Positions 1-38,551 of a DNA stretch of 38,551 bases are shown here, piece by piece. The stretch is from a virus. Its lineage: Duplodnaviria > Caudoviricetes. Below the pieces are notes generated by a model that was not told where the DNA came from, searched no databases, and saw only the letters and a program-made list of their open reading frames with translations. The position numbers and the translations under genes are program-made. The DNA is taken from IMG/VR virus record IMGVR_UViG_3300030397_000289, positions 1 through 38,551 of that record; one strand, 5' to 3'. Positions within the stretch are counted from its first letter, which is position 1, and each line of letters begins with the position of its first letter.

Positions 1-306
1 CTGCGCGAGGCCATCAAACACGAGCTGGATGTTGTCCGCGCAGATCTTTACCATAAAAGTCTGAGGTTTAACGGCCTTTCATGGACGGTAGTTGAAAGCG
101 TGTTTAAGCAGCACAAAGCAACCATGGGTATAGTTCTTAAGGACGCCAAGCTGGTGCGGGAGAACGCTGTAAAATGGGTGGATTTGCTGGAAGAGCATCT
201 TAAGAAGCTGCACGACGAGCCAGAAACTAAGCATACGCTTAATATCACTACCGTTAATTCCATGGTGGGGATTTTGAAAACGACCATCAACAAATCCATA
301 GTGTAA
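1..306 (+). CDS. Hypothetical protein, start uncertain (frame open from base 1; ORF track starts at 100)
   Basis: Frame 1 open from the window edge (LREAIKHELD...) to TAA at 304-306, which overlaps the next ATG. Confidence 0.5.
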   Translation: MREAIKHELDVVRADLYHKSLRFNGLSWTVVESVFKQHKATMGIVLKDAKLVRENAVKWVDLLEEHLKKLHDEPETKHTLNITTVNSMVGILKTTINKSIV

Positions 307-473
307 TGAAGAAGAGATTTAAAAGGTCTTTAATGCCATTTTTTGCAATTATTTGGTTTTGGGGCACTGTAGCTTTAGCGGTTTTCTTCCCTGTTTGGAC
401 GATTATATATATCGTTTGGGGTTGGAATTACTACATGAAGGTAGACCCGTGTAAACTTTATTTTGAACCTTAA
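306..473 (+). CDS. Small membrane protein (55 aa, not in ORF track)
   Basis: Manual translation MKKRFKRSLMPFFAIIWFWGTVALAVFFPVWTIIYIVWGWNYYMKVDPCKLYFEP; TAATG coupling; long hydrophobic stretch. Confidence 0.6.
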   Translation: MKKRFKRSLMPFFAIIWFWGTVALAVFFPVWTIIYIVWGWNYYMKVDPCKLYFEP

Positions 474-485
474 AACACTAAACCT

Positions 486-1214
486 ATGAAAATATATCTA
501 CTACGCCCTTTAATTGGGCCAGACGGCCAGAAGATGCCGCATAACATGCCTTACGACGTCCCAGACGAATGGGGACAGAAGCAAGTGGACAAGGGCATAG
601 CCAACGTGATAGCGCCCAGGATAGAGGAACCTTTTGACGGGGAGCGCATACACTATATAAGCCCCTACAGCTTAGAAAAAGACTACGGGGCAGTTATCAA
701 TGAAACGGTGGCGCTTTTTGATAACATTCCTCAAGACTGGATCTGCCTTATGGACCAGGATACTATGTTATTTCCCCAGGCTCCCCACCTTATTAAGCAC
801 GTTACCGAAACCTACCCTTATGTGGGGATGTTCGGAGCTCGCACCAACAGGATAGGGCAAAGCACCATTTTAAACCGGCAGCGCGTGGACAGCATGTTTG
901 AGGAAAGGGACATGCACCAGCACAAGAAGTATGCCCAGCTACTTTTTAACCAGGAGGGCCACAAGGTTACACTTATCGACAGGCCAATAGCTGGGTTTTT
1001 TATGCTGTTCCGGGTAGCTACCTGGCTGAAGGTCGGGGGGTTTAAGAAGAAACTGGCCGACGGGGGTTACTTCGATATGCATTTTTCGAATGAGGTATTA
1101 AACCACGGCTACCACATTGGCCTTATCAATGGCCTGTATGTATTTCACCTCTACAGGATGGGGGAAGACTTTTCTAAAGACGATCATTTACGAACACACC
1201 CCTTGAAAAGTTAG
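486..1214 (+). CDS. Putative GT-A/GT2-like glycosyltransferase with a short N-terminal accessory domain
   Basis: DxD motif after a hydrophobic strand (WICLMDQDT), YGAVIN, AGFFMLFR..W.KVGGF, D..FS, YVFHLY. Confidence 0.75.
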   Translation: MKIYLLRPLIGPDGQKMPHNMPYDVPDEWGQKQVDKGIANVIAPRIEEPFDGERIHYISPYSLEKDYGAVINETVALFDNIPQDWICLMDQDTMLFPQAPHLIKHVTETYPYVGMFGARTNRIGQSTILNRQRVDSMFEERDMHQHKKYAQLLFNQEGHKVTLIDRPIAGFFMLFRVATWLKVGGFKKKLADGGYFDMHFSNEVLNHGYHIGLINGLYVFHLYRMGEDFSKDDHLRTHPLKS

Positions 1215-1251
1215 CTGAATTTCGTATATTATACACCGAACAAAAACAATT
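1202..1251 (+). promoter_or_regulatory. Bacteroidota-type promoter plus conserved leader GAACAAAAACAATT upstream of recT
   Basis: CTTG(1202-05)-N19-TATATTAT(1225-32); motif at 1238-1251; ATG at 1259. Confidence 0.6.
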
Positions 1252-1258
1252 AATCAAC

Positions 1259-2011
1259 ATGAGCAACTTACAGTTATTGAAAACGTCCCTGGAATCGGAC
1301 GTGGTAAAGGATAAATTTACCGATATGCTGGGTAAGAAGGCGCCGGGGTTTATCAGCAGCATTATAAGCTCGGTAAGCACCAACCCGAAGCTGCTAGAGT
1401 GCGACCCCAACACTATTATTGCCAGTGCTGCGGTGGCTGCCAGTATAGATCTACCCATTATTCCCAGCCTGGGGTATTCCTACATTGTGCCCTACGCTGG
1501 CAAGGCGCAGTTTCAAATGGGCTACAAGGGACTTATACAGCTCGCTATGAGGACGGGCCAGTATAGGACAATCAACGCCCTGGTGGTGTTTGAAGGGGAA
1601 CTGCGCAGCGTTGATAAGCTTACCGGCTTTGTGGACGTGAACGGCGAAAAGGAAAGTAACACCGTTATAGGCTATTTGGGCTACTTCAAAATGCTCAACG
1701 GCTTTGAAAAAATGCTGTACATGACCGTGGAGGAAATGGATAGCCACGGTGCGCGCTACAGCAAGACTTTTAACAAGGAGTCTGGGCTGTGGAAAAAAGA
1801 CCCCGAAGTTATGGGGAAGAAGACCGTTCTTAAGCTTTTGCTTAGTAAATACGGTTTCCTTTCTATTGAAATGCAAACGGCCGTAGAAACCGACCAGGGA
1901 GTAGTTACCGATGCGGGCATAGAGTACCCGGATGCCAAGGAGCAGCGCAGCTTTGACGATCAGGAGCCGGTGGAGGCTCGCATAGTTGACGAAGAAGAAG
2001 CCAGCGAGTAA
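1259..2011 (+). CDS. recT: RecT-family single-strand annealing recombinase
   Basis: LLECDPNTII..A..AASIDLP..PSLGYSYIVPY.GKAQFQMGYKGLIQLAMRTGQY and W..D.E.MGKKTVLK motifs; next to an exonuclease gene. Confidence 0.93.
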   Translation: MSNLQLLKTSLESDVVKDKFTDMLGKKAPGFISSIISSVSTNPKLLECDPNTIIASAAVAASIDLPIIPSLGYSYIVPYAGKAQFQMGYKGLIQLAMRTGQYRTINALVVFEGELRSVDKLTGFVDVNGEKESNTVIGYLGYFKMLNGFEKMLYMTVEEMDSHGARYSKTFNKESGLWKKDPEVMGKKTVLKLLLSKYGFLSIEMQTAVETDQGVVTDAGIEYPDAKEQRSFDDQEPVEARIVDEEEASE

Positions 2012-2226
2012 TGGAACTAAAACCGATAAATCCACGACGTTTTCGAGAGGAAAACGGGCTGAGTTTACGCCAGTTTGCCATACTGGCGGGCGTAAATCAC
2101 AGTTCGCTACACCGATTAGAAAAGGGTAAAGATATTACCTTAAGCGCTTATTTTAAGATAATTAACGCTATGTCGGTTATAAAGAGGGCAAAAGCAAAGG
2201 GTATAGACATTAAAAGTGTTTTTTAA
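2011..2226 (+). CDS. XRE/Cro-like helix-turn-helix protein
   Basis: FREENGLSLRQFAILAGVNHSSLHRLEKG pattern. Confidence 0.85.
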   Translation: MELKPINPRRFREENGLSLRQFAILAGVNHSSLHRLEKGKDITLSAYFKIINAMSVIKRAKAKGIDIKSVF

Positions 2227-2882
2227 TGGAACAGAACAGCTTAGAGTGGCACCGGGCAAGGCTCGGCAAGGTCACGAGTTCAAACTTTCATAAGCTCGCA
2301 GGATCTCGCGGGCTGGGGAAAACCGGCGAAACTTACGTGCACGAACTAGCTGCCGGTTACATAGGTGTAAAAGTGCCTGAAGCATACGCTAAATCTATGG
2401 AGTGGGGTAGCGAATTGGAGCCCGACGCTAGGGAGTATTACAAGCTTTCAATGAGTGAGTTTCTTTCTGTTGATTTGACTATAGAAACAGAAGGCTTTGT
2501 GCAGCGCAAAGATATGGACGCGGGATTTAGTCCCGACGGGATAGTGACCGGAGAGAGTGGAAAATTACACGGCCCATTGCATTACGGCCTTGAGATAAAA
2601 TGTCCCTACAACCCAGGGAACCACGTAAAGCACATGCGGGTAAATAATGCGGGCGATCTATTAAACGTTGAACCAAAGCACTACTGGCAGATATGCTTTA
2701 GCCTCTGGGTGAGCGGCTGGGACTACTGGCACTTCGTCAGCTATGACCCCCGATTTACGGGCAAGCAGCGCATGCATATAGCTAAAATAGTTATGCCTGA
2801 TGGGTTGGCGGACTTTATAGAAGAGCGGACCAGAGAAGCGCTGGATTTAAGAAATCAGATTTTAAACGAGATAAAGAACTAG
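2226..2882 (+). CDS. YqaJ/lambda-exonuclease family recombination nuclease
   Basis: Q.S.EWH.ARLGKVTSS, MEWG.ELEP.AR, SPDG, GLEIKCP, YWQ, FVSYDPR. Confidence 0.92.
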   Translation: MEQNSLEWHRARLGKVTSSNFHKLAGSRGLGKTGETYVHELAAGYIGVKVPEAYAKSMEWGSELEPDAREYYKLSMSEFLSVDLTIETEGFVQRKDMDAGFSPDGIVTGESGKLHGPLHYGLEIKCPYNPGNHVKHMRVNNAGDLLNVEPKHYWQICFSLWVSGWDYWHFVSYDPRFTGKQRMHIAKIVMPDGLADFIEERTREALDLRNQILNEIKN

Positions 2883-2884
2883 TT

Positions 2885-3136
2885 ATGAAAAGTTTACACA
2901 AGAATTACCAGGAAATGCTTAAAGAGTGCAGGGGGCCGGTAAGGCGTTTTATTATGCTAATTGCCCCGTTTTGGTTTGCTTTAAATGTAACGGGCTATGT
3001 TCCCGCGCTTATTGTGTGGGACAGCAACCCAGCGCTGGCCGACGCCCTTTTATGGGGGTGGCTGGTAAGCTGTGTTGTTTTTGTTTTTGCCTGGGCGTTC
3101 TCTATGCCGCAGGGGTGGGAACCGATGGATATTTAA
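2885..3136 (+). CDS. Small membrane protein (2 TM)
   Basis: Two hydrophobic segments; operon spacing. Confidence 0.65.
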   Translation: MKSLHKNYQEMLKECRGPVRRFIMLIAPFWFALNVTGYVPALIVWDSNPALADALLWGWLVSCVVFVFAWAFSMPQGWEPMDI

Positions 3137-3154
3137 ACTTAATAGATTAGAAAG

Positions 3155-3427
3155 ATGAGCAAACTAAAATCATTTCAGGAAATTAGCCGCGAGGAGTGGC
3201 GCACTGATGAACACGCGCAAATCAGGGAGGTACTGCAGATAGGTGCGCTGTTAAGGATAGCCGAGGCTACCGAAAAAATAGCAGCAGATTACGATCAGCT
3301 AAAAAACGACTATGATTATATGCGTAGCAATCGCAACACATATAGGCGTTTGTATAGACAAGAATATCGTTCTAATAGGGCTTTGCGCGGATGGATTACC
3401 AGGCTTAAGAAGAAGCTAAAAGGGTAA
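3155..3427 (+). CDS. Hypothetical phage protein (coiled, basic C-terminus)
   Basis: ORF in tightly packed operon. Confidence 0.7.
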   Translation: MSKLKSFQEISREEWRTDEHAQIREVLQIGALLRIAEATEKIAADYDQLKNDYDYMRSNRNTYRRLYRQEYRSNRALRGWITRLKKKLKG

Positions 3428-3682
3428 ATGAAGACGCTAAAAGAGGTTAAGAGCCACTTCGCTGCCCTTTCCAGGAAAAGGCGGCGGATGAAGAGAAAGG
3501 AGAGCTACGACGCTTTCTTGGATATGTACACCAGCGAGATAGAATCCCAGCTTTTACAGCCTTTGGGGGTGCTTACAGCCAACTACAAGGAAGAAAACCC
3601 GGAAGCAGATCCTTACCAGGACCCTGTGCTTTTGGAGATCGACAAGTACAAGAAGCTCACCTTTAATATGTTAAGAATATGA
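3428..3682 (+). CDS. Hypothetical protein
   Basis: Abuts upstream stop; ATGA overlap with next ORF. Confidence 0.65.
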   Translation: MKTLKEVKSHFAALSRKRRRMKRKESYDAFLDMYTSEIESQLLQPLGVLTANYKEENPEADPYQDPVLLEIDKYKKLTFNMLRI

Positions 3683-4008
3683 AAACTATAGAAATACCTA
3701 AAAGTATTAACATTAGCGAAATGCCCGTAGAAATAAGTTGCCTGGGCGTTGTGGTAACTACAGGCTCAATAAGCATTAAAATTACATGGAAGGATGTTTA
3801 CGAGGATAAGCGAATAGGGGACTGGCAGGAATTTGGCGAACTAGTAGCTGCCGGAACAAGGAAAACGAAGATAACTATGGTAAGCGGCATCGACCTTTCG
3901 CAAATGCAGGAGGGTGTAAACTATGATATGGAATCCGAACACCTTTTTGGCGTTGTTGTAAACGCTGGCGGCTTCCTCTCTTTAAATGGAGAACTTAGAG
4001 TAAAGTAA
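3679..4008 (+). CDS. Hypothetical protein
   Basis: Coupled ORF. Confidence 0.65.
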   Translation: MKTIEIPKSINISEMPVEISCLGVVVTTGSISIKITWKDVYEDKRIGDWQEFGELVAAGTRKTKITMVSGIDLSQMQEGVNYDMESEHLFGVVVNAGGFLSLNGELRVK

Positions 4009-4277
4009 TGAACGGACTAGCGCACATTCAAACCTGGCTGGACTGGATAAGGCCGGGGGGTAAGATCGCCTTCGAAAAGGACGAATCGAAGTACAAGGGT
4101 GGGGTGAAAGTTACCCTTTCCTGGTACAGCGAAAAGCTAAAGGTGAACTGTAAGCAGCAGTTTTTAATAGACCCCATGGCCCTGGGCGGTGGGAGTAAAC
4201 AAGACCACGAAAGGCTGGACTTCCAGATAAGCAGCCGCATCCAAGCGTTCAACAAACTTTGTAAGGATTATGAGTAA
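4008..4277 (+). CDS. Hypothetical protein
   Basis: TAATG-coupled ORF. Confidence 0.65.
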   Translation: MNGLAHIQTWLDWIRPGGKIAFEKDESKYKGGVKVTLSWYSEKLKVNCKQQFLIDPMALGGGSKQDHERLDFQISSRIQAFNKLCKDYE

Positions 4278-4551
4278 AGCAATGGAACATAGAATATTAC
4301 AGGATGCTATTAATAAATGGGGTGAAGACGCTCAAATAGCAATGATTCAAGAAGAGGCTATAGAATTGAGTCTAGCACTTCATAAGTTCAGGACCAGGGG
4401 CGGGAGCATTGAAGACGTTATAGATGAACTGGCAGACATGAAAATTATGCTAGCGCAGGCTGAAATAATGTTACCTAAAGACGCAGTAAATAACAGGGTG
4501 GCTTATAAAATGAAAAGGCTAAAAGGGCGATTAGATAGAAGTGAATTTTAA
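4270..4551 (+). CDS. MazG-like NTP pyrophosphohydrolase
   Basis: KWG..AQ...IQEEAIEL and IDELAD..IMLAQ acidic helical motifs. Confidence 0.8.
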   Translation: MSKAMEHRILQDAINKWGEDAQIAMIQEEAIELSLALHKFRTRGGSIEDVIDELADMKIMLAQAEIMLPKDAVNNRVAYKMKRLKGRLDRSEF

Positions 4552-4556
4552 ACCAC

Positions 4557-4626
4557 TAAAAAAGGGACCCGGTGCAGGTCCCTAATCGGATTTTGTACGC
4601 TTTACTTAACTAACTACTAAAAGATT
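4557..4626 (-). ncRNA. Predicted small RNA on the minus strand (promoter to intrinsic terminator, no ORF)
   Basis: Minus-strand GTTG(4662-59)-N20-TAACATTG(4638-31); hairpin AGGGACC/GGTCCCT (4563-4583) followed by T6 on the minus strand. Confidence 0.5.
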
Positions 4627-4680
4627 TGAACAATGTTAGCTAAAATATTTCCAACTGTCAACGGATTTAGTACTTTTACA

Positions 4681-4785
4681 GAAAGGGGGCTTACCGGGGC
4701 TTATAATCCTGGGACAGCTTTAAATTCCACTGGGGCGCGCCCTCCTTTCTTTTTTTACAGTGGGAACACATAAACAGTGGAATAA
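4681..4785 (+). promoter_or_regulatory. Structured leader (C4/CI-like antisense element) upstream of the replication initiator
   Basis: Outer stem GAAAGGGGGC/GCCCTCCTTTC plus T-tract; internal ATTCCACTG (4724-32) complementary to CAGTGGGAA (4758-66) and CAGTGGAAT (4775-83). Confidence 0.55.
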
Positions 4786-5664
4786 ATGGCAAGACCAAAG
4801 TCCAATACAGTTGACTACTTTCCCCACTACATTAGCGACGGGAAGAAAATGTTTATAATCGAGAGTAAGTACGGGAACGACGGTTACGCCGTTTGGTTCA
4901 AGCTTCTCGAAATTCTAGCCAAAACAGAAGACCACTTTTTAAACTTAGGCGAGGACACGCAATTAATGTACGTGGCCTCTAAGTGCAGGGTATCCAACGA
5001 GCTTCTTCAAGATATTATTAGCGACATGGTAGCCCTGGGAGTTTTCAACAAAACACTCTGGAAATATAAGGTAGTTTGGAGTCAGGATTTTGTTGACTCG
5101 GTACAGGCTGTTTATAGGAAGCGCGGAACAGAAACCCCCACTTACGAGGGTTTATGGTACCAGTTATCCCGCACAGGTGTAGTTCCCGTCACAGAAACCC
5201 CCATTCTCGTCACAGAAACCCCACAAAGTAAAGTAAAGTATAGTATAGTAGAGGAAACTACACTAATAGGGGGTGAAAATTCAATTGACCCTTTAACGGA
5301 TGTTCAAAAAAAATTACGTGCTGATATTCTGGAACTTTTTGAGGTACCAGAAAACAATGAAAAAATATTTCGCCTGGCCACGTCATTTTCGAACTGTGAG
5401 GGTGAGGTGCTAAAATGGCGCCGCCAGCAGTTTAATGGATACCGTCAGCACTGCAGGGACAACCCCGATACATTCAAGTATGATATCGAGAGGTATTTAG
5501 GTGAACCCCCGGACTTTGAAGGTAAGTGGAACTCCAAGAAATGGGGCACAGGGGGGAGCGACACTCCAAAGTTAAAAAGCATAATACCTGCAGGCTATAC
5601 CCGCCGGACGTGGGAAGAAAAACTAGCAAGAGATACGGAAAATGAACGATTAAAAAACAAATGA
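4786..5664 (+). CDS. Phage replication initiator, DUF4373/Lin1244-like N-terminal domain
   Basis: MARP....VDYFPH, IESKYGNDGYAVWFKLLE.L, QSKVKYS linker; upstream of DnaB; internal direct repeats. Confidence 0.8.
   Translation: MARPKSNTVDYFPHYISDGKKMFIIESKYGNDGYAVWFKLLEILAKTEDHFLNLGEDTQLMYVASKCRVSNELLQDIISDMVALGVFNKTLWKYKVVWSQDFVDSVQAVYRKRGTETPTYEGLWYQLSRTGVVPVTETPILVTETPQSKVKYSIVEETTLIGGENSIDPLTDVQKKLRADILELFEVPENNEKIFRLATSFSNCEGEVLKWRRQQFNGYRQHCRDNPDTFKYDIERYLGEPPDFEGKWNSKKWGTGGSDTPKLKSIIPAGYTRRTWEEKLARDTENERLKNK
5128..5250 (+). repeat. Iteron-like repeats and AT-rich pentamer tract (putative origin)
   Basis: ACAGAAACCCC at 5128, 5191 and 5212; tandem 21-mers 5183-5224; then AAAGT x3 and ATAGT x2. 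Confidence 0.65.
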
Positions 5665-6338
5665 GCCAGCCCATAATAAACCTATACCACGGAGACTGCA
5701 TGGAGGCCATGCGAGAAATGGAAGATAACCAGTACGATTTAGCGATCGTAGATCCTCCCTATGGTATAGGCAATACGACAACCAGCAAAGGCAACAAAAA
5801 CCGCAAAACCCCACACAAGCACGTAAAGTGGAATAGTAGTATTCCTAGTGAAGAGTATTTTACCGAGCTCCTGCGGGTTTCTAAAAATCAAATTATATGG
5901 GGGGCGAACTACATGCACCCACACATCCCACACCCTGGGCGGGTTATTCACTACAAAGACCCCTTTCAAGATCCCGAAGCCGGTAAGATTCATTTTTGCG
6001 TGGCCGATATCGCAAGCCAATCTTTTGATAACAGGATCGAACTTTTCAAGTATCGGTGGTATGGAAATCACCAAGGCACCGGGGTAAACTGGGATAATTC
6101 TGGACCCGATGCGAGAATACACCCCACGCAAAAGCCTATAGCTCTTTACAAGTGGCTGCTTCGAAAGTATACCGACGGGGGCGGTAAGATTTTAGACACT
6201 CACGGCGGTTCGATGTCGATCGCGATAGCGTGCCACGACATGGGGTTTGACCTTGATTTATGGGAACTGGATGAAGATTATTACAAGGCAGGTGTAAAAA
6301 GATTCGAAGAGCACAAACAGCAGTTAAAGTTATTTTAA
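5661..6338 (+). CDS. Orphan DNA methyltransferase (N6-adenine/N4-cytosine, beta class)
   Basis: GDCME, DPPY, HPTQKPIALYKWLL, ILDTHGGS.S.AIAC. Confidence 0.92.
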   Translation: MSQPIINLYHGDCMEAMREMEDNQYDLAIVDPPYGIGNTTTSKGNKNRKTPHKHVKWNSSIPSEEYFTELLRVSKNQIIWGANYMHPHIPHPGRVIHYKDPFQDPEAGKIHFCVADIASQSFDNRIELFKYRWYGNHQGTGVNWDNSGPDARIHPTQKPIALYKWLLRKYTDGGGKILDTHGGSMSIAIACHDMGFDLDLWELDEDYYKAGVKRFEEHKQQLKLF

Positions 6339-7787
6339 ATGGAATACGGAAAAACAAGCTTAAGAAAAGTAGCCCAGGATATTAGCCAGTCATTGGGCAA
6401 GGTGCCCCCGCAGGCGATCGACATAGAAGAGGCCGTGCTAGGAGCTATAATGCTCGAAAAGGACGCCATTTACACAGCCATCCAAATGCTACCCACAGCG
6501 GAAGCCTTCTACAGGGATACCCACAAGGAGATATACAAAGCTATTCTGGCCCTTAACCAGGAAGGGGAGCCCGTAGATATGCGCAACGTGCCGGCTAAAC
6601 TACGCAAAATGGGTAAGCTGGAATTCGTCGGGGGCAGCTACTACATAGCAGAGCTTACTTCCAAAATCAGCAGCGCGGCAAACATTCAAAGCCACTGCGC
6701 TTTAATAAAGGAATATTTTTTGAAGCGCGAAATAATAAGAGAAGCCAGCGAAGCAGCAAGGCTGGGTTATGACGAAACTATAGACCCCTTCGAGCTTATA
6801 GATTTATTATACGAGGCCCTAAACACCCTTAGCAACTTTGTGCACCAGGGAAGCCAGAAGACCGCCAAAGAACTGGTAGTAGCCAACATTGACGACCTGG
6901 ACAAGGCAATGAACGAGGACAAGCCCCTGCGAGGTATAACCACCGGTTACACAGCGCTGAACGATGCTACAGGGGGATGGCAGGACTCAGAGTTAATTAT
7001 TGTAGCGGCCCGCCCCGGAATGGGCAAGAGTGGCTTTGCCCTCACCAGCGCCCTTGCAGCGGCCCAGGATAACCCCCAGCTACCGGTAGTGGTGTTTTCC
7101 TTAGAGATGAGCGCTAAAAGGCTTATACTACGCCTGCAGTCTCAGGCGGCAGAGATCGAGGTAAGCAAGCTGATAAAAGCAAAGATTGCCAGGGGACCTG
7201 AGTTTGAGGCGCTGATACACAAAAGCCAGCCGGTGAGCCTTCCTAACTTGATTATAATTGACGATACAAGCCTTACTGTTACCCAAATGAGGGCTATACT
7301 TTACAAGATTAAGAGGGAGTGGGGAGGTATGGCCGCGGTGTTTGTGGACTACCTGCAACTAATGGAGGCCCCAAATATTCAAAAAAGAGAGGAGCAAATA
7401 AGCTTTATTTCTCGTAACTTAAAGACGATAGCAAAAACATTAGAATGCCCGGTGGTAGCCTTAAGCCAGCTTTCAAGGGCAGTAGAGACAAGGGGAGGCG
7501 ATAGAAGGCCGCAGCTTTCAGACTTGCGCGAAAGCGGCAGTATAGAGCAGAATGCGGACATGGTGATATTTCTCTACCGCCCGGAGTACTACAAAATAGA
7601 CGAGACTGAAGACGGCAGCAGCACCCGCGGATATGCCCAGGCGATAATAGCCAAGTTCAGGGACGGCAGTTTAGACGACATACCGCTTAAGTTTGTCGGT
7701 AAGTTTATCAAGTTCGCCGACTGGGATCAGGGGCAGGAAGACGATGAAAATGATATGCAAACCCTAATACCGATAGATGAGCTATGA
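6339..7787 (+). CDS. dnaB: Replicative DNA helicase DnaB
   Basis: PPQA.DIEEAVLGA, AARPGMGKS Walker A, SLEMS, VDYLQL, LSQLSR, LSDLRESGSIEQ.AD. Confidence 0.97.
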   Translation: MEYGKTSLRKVAQDISQSLGKVPPQAIDIEEAVLGAIMLEKDAIYTAIQMLPTAEAFYRDTHKEIYKAILALNQEGEPVDMRNVPAKLRKMGKLEFVGGSYYIAELTSKISSAANIQSHCALIKEYFLKREIIREASEAARLGYDETIDPFELIDLLYEALNTLSNFVHQGSQKTAKELVVANIDDLDKAMNEDKPLRGITTGYTALNDATGGWQDSELIIVAARPGMGKSGFALTSALAAAQDNPQLPVVVFSLEMSAKRLILRLQSQAAEIEVSKLIKAKIARGPEFEALIHKSQPVSLPNLIIIDDTSLTVTQMRAILYKIKREWGGMAAVFVDYLQLMEAPNIQKREEQISFISRNLKTIAKTLECPVVALSQLSRAVETRGGDRRPQLSDLRESGSIEQNADMVIFLYRPEYYKIDETEDGSSTRGYAQAIIAKFRDGSLDDIPLKFVGKFIKFADWDQGQEDDENDMQTLIPIDEL

Positions 7788-7939
7788 AAAAAGTACACAC
7801 AGTGCAGGAGGCAGAAAAGCATTTTAAAGAAAACAAAGGCGTGGGCGTATGGTGCGTAGTGGGCAAAAGCGAAAAATACTGCTACAACTACCAGGACGCT
7901 GCGCTTTTCTTCAATCAGTTTACAAACAAACTATTTTAA
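7784..7939 (+). CDS. Small hypothetical protein (51 aa, not in ORF track)
   Basis: ATGA overlap with dnaB stop; MKKVHTVQEAEKHF...; fills the gap to the next gene. Confidence 0.6.
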   Translation: MKKVHTVQEAEKHFKENKGVGVWCVVGKSEKYCYNYQDAALFFNQFTNKLF

Positions 7940-7942
7940 ACC

Positions 7943-8470
7943 ATGGTATCTACCAAAACAATTTCGAAAATCAGTATTAAAGAGGGCGGCGTAGGCATAA
8001 CCTACAAGGAAACGTTCGTCCAGGATGAGAACGTCTTCCACGTAAGCCACGAGGTAACCAGCCCCATGGCTCCAAAAAAGGCTTTCTTTGACAACTTCCA
8101 GCGCCTTAAAAAGTTCGCCTTGGCCGAGTTTGACCTGGACGCCAAGGACGAGAAGAAGAAGGAACGATGTGTGGTGAACCACCTACACATTTACCGGAAG
8201 GACGAGGGCACACAGATTAAAATATCTGTCACCCTCTACAACCAGAAGAACGGTAGCTGGTCGGCCACCACGCCGCTTATTTCCCTTGAAGATCCCGACT
8301 ACATGAAGGCGGTAAGCATTGCCGACAGCGTGGAGGAAGTGGTATTTAATGCCGAGAAATACCTTGAAGGCGAGAACGGCGAGCTGGTACTGGAATTCGA
8401 AGGCGAAGCGGACGCCGAGCCAGTAGCCGGCACAATTGATCCCACAATGCCAAAATCAGAAGATGCCTAA
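7943..8470 (+). CDS. Hypothetical protein with acidic C-terminal tail
   Basis: 175-aa ORF, beta-rich with acidic tail; function not assignable. Confidence 0.7.
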   Translation: MVSTKTISKISIKEGGVGITYKETFVQDENVFHVSHEVTSPMAPKKAFFDNFQRLKKFALAEFDLDAKDEKKKERCVVNHLHIYRKDEGTQIKISVTLYNQKNGSWSATTPLISLEDPDYMKAVSIADSVEEVVFNAEKYLEGENGELVLEFEGEADAEPVAGTIDPTMPKSEDA

Positions 8471-8807
8471 GCACTTCGCGGCAAAGGTTGACGATAACCA
8501 GAAGAATATCGTTAAAATACTACGCAGATCGGGGGCATTTGTCTTATCCATTGCTATGGTTAAGAACGCCTTCGACCTGGTAGTAGCCTACAGAGGCAAA
8601 GTATACTGCATGGAGGTGAAGGACGGCAGCAAACAACCCAGCAGCCGCAAGCTTTCAGACGGCGAGATCCATGCAGCTAGAAAGCTGGAAGCCACCGGCG
8701 TAACCTACCACGTAGTAAAGAGCGCCGAGGAAGCACTTAAAACCATCCTCACCGGTGAAGACCAAACAGACGAATTTTACAGAGAACAGAAACAACTTAA
8801 ATTATGA
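8463..8807 (+). CDS. VRR-NUC/PD-(D/E)xK nuclease (Holliday-junction-resolvase-like)
   Basis: AKVD.NQ..IV..LR..GA.V, FDLVV.Y.G....MEVKDG, LS..E; likely ATG at 8463. Confidence 0.82.
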   Translation: MPKHFAAKVDDNQKNIVKILRRSGAFVLSIAMVKNAFDLVVAYRGKVYCMEVKDGSKQPSSRKLSDGEIHAARKLEATGVTYHVVKSAEEALKTILTGEDQTDEFYREQKQLKL

Positions 8808-8959
8808 AAAAGCTAATATTGAGACTTACTCACAAAATGTGGAACAGGAGAATTACTGCAATTCTGTGTGAATCATACAGCAGAAGAGAAATCGATAGTA
8901 AACAACTACACAGCTTAGCAGCAAAATTTGACCCCACACAGGAGCACGCAGTGTATTAA
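8804..8959 (+). CDS. Small hypothetical protein (51 aa, not in ORF track)
   Basis: ATGA overlap; MKKLILRLTHKMWNRRIT...DPTQEHAVY. Confidence 0.55.
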   Translation: MKKLILRLTHKMWNRRITAILCESYSRREIDSKQLHSLAAKFDPTQEHAVY

Positions 8960-8964
8960 AAATG

Positions 8965-9063
8965 AGCGTGTACAAGGTCGATGAAAAATTATTTTCTCGC
9001 AACGATGCACATAGAAGGCAAAGTAGGCGTTCCTTGGCGAGGGTTCGAATCCCTCACACGCTG
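8965..9063 (+). ncRNA. tRNA-like RNA (acceptor stem and canonical T-arm, non-canonical middle)
   Basis: AGCGTGT(8965-71)/ACACGCT(9056-62); GAGGG-TTCGAAT-CCCTC (9039-55); CAAGG/CCTTG inner helix; no clear D or anticodon arm; no encoded CCA. Confidence 0.6.
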
Positions 9064-9083
9064 CTAGAACAAAAACAAGAAAA

Positions 9084-9476
9084 ATGAGAACTTACCAAGA
9101 ATTGAAAAATGCACGCCTGCAAAAGGGGCTAACCTTCGCAGACATTGAACGAGCCACCGGGGTAGATGGCCAGACGATCGCCCGCATAGAACAGGGTAAA
9201 AATGTTATGCACGAAGCGTGGCAGAAAGTGGAAGCCTACCTGTTTTCCGAACAAGCAAAAGTACCCGCCCTTATCCGCTGGGCAAATGACGGGTATAAGG
9301 AAATTGACCTAAACGCCAATAAGGAACTGGTGCTGGATCTGATTAATAAGTACTGCTCGATGACAGGCGAAGTAGTTAACCTAAGATCAAAGGTAGCACT
9401 ACAGGAGGAAAAAATGCGCCTTATCAAAGCGGGCGCCGAGGAAATTATTAGAGCAGCAAACTGGGGCACGTATTAA
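9084..9476 (+). CDS. XRE-family HTH transcriptional regulator
   Basis: LKNARLQKGLTFADIERATGV...TIARIEQG. Confidence 0.85.
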   Translation: MRTYQELKNARLQKGLTFADIERATGVDGQTIARIEQGKNVMHEAWQKVEAYLFSEQAKVPALIRWANDGYKEIDLNANKELVLDLINKYCSMTGEVVNLRSKVALQEEKMRLIKAGAEEIIRAANWGTY

Positions 9477-9477
9477 A

Positions 9478-9651
9478 ATGGTAGTTATTAAAGCAACCAA
9501 AAAGGGACTGGTCAAAGCAGACCAGCCCCAGGAAACCGAGGAGCAGCGGTTCAAGAAGTCGATAGTGGCGCGCTTTCATGCGGACACCAAATGGCTGAGC
9601 AATGGGGTTAACTTAAAATTTAGTATATTCAAAGCATGGGAAACACTGTAG
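9478..9651 (+). CDS. Small hypothetical protein (57 aa, not in ORF track)
   Basis: MVVIKATKKGLVKADQPQE...; fills gap between HTH gene and next gene. Confidence 0.5.
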   Translation: MVVIKATKKGLVKADQPQETEEQRFKKSIVARFHADTKWLSNGVNLKFSIFKAWETL

Positions 9652-10082
9652 AAAAGCTTACCTACGAGTACATGGAGGCCGAAAGTATTAAGGTTATTAA
9701 CCTCCATAAGCTAATGTTCATAAGCTACATTTTCGGCTATGTGGAGTTTTCCAGCGCCACTTTTTATGAAAAAGGGGTAGAAAAATCGGAGCCCATTAAA
9801 AAGCTTCTAAAAGAAAACCGCATAGGAGCCAAGAAAAAGATGCTTGCAAACTGGTCAAAAAAGGACGCCGCCCCAGCTCTACAAATGGGCTTTATGAAGC
9901 TTGCAGCCGACGACGAAGAGTGGGCCAGACTATCTGGGGCCAAGATTAAGGTAGACCAGGAAACTACCATTAGCGAAATAGAAGGCAAGCCCCTTGAGGA
10001 GCAAATATCCATGCTTAAGGATGTTTTGGACAAGCTGGAAAGATCCCAGGCGGACAATGATTTTGACACAACCCTTGATTAA
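9636..10082 (+). CDS. Putative terminase small subunit
   Basis: N-terminal HTH-like (SSATFYE), W....AAPALQ...MKL....EW.RL helix pattern, acidic end; upstream of TerL. Confidence 0.5.
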   Translation: MGNTVEKLTYEYMEAESIKVINLHKLMFISYIFGYVEFSSATFYEKGVEKSEPIKKLLKENRIGAKKKMLANWSKKDAAPALQMGFMKLAADDEEWARLSGAKIKVDQETTISEIEGKPLEEQISMLKDVLDKLERSQADNDFDTTLD

Positions 10083-10123
10083 CTGGTCGGGGATTGTTAT
10101 TTTTAGTACGAACAAAAACAATT
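10074..10123 (+). promoter_or_regulatory. Bacteroidota-type promoter plus GAACAAAAACAATT leader
   Basis: CTTG(10074-77)-N20-TATTTTTA(10098-105); motif 10110-10123; ATG 10129. Confidence 0.62.
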
Positions 10124-10128
10124 TAGAG

Positions 10129-10368
10129 ATGAATGAATTACAAAAATATTATGCTGGCGGGGCTGCGCTAGCGGGAATCTTTTTGATAATAACCATAGTA
10201 ATAATGGTTATAGGACTCCAGGATTTAAAGACCTGGGAGCAGGAAACGGAACTATCAGCCCGTGAAGTTTTAGCGGGAAAAGTCTTTTTGTGGGCAATGT
10301 TTATTGCTTGTTGCAGCTACCTAGTGCTAGATATGGCTGGTAATATCGCAAAATATAGAAGCGAATGA
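10129..10368 (+). CDS. Small membrane protein (2 TM)
   Basis: ATG 10129 after the conserved leader (ORF-track start 9994 overlaps the upstream gene); two hydrophobic segments. Confidence 0.65.
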   Translation: MNELQKYYAGGAALAGIFLIITIVIMVIGLQDLKTWEQETELSAREVLAGKVFLWAMFIACCSYLVLDMAGNIAKYRSE

Positions 10369-10595
10369 CAGCCCTACAAGCAGCGGTACGTTATAACGAG
10401 TACCTGGAAGCTGAGATACTTAAGCTCATGAAGCAAAAAGGCAGCTTCTTTCTGATAAAGTGCCAGCGAGGAAACACCACAGACTACAAGCCCTGCAGGG
10501 TGCTGAAGATCAGAACCAAAAAAGCCCAGGTGGTCATAAACGAAAAGTCGCACTGGGTGGATAAGAAAAGGCTTGTAAGGGCCGTAGAACTATAA
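10365..10595 (+). CDS. Hypothetical protein
   Basis: ATGA-coupled ORF. Confidence 0.6.
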   Translation: MTALQAAVRYNEYLEAEILKLMKQKGSFFLIKCQRGNTTDYKPCRVLKIRTKKAQVVINEKSHWVDKKRLVRAVEL

Positions 10596-10599
10596 AACT

Positions 10600-10890
10600 A
10601 TGGAAAAGCTAACGGAAGAACACCTTGCAATGGTTAAAATAGGACAACGTGTCCAAACTATGAGAGCGTATGACGGGGTTCCTAAATTTACAGAAGGGGT
10701 AATAGTTGAAGACTACGGAACTGGGGTAATGATCGCATGGGACAGACCTCACAACCCGATTCCAACGGACATGACGCCAGAAGGAATAGGCAAAATGATG
10801 GCTATTGATCCCAGGTGCCCTTTAAGGGATGGATTTGATAAAGAGTCTGAACTTTTTGAACTGGTTTTTATAACACAGGCCCAGCAATAG
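10600..10890 (+). CDS. Hypothetical protein (SH3-like beta pattern)
   Basis: KIGQRV....Y.GVP....GVIVE.......IAWD. Confidence 0.6.
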   Translation: MEKLTEEHLAMVKIGQRVQTMRAYDGVPKFTEGVIVEDYGTGVMIAWDRPHNPIPTDMTPEGIGKMMAIDPRCPLRDGFDKESELFELVFITQAQQ

Positions 10891-10909
10891 ACATTAACAC
10901 TATAGAGAA

Positions 10910-11530
10910 ATGAAAGCGGAAGAATACTACGATAACAACTTGAGCGAGTATCCAAGGCTAAATAATTTAGACCCGATCACAGCGAAGGAAGTAATGCGAA
11001 TGATGGATGCATTTACAGAACAACTCCAACATGAGAATAACCGGCTTTGTGAAACTCAAACCTTTGGAGAGATGGTCGGGAAGTTTCCCGAATTGAAGGA
11101 TATTTGTGAGCCTCATGAGTGGGACAATCGAACCATTGGAGAAAACTATCAGTGGATACTTTCCAAAATCCAACAGCTCCAACAGGAGAATATTGATCTT
11201 TGGAACAGACTAAGAGCGGCAGAACCCACAAATAATGATTATTGGGAAATGAAATACAACGACCTGAAGGAGGAGTTAATAGAATTTAAGTATGCTCTGT
11301 TGATGTGTTCCCCAAACCCAAATTTAGATGGTGAGACTTTTGCAAAGTTGGCAAACCTTCAAATAGATATTCGGGAAGAGATGAAGGAACTACAAAAGCA
11401 GGATTTTAAACTCCCAAAATTAAAAGCAGAGGAGAATAAATGCAACCATAACTGGGTAGACGCAACTAACGAAGTGATTAGCGGGACCAAGTACTGCTCT
11501 AGATGCGGAAAGCTAGAACGACCAAATTGA
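10910..11530 (+). CDS. Hypothetical coiled-coil protein with C-terminal Zn-finger-like motif
   Basis: QLQ.EN repeats; CNHNW...CSRCG. Confidence 0.65.
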   Translation: MKAEEYYDNNLSEYPRLNNLDPITAKEVMRMMDAFTEQLQHENNRLCETQTFGEMVGKFPELKDICEPHEWDNRTIGENYQWILSKIQQLQQENIDLWNRLRAAEPTNNDYWEMKYNDLKEELIEFKYALLMCSPNPNLDGETFAKLANLQIDIREEMKELQKQDFKLPKLKAEENKCNHNWVDATNEVISGTKYCSRCGKLERPN

Positions 11531-11553
11531 AATAATAGAAGAAACGGAGTAAA

Positions 11554-12957
11554 ATGAAGGGCGTCGCCGCACAGTATAACGAAAGCCTGCGCAGCCTATA
11601 CCGGCACAGCTTCTACGAGTTTATGAAGCGCAGCTTTGAAACTGTGGCCCCAGGAAAAGACTTTATAGATGGCTGGCATATGCGCTTTATATGCAAAGTA
11701 CTGCAGGAGAAGGGGGAAGCCCTACTGCGAGGAGAAAGCCAGAAAAGCCTTATTATCAACATCCCTCCCAGATCCCTAAAATCCATAATGGTTACCGTAT
11801 CGTGGCCTATGTGGCTGTGGACCATCCGCCCCCAGACAAATATTATCGGCAGTTCCTACAGTAGCGACCTGTCCACCGATCACAACGTAATGAGCCGCAA
11901 CATATTTGACAGCCAGTGGTTCAGGGATCTTTACCCCCACCTGAAGGCGGCAGACGATCAGGACGAAAAAAGGAAATTTACAAACAACCACGGAGGCACC
12001 CGGCGCTGTACCTCTACCATGGGGACAATCACCGGGGGTGGCGGGGACGTCGTAATAGCCGACGACGCCACCAACCCCATGCAGGCGGACAGTCAGAAGG
12101 AAAGGGAAAAGGCAATAATTTTTTGGGACAGAACCCTTTCCACCCGCCTGGATGACCCTAAGACGGGATTCTTTGTGGTGGTAATGCAAAGGCTGCACAA
12201 GAAGGATCTTACCGGCCACATCCTCAGCGAGGACACTAAGAACGAGTGGCAGCAGATAGTTATCCCAGGAGAGGAGAGCAGCGCCATAAAACCCGAAAGC
12301 CTGCGTAAGTATTATACCGATGGGTTGTTTTTCCCCGAAAGGTTCGACAGGGAGTGGATAGAGCGCATTAAGAAGCGTTTAGGATCTTACGGCTATGCGG
12401 GGCAGATAGGGCAGCGACCCGCCCCGGAAGGAGGAGGAATATGGCAAAAGTGGCTTATACCCGTACCCGATAACCAAATGCCTGCAATATTCGAAGACTG
12501 GGGCACAGATTGGGATCTAGCATACACTGAAAAGGAGATGAACGACGCTAGTGCCTTTGTGGAAAGTGGCATATACAACGGAATGATGTATATAAACAAC
12601 CTGGGCTATGTGCGAAAGGAATTCCCCGAGCTCGTAAAGTTCATGAAGATTATGCGGCCACCACACTACATCGAGGCCAAAGCCAGCGGGAAAAGTGCCA
12701 AGCAGGCATTAACCCGGCAGGGGATAGCTGCTATAGAGGTGGAAAAGGTCATGGACAAGGTGGCCCAGGCAAGGAAGGCCACACCGCACGCTGAGGCGGG
12801 GCTGGTGTTTATTCGTGAAAGCCTTATGGATAAGCTGTACAATGACGTGGAACAGGGGATACTGGATTTTCCCAACAATGAGCATGACGATTTACAGGAC
12901 GCTTTTACCCAGGCAATATTACGTCACTTTGCACTTGACGAATTTTGGACAGTTTAG
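11554..12957 (+). CDS. terL: Terminase large subunit
   Basis: INIPPRSLKS Walker A, VVIADD Walker B, VMQRLH..DL.G, nuclease DWDLA, IEAKASG, FPN..HDD.QDA. Confidence 0.95.
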   Translation: MKGVAAQYNESLRSLYRHSFYEFMKRSFETVAPGKDFIDGWHMRFICKVLQEKGEALLRGESQKSLIINIPPRSLKSIMVTVSWPMWLWTIRPQTNIIGSSYSSDLSTDHNVMSRNIFDSQWFRDLYPHLKAADDQDEKRKFTNNHGGTRRCTSTMGTITGGGGDVVIADDATNPMQADSQKEREKAIIFWDRTLSTRLDDPKTGFFVVVMQRLHKKDLTGHILSEDTKNEWQQIVIPGEESSAIKPESLRKYYTDGLFFPERFDREWIERIKKRLGSYGYAGQIGQRPAPEGGGIWQKWLIPVPDNQMPAIFEDWGTDWDLAYTEKEMNDASAFVESGIYNGMMYINNLGYVRKEFPELVKFMKIMRPPHYIEAKASGKSAKQALTRQGIAAIEVEKVMDKVAQARKATPHAEAGLVFIRESLMDKLYNDVEQGILDFPNNEHDDLQDAFTQAILRHFALDEFWTV

Positions 12958-12969
12958 TAACTTAGTGAC

Positions 12970-13054
12970 GAACTGTAAAGTTTGGTTTAGTAGTAGTGAA
13001 TTAATGAGGTTTGATTAGGTAAGCCCCCGCGTTCCAGGAATGCCGGGGCTTTTT
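12970..13054 (+). ncRNA. Predicted small RNA directly after terL
   Basis: CTTG(12934-37)-N20-TAACTTAG(12958-65) promoter; GU-rich body; terminator hairpin at 13021-13054. Confidence 0.45.
13021..13054 (+). terminator. Intrinsic terminator
   Basis: AAGCCCC...GGGGCTT followed by T-tract. Confidence 0.75.
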
Positions 13055-13055
13055 C

Positions 13056-13087
13056 TTTGACATTACACACCGATTAGCTTATATTAG
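13056..13087 (+). promoter_or_regulatory. Promoter of moron-like gene
   Basis: TTTG-N20-TATATTAG, also readable as TTGACA-N17-TATATT. Confidence 0.65.
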
Positions 13088-13091
13088 TCTC

Positions 13092-13367
13092 ATGAAACGT
13101 TTTATCTTACTTGCCTTCTTACTTCTGAGCGCAGCCTTCGCCACCCAGGCCGGCACGCCAGGCTTTAGCCAAGAAGAAGGCCCTGTAATTTCCATAGTGG
13201 AAGACGCAGGCAGCGATTTTTACGCGGTTGACGCTGTAACAACTAATACCGACGTAGCCCTAAGCGCACAGGGCCAGGAGTTGCGCAGAATTCAAAAACA
13301 TAAGGTTTCTAAATATGTCCCTACCTACTGCAATACGTTTGTATGGTATAGGGACTTTGGAAATTAA
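13092..13367 (+). CDS. Secreted/periplasmic protein with Sec signal peptide (moron-like)
   Basis: MKRFILLAFLLLSAAFATQA signal peptide ending in small residues; own promoter and terminator. Confidence 0.7.
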   Translation: MKRFILLAFLLLSAAFATQAGTPGFSQEEGPVISIVEDAGSDFYAVDAVTTNTDVALSAQGQELRRIQKHKVSKYVPTYCNTFVWYRDFGN

Positions 13368-13430
13368 AGCACAACCAAAAGAGAGGGGGCAGCGTTCAAC
13401 TTGTGCACAGGTGGCTGCCCCCCAAGAGAC

Positions 13431-13454
13431 AGCCCGCCGAAAGCGGGCTTTTTT
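13431..13454 (+). terminator. Intrinsic terminator
   Basis: AGCCCGC-CGAAA-GCGGGCT followed by T-tract. Confidence 0.85.
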
Positions 13455-13474
13455 CATTTCACACCCTTTTTATG

Positions 13475-13500
13475 TAGCTTTGGGGTATCATATCCGAAAA
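13475..13500 (+). promoter_or_regulatory. Putative late promoter (-7 element TAGCTTTG)
   Basis: Perfect TAnnTTTG; downstream GGTA..T.CGAAA shared with the site at 20734. Confidence 0.55.
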
Positions 13501-13520
13501 ACCATTTTGTAAATGTATAA

Positions 13521-15008
13521 ATGGGTTTAAATAAGGCAATAAGTGACCCCGCAGCACAATTAGACTTCCCTATCCGTAAAGGGGTCAAGCTCGACAAGAC
13601 ATTAACAGCCAAGGACGGTAACGACGTCAATTACGATTTTACAGGCCACACCGCCACTTTTAAACTATACGACAAGCCAGGGGGCACTGAGGTAAGCGGA
13701 ATTAACGCCACGGTAACCTTAACGAGCGGATCTATCCAGATTGAGATAATAGCCTCAGAAACCGATACGCTGGACATTGACGAGTATTATGGGGAACTGG
13801 AAATAAATGACGGCACCGACCCCTATATTTGGACATCTGGTATATGCCCGGTTTACGAGGGAATCAACCCCTACACGCAGGAAAGTACAAGCCTTACCAT
13901 TTCCCCAGGTGGCAACACGGTAAACCTTACCATAAGCACCACGGGTGGAGCCTCAAGCTTATCGGAACTGTCAGACGTTACCAGCGCGGCGACAAATAAC
14001 GGCTTTGCCTTAATAGCCGACGGGTCAAAGTATGTAGGCAGGGCCATTGTGGAGGCCGATATATCCAACTTTGGCAGCTACGCGAACGCAAGCCACACGC
14101 ACATGGAAAGCGACATTAGTGACCTGGGAAACTACCTGTCGGTGGATGCAGGGTCCTACACAGTCACGCCAGCATGGACACTCAATGGGGGCGACGATAT
14201 ATCCCAAAGCTACCAGGCTGCCGACGTATGGCAGATTGAAGGCACTTGGAATAATGGGGGGTCCAGTTATGGGCGGGTGAAAGTTTTAGGCCAGGACTCC
14301 AACGCCACGAACTGGGGTATTATTATTGATGTTAACGACGCCACCAATGGGCAAGCCTTCCTTAAGTGGAACGAGTCCAGCACAACATTTACCGACACGA
14401 GATCCACAACCCGTGGGATAGAGTATGGGGGCGACTATTCGGCAGGATTCCAAACCCATACCCTGGTAACCAAAGACTGGACAGAATCAAACTTTTTAGG
14501 ATTGTCAGGCGGAACGCTTACCGGCAATGTCACCTTTTCTACCGCTGATACCGAGTTAAGGTGGGTAGACTCAGACGAAAGCCTGCGAGTGAACTCCTCA
14601 GGGCAGTTTGTTTTTAAGGTGGCAGGTAGCGACAGGGTTAATATCAATAGCTCTTACGTGGCCATTACGTCCACCGGCGCAGCCTACATGCGAAGAAGCC
14701 CCAGCGCGACCCGTATGGCCTTTGGGTTCTTTGGGGACGACGGCACAGGGTGGCGAAGAAGTGCTGCTGGAACCTTCCACGGCTATAGCGACAGCACGAT
14801 AGCCAACCGCCAGATAGTTACGATCGCAAATGATGGGTTTTATGTGGACAACGGGATATTAAAGCTTCCCACCTACACAGTGGCAACCCTACCTACAGCT
14901 GTGGCACAGGGAGTAATATACGTAAGTGATGAAACAGGAGGGGCCACTATGGCCTTCTCAGACGGTACAAGCTGGTACCGAGTACAAGACAGAGCAGTAG
15001 TTAGTTAA
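13521..15008 (+). CDS. Fibre-like virion protein (BppU-like N-terminus, HxH fibre motif)
   Basis: DFTG.TA.F.L...G.I.I.I....T..L....YYGELEI anchor; LSELSDV and HTH.ESDISDL repeats; G/S/T-rich; LPTYTVATLP...AFSDGTSW C-terminus. Confidence 0.75.
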   Translation: MGLNKAISDPAAQLDFPIRKGVKLDKTLTAKDGNDVNYDFTGHTATFKLYDKPGGTEVSGINATVTLTSGSIQIEIIASETDTLDIDEYYGELEINDGTDPYIWTSGICPVYEGINPYTQESTSLTISPGGNTVNLTISTTGGASSLSELSDVTSAATNNGFALIADGSKYVGRAIVEADISNFGSYANASHTHMESDISDLGNYLSVDAGSYTVTPAWTLNGGDDISQSYQAADVWQIEGTWNNGGSSYGRVKVLGQDSNATNWGIIIDVNDATNGQAFLKWNESSTTFTDTRSTTRGIEYGGDYSAGFQTHTLVTKDWTESNFLGLSGGTLTGNVTFSTADTELRWVDSDESLRVNSSGQFVFKVAGSDRVNINSSYVAITSTGAAYMRRSPSATRMAFGFFGDDGTGWRRSAAGTFHGYSDSTIANRQIVTIANDGFYVDNGILKLPTYTVATLPTAVAQGVIYVSDETGGATMAFSDGTSWYRVQDRAVVS

Positions 15009-15020
15009 ACGATAAAAAAT

Positions 15021-15299
15021 ATGGACTTAGTAATACCCAATGCATTTGCCGACGACAAGCTAGAGTACATGATAGAACTTTGGTCCGACGGCTATACCGA
15101 GTACCTGGAAGATGTGGACACAGAGAACGAAGAAGAAGCCGCGCTTGCTGCAGCCGAAGAGCGGGAGGCTGAGGTAAAAATACCCATGGAGGTAAAAGAC
15201 TTTGCCGTCATGAAGGTTAGAAACTATTTGCACGCCGAAACTGACAACAAGCACCGCAAGAAGCTTGCACGTGAGGGGGCCAAATTTGAAAGCCACTAG
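15021..15299 (+). CDS. Hypothetical acidic protein (possible fibre chaperone)
   Basis: Follows fibre gene. Confidence 0.6.
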   Translation: MDLVIPNAFADDKLEYMIELWSDGYTEYLEDVDTENEEEAALAAAEEREAEVKIPMEVKDFAVMKVRNYLHAETDNKHRKKLAREGAKFESH

Positions 15300-15301
15300 A
15301 G

Positions 15302-15571
15302 ATGAGCAACGGAGCAAAGAACGGCCATAAGTCGAAGAGCGTAGGGGCAAAGCTCAAAAAAATATCTATCCCCCAGGTGAAGCTTATCGTGCCCATGCCC
15401 AAAGCGTGGTATGAGGAATTTAGGGAACTATCTGGCCACACCAAGGAAGAGATAGTGCAAAATATTCAGCAGGTGCTAAAAAATAAGATGAAGGAGCTGA
15501 AGCTTCAGAAGGTAGCCCAGGATGCGGTAGACCAAGCGCAAGAAAAGGTAGAAAAAGCAAACGACTGGTAG
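15302..15571 (+). CDS. Hypothetical protein
   Basis: ORF in operon; coiled C-terminus. Confidence 0.6.
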   Translation: MSNGAKNGHKSKSVGAKLKKISIPQVKLIVPMPKAWYEEFRELSGHTKEEIVQNIQQVLKNKMKELKLQKVAQDAVDQAQEKVEKANDW

Positions 15572-15581
15572 TCTTTCAGGT

Positions 15582-17687
15582 ATGAATGATGTGCCACTAC
15601 TGATATTTTTAAAACAACAGGCACCGTTCATGGTGTACCTGGATATCCCGCATGCCCCAGATTTTAGCGACCCCGAAACAATAGATCCCACAGATACGAA
15701 CATTACAACGCCGGATCTGAATGGTAAAACGGACCTTATCCTGGGTGCAGGCGTGCACACACCCAACATTACGCTTACCAACCTTATAGGGACAGAGGAA
15801 ACACCCATACGAGTAAAGGGTGCTGCATACAATCCAAGGGTTACCGAAGTGGGCAGCGACGACCTGGCGGCGTCAGCCATGCACGTAAGCGGTTGCGAGT
15901 GGGTGGAGATCTACGACATATTTTTTAGGCAGGGCCACAGCCTCAAGCATCAGTCCAACTCTGAAAATATCCTGTTTCAAAATATCATCTTTGACGGCGA
16001 GGAGAATGTTAACGGGTTTGCGGGCTTTATGTCAAAAACCGACGGCGGGGGAGGCACAGTTACCCCCTATCTAGTGGTGGGCAGCTTTTCATTTCTAAAA
16101 AATACCGACGGAGAGGGGATATACATAGGGGAAACGACAGGAACGACATTTCACAATATTGCCAGGGTAAACCTATTCCACATAGGGGGCTTTAATTTTG
16201 GGTGGGACTGCTGCCAGTTTATCCACGTAACCGATGTGGATGTATACAACCTCACCTTACTAGAGGGGGCAAGGCTGGACGAAACCAACCAAAACAGGAA
16301 CCTGCAGTTTATTGACTCCAAAGGGACGGTAAAAAACTCCTTTTTCTCAACGCTCGGAACAGTAGGCACTGTGTACTGCGCTTTCGGGAAGGCCGACAAT
16401 TACACGTTTAAGAACTGCTATTTTGAGGGGCAAGATCTTGCAGCCATCTTTACTGGTGCTGCTGAATCTTGGTGGAGCGTTTCCACAAACAAGGGCAATG
16501 GCACGGTAATCTATGATAGTTGCATACTAAAGATTACCTCAGCGGGAACATATGCTGCCCAGGTAACTATGGATTATGGGCACGTGATCATTAAGAACTG
16601 CCTTATCCTCAACACCCGCAGCCAGATATTTGACGATGGCAGGACCGACACCACCACATACAGCCTTATAGATGGGGGCGGCAATCAGTTTGTAGCCAGC
16701 GGACATCCGGCAATGAACCCTACCTTTGACGATGAGAAAAAGGTGACAAGCGTCTACCATTACCGCAGGGCTATGGGGTGGAGAACGCCTATCGAGGGAA
16801 AATATCCCACTATAGGCACAGCAACAATTACAGGAACAGCCGAAATAGGGCAAACGCTCACCGCTTCGGCCAGCGACCTTAATGCAGGCGGTGGCCTTGC
16901 TGTTACGGGATACCTTTACCAGTGGTACCGTTCCGACGATGCCAGCGGCACAAACAGGACGCTGATACCAAACAACGCTCAAAGCAAAACTTATGAGGTG
17001 GTTTCCGGTGACGGTGGGAAATTCTTGGATGTAGAAATACAAGCCATAAACGATGTTGACCTTGCTGGCGACGCCACCATGAGCGCAAAGACCGCCCAGG
17101 TACCCGCAGGGGCTTCTGCAAACATACATATTGGGTTTGGGGATTACTCAGGATCCAGTGGAGATCCTACACCACTAGCGCCCGCCTCAGCAATAAACAA
17201 CTGCAACATCCAGAATGGTAGCAACGGGGCAATTGCCGACTTGGTAGACATTAACGGCGACCCTACAGGCATAGGCTTTGAGGTAGACAACCACGCCGTA
17301 ATAAGCGGAGGGTCAAACGGAACATCTGGGGACACGGCCCTATTTACCGCTCAGACGAAGCAGTATTATCAAAGTGAGGCATTTACCTCAAATGTGGTAA
17401 CTTACAGGTTTACAGGTCTTAATGATGCAGACACCTTTACCATAAGATGCCTGCACAATATTTCCTCAGGGGGAGCCACAAATAGGGGGATTACCGTAAG
17501 AGCTGGCGGATCGGACGTTACCAACTCACCCGACGGAACCTACACAGTCCAGGCGAAGAATAACGAAACGGAGGAAGTTCTTACGGGACTTACTACCGAT
17601 GGGGCAGGAAATTTGGAGATAGAATGGCAGCCAAAAGACACGGGCAATAATGCAGTATTTAACGCACTGGAATTTGAAATAGAATGA
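15582..17687 (+). CDS. Right-handed beta-helix (pectin-lyase-like) protein with Ig-like and carbohydrate-binding-like domains; putative spike or depolymerase
   Basis: GEGIYIG, D..QF, FKNCYFE, IKNC rungs; TITGTAEIGQTLTAS..YQWYRSDD..TY.V...D.GK.L Ig-like module; C-terminal jelly-roll-like NALEF. Confidence 0.72.
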   Translation: MNDVPLLIFLKQQAPFMVYLDIPHAPDFSDPETIDPTDTNITTPDLNGKTDLILGAGVHTPNITLTNLIGTEETPIRVKGAAYNPRVTEVGSDDLAASAMHVSGCEWVEIYDIFFRQGHSLKHQSNSENILFQNIIFDGEENVNGFAGFMSKTDGGGGTVTPYLVVGSFSFLKNTDGEGIYIGETTGTTFHNIARVNLFHIGGFNFGWDCCQFIHVTDVDVYNLTLLEGARLDETNQNRNLQFIDSKGTVKNSFFSTLGTVGTVYCAFGKADNYTFKNCYFEGQDLAAIFTGAAESWWSVSTNKGNGTVIYDSCILKITSAGTYAAQVTMDYGHVIIKNCLILNTRSQIFDDGRTDTTTYSLIDGGGNQFVASGHPAMNPTFDDEKKVTSVYHYRRAMGWRTPIEGKYPTIGTATITGTAEIGQTLTASASDLNAGGGLAVTGYLYQWYRSDDASGTNRTLIPNNAQSKTYEVVSGDGGKFLDVEIQAINDVDLAGDATMSAKTAQVPAGASANIHIGFGDYSGSSGDPTPLAPASAINNCNIQNGSNGAIADLVDINGDPTGIGFEVDNHAVISGGSNGTSGDTALFTAQTKQYYQSEAFTSNVVTYRFTGLNDADTFTIRCLHNISSGGATNRGITVRAGGSDVTNSPDGTYTVQAKNNETEEVLTGLTTDGAGNLEIEWQPKDTGNNAVFNALEFEIE

Positions 17688-18001
17688 TAGAGGCAAGCCA
17701 AATATATATGACAATTATTGGCCTTCTTTTAGGGTGCATAGGCTGGCTGATTACCCATATAATCGTTACGCGCGGCAAATACTTTAGAAACATCAATGAG
17801 GCGCAGAAAAAGGGATTTAAGGAGGTCACAGAAGAATGGAAGCGCGAAATAGCTGCCAGTCGAAAGGGTCACGAGATGGCCGTAAAGGGCCTTATGGAAA
17901 TGATCGAAAAGCGCGACGAGCGCTGGCAGGAGCAGTTTAAAATGTTAGAGCAGCGTACTTATGAGCACGGAATCGAAATAGCAGGACTACGAAACAAATG
18001 A
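17684..18001 (+). CDS. Membrane-anchored coiled-coil protein (holin/antiholin-like, unassigned)
   Basis: N-terminal TM followed by coiled coil. Confidence 0.55.
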   Translation: MIEASQIYMTIIGLLLGCIGWLITHIIVTRGKYFRNINEAQKKGFKEVTEEWKREIAASRKGHEMAVKGLMEMIEKRDERWQEQFKMLEQRTYEHGIEIAGLRNK

Positions 18002-19380
18002 AAATAGGAGCTTTTGAAATAAAATTTACCAGGCGCAAGAACACCAACAACGCCAATGTGGATAGCCCTGAGTTCTGGCGCGCAATGATGGACGGGCTGG
18101 CCAAGCTGGCCACACCCATAGGAGCCACCAACGAGGTATATATTACCGACGGCTACTGCTACAACCCCACCGTATATGCCTGCGTCAACTACATAGCCGG
18201 CAAAATTGCTGGCCTGGAATGGCAGCTGTTTGAAGTGAAGGACGAAAAAGCCCTAAAGAGGTACAAGGCAGCCGTGGAGGCTGGAAACAATATGAACGTC
18301 TCCAAGTTCAAAAGCCAGGCACTCGAAGAGGTGGACGGCGAGCACGACCTACTTAAGCTTATCAAGCGGCCCAACCCTCTGCAGGGCAAGCAGGAATACT
18401 TCATGCAGCTTGTAGGGCACGAACTCATAACCGGCAATACGTACATGCTGAAGGCGGGACCCGATAACGGGGTAAACGCAGGCATACCTAAGCAGCTATA
18501 TGTTTTGCCCTCACAGATTACCACCCTGAAACTGGGAACAGCCACCCAGCCCATAGAGGGCTATTACGTGCAAAATGGTGAGGAGCAGGTGCGCTTTGAC
18601 CCTGCAGACATCTGCCATCTTAAGATGTGGAACCCTGGGGGTATGAGCTTTAACAGCGCAGAAAACTTTTACGGCATGAGCCCCATAAAAGCGGGTCGCA
18701 ACACCATAAGCGTGGACAACGACGGCATGCTGGCACTAATGACCATGTCTCGCAATATGGGCGTAAACGGCATGCTGGCACTCAAAGACCAGACGCCCGG
18801 ATTTAAGTTCGACGAGAAGAAAGCCCGCGAACTGGAAAACAAGTACTACCAGAAATACGGCACCCCTAAAAATGCGGGCAGGCTATGGGTAACACCAGGA
18901 ATATGGGAGTGGCACCAGATAGGCATGAGCCCTGTAGACCTGGGAATACTTCAAGCGGGCGTTACCAACATGCGCAACATCTGCAACCTGTACAACCTTA
19001 ATAGTTCGATCTTTAACGACCCCGACAATAAGGTGCACAACACCATGAAGGAGGCCAAAAAATCTGCGTGGCACGATGCCTGCGCACCCCATGCCAACAA
19101 CCTACGGGATGAGATGAACCGCTTTCTTGTGCCCCCATTTGAGGAAAGGGACAAGAAGGATTACTACCTCACCTACGACGAGCTGGCCATTATGGAAATC
19201 CAGGAGGACCTTGAAAAGCTGGTATCTATAGCTAAGGACGCCCACATGCTTACCCCCGACGAGCAGCGCGCAATGTTGGGACACGGCGCACTGGCCGATG
19301 AGTTCCCCGCAATGGGAGTGCCCCACATGCCTGCAAATCTTATCAGAGTAGACGAAGTTGACCCAGAACCGGAAGAATAG
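17998..19380 (+). CDS. Portal protein (HK97 family)
   Basis: VYACVNYIA, LL.LI.RPNP.Q, LITGN.Y, YGMSPI.A, IGMSP.D, LTPDEQRA.LG. Confidence 0.93.
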   Translation: MKIGAFEIKFTRRKNTNNANVDSPEFWRAMMDGLAKLATPIGATNEVYITDGYCYNPTVYACVNYIAGKIAGLEWQLFEVKDEKALKRYKAAVEAGNNMNVSKFKSQALEEVDGEHDLLKLIKRPNPLQGKQEYFMQLVGHELITGNTYMLKAGPDNGVNAGIPKQLYVLPSQITTLKLGTATQPIEGYYVQNGEEQVRFDPADICHLKMWNPGGMSFNSAENFYGMSPIKAGRNTISVDNDGMLALMTMSRNMGVNGMLALKDQTPGFKFDEKKARELENKYYQKYGTPKNAGRLWVTPGIWEWHQIGMSPVDLGILQAGVTNMRNICNLYNLNSSIFNDPDNKVHNTMKEAKKSAWHDACAPHANNLRDEMNRFLVPPFEERDKKDYYLTYDELAIMEIQEDLEKLVSIAKDAHMLTPDEQRAMLGHGALADEFPAMGVPHMPANLIRVDEVDPEPEE

Positions 19381-20158
19381 GACCCACTGGAAGCGCATCG
19401 ACAGGACGCGGGAAAACTTTATAAGGCGCTTTACTGTTCGTTTCACCATAGCCATAAACAAGGCAGGCAGGCCCCTACGTGACGCTGTGAAGAACGCAGG
19501 GAGCATAGAGGAGATTACGGGCGCCCTAGCACAAACACCCTTCAACAATGACCCGCTACTAAGCGAGATGGACAAGCTCTACCGCATTGTGGGTACCTTC
19601 TTTGTGGACGCGGTGGTGGAGGATCTTAAAAGTGAAGGTATGAACATGGAGCGGAAGGAGGTGCTGGACGTCAGCAACGAGCAGTTGGTAATGGAAATTG
19701 TGGACTATATACGCAGGGAAGGAGCGACAAAAGTTACCAGCATTACTGCCACCATACGCTCTATGATTCAATCGGAACTGGAAAAGGGCGTAGAAAAAGG
19801 GCTGGGCATAGATGAAATAAAGCGCAACCTACGTAAGCGGTGGAACACCCTAAGCCACTCCCGCGGAAAAATGATAGCCCGCACCGAGGTAATGACCGCC
19901 AGCAGCCAGGCAAGTGACGTAGGAGCCAAGGGAATAATGGACACTACCGGACTACGCTTGCGTAAGATATGGCTGGCCACACCGATAGGGAAGTACAGAA
20001 CTAACCATCTGGCCCTTGACGGTAAGGGGGTGGCTTTTGAAAGCACGTTTAATGTGGGTGGAGGTGTAGAGATGAAGCACCCTCACGACCCTACAGCGCC
20101 AGCGGGTGAAATAATCAATTGCCGCTGCTCCATAAGATATATGCCGCTTAGACCTTGA
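19358..20158 (+). CDS. Head morphogenesis protein (SPP1 gp7/Mu gpF-like); start uncertain
   Basis: IARTE, K.W, R..H..LDG, F.VG, P.DP......INCRC. Confidence 0.88.
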   Translation: MTQNRKNRTHWKRIDRTRENFIRRFTVRFTIAINKAGRPLRDAVKNAGSIEEITGALAQTPFNNDPLLSEMDKLYRIVGTFFVDAVVEDLKSEGMNMERKEVLDVSNEQLVMEIVDYIRREGATKVTSITATIRSMIQSELEKGVEKGLGIDEIKRNLRKRWNTLSHSRGKMIARTEVMTASSQASDVGAKGIMDTTGLRLRKIWLATPIGKYRTNHLALDGKGVAFESTFNVGGGVEMKHPHDPTAPAGEIINCRCSIRYMPLRP

Positions 20159-20185
20159 CAACAGGTAACTATTGGCCTATTTTTA
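20154..20185 (+). promoter_or_regulatory. Promoter of moron-like gene inside the head module
   Basis: CTTG-N20-TATTTTTA (TTGACA-N17-TATTTT); same -7 box as 10098. Confidence 0.6.
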
Positions 20186-20190
20186 TTCCA

Positions 20191-20436
20191 ATGAAAACAT
20201 ATCTGAAAAACTTTAAATGTGCTGCACTACTTCTGCTGGCTGTGTGTATATGGACAGCAGGAATACTCGCCACCGCCATGCTTATGCCCTCGGAGCCTAA
20301 AGGGTGGCAAATAGTTCTATTCAGCGTTTACCTGTTCCTGTTTTTGTGCGGCACCGTAGCGGGCACAATAACCTTAGAACCTAGGGATCCATGTCGAAAC
20401 CGTCCAAAAAGGCCAGGCTATTCTTCAAAGAAATAG
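20191..20436 (+). CDS. Small 2-TM membrane protein (moron-like)
   Basis: ATG 20191; two hydrophobic helices. Confidence 0.6.
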   Translation: MKTYLKNFKCAALLLLAVCIWTAGILATAMLMPSEPKGWQIVLFSVYLFLFLCGTVAGTITLEPRDPCRNRPKRPGYSSKK

Positions 20437-20720
20437 CCAAGAAGCTGCCCCTTACCACCACCGACAGCCAGTATGACGAGGTATACACCGGCGAAGTGCT
20501 TAAGCTTGCTGGGCACACCGAGATTGACGGGAAGCCCATAGAGGACGAGAAAAAGTACCTGGTGCCCAACCTGTTACTTATCGAGGACAGGCACGTGAGA
20601 AGGATGCGCAGGCGATACAAGAAGTACGGCAAAAAGGGCGTAGTAAAATACCTTATGGAGTTCATGAAGGAGGATAGCCGCTCCTGGGTAGTTGCCAATG
20701 TGGACAAATTTTGTAATTAA
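20391..20720 (+). CDS. Hypothetical basic protein
   Basis: 109-aa ORF; H.RRM.R.YKK.G..GV..Y. Confidence 0.65.
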   Translation: MSKPSKKARLFFKEIAKKLPLTTTDSQYDEVYTGEVLKLAGHTEIDGKPIEDEKKYLVPNLLLIEDRHVRRMRRRYKKYGKKGVVKYLMEFMKEDSRSWVVANVDKFCN

Positions 20721-20741
20721 CGATAGTTTGTTATAGCTTTG
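20710..20741 (+). promoter_or_regulatory. Consensus Bacteroidota promoter upstream of protease-capsid operon
   Basis: TTTG(20710-13)-N20-TAGCTTTG(20734-41). Confidence 0.75.
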
Positions 20742-20777
20742 TGGTAATCCATTCGAAAGATATACTACAACGATGAA

Positions 20778-21482
20778 GTGAATCTTTTAAAATTTGGCCA
20801 TGACATAGCCAATTCAGTTAAAGACGTTGACGTACAGAACCGTAAAGTTGATGTCTACCTTGCCCACTTCGATAGTATAGACTCAGACAACGAATTTTTT
20901 TCCAAGGGCGCATTCACCAAATCCATTCAGGAAAACGGACCTAACAGCGAGAAAAAGCGCATAAAGCACCTTATGCAGCACGACACCTGGCGGCCTGTGG
21001 GCACCTACGATGAGCTCAAGGAAGATAGCATAGGATTACGTGCAGTAATCAACATCCCCGACACAACCGAGGGGGTGAACCTAGTAAAAAATTATGAAGC
21101 CGGCGTATTTAGTGAGCACTCCATAGGCTTTGGATTTATCAAAGACAAGTACAAGCTCCACGAGGATGGGGTGGGCGAGTTTTTGGAAGTAAAGCTTTTT
21201 GAGGGTTCCACCGTCACCTGGGGGGCCAACGCCAACACGCCGGTAAACGATATCAAGAGCCTTAAGAGCGAGGACGTACTGCTACTTATGGGAAATGTGC
21301 AGCACGCTATCAAGCGCGGCACCTTTTCCGACAGTATGTTTGTCGAACTCTATAAACTCTTAGATGAATTGCAGCTACATATTAAGTCACTGGAAATTGA
21401 CGGAGCCGGGTTTGAAAAGTCCACTTCTGATTTGTCAGCCGAAGAAATGATAGAAGCAATCAAATGCAACATTGATTTTTAA
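20778..21482 (+). CDS. Prohead protease (HK97/U35 family)
   Basis: Y.A.F...DSD.E....GAF.KSI, L.QHD, EDS.GL, SIGF, EVKLFE.S.VT.GAN. Confidence 0.93.
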   Translation: MNLLKFGHDIANSVKDVDVQNRKVDVYLAHFDSIDSDNEFFSKGAFTKSIQENGPNSEKKRIKHLMQHDTWRPVGTYDELKEDSIGLRAVINIPDTTEGVNLVKNYEAGVFSEHSIGFGFIKDKYKLHEDGVGEFLEVKLFEGSTVTWGANANTPVNDIKSLKSEDVLLLMGNVQHAIKRGTFSDSMFVELYKLLDELQLHIKSLEIDGAGFEKSTSDLSAEEMIEAIKCNIDF

Positions 21483-21500
21483 TTCTTACCATTAATTGAA

Positions 21501-22679
21501 ATGACACCAGAAGAAATAAAAAAGGAAATTGAACAGATCTCGGAAGGAATCGACGAGCGCATAAAAGCCACCGAGGACATGGTGAAAAGCGGCGAGGGAA
21601 TTACCGAGGGGATTAAAGAGCAGATTACTGAACTGGTAGAGAAGTTTGAGAAGAAGCAGGAGCAGTTAGACCAGTTGGAGGCTTCACTGAAGAAGTTTGG
21701 AACGCCAGCCCAGAACCTTAAAACGTTCGGGGATCTACTGAAGGAAAGCCTGGAAGGGTCGGACCAGTGGAAAGCGAAGAAGCGAGGAGTATTTAACCTT
21801 AAGGCCCCGGCCACGATGCTGGAAAGCTCCCACCTCACAGGGGATGTAGTGGAGCCAGACAGGGTACCAGGGATCTACAAGGACCCCGAGCGCAACGTTC
21901 GGATAAGGTCGTTAATACCTACTACGCCCACAAAGTCCAACAGCATTAGGTTTATTCAGGAGCAGAACTACGAAGATGGAGCGGCCACCACATCAGAGGG
22001 TGCGCAGTTTACGCAGTCTGATTTCGATCTTGCCGAGGTCAGCGTACAAGTTGAGAAAATCGCCACCTACTTCAAGTGCTCTAACGAGCTGCTAGAAGAT
22101 ATTCCTGGCCTGGCTGGCTATATCGGACAGCGAGGAGGCGCGAAGCTCAAGCAAAAGGAAGATACGCAGATCTTGCACGGTGATGGGTCAAGCCCTAACC
22201 TGGACGGACTGGTAACGCAGGCTACCGCCTTCTCCACCTCCACAAGCGTAACTGAAGGACATTTGCTAGACGTTCTAGCCCTTGCCGTATCGCAGGCTAA
22301 GATTGCAGAATACATGCCTACGGCCATTATCTGTAACCCTGCGGACACTGAGGGTATTTATGTTGCTAAGGACGGCGATAAGAGGTATTTGCACCCATGG
22401 ACATACACCAACAGCCCTATTACTGTTATGGGTGTGCCCGTGATCGAGTCTACGGCCATTACCGCTGACAACTTCCTTGTAGGAGACTTCAGGCGCGCAT
22501 GCCAGCTCTTTGACAAGCGACAGCTTCAAGTAGAGTTTACCGACAGCAACGAGGATGACTTCGAGAAGGATCTTGTTACTATCCGGGTTAGTGAAAGGCT
22601 GGCTCTGGCGGTATACAATACCACGTCATTTATTACCGGGGTTATCTCTACTCAAATCGGTAATATTACCCTAAGCTAA
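21501..22679 (+). CDS. Major capsid protein (HK97 fold with N-terminal delta domain)
   Basis: N-terminal coiled coil; EG, KIA.....S.ELLED, ED.QIL.GDG....L.G, NP.D, G.PV, GDF, F.KDLVTIR..ERLAL. Confidence 0.95.
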   Translation: MTPEEIKKEIEQISEGIDERIKATEDMVKSGEGITEGIKEQITELVEKFEKKQEQLDQLEASLKKFGTPAQNLKTFGDLLKESLEGSDQWKAKKRGVFNLKAPATMLESSHLTGDVVEPDRVPGIYKDPERNVRIRSLIPTTPTKSNSIRFIQEQNYEDGAATTSEGAQFTQSDFDLAEVSVQVEKIATYFKCSNELLEDIPGLAGYIGQRGGAKLKQKEDTQILHGDGSSPNLDGLVTQATAFSTSTSVTEGHLLDVLALAVSQAKIAEYMPTAIICNPADTEGIYVAKDGDKRYLHPWTYTNSPITVMGVPVIESTAITADNFLVGDFRRACQLFDKRQLQVEFTDSNEDDFEKDLVTIRVSERLALAVYNTTSFITGVISTQIGNITLS

Positions 22680-22715
22680 GGCTAGGCCCAGGCTTTTGAT
22701 AAAAGTACATTTTCA

Positions 22716-22751
22716 GAAGGGGCGGGGCCAAAGCAACCCTGCCCCTTTTTT
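22716..22751 (+). terminator. Intrinsic terminator after capsid gene
   Basis: GAAGGGGCGGGG...CCCTGCCCCTT followed by T-tract. Confidence 0.75.
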
Positions 22752-22776
22752 GTATAACTCTAAAGAATTAAAGAAA

Positions 22777-22956
22777 ATGGCAGAAGCTAAGAAATTTAAA
22801 TGCGGCAGGCCCTTGGAAACGAGCAGCAAAAGCTACAAGGTGGGCGATCAAATCCTTGCCAAAGATGTGAAGAACTACAGTAAAGGAAAACTTGCGCACT
22901 TTGTTGAGCGCGGGATACTTGTTCCTGTAGCGGTGAAGAAGAAAAAGAAGAAATAG
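22777..22956 (+). CDS. Small head-module accessory protein
   Basis: ATG 22777; YKVGD.I......L...V.RGIL.PV plus poly-Lys tail, typical of small ORFs after capsid genes. Confidence 0.65.
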   Translation: MAEAKKFKCGRPLETSSKSYKVGDQILAKDVKNYSKGKLAHFVERGILVPVAVKKKKKK

Positions 22957-22965
22957 CCTTAAGCT

Positions 22966-23571
22966 ATGAGCATCTTAAAATTTGACTTTTATGTACCCTT
23001 CTACTCCGATGTGGTGGAGGACACCGCCCCAGCAGGGGAACCCATCACTAAGAGTGAGGCCAAAGCCTACGTGGGCATAAAGCACGATGATCACGACGAC
23101 ATAGTGCTGCTAAAGATTGAGGCCGCACGTCGCATTGTGGAGAAGGAGATAAACAAGTCAATCATTAACAGGGTGCTCATAGCTAAGTTTATGGGCTACG
23201 AGACGGAGCACCCCCTACCCCTGGGACCGGTAACAGCCATTAACAGCGTTAAGCGAGTGGTAAATGCCGTAGAAACTACCCTTACTGAGGGTACCGACTA
23301 CCGCGTACAGGGTTACCAGTACGACAAAATGATTAAGGTAAACAAGTTCTACAATATCAGCGGCCTATACATGCCTGAGATCCACGTAAACTACAATGCG
23401 GGCATGGGTGCCGACAGCGACAACATCCGGGCGGACGTTAAGGATGCCGTGCTGGAAACCTTTAAGGAGCTTTGGAATGCCCGTGACGACTTCGAGGACC
23501 AGAAAACACTACCCCCCGCCACAGAGAAGGTTAAGCGCATGCTTTCCGACCTTTACGACTACGGGCTATAA
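22966..23571 (+). CDS. Head-tail connector (gp6-like adaptor)
   Basis: EPIT.SEAK.Y......D.D......I.AAR..VE, LP.GPV..I.SV, Y.AG. Confidence 0.85.
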   Translation: MSILKFDFYVPFYSDVVEDTAPAGEPITKSEAKAYVGIKHDDHDDIVLLKIEAARRIVEKEINKSIINRVLIAKFMGYETEHPLPLGPVTAINSVKRVVNAVETTLTEGTDYRVQGYQYDKMIKVNKFYNISGLYMPEIHVNYNAGMGADSDNIRADVKDAVLETFKELWNARDDFEDQKTLPPATEKVKRMLSDLYDYGL

Positions 23572-23573
23572 TT

Positions 23574-23879
23574 ATGAATGATAAGGCAGTTTTCACAGAA
23601 ACGACAGGCACCGCAGACGGCTACGGCGGGCAGACTGCCACCGATAAGGTCATAGAAACCATGTACGGCCACCTGACCGACGAGGAGGTGAAGGAGGAGG
23701 AGGGCCAAAATGTGGGCATGGTAATGTTTAGTGCCAGGAAGCGACCCTGGACAAGCTGGTTGAAAAAGCTAAAAAGCATGAAGGTGCGCTTTAATGATGA
23801 CAGCGACAAGGTTTACCACCTCAGGGAATACAAGATAAAGGGCAGGCGTATAATCTTTAAATGCTACCGCAATGAGTAA
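23574..23879 (+). CDS. Head closure/stopper protein
   Basis: T.DGYGG motif; position. Confidence 0.7.
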   Translation: MNDKAVFTETTGTADGYGGQTATDKVIETMYGHLTDEEVKEEEGQNVGMVMFSARKRPWTSWLKKLKSMKVRFNDDSDKVYHLREYKIKGRRIIFKCYRNE

Positions 23880-24204
23880 GGTGAGCGTGACCATAAGGAC
23901 CAATGCGGCCATGAAAAGGCTAATGGCGGGCATGCCTGACGTTTTACCTAAGATAAGGGTGGAAGTTAACCGAACCGCGTTGTTGGTACATGGGGAGGCT
24001 AGAAAGCGGGCGCCTGTGCGTACCGGACGCCTGCGGGCTTCCACCACCCCCCACACAAACCTGCCAGACATGACAGCAGAAGTAAGGGTACATGTCAACT
24101 ACGCGATATACAACGAGGCGAGGAAGGCATTTTTAAAACCTTCAGCAGACAAGTACCGCCGGGCCTTTGTTCAGGAGATTAAAAATATACTGACAGGAAG
24201 ATGA
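23872..24204 (+). CDS. HK97 gp10-like neck/tail component
   Basis: A...APVRTGRLRAS, YA.Y.E, FL.P. Confidence 0.85.
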   Translation: MSKVSVTIRTNAAMKRLMAGMPDVLPKIRVEVNRTALLVHGEARKRAPVRTGRLRASTTPHTNLPDMTAEVRVHVNYAIYNEARKAFLKPSADKYRRAFVQEIKNILTGR

Positions 24205-24623
24205 AGGAGCCAGGCAAATACATAAGGAAACAGATAGCCACGGCGCTGGCCAGCATAACCTACAACAGCGTGGCGGTGCCCTTCTATGATCATCCTACCG
24301 ACGATAGCAACACCACCCACCATATATTTGTCAGCAACTACAGCGCCCAGCAGAATCATGTGAAGGACGCCAACCTTTACCAGGTAAGTGTGTCGCTCAC
24401 GGTGTCCACCTTTTTCGACACCCCCAACATTGCACAGCAGTTGATAGCCGATACGATCGCCGACAGCGTGCTTACCGCCCTGGCCACCGATTTAGATTTG
24501 TCGCCAGATTTCGATAATATTGTACAACTGTTTAACGCCTCCTTTGATGCCAAGGGCAAGCGGGGAAAAATGGTTGAGTATGCGAAAGTATTGCAGTATG
24601 AGTTTACAGTAGAAGAACTTTAA
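24201..24623 (+). CDS. Tail terminator/completion protein
   Basis: Position between gp10-like gene and tail tube; VP.YD motif. Confidence 0.65.
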   Translation: MKEPGKYIRKQIATALASITYNSVAVPFYDHPTDDSNTTHHIFVSNYSAQQNHVKDANLYQVSVSLTVSTFFDTPNIAQQLIADTIADSVLTALATDLDLSPDFDNIVQLFNASFDAKGKRGKMVEYAKVLQYEFTVEEL

Positions 24624-24626
24624 CGA

Positions 24627-24935
24627 ATGTCAACAGTTATGGCAACATTAAAAGAATACCGAGTAATTAAAGATTACACCACCGAGGACGGCAAGAGGAC
24701 CTACCGGAAAGGTACCGCTGGAATGATGCGGGGCGAAAGGTTGGAGGAGCTTCTAAAGGCCAAGGTGATTAAACCCGTATATGTTGTGGACGACAAAGAC
24801 CTGGAAGAAATGGTAAAGCCTCAGGAAGAGGAGCCTAAAAAAAGGAAAGTAAGACCAAGCGCACCACCAAGGAGGCTAAAAATCTTGAGGGGCGCCAGAC
24901 CAAAGAAGAACATTAACCAAATCCGAAACACTTAA
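24627..24935 (+). CDS. Small accessory structural-module protein
   Basis: YRVIKDY...G...Y.KG.......ER.EELL...VI pattern with basic tail. Confidence 0.6.
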   Translation: MSTVMATLKEYRVIKDYTTEDGKRTYRKGTAGMMRGERLEELLKAKVIKPVYVVDDKDLEEMVKPQEEEPKKRKVRPSAPPRRLKILRGARPKKNINQIRNT

Positions 24936-24947
24936 CTTTAAAAAACA

Positions 24948-25358
24948 ATGACTAAAGTTAATGGCCAGCTAATGGCGGTAGATGTGGATGGGGACGACAT
25001 AGGGTCTACCCGTTCATGTACTCTAACCATTAACCAAGCTACCGAGGACATTACCACCAAAGATAGCGGTTACTGGGAAGAGCATATGGCTACACTCAAA
25101 AATGCGAATGTAGCCTTTAACGGGTTGAAGGACCCAGCGAACACGTACAATGCTGAAGAACTCCTGGACTTGATCCTGGACAACACCAACAGTTCTACAG
25201 TGCTGTTTCAACCGGCCAGCCCGGTTACTAATGATGTGCTTTTGTCGATGACAGCCACTTTAGAAAGTCACGAGGAAGTAGCGGACAATATGGTGCCCGT
25301 TGCTATCTCCGGTAATTTTAAGTGTAACGGTCAGCCCACCAAAACGGTGCAGACCTAA
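24948..25358 (+). CDS. Major tail (tube) protein
   Basis: I.....CTL.I.....D.T.KDS..W.E....K, F...G.P. Confidence 0.85.
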   Translation: MTKVNGQLMAVDVDGDDIGSTRSCTLTINQATEDITTKDSGYWEEHMATLKNANVAFNGLKDPANTYNAEELLDLILDNTNSSTVLFQPASPVTNDVLLSMTATLESHEEVADNMVPVAISGNFKCNGQPTKTVQT

Positions 25359-25744
25359 TGGACAAAACAGTTGTAAAGCTAGGTGGCGTCAAAAGAACCA
25401 TAAACTATGGTATATATACTTTTTGGCGCTACGATCAGGACCACGAGGAGGGCGCAGCGCTCGGCCTCATAGGTAACGTGATGACAGCCACAATAGAGCT
25501 TACCTTCTACGGGCTTACCGACCCCGATTTGATGGAGGCTAACGAATTACCGGAGGATTTCGATAAGGGAACCGTGGCCAAGTGGTTAAACGATCCTAAA
25601 ACGCTGGAAGAGTGCGCAGTGCACTTATTTGAAAGCGTAAAGGAGCAGACGGCCGTTTACAATGGGGAGAAGCTGAAGAAGAAGCTGCAGGGGATAATTC
25701 AAACCGTGGTAAGCGAGAAGACGCCTTCAACTGGGGGCAGTTAA
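25358..25744 (+). CDS. Tail assembly chaperone (gpG-like)
   Basis: Position between tube and tape measure genes. Confidence 0.7.
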   Translation: MDKTVVKLGGVKRTINYGIYTFWRYDQDHEEGAALGLIGNVMTATIELTFYGLTDPDLMEANELPEDFDKGTVAKWLNDPKTLEECAVHLFESVKEQTAVYNGEKLKKKLQGIIQTVVSEKTPSTGGS

Positions 25745-26100
25745 TACGCACCGCAGCGCGGTACGGCCTAACCTGGGACCAGTTAAAAGCCATGAGCTGG
25801 TATACTTACCGGCTTTATTGGGAAGGTCGCGAAATGGCCATGGAGCTAGAAGTAGAGGAGCCAGCACGTAAGCTGCTGGGAGCCATACTTAGGGTGGAGA
25901 AGGAGGCCGACCTATTGCAGGCTTGGCCGCTGAGGTTGGACAGCTATAGAAAAGCTTTCCGCAGCACCATAGGCAGCTCGCAGGCATACATCCCGGAGAT
26001 GACCCCGGAGGAGTGGTACGAGCATAGAATGAAGCTATACAGGCAGAAAAAGAAGGCAGGGCTTAAGGCCAACAAGCCGAAGAAGCCGAAAGGAATATGA
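25633..26100 (+). CDS. Tail assembly chaperone, second part (gpT-like; probably reached by -1 frameshift; first ATG at 25792)
   Basis: -1 frame open from 25633; ...ARYGLTWDQLKAMSWYTY.. chaperone-like motif starts upstream of the ATG. Confidence 0.55.
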   Translation, partial: KRKGADGRLQWGEAEEEAAGDNSNRGKREDAFNWGQLIRTAARYGLTWDQLKAMSWYTYRLYWEGREMAMELEVEEPARKLLGAILRVEKEADLLQAWPLRLDSYRKAFRSTIGSSQAYIPEMTPEEWYEHRMKLYRQKKKAGLKANKPKKPKGI

Positions 26101-28145
26101 GCACAGAAGTAGCCAACATACACGCACAAGTAAAGGCCGAGGTCGCCGACTATATGCGCAAAATGAAGGGCGTGCAAACGGCTACGAATAAAACTATGTT
26201 CTCCATGAACTCCCTGAAGAAGGCCGCCGGGGCACTGGGGCTAACCATGGGGGCAGCACTCGCCGGAACCCTTGTAAAAAACGCCGTAACCAGCATTGCC
26301 CGCTTTGAAAAGTCCATGTCGGACGTGGAGGCCGTCGCGGGAGCCACAGACGAGGAGTTGGAGGATCTGCGCAAGAACGCTCTTAAGCTGGGGGGCAGCA
26401 CCAAGTTTACAGCCGTACAGGTAGCCCAACTGAGCAAGGAACTGGCAAAGCTCGGTTTTGTAAGTAAAGAAATTACTGCCAGTAGTAAGGCCATACTCGA
26501 CCTGGCAGCAGCCACCGACACCGAACTGGCGCACGCAGCGGCAGTGGCCGGTACCACACTCAGGAGTTTCGAGCTAAGGGCCAGCGACATGACCAGGGTA
26601 ACAGACGTTATGGCCGCCAGCTTTAGCAGGTCTGCCCTGGATATGGAGAAGTTTACCAACTCCATGAAGTTTGTAGCCCCAGTAGCTAAAAGTGCGGGGG
26701 TGGACATTGAATTTGCCACTGCCATGCTGGCCAAGCTTGCCGACGTAGGAATCTCTGGCAGCCTTGCCGGTACCTCCTTGCGTCGTATCCTTTTGGAGAT
26801 GGCCAAAACAGGCAAGCCCGCTGGCGAAGCTTTCAGGGAGATAGCCACAAGAGGGATTACCTTGGAGGGCGCACTCGATGAGGTAGGCAGGAACGCCGTA
26901 ACAGCTCTCAACGCCCTTTCCGGGATGGCCGGTGGTGTGGAGGAGCTGGCCACAGAACTGGACAATGTGAACGGCAAAACCGCTGAGATGGCCCGCGTAA
27001 TGGAGGACAACCTTATAGGGGACTGGACAAAATTAGGAAGTGCGTGGGATGGAATGATACAGAAAGGGGGCGGCGTAAACACTGTGCTCCGCGCTATAGT
27101 GCAAAACCTTACTGAAATAGTACACATGGTAAGCGGCGAAGCGGGAGGTGCAGAAAGCCTTAAAACGTTTGGCCACATACTTGCAAACGTCGTCACACTG
27201 GGGGCCTTCCAGCTTAACAAGGAACTGTACGATTTAATATTTACCGAGGAGGAGGTACAAAAAAAGACCAACAAAACAAACAAAGCCCTCACCGAACAGC
27301 AGATGGCACTGCTCAATGTTGCTGAAGCTGGTGGTGGCATCCTCAAAACTAAGGAGCAAATCCAAGAGGAGACGGAAGCGGAGATAGCGGCCAACAAAAG
27401 ATTGACCGACTCCCTAAAGGCCGAAGCCTCCTGGCGTGAACTCATTAACCAAGTGCTGGAAGAGCAAAACAGGCTACAGCAGCTTAACATTGACGGGCGC
27501 GCAGAAGCTGCCCAACAGTTCGCAGAAAGCCTTCCACTTCTGGAAGCATACGCCGAGGCTATAAAAACCACCACCGACGCGGTGTACGACTTTTCGGAAG
27601 GAGAGAGGGAAATGGCAGCCTCCCAGGAAAAGGCCGACGACGTGAGCGACGACATAATAGCCAAGAATAAAGCTATAGAGCGCAGTGAGGACCAGCGCGT
27701 AAAGAAGACACTCGACGCCGCCACACAAATAGGCATGGCCCTGCAGCTCGAAAGTGATGAGCGTAAACGGGTGGTATCCGAAATACTGAAGGCCAACGCC
27801 GCGCAGATTATAAGCGACCTTATAGCCAGCGCTGTAAGGGGGCTACCCTTTCCGGCCAATATTATTGCTGCCGCAGGAGCAGGAACAGCAGCGGGGCTTC
27901 TACTCAACCAGATCCCGGCCTTCGCAGAGGGCGCAGTTATCAAGGGGCCTACCCTGGGAATGATGGGCGAATACCCTGGGGCAAATACTAACCCTGAGGT
28001 GGTAGGCAAGCTTTCCGACCTTAAGAAAATGGGAGGTGTCGGCGGCGGTGTTACCATTGTGGTCGATGGATTTGTGGGGGATGAAATAACGCTGGGCAAA
28101 GAAATTGAACGGATACTTGAGCGCCGAGTACAATTAACTTCTTAA
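26097..28145 (+). CDS. Tail tape measure protein (TP901-family core)
   Basis: FEKSMS.V.AV.GAT, LG.ST.F.A.Q.A, L.LAAA, GS.AGT.LR, A..M.DNL.G; C-terminal FA.G....GPT....GE.....PEV. Confidence 0.93.
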   Translation: MSTEVANIHAQVKAEVADYMRKMKGVQTATNKTMFSMNSLKKAAGALGLTMGAALAGTLVKNAVTSIARFEKSMSDVEAVAGATDEELEDLRKNALKLGGSTKFTAVQVAQLSKELAKLGFVSKEITASSKAILDLAAATDTELAHAAAVAGTTLRSFELRASDMTRVTDVMAASFSRSALDMEKFTNSMKFVAPVAKSAGVDIEFATAMLAKLADVGISGSLAGTSLRRILLEMAKTGKPAGEAFREIATRGITLEGALDEVGRNAVTALNALSGMAGGVEELATELDNVNGKTAEMARVMEDNLIGDWTKLGSAWDGMIQKGGGVNTVLRAIVQNLTEIVHMVSGEAGGAESLKTFGHILANVVTLGAFQLNKELYDLIFTEEEVQKKTNKTNKALTEQQMALLNVAEAGGGILKTKEQIQEETEAEIAANKRLTDSLKAEASWRELINQVLEEQNRLQQLNIDGRAEAAQQFAESLPLLEAYAEAIKTTTDAVYDFSEGEREMAASQEKADDVSDDIIAKNKAIERSEDQRVKKTLDAATQIGMALQLESDERKRVVSEILKANAAQIISDLIASAVRGLPFPANIIAAAGAGTAAGLLLNQIPAFAEGAVIKGPTLGMMGEYPGANTNPEVVGKLSDLKKMGGVGGGVTIVVDGFVGDEITLGKEIERILERRVQLTS

Positions 28146-28154
28146 TTTTAGCCT

Positions 28155-30491
28155 ATGGCCTTTGCTGTTAAATACAGGATGGAGTTCACCGAGCGAAAAA
28201 GCCAAAACGGCTACACTCCCATCGACTGGAAAATTGAACTATCAAAAGACGGATATGTAGGAAGCGTCACCGACCTGGATGGATACGGTACCAGCCCCTT
28301 TAAGATTGAATGGAAGGGGGAGACGGCCGACAAGTACGGGTGGAAGAAGAGCGAGGGAATGATAAAGCCCAGCTTTGTAAAACTGCTCATTAGATCCACA
28401 AGCCTGCAGTTTGTTGAGTTTATCACCGACACCGATGAGTACACCACAAAGGCTGAGGTATACAAAAACGGCTCCCTCTACTGGTCAGGGTATGTGAAGG
28501 GCGACAAATATACCGAACGCTGGGAGGTGGCCCACGACGTGCCCGTACTTATTGTGGCTACCGACGGGCTGGAAAAGCTCGCCCAGATGGACTACAAGGA
28601 CACCAGCGGCAACTACTACAGCGGCCAGAAATCAGAGCTTACCATCCTACTGGATATTCTCAACCAGCTTAACCTGGACCTTGACCTGGCCGAGGCGGTC
28701 AACATGTACGAATATTCAATGAATAAGACCAGCTCCGACAGCCCACTGGATCAGCTAGACCTGAATAGCGAGTATTTCCGCGAAGGACAAGGGCAAAGGG
28801 TGAACCTCCAATTTATGAAGTGCGACCAGGTGGTAAAAGCTATACTGGCCAAGTATGGGGCGAGACTCATGCAAAATAATGGTCGCTGGGAGGTTCACCG
28901 CATAAATGAGCAGGACGGCACAAGCTACAACAGAAGGCTGTACAACAGTTCAGGAACCTATCAGAGCGTGGCAACCCTTTCCGGGGTGTCGCAGCTTGCC
29001 GGATACAGTGAGGGGGATACTATAGCCTTCAAGGGGTCCATGCAGATAGAAAAGGCCCTAAAAAAGGCAATAGTAAATTATGAGGGAGGCAGGGCCAACA
29101 ACCTTATTATAGATGGTGGCTTTGAGGAGGTCAACTGGGAGACTTCCAGCGAGCTCCTGCGGTGGACAAAGAGCGACGCGTCGGTAGTGCTGAGTAAGAC
29201 GGCAAGCCCACTGGATAGCCACAACGGCTTTACAAACTACGCCTGCCAGATTACAAGCGTGGCAGCCACAACGGGAGCGGCCGAACATATTGAAAGTGAG
29301 GGGCAGGCGGTGAAAAAAGATAGCACGCTGTTCTTCTCACTAGCCTACAAGGTGGTAACATCTGCGGGCAGCGGCACCCTTCCCCAAATAGGGTACCGCA
29401 TCCAGCTTGAAACAGTCAACGAATTTGGAGCGCCCGTGAGCTATGGGTACAACGGCTCAGGAAGCTTTACGGTGGGTACCAATATCCAGTGGGTTTCTGT
29501 GCCCGATGCCAGCGCCCTGGGACAGTGGCTCGACATAGAGCTTTCAAACATTAATATTCCCGAAGATGGCATACTAAGCCTGCACCTTTACGAGTGCGTA
29601 AACAATGGGTACACCGTTACAGGCGTGCACTACGACAGGTGCATAGGGGAAATAGAAAGCGGGGACGTGCTGGCAGAAGCCTTTGAAATGATCGCCGAAA
29701 GCGCAGACGGGTATAGCAAGGAAATAAATATAGACCTTATCCTGGGAGACAAGGGCACCTATTCGGAGCACATCTACAAGAACAGCATACGCAGCTTTTT
29801 GGAGGCCAGGATACAGGAATCAATACTTATCCCCACTACCGACTATATTACCCTGGACATAGCCGGCACAACAAGAACATACACCGTGGCAGCCTCCTAT
29901 GGTGGCCTGGGCTCCCGCACATGGACAACGGTAGCGGAGCTTATTGCCGAAATTGATAACGACGACGGCAGCAACTACTACAGCGTGTGGGAAGTGTCAG
30001 CCGGTGGAGGAAACAAGGACCTGTTTATCCTGGCAGAAAATTGGGAGGCCGACACAGGCGGCACGCACGACTTTGGAACAGTTAGTGTGGGATCTGGTAG
30101 AATATCAGTAACCACACAAAACGACAATACCGACCCTGCCAGCCTTACAGCCCAGTATGATAATGCGCGCATGGAGGTGGGTGGAGAGCATACAGGGAAA
30201 TGGACCACCGACGGCGGCACGACCTACGACAATATTATTGATATACTACTGCAAACGGTCATGAACGACCACAAGCGCAACACCTACAGGATGCGCGGTA
30301 AGATCTATGACTTTATGGACGAGATAAATATGGCCAGTGTGGTGGAGGATCAGAACCATAATAGTGGCAAGTACTTGCTTATGATGGGGGGCACATATGA
30401 CCTGCTCAGGGGTGTTTGGGATGTGGAACTAGCAGAGATTACCAGCGCCACGAACAGTATAACAGAATCAAAAGAACCAATTGCAACATAA
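28155..30491 (+). CDS. Tail tip/baseplate hub protein, probably with inserted carbohydrate-binding-like domain
   Basis: Follows TMP; W.GYV..D.Y.E, ATDGL..L, L..YGARL.Q.NG.W; NLIIDGGFE..W CBM-like start. Confidence 0.72.
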   Translation: MAFAVKYRMEFTERKSQNGYTPIDWKIELSKDGYVGSVTDLDGYGTSPFKIEWKGETADKYGWKKSEGMIKPSFVKLLIRSTSLQFVEFITDTDEYTTKAEVYKNGSLYWSGYVKGDKYTERWEVAHDVPVLIVATDGLEKLAQMDYKDTSGNYYSGQKSELTILLDILNQLNLDLDLAEAVNMYEYSMNKTSSDSPLDQLDLNSEYFREGQGQRVNLQFMKCDQVVKAILAKYGARLMQNNGRWEVHRINEQDGTSYNRRLYNSSGTYQSVATLSGVSQLAGYSEGDTIAFKGSMQIEKALKKAIVNYEGGRANNLIIDGGFEEVNWETSSELLRWTKSDASVVLSKTASPLDSHNGFTNYACQITSVAATTGAAEHIESEGQAVKKDSTLFFSLAYKVVTSAGSGTLPQIGYRIQLETVNEFGAPVSYGYNGSGSFTVGTNIQWVSVPDASALGQWLDIELSNINIPEDGILSLHLYECVNNGYTVTGVHYDRCIGEIESGDVLAEAFEMIAESADGYSKEINIDLILGDKGTYSEHIYKNSIRSFLEARIQESILIPTTDYITLDIAGTTRTYTVAASYGGLGSRTWTTVAELIAEIDNDDGSNYYSVWEVSAGGGNKDLFILAENWEADTGGTHDFGTVSVGSGRISVTTQNDNTDPASLTAQYDNARMEVGGEHTGKWTTDGGTTYDNIIDILLQTVMNDHKRNTYRMRGKIYDFMDEINMASVVEDQNHNSGKYLLMMGGTYDLLRGVWDVELAEITSATNSITESKEPIAT

Positions 30492-30503
30492 AATCGAAAA
30501 ACT

Positions 30504-30626
30504 ATGAAAAGCGCACTATTAGCACTCGTAATTCTTGGACTACTGGCAGCCGCCTGGTTTGGTGGGGGCAAGTGGAAGGAAGACCAGATTAAAAGGAAGA
30601 ACGGAGGGAAATTACCGCACGAGTAA
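30504..30626 (+). CDS. Small single-TM protein (40 aa, not in ORF track)
   Basis: MKSALLALVILGLLAAAWFGGGKWKE...; TAATG coupling to next gene. Confidence 0.55.
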   Translation: MKSALLALVILGLLAAAWFGGGKWKEDQIKRKNGGKLPHE

Positions 30627-31039
30627 TGGACATCTTTATTCTGCAATTGCCGTGGGTGGTCGAAATGATACACGACCTGTACTATATTATCCGTAAGCGG
30701 AAACACCCTAATAAGCATGTAGGCGTAGTTATAAGGGTTGTAGTATCAGTAATAGCTAGCCTTTGGTACTTGTCCACCGTTCAGAAAATGCCGGTAACCC
30801 TAGGGCCGGTCACTTCGCTGGCTTACTGCCTTATCCTTTGCTGGGCCTTTCACTTCTCATTTTTCAATTACACCATGAATATAATCAGGGGTAAAAAGCT
30901 ATTCCACCTGAACGACGGACCGGTAGATAGTTTCGAAAAGCGAATGTTTCCGCCTGAGGTGTGGTTAATAGTCCGTATAGTTGTTTTGGGGCTATCTGTT
31001 TACATGTTTTACGCAACACCATCATATTATGGGATTTGA
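30626..31039 (+). CDS. Multi-TM membrane protein (possible lysis accessory)
   Basis: 3-4 hydrophobic helices, directly upstream of endolysin. Confidence 0.65.
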   Translation: MDIFILQLPWVVEMIHDLYYIIRKRKHPNKHVGVVIRVVVSVIASLWYLSTVQKMPVTLGPVTSLAYCLILCWAFHFSFFNYTMNIIRGKKLFHLNDGPVDSFEKRMFPPEVWLIVRIVVLGLSVYMFYATPSYYGI

Positions 31040-31763
31040 ATACAATGATATTTTCAAAGAGGGAAGAATACTAACAGTAGACTTTCCCCAGGACCAGTAC
31101 ATACAGGAGCAGTACGAAAAGAAAATGATCGTCCTGCACCACACTGCAGGCTGGGACAATGCCCGCGGTATGTTTGACTGGTGGGCATCCAACAAGCAAA
31201 GGGTGGCCACCTGCTGCGGTGTAGAAGATTCTGGCCTTATCGTCCAGGGGTTTAGCAGCAAGTACTACGGCTGGCATGTGAACGTGTGGAGCAGGCACAA
31301 CCAACTGCCCGCTTACCTGAAAAACATACGGCGCCCCTCCTCCTACTACGAAAAGCACAGCATAGGCGTAGAGGTTACCAACTGGGGGCCACTACAGAGC
31401 CGTGGCGGTAAGTTGTATGCCTGGCCGAACGATTACGGCAGAAGCGGTAAGGGTGTTATTATAGATCCCGCAGTACACCCTGTAGTCGAGTATGAGGGCG
31501 ACGGCTTCCGGGGACACAGGTTTTATGAAGCCTACACCGACAAGCAGATACAGACGCTCTACGACCTTTGTTATTTCTGGATGGGTAAATACAATATTCC
31601 GTTTACCTTCAAGGGGTGGACACATTTCTTTGACGTTAACAGGGAGGCTATCAGCGGGGCAAGGGGAATACATACCCACGCGGGATTTAGAACGGACAAG
31701 TTCGACCTACACCCTCAGCCAGAGCTTATTCAAATGCTTCAGGCGCTTTCTAATGCTGCTTAA
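31029..31763 (+). CDS. Endolysin, N-acetylmuramoyl-L-alanine amidase (Amidase_2 type)
   Basis: IVLHHTAG, WH, SIGVE..NWG, YT..QI..L, G..TH...R.DK.D..P; likely ATG 31029. Confidence 0.88.
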   Translation: MGFEYNDIFKEGRILTVDFPQDQYIQEQYEKKMIVLHHTAGWDNARGMFDWWASNKQRVATCCGVEDSGLIVQGFSSKYYGWHVNVWSRHNQLPAYLKNIRRPSSYYEKHSIGVEVTNWGPLQSRGGKLYAWPNDYGRSGKGVIIDPAVHPVVEYEGDGFRGHRFYEAYTDKQIQTLYDLCYFWMGKYNIPFTFKGWTHFFDVNREAISGARGIHTHAGFRTDKFDLHPQPELIQMLQALSNAA

Positions 31764-31768
31764 AGCCC

Positions 31769-32494
31769 ATGTGGGTATTACAGCAATTTGACTGGGGGCT
31801 GGGTAATTTCATAAACCTCACCCCCGCCATACGGGCTATAGCCGACAAGACAGGTGAAAGGGTGCCCGTATTCTTTTCCCAGGATTACGTAAAGCAGTGT
31901 TTTTTGGACTGTGACTTTATGGAGATCCTACCAGGGCACCCTGGGGGCCAGCCTGTCCTGCGGTCATCAATGATAAACAGGGACATGCCCGACTGGCAGT
32001 ACGTTTACCTTATCGCTCAAAAGCTTTTTAAGTTATCTCCAACAATTCCCCACACCTATGTAGATAAGCTCGAACCACCAGAAGGATTGGGGGAATACGA
32101 CGTAATAGTAAACGGCTGCTACACCGAGCAGCGACGCCATACCAAAGATCCCGGGCCGGTAGCTATGCGCTGGCTGGTGAACAGGGACAGGCAGCAGTAT
32201 TTTGTGGGCAGCGAAAAGGACTGCATCAATTCAGCCTACCTAAACCTGCCCCAGGTAAGCGGAAATATTCGGGAATGCCTGAAATATATTAGCGGTGCGC
32301 GCTTTTTCTTTGGAAATGCAACGGGTTTTTACCATGTTGCTAATGCCCTACAAAAACAGGGATTGGTCCTATGGAAAGATTGCCACTGGGTTAAGAATGT
32401 AGGGCGGGGTGAAAGCGTTAAGCGTATAAGCCTCTATAATGAGAACATAGAACAATTGATAAAGGCATGGACGAGAGAATACTTAGAGCATTAA
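31769..32494 (+). CDS. Putative GT-B glycosyltransferase (GT9/heptosyltransferase-like)
   Basis: GLGNFI..TPAIRA and I..A..F.GN.TG..H.A.AL....LVLW. Confidence 0.78.
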   Translation: MWVLQQFDWGLGNFINLTPAIRAIADKTGERVPVFFSQDYVKQCFLDCDFMEILPGHPGGQPVLRSSMINRDMPDWQYVYLIAQKLFKLSPTIPHTYVDKLEPPEGLGEYDVIVNGCYTEQRRHTKDPGPVAMRWLVNRDRQQYFVGSEKDCINSAYLNLPQVSGNIRECLKYISGARFFFGNATGFYHVANALQKQGLVLWKDCHWVKNVGRGESVKRISLYNENIEQLIKAWTREYLEH

Positions 32495-32682
32495 AAAGGC
32501 TTACAGGATGGGCTATTTTAGCTAATGCGGCCCTTGTTATGGGGAAGATATTACTATTTGCCGCTCAGAATCCTGAGTTAAACAGCTTTCAGATACTTGT
32601 GGCTAAGTGGCACCTTTACCTATATGCCATTTTTTGTGCTACCGTCGTTGCCTTTGCTTATGAAACTTTATTTGAAAAATAA
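32467..32682 (+). CDS. Small 2-TM membrane protein
   Basis: Two hydrophobic segments. Confidence 0.6.
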   Translation: MDERILRALKRLTGWAILANAALVMGKILLFAAQNPELNSFQILVAKWHLYLYAIFCATVVAFAYETLFEK

Positions 32683-32688
32683 AAACAC

Positions 32689-33378
32689 ATGAAAACTTTT
32701 GAAATTAGTGGACACACCTACATTCAAGACATGTTAGGCATAGTCCACCAGGTTAACGCTGAACCCTTTACCTACGACAAGGATTACATAGCGTGCTACG
32801 ACAGTCCCGAATACGTGCGCAACTCGTTCAAACTTCAACACATCCGATATGATTTTATTGTAAAGGAACTGACCTCCGCACCATCAAACTACCGGTTTTT
32901 GGATTACGGCTTTGGTAATGGTCATTTTTTAATGCACGTACAGTCTAGCGCTGGGCTGGCTCCTATGGGCTATGATATCGGGGATTACGAAATACCGCTG
33001 GGTTGCGAGAAGTGGGACGGAAAAAAATCGTTTGATATACTCACCATGTGGGACGTGCTGGAACATATACCCGACTTACAAGACTTTTTTAATACGGTAA
33101 TTTCAAAGTTTTGGCCTACCTACATATGCATAAGCCTACCAAAACCCCCGCTGGAATACGACGAAAGCGGCGAAAGGAACTTTTTACCCTGGGAGGATTG
33201 GCACCACCTGAAGCCTAACGAGCACCTGCACCACTTTAAGCCGTCAGCTTTAGTCGGTCTTATGGACGCGTGGGGTTACACATCAGTAAGGCAGGGGTCG
33301 CCTGAGGATGCGGTAAGACGACCCAAACAGGGGCAGGCATACAACATTTTCACGGGGTTATATAAAATTAGGCGGTGA
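32689..33378 (+). CDS. Class I SAM-dependent methyltransferase (glycan/small-molecule type)
   Basis: LDYGFGNG.F, GYD, FD..T.WDVLEHIPD, P.EHL.HF. Confidence 0.88.
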   Translation: MKTFEISGHTYIQDMLGIVHQVNAEPFTYDKDYIACYDSPEYVRNSFKLQHIRYDFIVKELTSAPSNYRFLDYGFGNGHFLMHVQSSAGLAPMGYDIGDYEIPLGCEKWDGKKSFDILTMWDVLEHIPDLQDFFNTVISKFWPTYICISLPKPPLEYDESGERNFLPWEDWHHLKPNEHLHHFKPSALVGLMDAWGYTSVRQGSPEDAVRRPKQGQAYNIFTGLYKIRR

Positions 33379-33593
33379 GAGAAGGGTTTTACATAGCAAG
33401 TGCTGTGGCTATTATGCTGCTGCTTATTTTTGCCTTTTGGTGGTTCCCTTTCGAGGTTATACTATACTACACCGACTGCGACCCTGTAAACGTGTGGTCT
33501 ATTGTGGTTTTCTGCTGCATGTTGGTTGCCATAGCTGTAGGCTTCTGGATAAGCAGGGCGGCTTCACGACAATCATTTGATGAGGGATTATGA
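33375..33593 (+). CDS. Small 2-TM membrane protein
   Basis: Two hydrophobic segments; GTGA overlap. Confidence 0.6.
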   Translation: MREGFYIASAVAIMLLLIFAFWWFPFEVILYYTDCDPVNVWSIVVFCCMLVAIAVGFWISRAASRQSFDEGL

Positions 33594-34426
33594 TAATTAA
33601 ATTACCGCCAGGAATCGGCGACATATACTGGGTATTACAGAAGCTCAGTTCTACAGGTAGAAAATTCGACTACCAGATAGCCCAGGACCATACCCGCAGG
33701 GGAATACAGATATTCCAACTGTTCCCCCATACGGTCAATTCAGTAAAGTACGGTAGGTTTACCTCCCGCGACGTGCTGAACGGCTGCCCCGGATCTACTT
33801 CATGGGAGAAGATTAAAGGCAAAAGGGAGGTGTACCTGAGCGCCAACACCTGGGTAGACAGCGGCAACCGCATTGAAAACTGGATCCCAGACTTAGAGTT
33901 GCAGACAGATCTATGGAAGCACGCCGTAATTACTGAGCATGACGAGGAAAATGCCACAGACATAGCCGAAAGCCTAGACTACAATTACTGGGTAATAGCC
34001 CCCAGCAGCATACAGAATGCCAACAGGTCGGGCCTTTGGAATCAAGGGCTGTGGGCTAAGTTCTTAAAACACTTTCCCAGGAAAACAAAGTTTTTGTTTG
34101 TGGGTGCCGAGTACGACGAGGATATGATATTTAGCATAGCCCACCTGATAGGGGCGCGCCCTCATGAGTTTTGCATAGGGGAAAGTTTGGGAACGGTTAG
34201 CACCTTACTTTCCAGCGCTCAGGGGGTGATATGCAGGGCTTCAGGGCTGGGCATACTGTCTGAAAGTATGGCTACACGCACCTGTATGATGTATCCCATA
34301 CACGAAAAGAAGCTTATCAAGAGCTTTGCAAGTAAGAAGCACATAGAAAACGGGCTGTACATTGGCACGACCCGGAAGACCACTACGGATTTATATAGAA
34401 GAATTACGCAGACATGGAAACAGTAG
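33590..34426 (+). CDS. Putative GT-B glycosyltransferase (GT9-like)
   Basis: GIGDIYW, W....W, VG...D, G.SL......L..A..VI...SGL..L. Confidence 0.72.
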   Translation: MIIKLPPGIGDIYWVLQKLSSTGRKFDYQIAQDHTRRGIQIFQLFPHTVNSVKYGRFTSRDVLNGCPGSTSWEKIKGKREVYLSANTWVDSGNRIENWIPDLELQTDLWKHAVITEHDEENATDIAESLDYNYWVIAPSSIQNANRSGLWNQGLWAKFLKHFPRKTKFLFVGAEYDEDMIFSIAHLIGARPHEFCIGESLGTVSTLLSSAQGVICRASGLGILSESMATRTCMMYPIHEKKLIKSFASKKHIENGLYIGTTRKTTTDLYRRITQTWKQ

Positions 34427-34863
34427 TTTATTACCAACGCTTTAAAACCTTTCAGCAGCGTTTCTTTGAAAAGGTAAAAAAGACTTCAGGGTGCTGGCTA
34501 TGGGTGGGGACAAAAAATAAAAAGGGGTACGGCGGAATGAGGCTACACGGCAAAATGGAAAAAGCACACCGTGTAAGCTGGTTGATATTTTGGGGAGCGA
34601 TACCTAAAGGCAAGCACGTTTTGCACCACTGCGACAATCCGGGCTGTGTGAATCCTACGCACCTATTTTTAGGGACGAACGCGGATAATATGAGAGACAA
34701 AACAAAGAAAGGTAGGCAGGCTAAAAAACTCACAGATGAGGAGGTTAAAGAGATTAGGCACATGCACAAAAGGGGAGTTGCCCAAAAAGTTATTGCTAAA
34801 ACATACAACTGCGTCCCCTCTAATATTAGCTACATTGTGAATAACAAAACGCGCGTCTTATGA
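34414..34863 (+). CDS. HNH homing endonuclease with C-terminal HTH
   Basis: RFFEKV....CWLW.G....GYG, AHRVSW, LHHCDNP.CVNP.HL..GT..DNM.D. Confidence 0.92.
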   Translation: METVVYYQRFKTFQQRFFEKVKKTSGCWLWVGTKNKKGYGGMRLHGKMEKAHRVSWLIFWGAIPKGKHVLHHCDNPGCVNPTHLFLGTNADNMRDKTKKGRQAKKLTDEEVKEIRHMHKRGVAQKVIAKTYNCVPSNISYIVNNKTRVL

Positions 34864-35618
34864 AGTTGGGGTGTGCCTATAGCGTATTCAACGGCGAAGA
34901 ACTATTGCAGGCCAGTATAGAATGTATTAGGGATTACGTAGACCATGTGCATGTTTCCTACCAGCTAACCAGTAACCACGGCACAGAAGCAGATCCCAAC
35001 CTGTTCGGGCTTATTATGGCCCTCAAAAAGCAGAAGCTTATAGACACGCTTCATTACTTTGTGCCTTTACCGAAGTGGACAGCGAAGCAAAACGAAGCCT
35101 TGAAGCGGGAACAGGCTAGGGATTTTTTACATAAAACAGGCTGCACCCATTTTATCAGTATGGACTGCGACGAGTTTTACGAGCCTGAAAGGTTTGAAGA
35201 GGCGAAGTTGTGGTGTATAGAACTGCAAGCACCAGCCACAGCGGTAGAGCTTCTAAGCTATTACAAAACACCTGAATACCAGCTTACCCCCAAAGAGTCG
35301 TACTACTGCCCTTTTATTTGCGAGATCGAGCAGGAGATAGATTTAAACAATACCTGGGACATCGTGGTAGATTCCAGCCGAAAGGCGGGCAATAACGACG
35401 CTGTAGTCATTCCCGAATTTATCTGTGAAATGCACCACATGAGCTACGTAAGAACAGACCTGCGCAGCAAACTGGAAAATGCCGCCAGCAAGCACGTATA
35501 CGATGGTAAGGTGGACGATATTCTGTGGGACTTTGAAAACTGGGAGTACCCCGACCCTGTCAACTGGGCAGGCCAGTATAAACAGGTTAAGAAAATAAAG
35601 CCTATCTTTGTTCTATGA
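34860..35618 (+). CDS. Putative GT-A/GT2-like glycosyltransferase
   Basis: YSVFNGEELL..SI..IR.YVD, E..KR, SMDCDEFY (DxDE), MHHMSYVR. Confidence 0.75.
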   Translation: MKLGCAYSVFNGEELLQASIECIRDYVDHVHVSYQLTSNHGTEADPNLFGLIMALKKQKLIDTLHYFVPLPKWTAKQNEALKREQARDFLHKTGCTHFISMDCDEFYEPERFEEAKLWCIELQAPATAVELLSYYKTPEYQLTPKESYYCPFICEIEQEIDLNNTWDIVVDSSRKAGNNDAVVIPEFICEMHHMSYVRTDLRSKLENAASKHVYDGKVDDILWDFENWEYPDPVNWAGQYKQVKKIKPIFVL

Positions 35619-35728
35619 CTAAGGTAATAATGACATGCAGTACAAAGCCCTACCTGGTTCAGGTAAGCCTTATTCCGCCTTGCGGCCATAAAAAGTGCGG
35701 CATGACCTTTGACTTATTTCTGAACTAA
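35615..35728 (+). CDS. Possible 37-aa peptide
   Basis: ATGA overlap; TATCTTTG -7 box at 35603. Confidence 0.3.
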   Translation: MTKVIMTCSTKPYLVQVSLIPPCGHKKCGMTFDLFLN

Positions 35729-35759
35729 TGAAGGATATAATAGTTAGAGATCTGGAAGA

Positions 35760-36266
35760 TTGGGAGGATTAGACACACCTATAGAGCAAGTAGGCGACCT
35801 TATTGATAAGGTGGGCACCAACGCCGACAAGCTTACTGAGTCGGGGGAGGAGAGGCAGAAGGAATTAACCGAACGCCTCAAGATTGATATGGCCTCCGAT
35901 AATAAGCTGAGCAAGTCTATACGGCCTATTTCGCTTATCTGGCTGCTCACCCTCTACACTTTACTGGCACTGCTTATATGTACGCTGCTTTATATGGATA
36001 TTACCGTAGAGCCACTTTTATGGTTTTCCGGGGAGGTTACCGTGCTATTGGGTACTGTTTTGGGCTTTTACTTCAACTCCAAGAAAGCCGAAAGGGTGCA
36101 AGCTAAACGAGCTGCGGCGGCCATCGAGATCGAGCAGCAGAAGCAGAAGGCGGAAGTATCAGCAGAAAGGGAAAGGTCGAAATTTAACAAAAGAGTACTA
36201 CGTCAAATTCGAAAGGGTAAACTTACCCCCGAACAAGGGGAAAGCCTTTTGAATGCAGATATTTGA
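35760..36266 (+). CDS. Holin (3TM/GTA-holin-like); start uncertain (TTG)
   Basis: G.LIDK....EER, DM.SD..LSK.IRP, two TM helices, GFYF. Confidence 0.75.
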   Translation: MGGLDTPIEQVGDLIDKVGTNADKLTESGEERQKELTERLKIDMASDNKLSKSIRPISLIWLLTLYTLLALLICTLLYMDITVEPLLWFSGEVTVLLGTVLGFYFNSKKAERVQAKRAAAAIEIEQQKQKAEVSAERERSKFNKRVLRQIRKGKLTPEQGESLLNADI

Positions 36267-36567
36267 GCACGAAATAATAGCAATGCTTTTCGGAGTTATT
36301 GTGGGGTCTATTATCAACTGGTCCCAGGAGCGTAATAAGAACAAACGACTTAAATTCAAAAAGTGGGCTTACGATTATTACGACGACGCCATTAAGGCCG
36401 CCGCTATCGGTCTGGCTGTAATTGTCTTTGACGATGAAATAATAGCTTGGACAGGTAGCGCATTCATAGAAAACATGGGGGACTTGCTTTACTTTTTTGC
36501 TGGGCTGGGGCGCGAAGGTTTTCTTTACATCAAAGACCGTTTTCTTTCTTTCAATTCAAAAAAATAG
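36253..36567 (+). CDS. Membrane protein (possible second holin)
   Basis: Three hydrophobic segments; last gene of late operon. Confidence 0.6.
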   Translation: MQIFEHEIIAMLFGVIVGSIINWSQERNKNKRLKFKKWAYDYYDDAIKAAAIGLAVIVFDDEIIAWTGSAFIENMGDLLYFFAGLGREGFLYIKDRFLSFNSKK

Positions 36568-36581
36568 GGTAGCTTTACCCT

Positions 36582-36675
36582 TGAAACACTTCTATTACGT
36601 GACCGGTCCTGGTCACAGTCTTTAGAAATTGTTTTTGTTCGACCCCGGTTATGATCTCGTTTCCGGGGTTTTTTG
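36582..36675 (+). ncRNA. Predicted sRNA antisense to the GAACAAAAACAATT leaders
   Basis: TAGCTTTA -7 box (36570-77); hairpin GTGACC/GGTCAC (36599-616); GAAATTGTTTTTGTTCG (36625-41); terminator hairpin 36641-75. Confidence 0.55.
36641..36675 (+). terminator. Intrinsic terminator at end of late region
   Basis: ACCCCGG...CCGGGGT followed by T-tract. Confidence 0.8.
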
Positions 36676-36708
36676 TTTCACGTGGAACGTAAATAAATAC
36701 ACCGAGTA

Positions 36709-36758
36709 TTTGGAATATTTCTGATAGTTTCGTAACTATGTAGTGAACAAAAACAATT
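36709..36758 (+). promoter_or_regulatory. Early promoter plus GAACAAAAACAATT leader
   Basis: TTTG(36709-12)-N20-TAACTATG(36733-40); motif 36745-58; ATG 36766. Confidence 0.68.
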
Positions 36759-36765
36759 TCAAGCA

Positions 36766-37023
36766 ATGAGTACCATCACAAATAGCATTACTTGGCATGA
36801 GGTTACAGTTATTGACGTTGAGGAGATCCTGCCCGACGTTGTAGGTAAAGTCGATTTTGAGCTTATCACCCCAAACCCATGGGAGGGCAGCAAGCCGGAA
36901 ATAGTGGTAACCCACGTAGACGATAACCTGAAAGTATACGGCGACTGGGCCGACCAGATTACCGAGCAAATACTGGAAGAGTACCCCGAAGGCGAAATGT
37001 CCCCGTTTGTACGCCTTACTTAA
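36766..37023 (+). CDS. Acidic hypothetical early protein
   Basis: First gene after the early promoter; strongly D/E-rich. Confidence 0.7.
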   Translation: MSTITNSITWHEVTVIDVEEILPDVVGKVDFELITPNPWEGSKPEIVVTHVDDNLKVYGDWADQITEQILEEYPEGEMSPFVRLT

Positions 37024-37097
37024 AGCCTCCTGCGCTAACGGGGTGCTATATGTATCAACACATCACATCAAACTTTGATCGCTTAAAACGAAAATAA

Positions 37098-37274
37098 ATG
37101 AACTTACAAGGAAATTTACGGGTGGCTATATTTACAGCACCAGGTGCCAATGGCGCACAAGAAAAGGTTAACGACTGGCTGAGAAACAATCATGTTAGTA
37201 TTGGTTCGATTCAGATCTCAAGCACTGAGGCGGTAACAGAGGTTTTAATTACATACCAAAAGAAAAGCTCATGA
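37098..37274 (+). CDS. Small hypothetical protein (58 aa, not in ORF track)
   Basis: MNLQGNLRVAIF...EKVNDWLRNN...VLITY; ATGA-coupled to next gene. Confidence 0.6.
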   Translation: MNLQGNLRVAIFTAPGANGAQEKVNDWLRNNHVSIGSIQISSTEAVTEVLITYQKKSS

Positions 37275-37441
37275 CTCAAGAACAAAAGACACTAGCAGAA
37301 CTTAAGAAGCTTCACAAGGAACTGCGCGAGAAAAGCATGGGGGGCGACCTTCAGGCCACTATCAAAATAATCAGCGTGGACGACTGCATAAAGGTGCTTC
37401 AAGCTGGCAAAAGCGGTAAGAAACTAATTGTAAAACTTTAG
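37271..37441 (+). CDS. Small hypothetical protein (56 aa, not in ORF track)
   Basis: MTQEQKTLAELKKLHKELREK... Confidence 0.6.
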   Translation: MTQEQKTLAELKKLHKELREKSMGGDLQATIKIISVDDCIKVLQAGKSGKKLIVKL

Positions 37442-37450
37442 CGCAGATAA

Positions 37451-37612
37451 ATGGAAAACGAAAAAATAATAGTAAAGAATGTGCCGCTGCCTGAGAGCGT
37501 GGTAAATCGTATCAACATAGCCGCCGCTGAGGCTGGCCAGGCCAACAAGGTGAAGTACTACCTTGCTGACCTGTTAATTAAGATGCACCCACCAAAAGAG
37601 GAAAAGAAATGA
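37451..37612 (+). CDS. Putative ribbon-helix-helix DNA-binding protein (53 aa, not in ORF track)
   Basis: KNVPLPESVVNRINIAAAEAG...VKYYLADLL strand-helix-helix pattern. Confidence 0.55.
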   Translation: MENEKIIVKNVPLPESVVNRINIAAAEAGQANKVKYYLADLLIKMHPPKEEKK

Positions 37613-38043
37613 AAAACGAAGAGGGCAAGGAGATACAAGTTTACACTAACGGGGAGGAGGTTTTTGTAGATCAGGATGAGTATAAGCGGCTGTTAGAGAA
37701 ATACCTCCAACAGGAAAACGATAGGAAAGACGATACGATTAAAGATTTGCAGGCCGCTTGTGAACAAAAACAGGAAATTATTAATGGGTCAGAGTCTGAA
37801 AGAAAAAGGCTTCAGCGGGAGCTTACGTGGCAAGAATTTACCTACGACTCAAAGCCACAGAAGGAGGGACTATACCTATGTGCTCAAGCAAGTAGGCATA
37901 GCGAAGCGATACATTTCTTTGTGGCGGATTATTATGAGAATAACCAGACAAACATTGGCTGGATTGCGATTTCCGGTAAATCTGTTACGGTGACTCACTT
38001 CATGGAAATACCAGAACTAAAATCAGAAACAAATGATACTTAG
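37609..38043 (+). CDS. Hypothetical protein with C-terminal DUF551-like domain
   Basis: W......P...G.YL....VTHFMEIPE. Confidence 0.65.
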   Translation: MKNEEGKEIQVYTNGEEVFVDQDEYKRLLEKYLQQENDRKDDTIKDLQAACEQKQEIINGSESERKRLQRELTWQEFTYDSKPQKEGLYLCAQASRHSEAIHFFVADYYENNQTNIGWIAISGKSVTVTHFMEIPELKSETNDT

Positions 38044-38200
38044 CCTATTTGCAACCGTGTGTCTATTTTTTATTGTTGTCGATCTGGCCGTCCAAATGAT
38101 TGAAGAGTATAGAAAGGATGGGGCTATTTTGCTTACCAACGTGGTTTACATCCTTGGAACCAGCGCCGCAATGTATATTATCTTAAGGGGGCTGAGTTAA
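38033..38200 (+). CDS. Small 2-TM protein (55 aa, not in ORF track)
   Basis: MILSLFATVCLFFIVVDLAV... Confidence 0.5.
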   Translation: MILSLFATVCLFFIVVDLAVQMIEEYRKDGAILLTNVVYILGTSAAMYIILRGLS

Positions 38201-38217
38201 GTAAAACTATTAACCAA

Positions 38218-38430
38218 ATGGAGGGGATTATGAACATATGGAACTGGCCCAGCGTACTGGCAGCAAGGCTTGACCGGCGGCTGAACAAGTGGGCAAAGAA
38301 GCAGGCCCGCAGGTGGCGACAACTTGGACACCTTGAGCAATTAGGGCTACTTGTCGCTATATTTATCGCCCTGGTGCTTTTTGTATCGTGGCTAATCTTA
38401 AGAATATTGGAAACTAATAATTTACTGTAA
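38218..38430 (+). CDS. Small membrane-anchored protein
   Basis: Basic N-terminus and C-terminal TM. Confidence 0.6.
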   Translation: MEGIMNIWNWPSVLAARLDRRLNKWAKKQARRWRQLGHLEQLGLLVAIFIALVLFVSWLILRILETNNLL

Positions 38431-38551
38431 TGATAGCACGACTAGAGGGGGACACCCTTATAATAGATTCATCAAAAAAGCACGGGATAGCGGGACCGGT
38501 AGAAATGCCGTTGGGTGGAATTTTGGCAGATTATATACGCCACTTAGATAT
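38430..38551 (+). CDS. Hypothetical protein running off the window end
   Basis: TAATG-coupled MIARLEGDTLIIDSS... open to the last base. Confidence 0.5.
   Translation, partial: MIARLEGDTLIIDSSKKHGIAGPVEMPLGGILADYIRHLD

Follow-up and report, generated by a model that had tools for sequence, protein, structure and literature searches.

The sequence of a complete virus record of 38,551 nt, the whole of which was analysed and is called the window hereafter, contains a short non-coding unit (36588-36675) whose central stretch is exactly complementary to the leaders of three phage genes. We place at roughly 0.55 the probability that this unit, as read from its sequence, specifies a trans-acting antisense RNA that is directed against three to five mRNAs of the same phage and blocks their initiation. 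The coordinates of the unit, its neighbors and its predicted targets are collected in the table below.

The window is present in three aquatic metagenome DNA runs of one study, and no RNA run carrying it was found among the public runs. Every family-matched gene lies on the + strand, the set comprising RecT, an exonuclease, a replication initiator, a methylase, DnaB, two HTH proteins, terminase, portal, capsid, tail, amidase and holin, and non-coding DNA accounts for 4.4% of the genome in the ORF set used here. Among the 69 window ORFs we found no match to an integrase, a recombinase or a divergent repressor, in agreement with the original prediction of a phage with no visible CI or integrase, but the two HTH proteins and a 53-aa ribbon-helix-helix-like protein encoded in the first early operon (37451-37612; atlas score 0.89, a lead only) qualify that statement. 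Glycosyltransferase-like, methyltransferase and HNH genes are clustered at 31769-35618 inside the late region, with another glycosyltransferase at 486. An ORF also appears to cross the window ends (38430-38551 and 1-306) with a frame offset, which suggests a circular genome cut with a small join error. In a search of a phage collection, the best cultured terminase relatives belonged to Cellulophaga phages (47%). An SD-like word occurs in only 3 of 59 window leaders, which are thus SD-less, and adenine occupies positions -6, -12 and -13 in 34, 33 and 35 of these 59, so that they are A-rich at these positions. Because of the Cellulophaga terminase relatives and these SD-less, A-rich leaders, judged against the leader and promoter signals reported for Bacteroidota (PMC6847099), a Bacteroidota host is likely.

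The seed of the unit is the reverse complement of leader sequences over 15 nt before recT, 16 nt each before the genes at 10129 and 36766, and 12 nt before the HTH gene at 9084, and these matches end 7, 4, 5 and 5 nt, respectively, ahead of an ATG; all four stretches, as well as their distance of 4-7 nt to the start codon, had been described correctly in the original prediction. Across the window, the exact 14-mer GAACAAAAACAATT was found three times in the sense and once in the antisense orientation. When up to two mismatches were tolerated, the 14-mer had 6 sites against 0.65 expected, a number reached by none of 100 shuffles, and Markov models of the window predicted the exact antisense 14-mer only 6e-5 to 1.6e-4 times; at the 11-mer level a second antisense copy lies inside the gene at 3075. 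The 14-nt identity is exact while the flanks differ among the copies, and the three sense copies have different -7 boxes. The antisense copy carries a 5' C that is common to two distant leaders and absent from the neighboring one.

The three exact targets are preceded by -7-like boxes with 1, 1 and 2 mismatches, the background frequency of such boxes being 0.7% of positions at up to one mismatch and 4.6% at up to two. The gap between box and motif, counted to the G of GAAC, amounts to 4 nt after TAACTATG, 4 nt after TATTTTTA and 5 nt after TATATTAT. A TAHHTTTG consensus with a box-to-start distance of 4-5 nt has been reported in F. johnsoniae (PMC6847099). Since the motif lies at this very distance behind the -7-like boxes, it probably represents the first 14-16 nt of three mRNAs, which would accordingly start with GAACAAAAACAATT and possess leaders of 19-21 nt; the commonest 5' UTR length reported in B. 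thetaiotaomicron is 23 nt (PMC7366714). Complementarity extends at most one base upstream of the predicted start. The seed-paired stretch spans -21 to -6 before the AUG and includes the A-12/A-13 region, and the loss of adenines near -12/-13 reportedly cuts F. johnsoniae translation by 30-90% (PMC6847099). As the targets begin 4-5 nt after the -7-like boxes, the seed would cover the first bases of the mRNAs together with the initiation region. We also considered the reverse copy as the promoter-leader of a minus-strand RNA and rejected this candidate, the sequence upstream of it having no -7 box (3-5 mismatches).

Table. Predicted RNA unit, its surroundings and its candidate target leaders, in window coordinates (duplex energies with the seed in kcal/mol).
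Feature	Positions	Strand	Remarks
Upstream genes of the unit: holin (phrog_3427) and a 104-aa ORF	35760..36567	+	stop of the 104-aa ORF precedes the unit
6-bp palindrome over the stop codon of the last late gene	36566..36581		contains TAGCTTTA; weak terminator if read on the - strand
-7 box of the original prediction, TAGCTTTA	36570..36577	+	2 mismatches to TAHHTTTG; chance frequency
Candidate -7 box, TACCCTTG	36576..36583	+	1 mismatch to TAHHTTTG; predicted start 36588-36589
Predicted RNA unit	36588..36675	+	~88 nt; 93-94 nt if the start is 36582-36583; or 3' end of the lysis/late transcript; from folds
5' hairpin, GTGACCG/TGGTCAC	36599..36616	+	7 bp including one G-U; extended by a weak lower stem, 36590-36594/36623-36627
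Seed, GAAATTGTTTTTGTTCG	36625..36641	+	antisense to the shared leader; linker between hairpin and terminator
Intrinsic-terminator-like hairpin and U-tract	36641..36674	+	-14.6 kcal/mol, z -4.3; one-way, no U-tract in the opposite direction
parS-like palindrome, TGTTTCACGTGGAACG	36674..36689		16 bp; overlaps the end of the U-tract; between terminator and early promoter
Predicted early promoter: TTTG, 20 nt, TAACTATG (36733)	36709..36740	+	from sequence
Target leader 1 (16 nt exact), first gene after the junction, ATG 36766	36745..36760	+	4 nt after the -7 box; duplex -20.8
Target leader 2 (15 nt exact), recT, ATG 1259	1237..1251	+	-7-like box TATATTAT at 1225-1232 (2 mismatches); duplex -18.7
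Target leader 3 (16 nt exact), ORF 10129-10368	10109..10124	+	-7-like box TATTTTTA at 10098-10105 (1 mismatch); duplex -23.1
Weaker target (12 nt), HTH gene 9084	9067..9078	+	no -7 box; follows a tRNA-like element; core -13.8
Fifth candidate target, imperfect (bulge, G-U pairs), before ATG 32467	32443..32466	+	duplex -22.2; 1 of 400 shuffled seeds
Sixth, weak copy (2 mismatches), before ATG 8804	8784..8797	+	duplex -14.1, within background

The hairpin and the terminator occupy the places claimed for them in the original prediction, and the unit as a whole was predicted to be more stable than all shuffles (fold z -4.18; 0 of 200 as stable). Whether the seed would be buried in this structure depends on the start of the RNA, as it is open at a computed cost of 1.0 kcal/mol in the 88-nt form beginning at 36588, against 4.0-4.3 kcal/mol for the previously assumed start at 36582-36583, which leaves it partly paired (4.3 kcal/mol). 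The predicted combination of an accessible seed with an intrinsic terminator is the one that characterizes trans-acting base-pairing sRNAs. The box TAGCTTTA from which a ~95-nt RNA had been derived is present at 36570-36577, but its promoter call did not hold in view of its two mismatches, its chance frequency and its G at -10, a base reported to be virtually absent from F. johnsoniae housekeeping promoters (PMC6847099). The 7-mer TAGCTTT occurs 4 times on the + strand against 3.9 expected (and 12 times on the - strand), hence this box is not beyond chance; the overlapping TACCCTTG fits better and would yield an RNA of ~88 nt with a more open seed. A -33 element is absent for both overlapping boxes, TAGCTTTA and TACCCTTG, and the predicted promoter of the unit is weak with either. 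Instead of being the product of its own promoter, the RNA may just as well derive from the 3' end of the holin/late transcript; a perfect -7 box is found at 35603, but 13 such boxes exist on the + strand. A sigma-70 scan relied on a consensus that is unsuited to a Bacteroidota host. The absence of an ORF from the unit applies to the + strand (none of at least 50 aa), but on the - strand a 63-aa TTG-start frame (36575-36766) overlaps it, which we take as a shadow frame.

The likeness that had been drawn between TAGCTTTA and two TAGCTTTG late-type sites dissolved on comparison, since only 7 nt are common and 36570 lacks the GGTA found downstream of those sites. The two TAGCTTTG boxes themselves, located at 13475 and 20734 before the 13521 ORF and the head protease, are followed by GGTA and, further on, by CGAAA, and they are candidate late promoters with a non-consensus G at -10. 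Near the former of these, two stable hairpins (GGGGGCAGC/GCTGCCCCC, then a terminator) were observed at 13370-13455 after a small secreted-looking ORF at 13092, and a small ORF similar to 13092 together with a terminator is found at the holin/early junction of another phage locus (L009).

Pairing energies were computed for the 27-nt linker containing the seed against 67 window leaders. The best duplexes were those with the leaders of 10129, 32467, 36766 and recT, in this order (-23.1, -22.2, -20.8 and -18.7 kcal/mol), and the sum of the top five, -98.9 kcal/mol, was reached by 0 of 400 shuffled seeds, in support of the proposed pairing of the seed with phage leaders. None of 658 leaders from 37 other phage loci reached -16.9 kcal/mol, against -18.7 to -23.1 for these four window leaders; complementarity to initiation regions beyond background is a further trait of trans-acting base-pairing sRNAs. 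In the 88-nt form, with the seed open at 1.0 kcal/mol, the predicted net binding is -15.5 to -17.3 kcal/mol for the three exact targets. Pairing past the exact core, G-U pairs included, was not above that of foreign flanks, of which 77, 206, 426 and 482 of 497 were as good or better, and the sites before 9084 and 8804 (about -14 to -16 kcal/mol) fall inside the background of foreign leaders.

These results narrow the range of targets. The idea that all early operons are silenced was too broad, as the leader of the replication-initiator gene (4786) has no seed match, the genes from 10129 onward run into the large terminase, the site before 9084 is weak, and the late gene 32467 scores equally well. 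The latter encodes a hydrophobic protein of 71 aa in the late region and did not figure among the targets first proposed; its site sits in the end of the upstream CDS and has no -7 box. What endures of the original prediction is one RNA antisense to a shared leader, which is the best reading given targets at predicted 5' ends, two background tests and a second lineage, but neither its promoter nor its reach over all early operons was retained. At 8965-9063, a tRNA-like element with a 7-bp acceptor stem and a T-arm with a TTCGAAT loop ends 3 nt before the 9067 motif; it produced a sub-threshold Rfam tmRNA match (8972-9056, E=0.007), was negative with ARAGORN and had a fold z of -1.7. Since the 9067 site has no box and follows this element, the 5' end of the HTH mRNA may come from processing. 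In the gap ahead of the replication initiator (4555-4785) we noted a -7-like box close to 4670, a U-run preceded by a possible terminator-like pairing, which does not belong to the minimum-energy fold (z -0.9), and, at 4563-4583, a strong terminator on the minus strand; these features are compatible with a possible antisense control of replication.

Searches of viral, phage and genome collections by protein and DNA, based on the 104-aa ORF, terminase, RecT, a terminase alignment and a holin alignment, with a terminase homologue for the genome scan, revealed no close relatives of the window. The best relatives reached 56% for the terminase, 64% for the capsid (on a 3-kb contig) and 60% for RecT, so that no seed-target covariation was available from this source. 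Two phages sharing RecT and the holin have a terminator and a promoter at the same junction, and the seed is absent from both. The window obtained the top score among 192 loci in a terminator-seed scan, and generic detectors, run on 192 loci as well as on 23 genomes or long pieces, brought up no further case in the terminase/RecT relatives, most of their other matches resembling leaders of opposite-strand genes. Pattern scans yielded 0 matches in one instance and 2 in another, neither with both a terminator and a sense copy, and a metagenome pattern scan gave 4, none of which had the hairpin-terminator-promoter layout and two of which were long palindromes.

A viral scan that required a terminator-like pattern behind 11 nt of the seed returned 16 loci. 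Thirteen of them had no sense copy and were taken as chance, and the remaining three (L244, L250 and L251, the last identical to part of L250) exhibit the layout of the window. The L244 and L250 genomes are ~80% alike and gave no tblastn match to window proteins. Both display the order endolysin, holin (phrog_3427, as in the window), small ORF, NinG, hairpin, AATTGTTTTTGTTC and terminator, beyond which come a -7 box, a leader that contains AACAAAAACAA at a distance of 109 nt, and then Erf, SSB and helicase. Their seed consists of the same 14 nt, the three bases beyond the 11-nt query also matching; the spacing between the inverted copies, 106 and 109 nt, is alike in both lineages, and the 5' hairpin shows one compensatory pair change. 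Additionally, each of the two genomes has two promoters whose -7 boxes precede leaders with 11-12 nt of complementarity, and these promoters share sequence upstream of the start too. As the second lineage has the same seed, it provides no covariation; its pairing comprises only 11-12 bp, a strength matched by 10 and 11 of 300 shuffles, and conservation is not limited to the seed but takes in the entire intergenic stretch. It counts as one independent case, selected by searching with this seed. No match to the L244 junction was found in cultured phages, and Rfam detected nothing in L244 or L250. Inside ninG, ~120 nt upstream of the seed, a perfect TATATTTG box (L244:1656 and L250:3706) could start an RNA of roughly 170 nt or may reflect conserved codons only.

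In Bacteroidota genomes, the exact motif followed by an ATG occurs once each in 12 of 301 (control 3), and the seed with a terminator in 2 of 401 (control 2). The latter figure, equal to its control, indicates no host RNA family, and with the former being rare both elements look phage-specific. Among other Bacteroidota-like phages, two (G001 and G008) possess 13-15 nt motifs before 3-4 start codons, the antisense copy being absent in the pieces examined. At another locus (L206:10590-10722), a perfect -7 box is separated from the small gene that follows the holin by a structured leader with long pairing, which we take to resemble attenuator-type leaders.

The parS-like palindrome beside the unit is the sole such site in the window; it has 1 mismatch to the ParB consensus (table in PMC7022226), 0.08 sites being expected, and its binding by ParB is putative. 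Two such sites were found in one Chitinophaga genome, and the phage genome has no match to ParA or ParB; host ParB might act at TGTTTCACGTGGAACG by segregating the phage DNA or by dampening the early promoter. In the three DNA runs, which may be the source of the record, two differences were detected within 35500-38000 and none inside the unit, and the leaders at 1237, 9067 and 10109 had no variants among the rows listed from these same runs.

Taken as a mechanism, these observations suggest that the unit would make a short RNA, which may be free or form the 3' terminus of the lysis transcript. Its U-rich middle, predicted to be open, would base-pair in trans with three phage mRNAs over their first 15-16 bases, these mRNAs being predicted to begin with GAACAAAAACAATT. 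Such pairing would block ribosome loading on the first genes of those mRNAs, and late in infection the RNA would lower the expression of the first early operon as well as of the operons of recT and 10129. The late phase is the likeliest timing, the unit lying at the end of the lysis operon in both lineages, and we favor, on our own estimate, a late shut-off over the less probable carrier-state or immunity role.

The same arrangement of copies can be read at the level of DNA, with the motif being an asymmetric operator at +1 to +16 of the early promoters that is bound by a phage repressor, and the inverted copy ~119 bp upstream being an auxiliary looping site. Three copies do overlap predicted start sites, one copy precedes the HTH gene 9084 as in autoregulation, the spacing of the inverted copies is similar in the two lineages (106 and 109 nt), and candidate repressors exist in HTH 2011, HTH 9084 and the ribbon-helix-helix-like protein at 37451 (the lead scoring 0.89); monomeric repressors binding asymmetric sites have also been reported (PMC9283540). 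However, the reverse copy falls exactly in the linker between two RNA hairpins, the 14-nt identity is exact with unrelated flanks, and a nearly identical sequence in a lineage without detectable protein match would be unexpected for a fast-evolving repressor site, and we thus consider an operator rather unlikely. Just as unlikely, in our judgment, is an action confined to cis, in which read-through late RNA would fold back on the neighboring early leader and silence it, the distant copies being duplicated strong promoter-leader cassettes. Read-through RNA was indeed predicted to pair the seed with the neighboring leader in the window, L244 and L250, at a conserved spacing of 106-109 nt, and the L244/L250 promoters share sequence upstream of the start as well. 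This is countered by the strong terminator that separates seed and leader, by the differing -7 boxes and flanks of the window copies, which are unlike a recent duplication, and by the pairing with 32467, which requires action in trans.

The remaining explanations appear less probable still. A neutral relic, that is, a local inverted duplication of the neighboring leader or a chance product of A/T-rich intergenic DNA, is improbable: the nearest copy is ~100 nt away and an antisense 11-mer also exists in the gene at 3075, but antisense 14-mers are expected at the very low rate given above, the window had the top score among the 192 loci of the terminator-seed scan, the 5' C of the antisense copy is shared with the two distant leaders and not with the neighbor, and the seed recurs in the second lineage. 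Promoter inversion is a Bacteroidota-style mechanism, and the 16-bp inverted repeat 36625-36640/36745-36760 might flank an invertible segment with the terminator, parS and the early promoter, since its geometry brackets the promoter. We regard this as very improbable, given that no recombinase occurs among the 69 ORFs, that direct copies elsewhere would invite deletions, and that no strand-changing joint was present in contigs of the three DNA runs at a depth of 90-390, contigs being prone to drop rare variants and the runs possibly being the source of the record. Equally improbable is a U-rich seed aimed mainly at A-rich host leaders, with host shut-off as its function and the phage targets secondary; Bacteroidota leaders are reported to be A-rich (PMC6847099) and a common host target could account for the same seed in two lineages, but the exact motif with an ATG was found once in each of those 12 genomes and in none of the other 289, against three exact copies in 38.5 kb here.

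The reading as a trans-acting antisense RNA was then compared with known systems. The c4 RNA of P1/P7 is a phage antisense RNA controlling development, and Rfam covariance models found no match at 36570-36675. The CI RNA of the satellite phage P4 is reported as a structured RNA that arises by processing of the very transcript under its control and acts on one operon through premature termination at seqA/seqC (PMC4825925). Like P4 CI and P1 c4, the unit would be a structured RNA that is encoded by the phage and pairs in trans, at two or more sites, with transcripts of that phage, but in contrast to P4 CI its sites are the 5' ends of several separate operons, matched by one 15-16 nt block, and it lacks an Rfam match. 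In c4 and CI the targets flank the RNA in its own precursor or leader (seqA/seqC), whereas the leaders at 1237, 10109 and 36745 belong to separate predicted transcripts. The host sRNAs FopS and GibS of B. thetaiotaomicron repress by pairing at the initiation region (PMC11697453, PMC7366714), and for FopS, pairing at the first gene of operons is described to lower downstream genes, FopS-14 being derived from a 3' UTR (PMC11697453). They share with the unit the translation signals of the phylum, a single-stranded A/U-rich seed with an intrinsic terminator, and a long seed over first-gene initiation regions, but they are host-encoded, act on host targets and carry the seed at the 5' end. Their R1/R1' seed and an Rfam match are lacking here, the published FopS consensus differing when compared by eye. 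The lambdoid sar, OOP, aQ and sas RNAs are described as cis-antisense RNAs, each opposite one target (PMC12197685); as proposed for the present case, a phage RNA represses a phage gene at the RNA level, whereas our unit lies on the strand of its targets and would act on several distant leaders. The stoperators of Cluster A are repeated asymmetric phage DNA sites that are spread through the genome and bound by the repressor (PMC9283540), thus sharing the repeated asymmetric motif and serving as a model for the operator alternative, for which repressor binding is putative here. The unit works, as far as its predicted features go, like P4 CI, P1 c4 and FopS/GibS, and is a member of none of these groups.

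A parallel exists in the SAS of Cluster K phages, described as a 13-bp asymmetric sequence located 3-7 nt before the starts of non-structural genes; four K1 phages have a single copy on the opposite strand, and the choice between an RNA and a protein binder was left open (PMC3203893). Later papers still call the role of SAS unknown (PMC11373665, PMC12699233). In Adephagia and Anaya we located this opposite-strand copy in the gap between genes 92 and 93, where it forms a predicted hairpin loop of 10 nt, and late transcription is reported to start in this 92-93 gap (PMC11373665). Sixteen phages were examined, 12 of them as pieces of 450-650 nt: the antisense SAS 9-mer is exact in 5, a C/U-rich variant loop occurs in 3, and 8 have none; two of these 8 that were checked, Pixie and TM4, keep the SAS in the absence of the antisense loop. 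As the loop exists in only part of the phages examined, SAS serves as an analogue and not as proof, and its parallel with the phage seed is suggestive, not obligatory. SAS further differs by its unrelated sequence and host and by a 13-bp consensus that contains an SD and has 11-19 copies, against 3 exact copies in SD-less leaders here. BLAST with a short SAS-based query returned nothing. The 92-93 gap itself, which has matches in 193 records, holds in Adephagia (L209:38560-38880) a non-coding leader that is long, conserved and highly structured, contains invariant TAGACT, GCACA-CT-T-CC and TGGCTGGTCACC blocks, and is a candidate for an undescribed late-leader RNA.

In the open-access literature searched, we found no case of a phage RNA silencing several operons of its phage by way of a common leader, and in the main text of a 2025 review (PMC12197685) no word begins with Bacteroid or Flavobacter. 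Known phage RNAs that control genes of their own phage act on one operon. A broader view, which we advance tentatively and hold to be possible rather than probable, is that of a regulon switch made of RNA only, in which early promoters would stamp a common 5' tag on their transcripts and the RNA at the end of the lysis operon would be the anti-tag silencing all of them; the recurrence of one seed at the corresponding junction of two distant Bacteroidota phage lineages would then define an undescribed RNA family, with the anti-SAS loop of K1 phages following the same logic. If true, the latter loop would give the SAS puzzle of 2011 a testable partner in a cultured phage. For Bacteroidota phages, the unit would be the first such case within the literature searched, and the closing of several operons by one RNA through a shared 5' tag would amount to a protein-free timing of infection.
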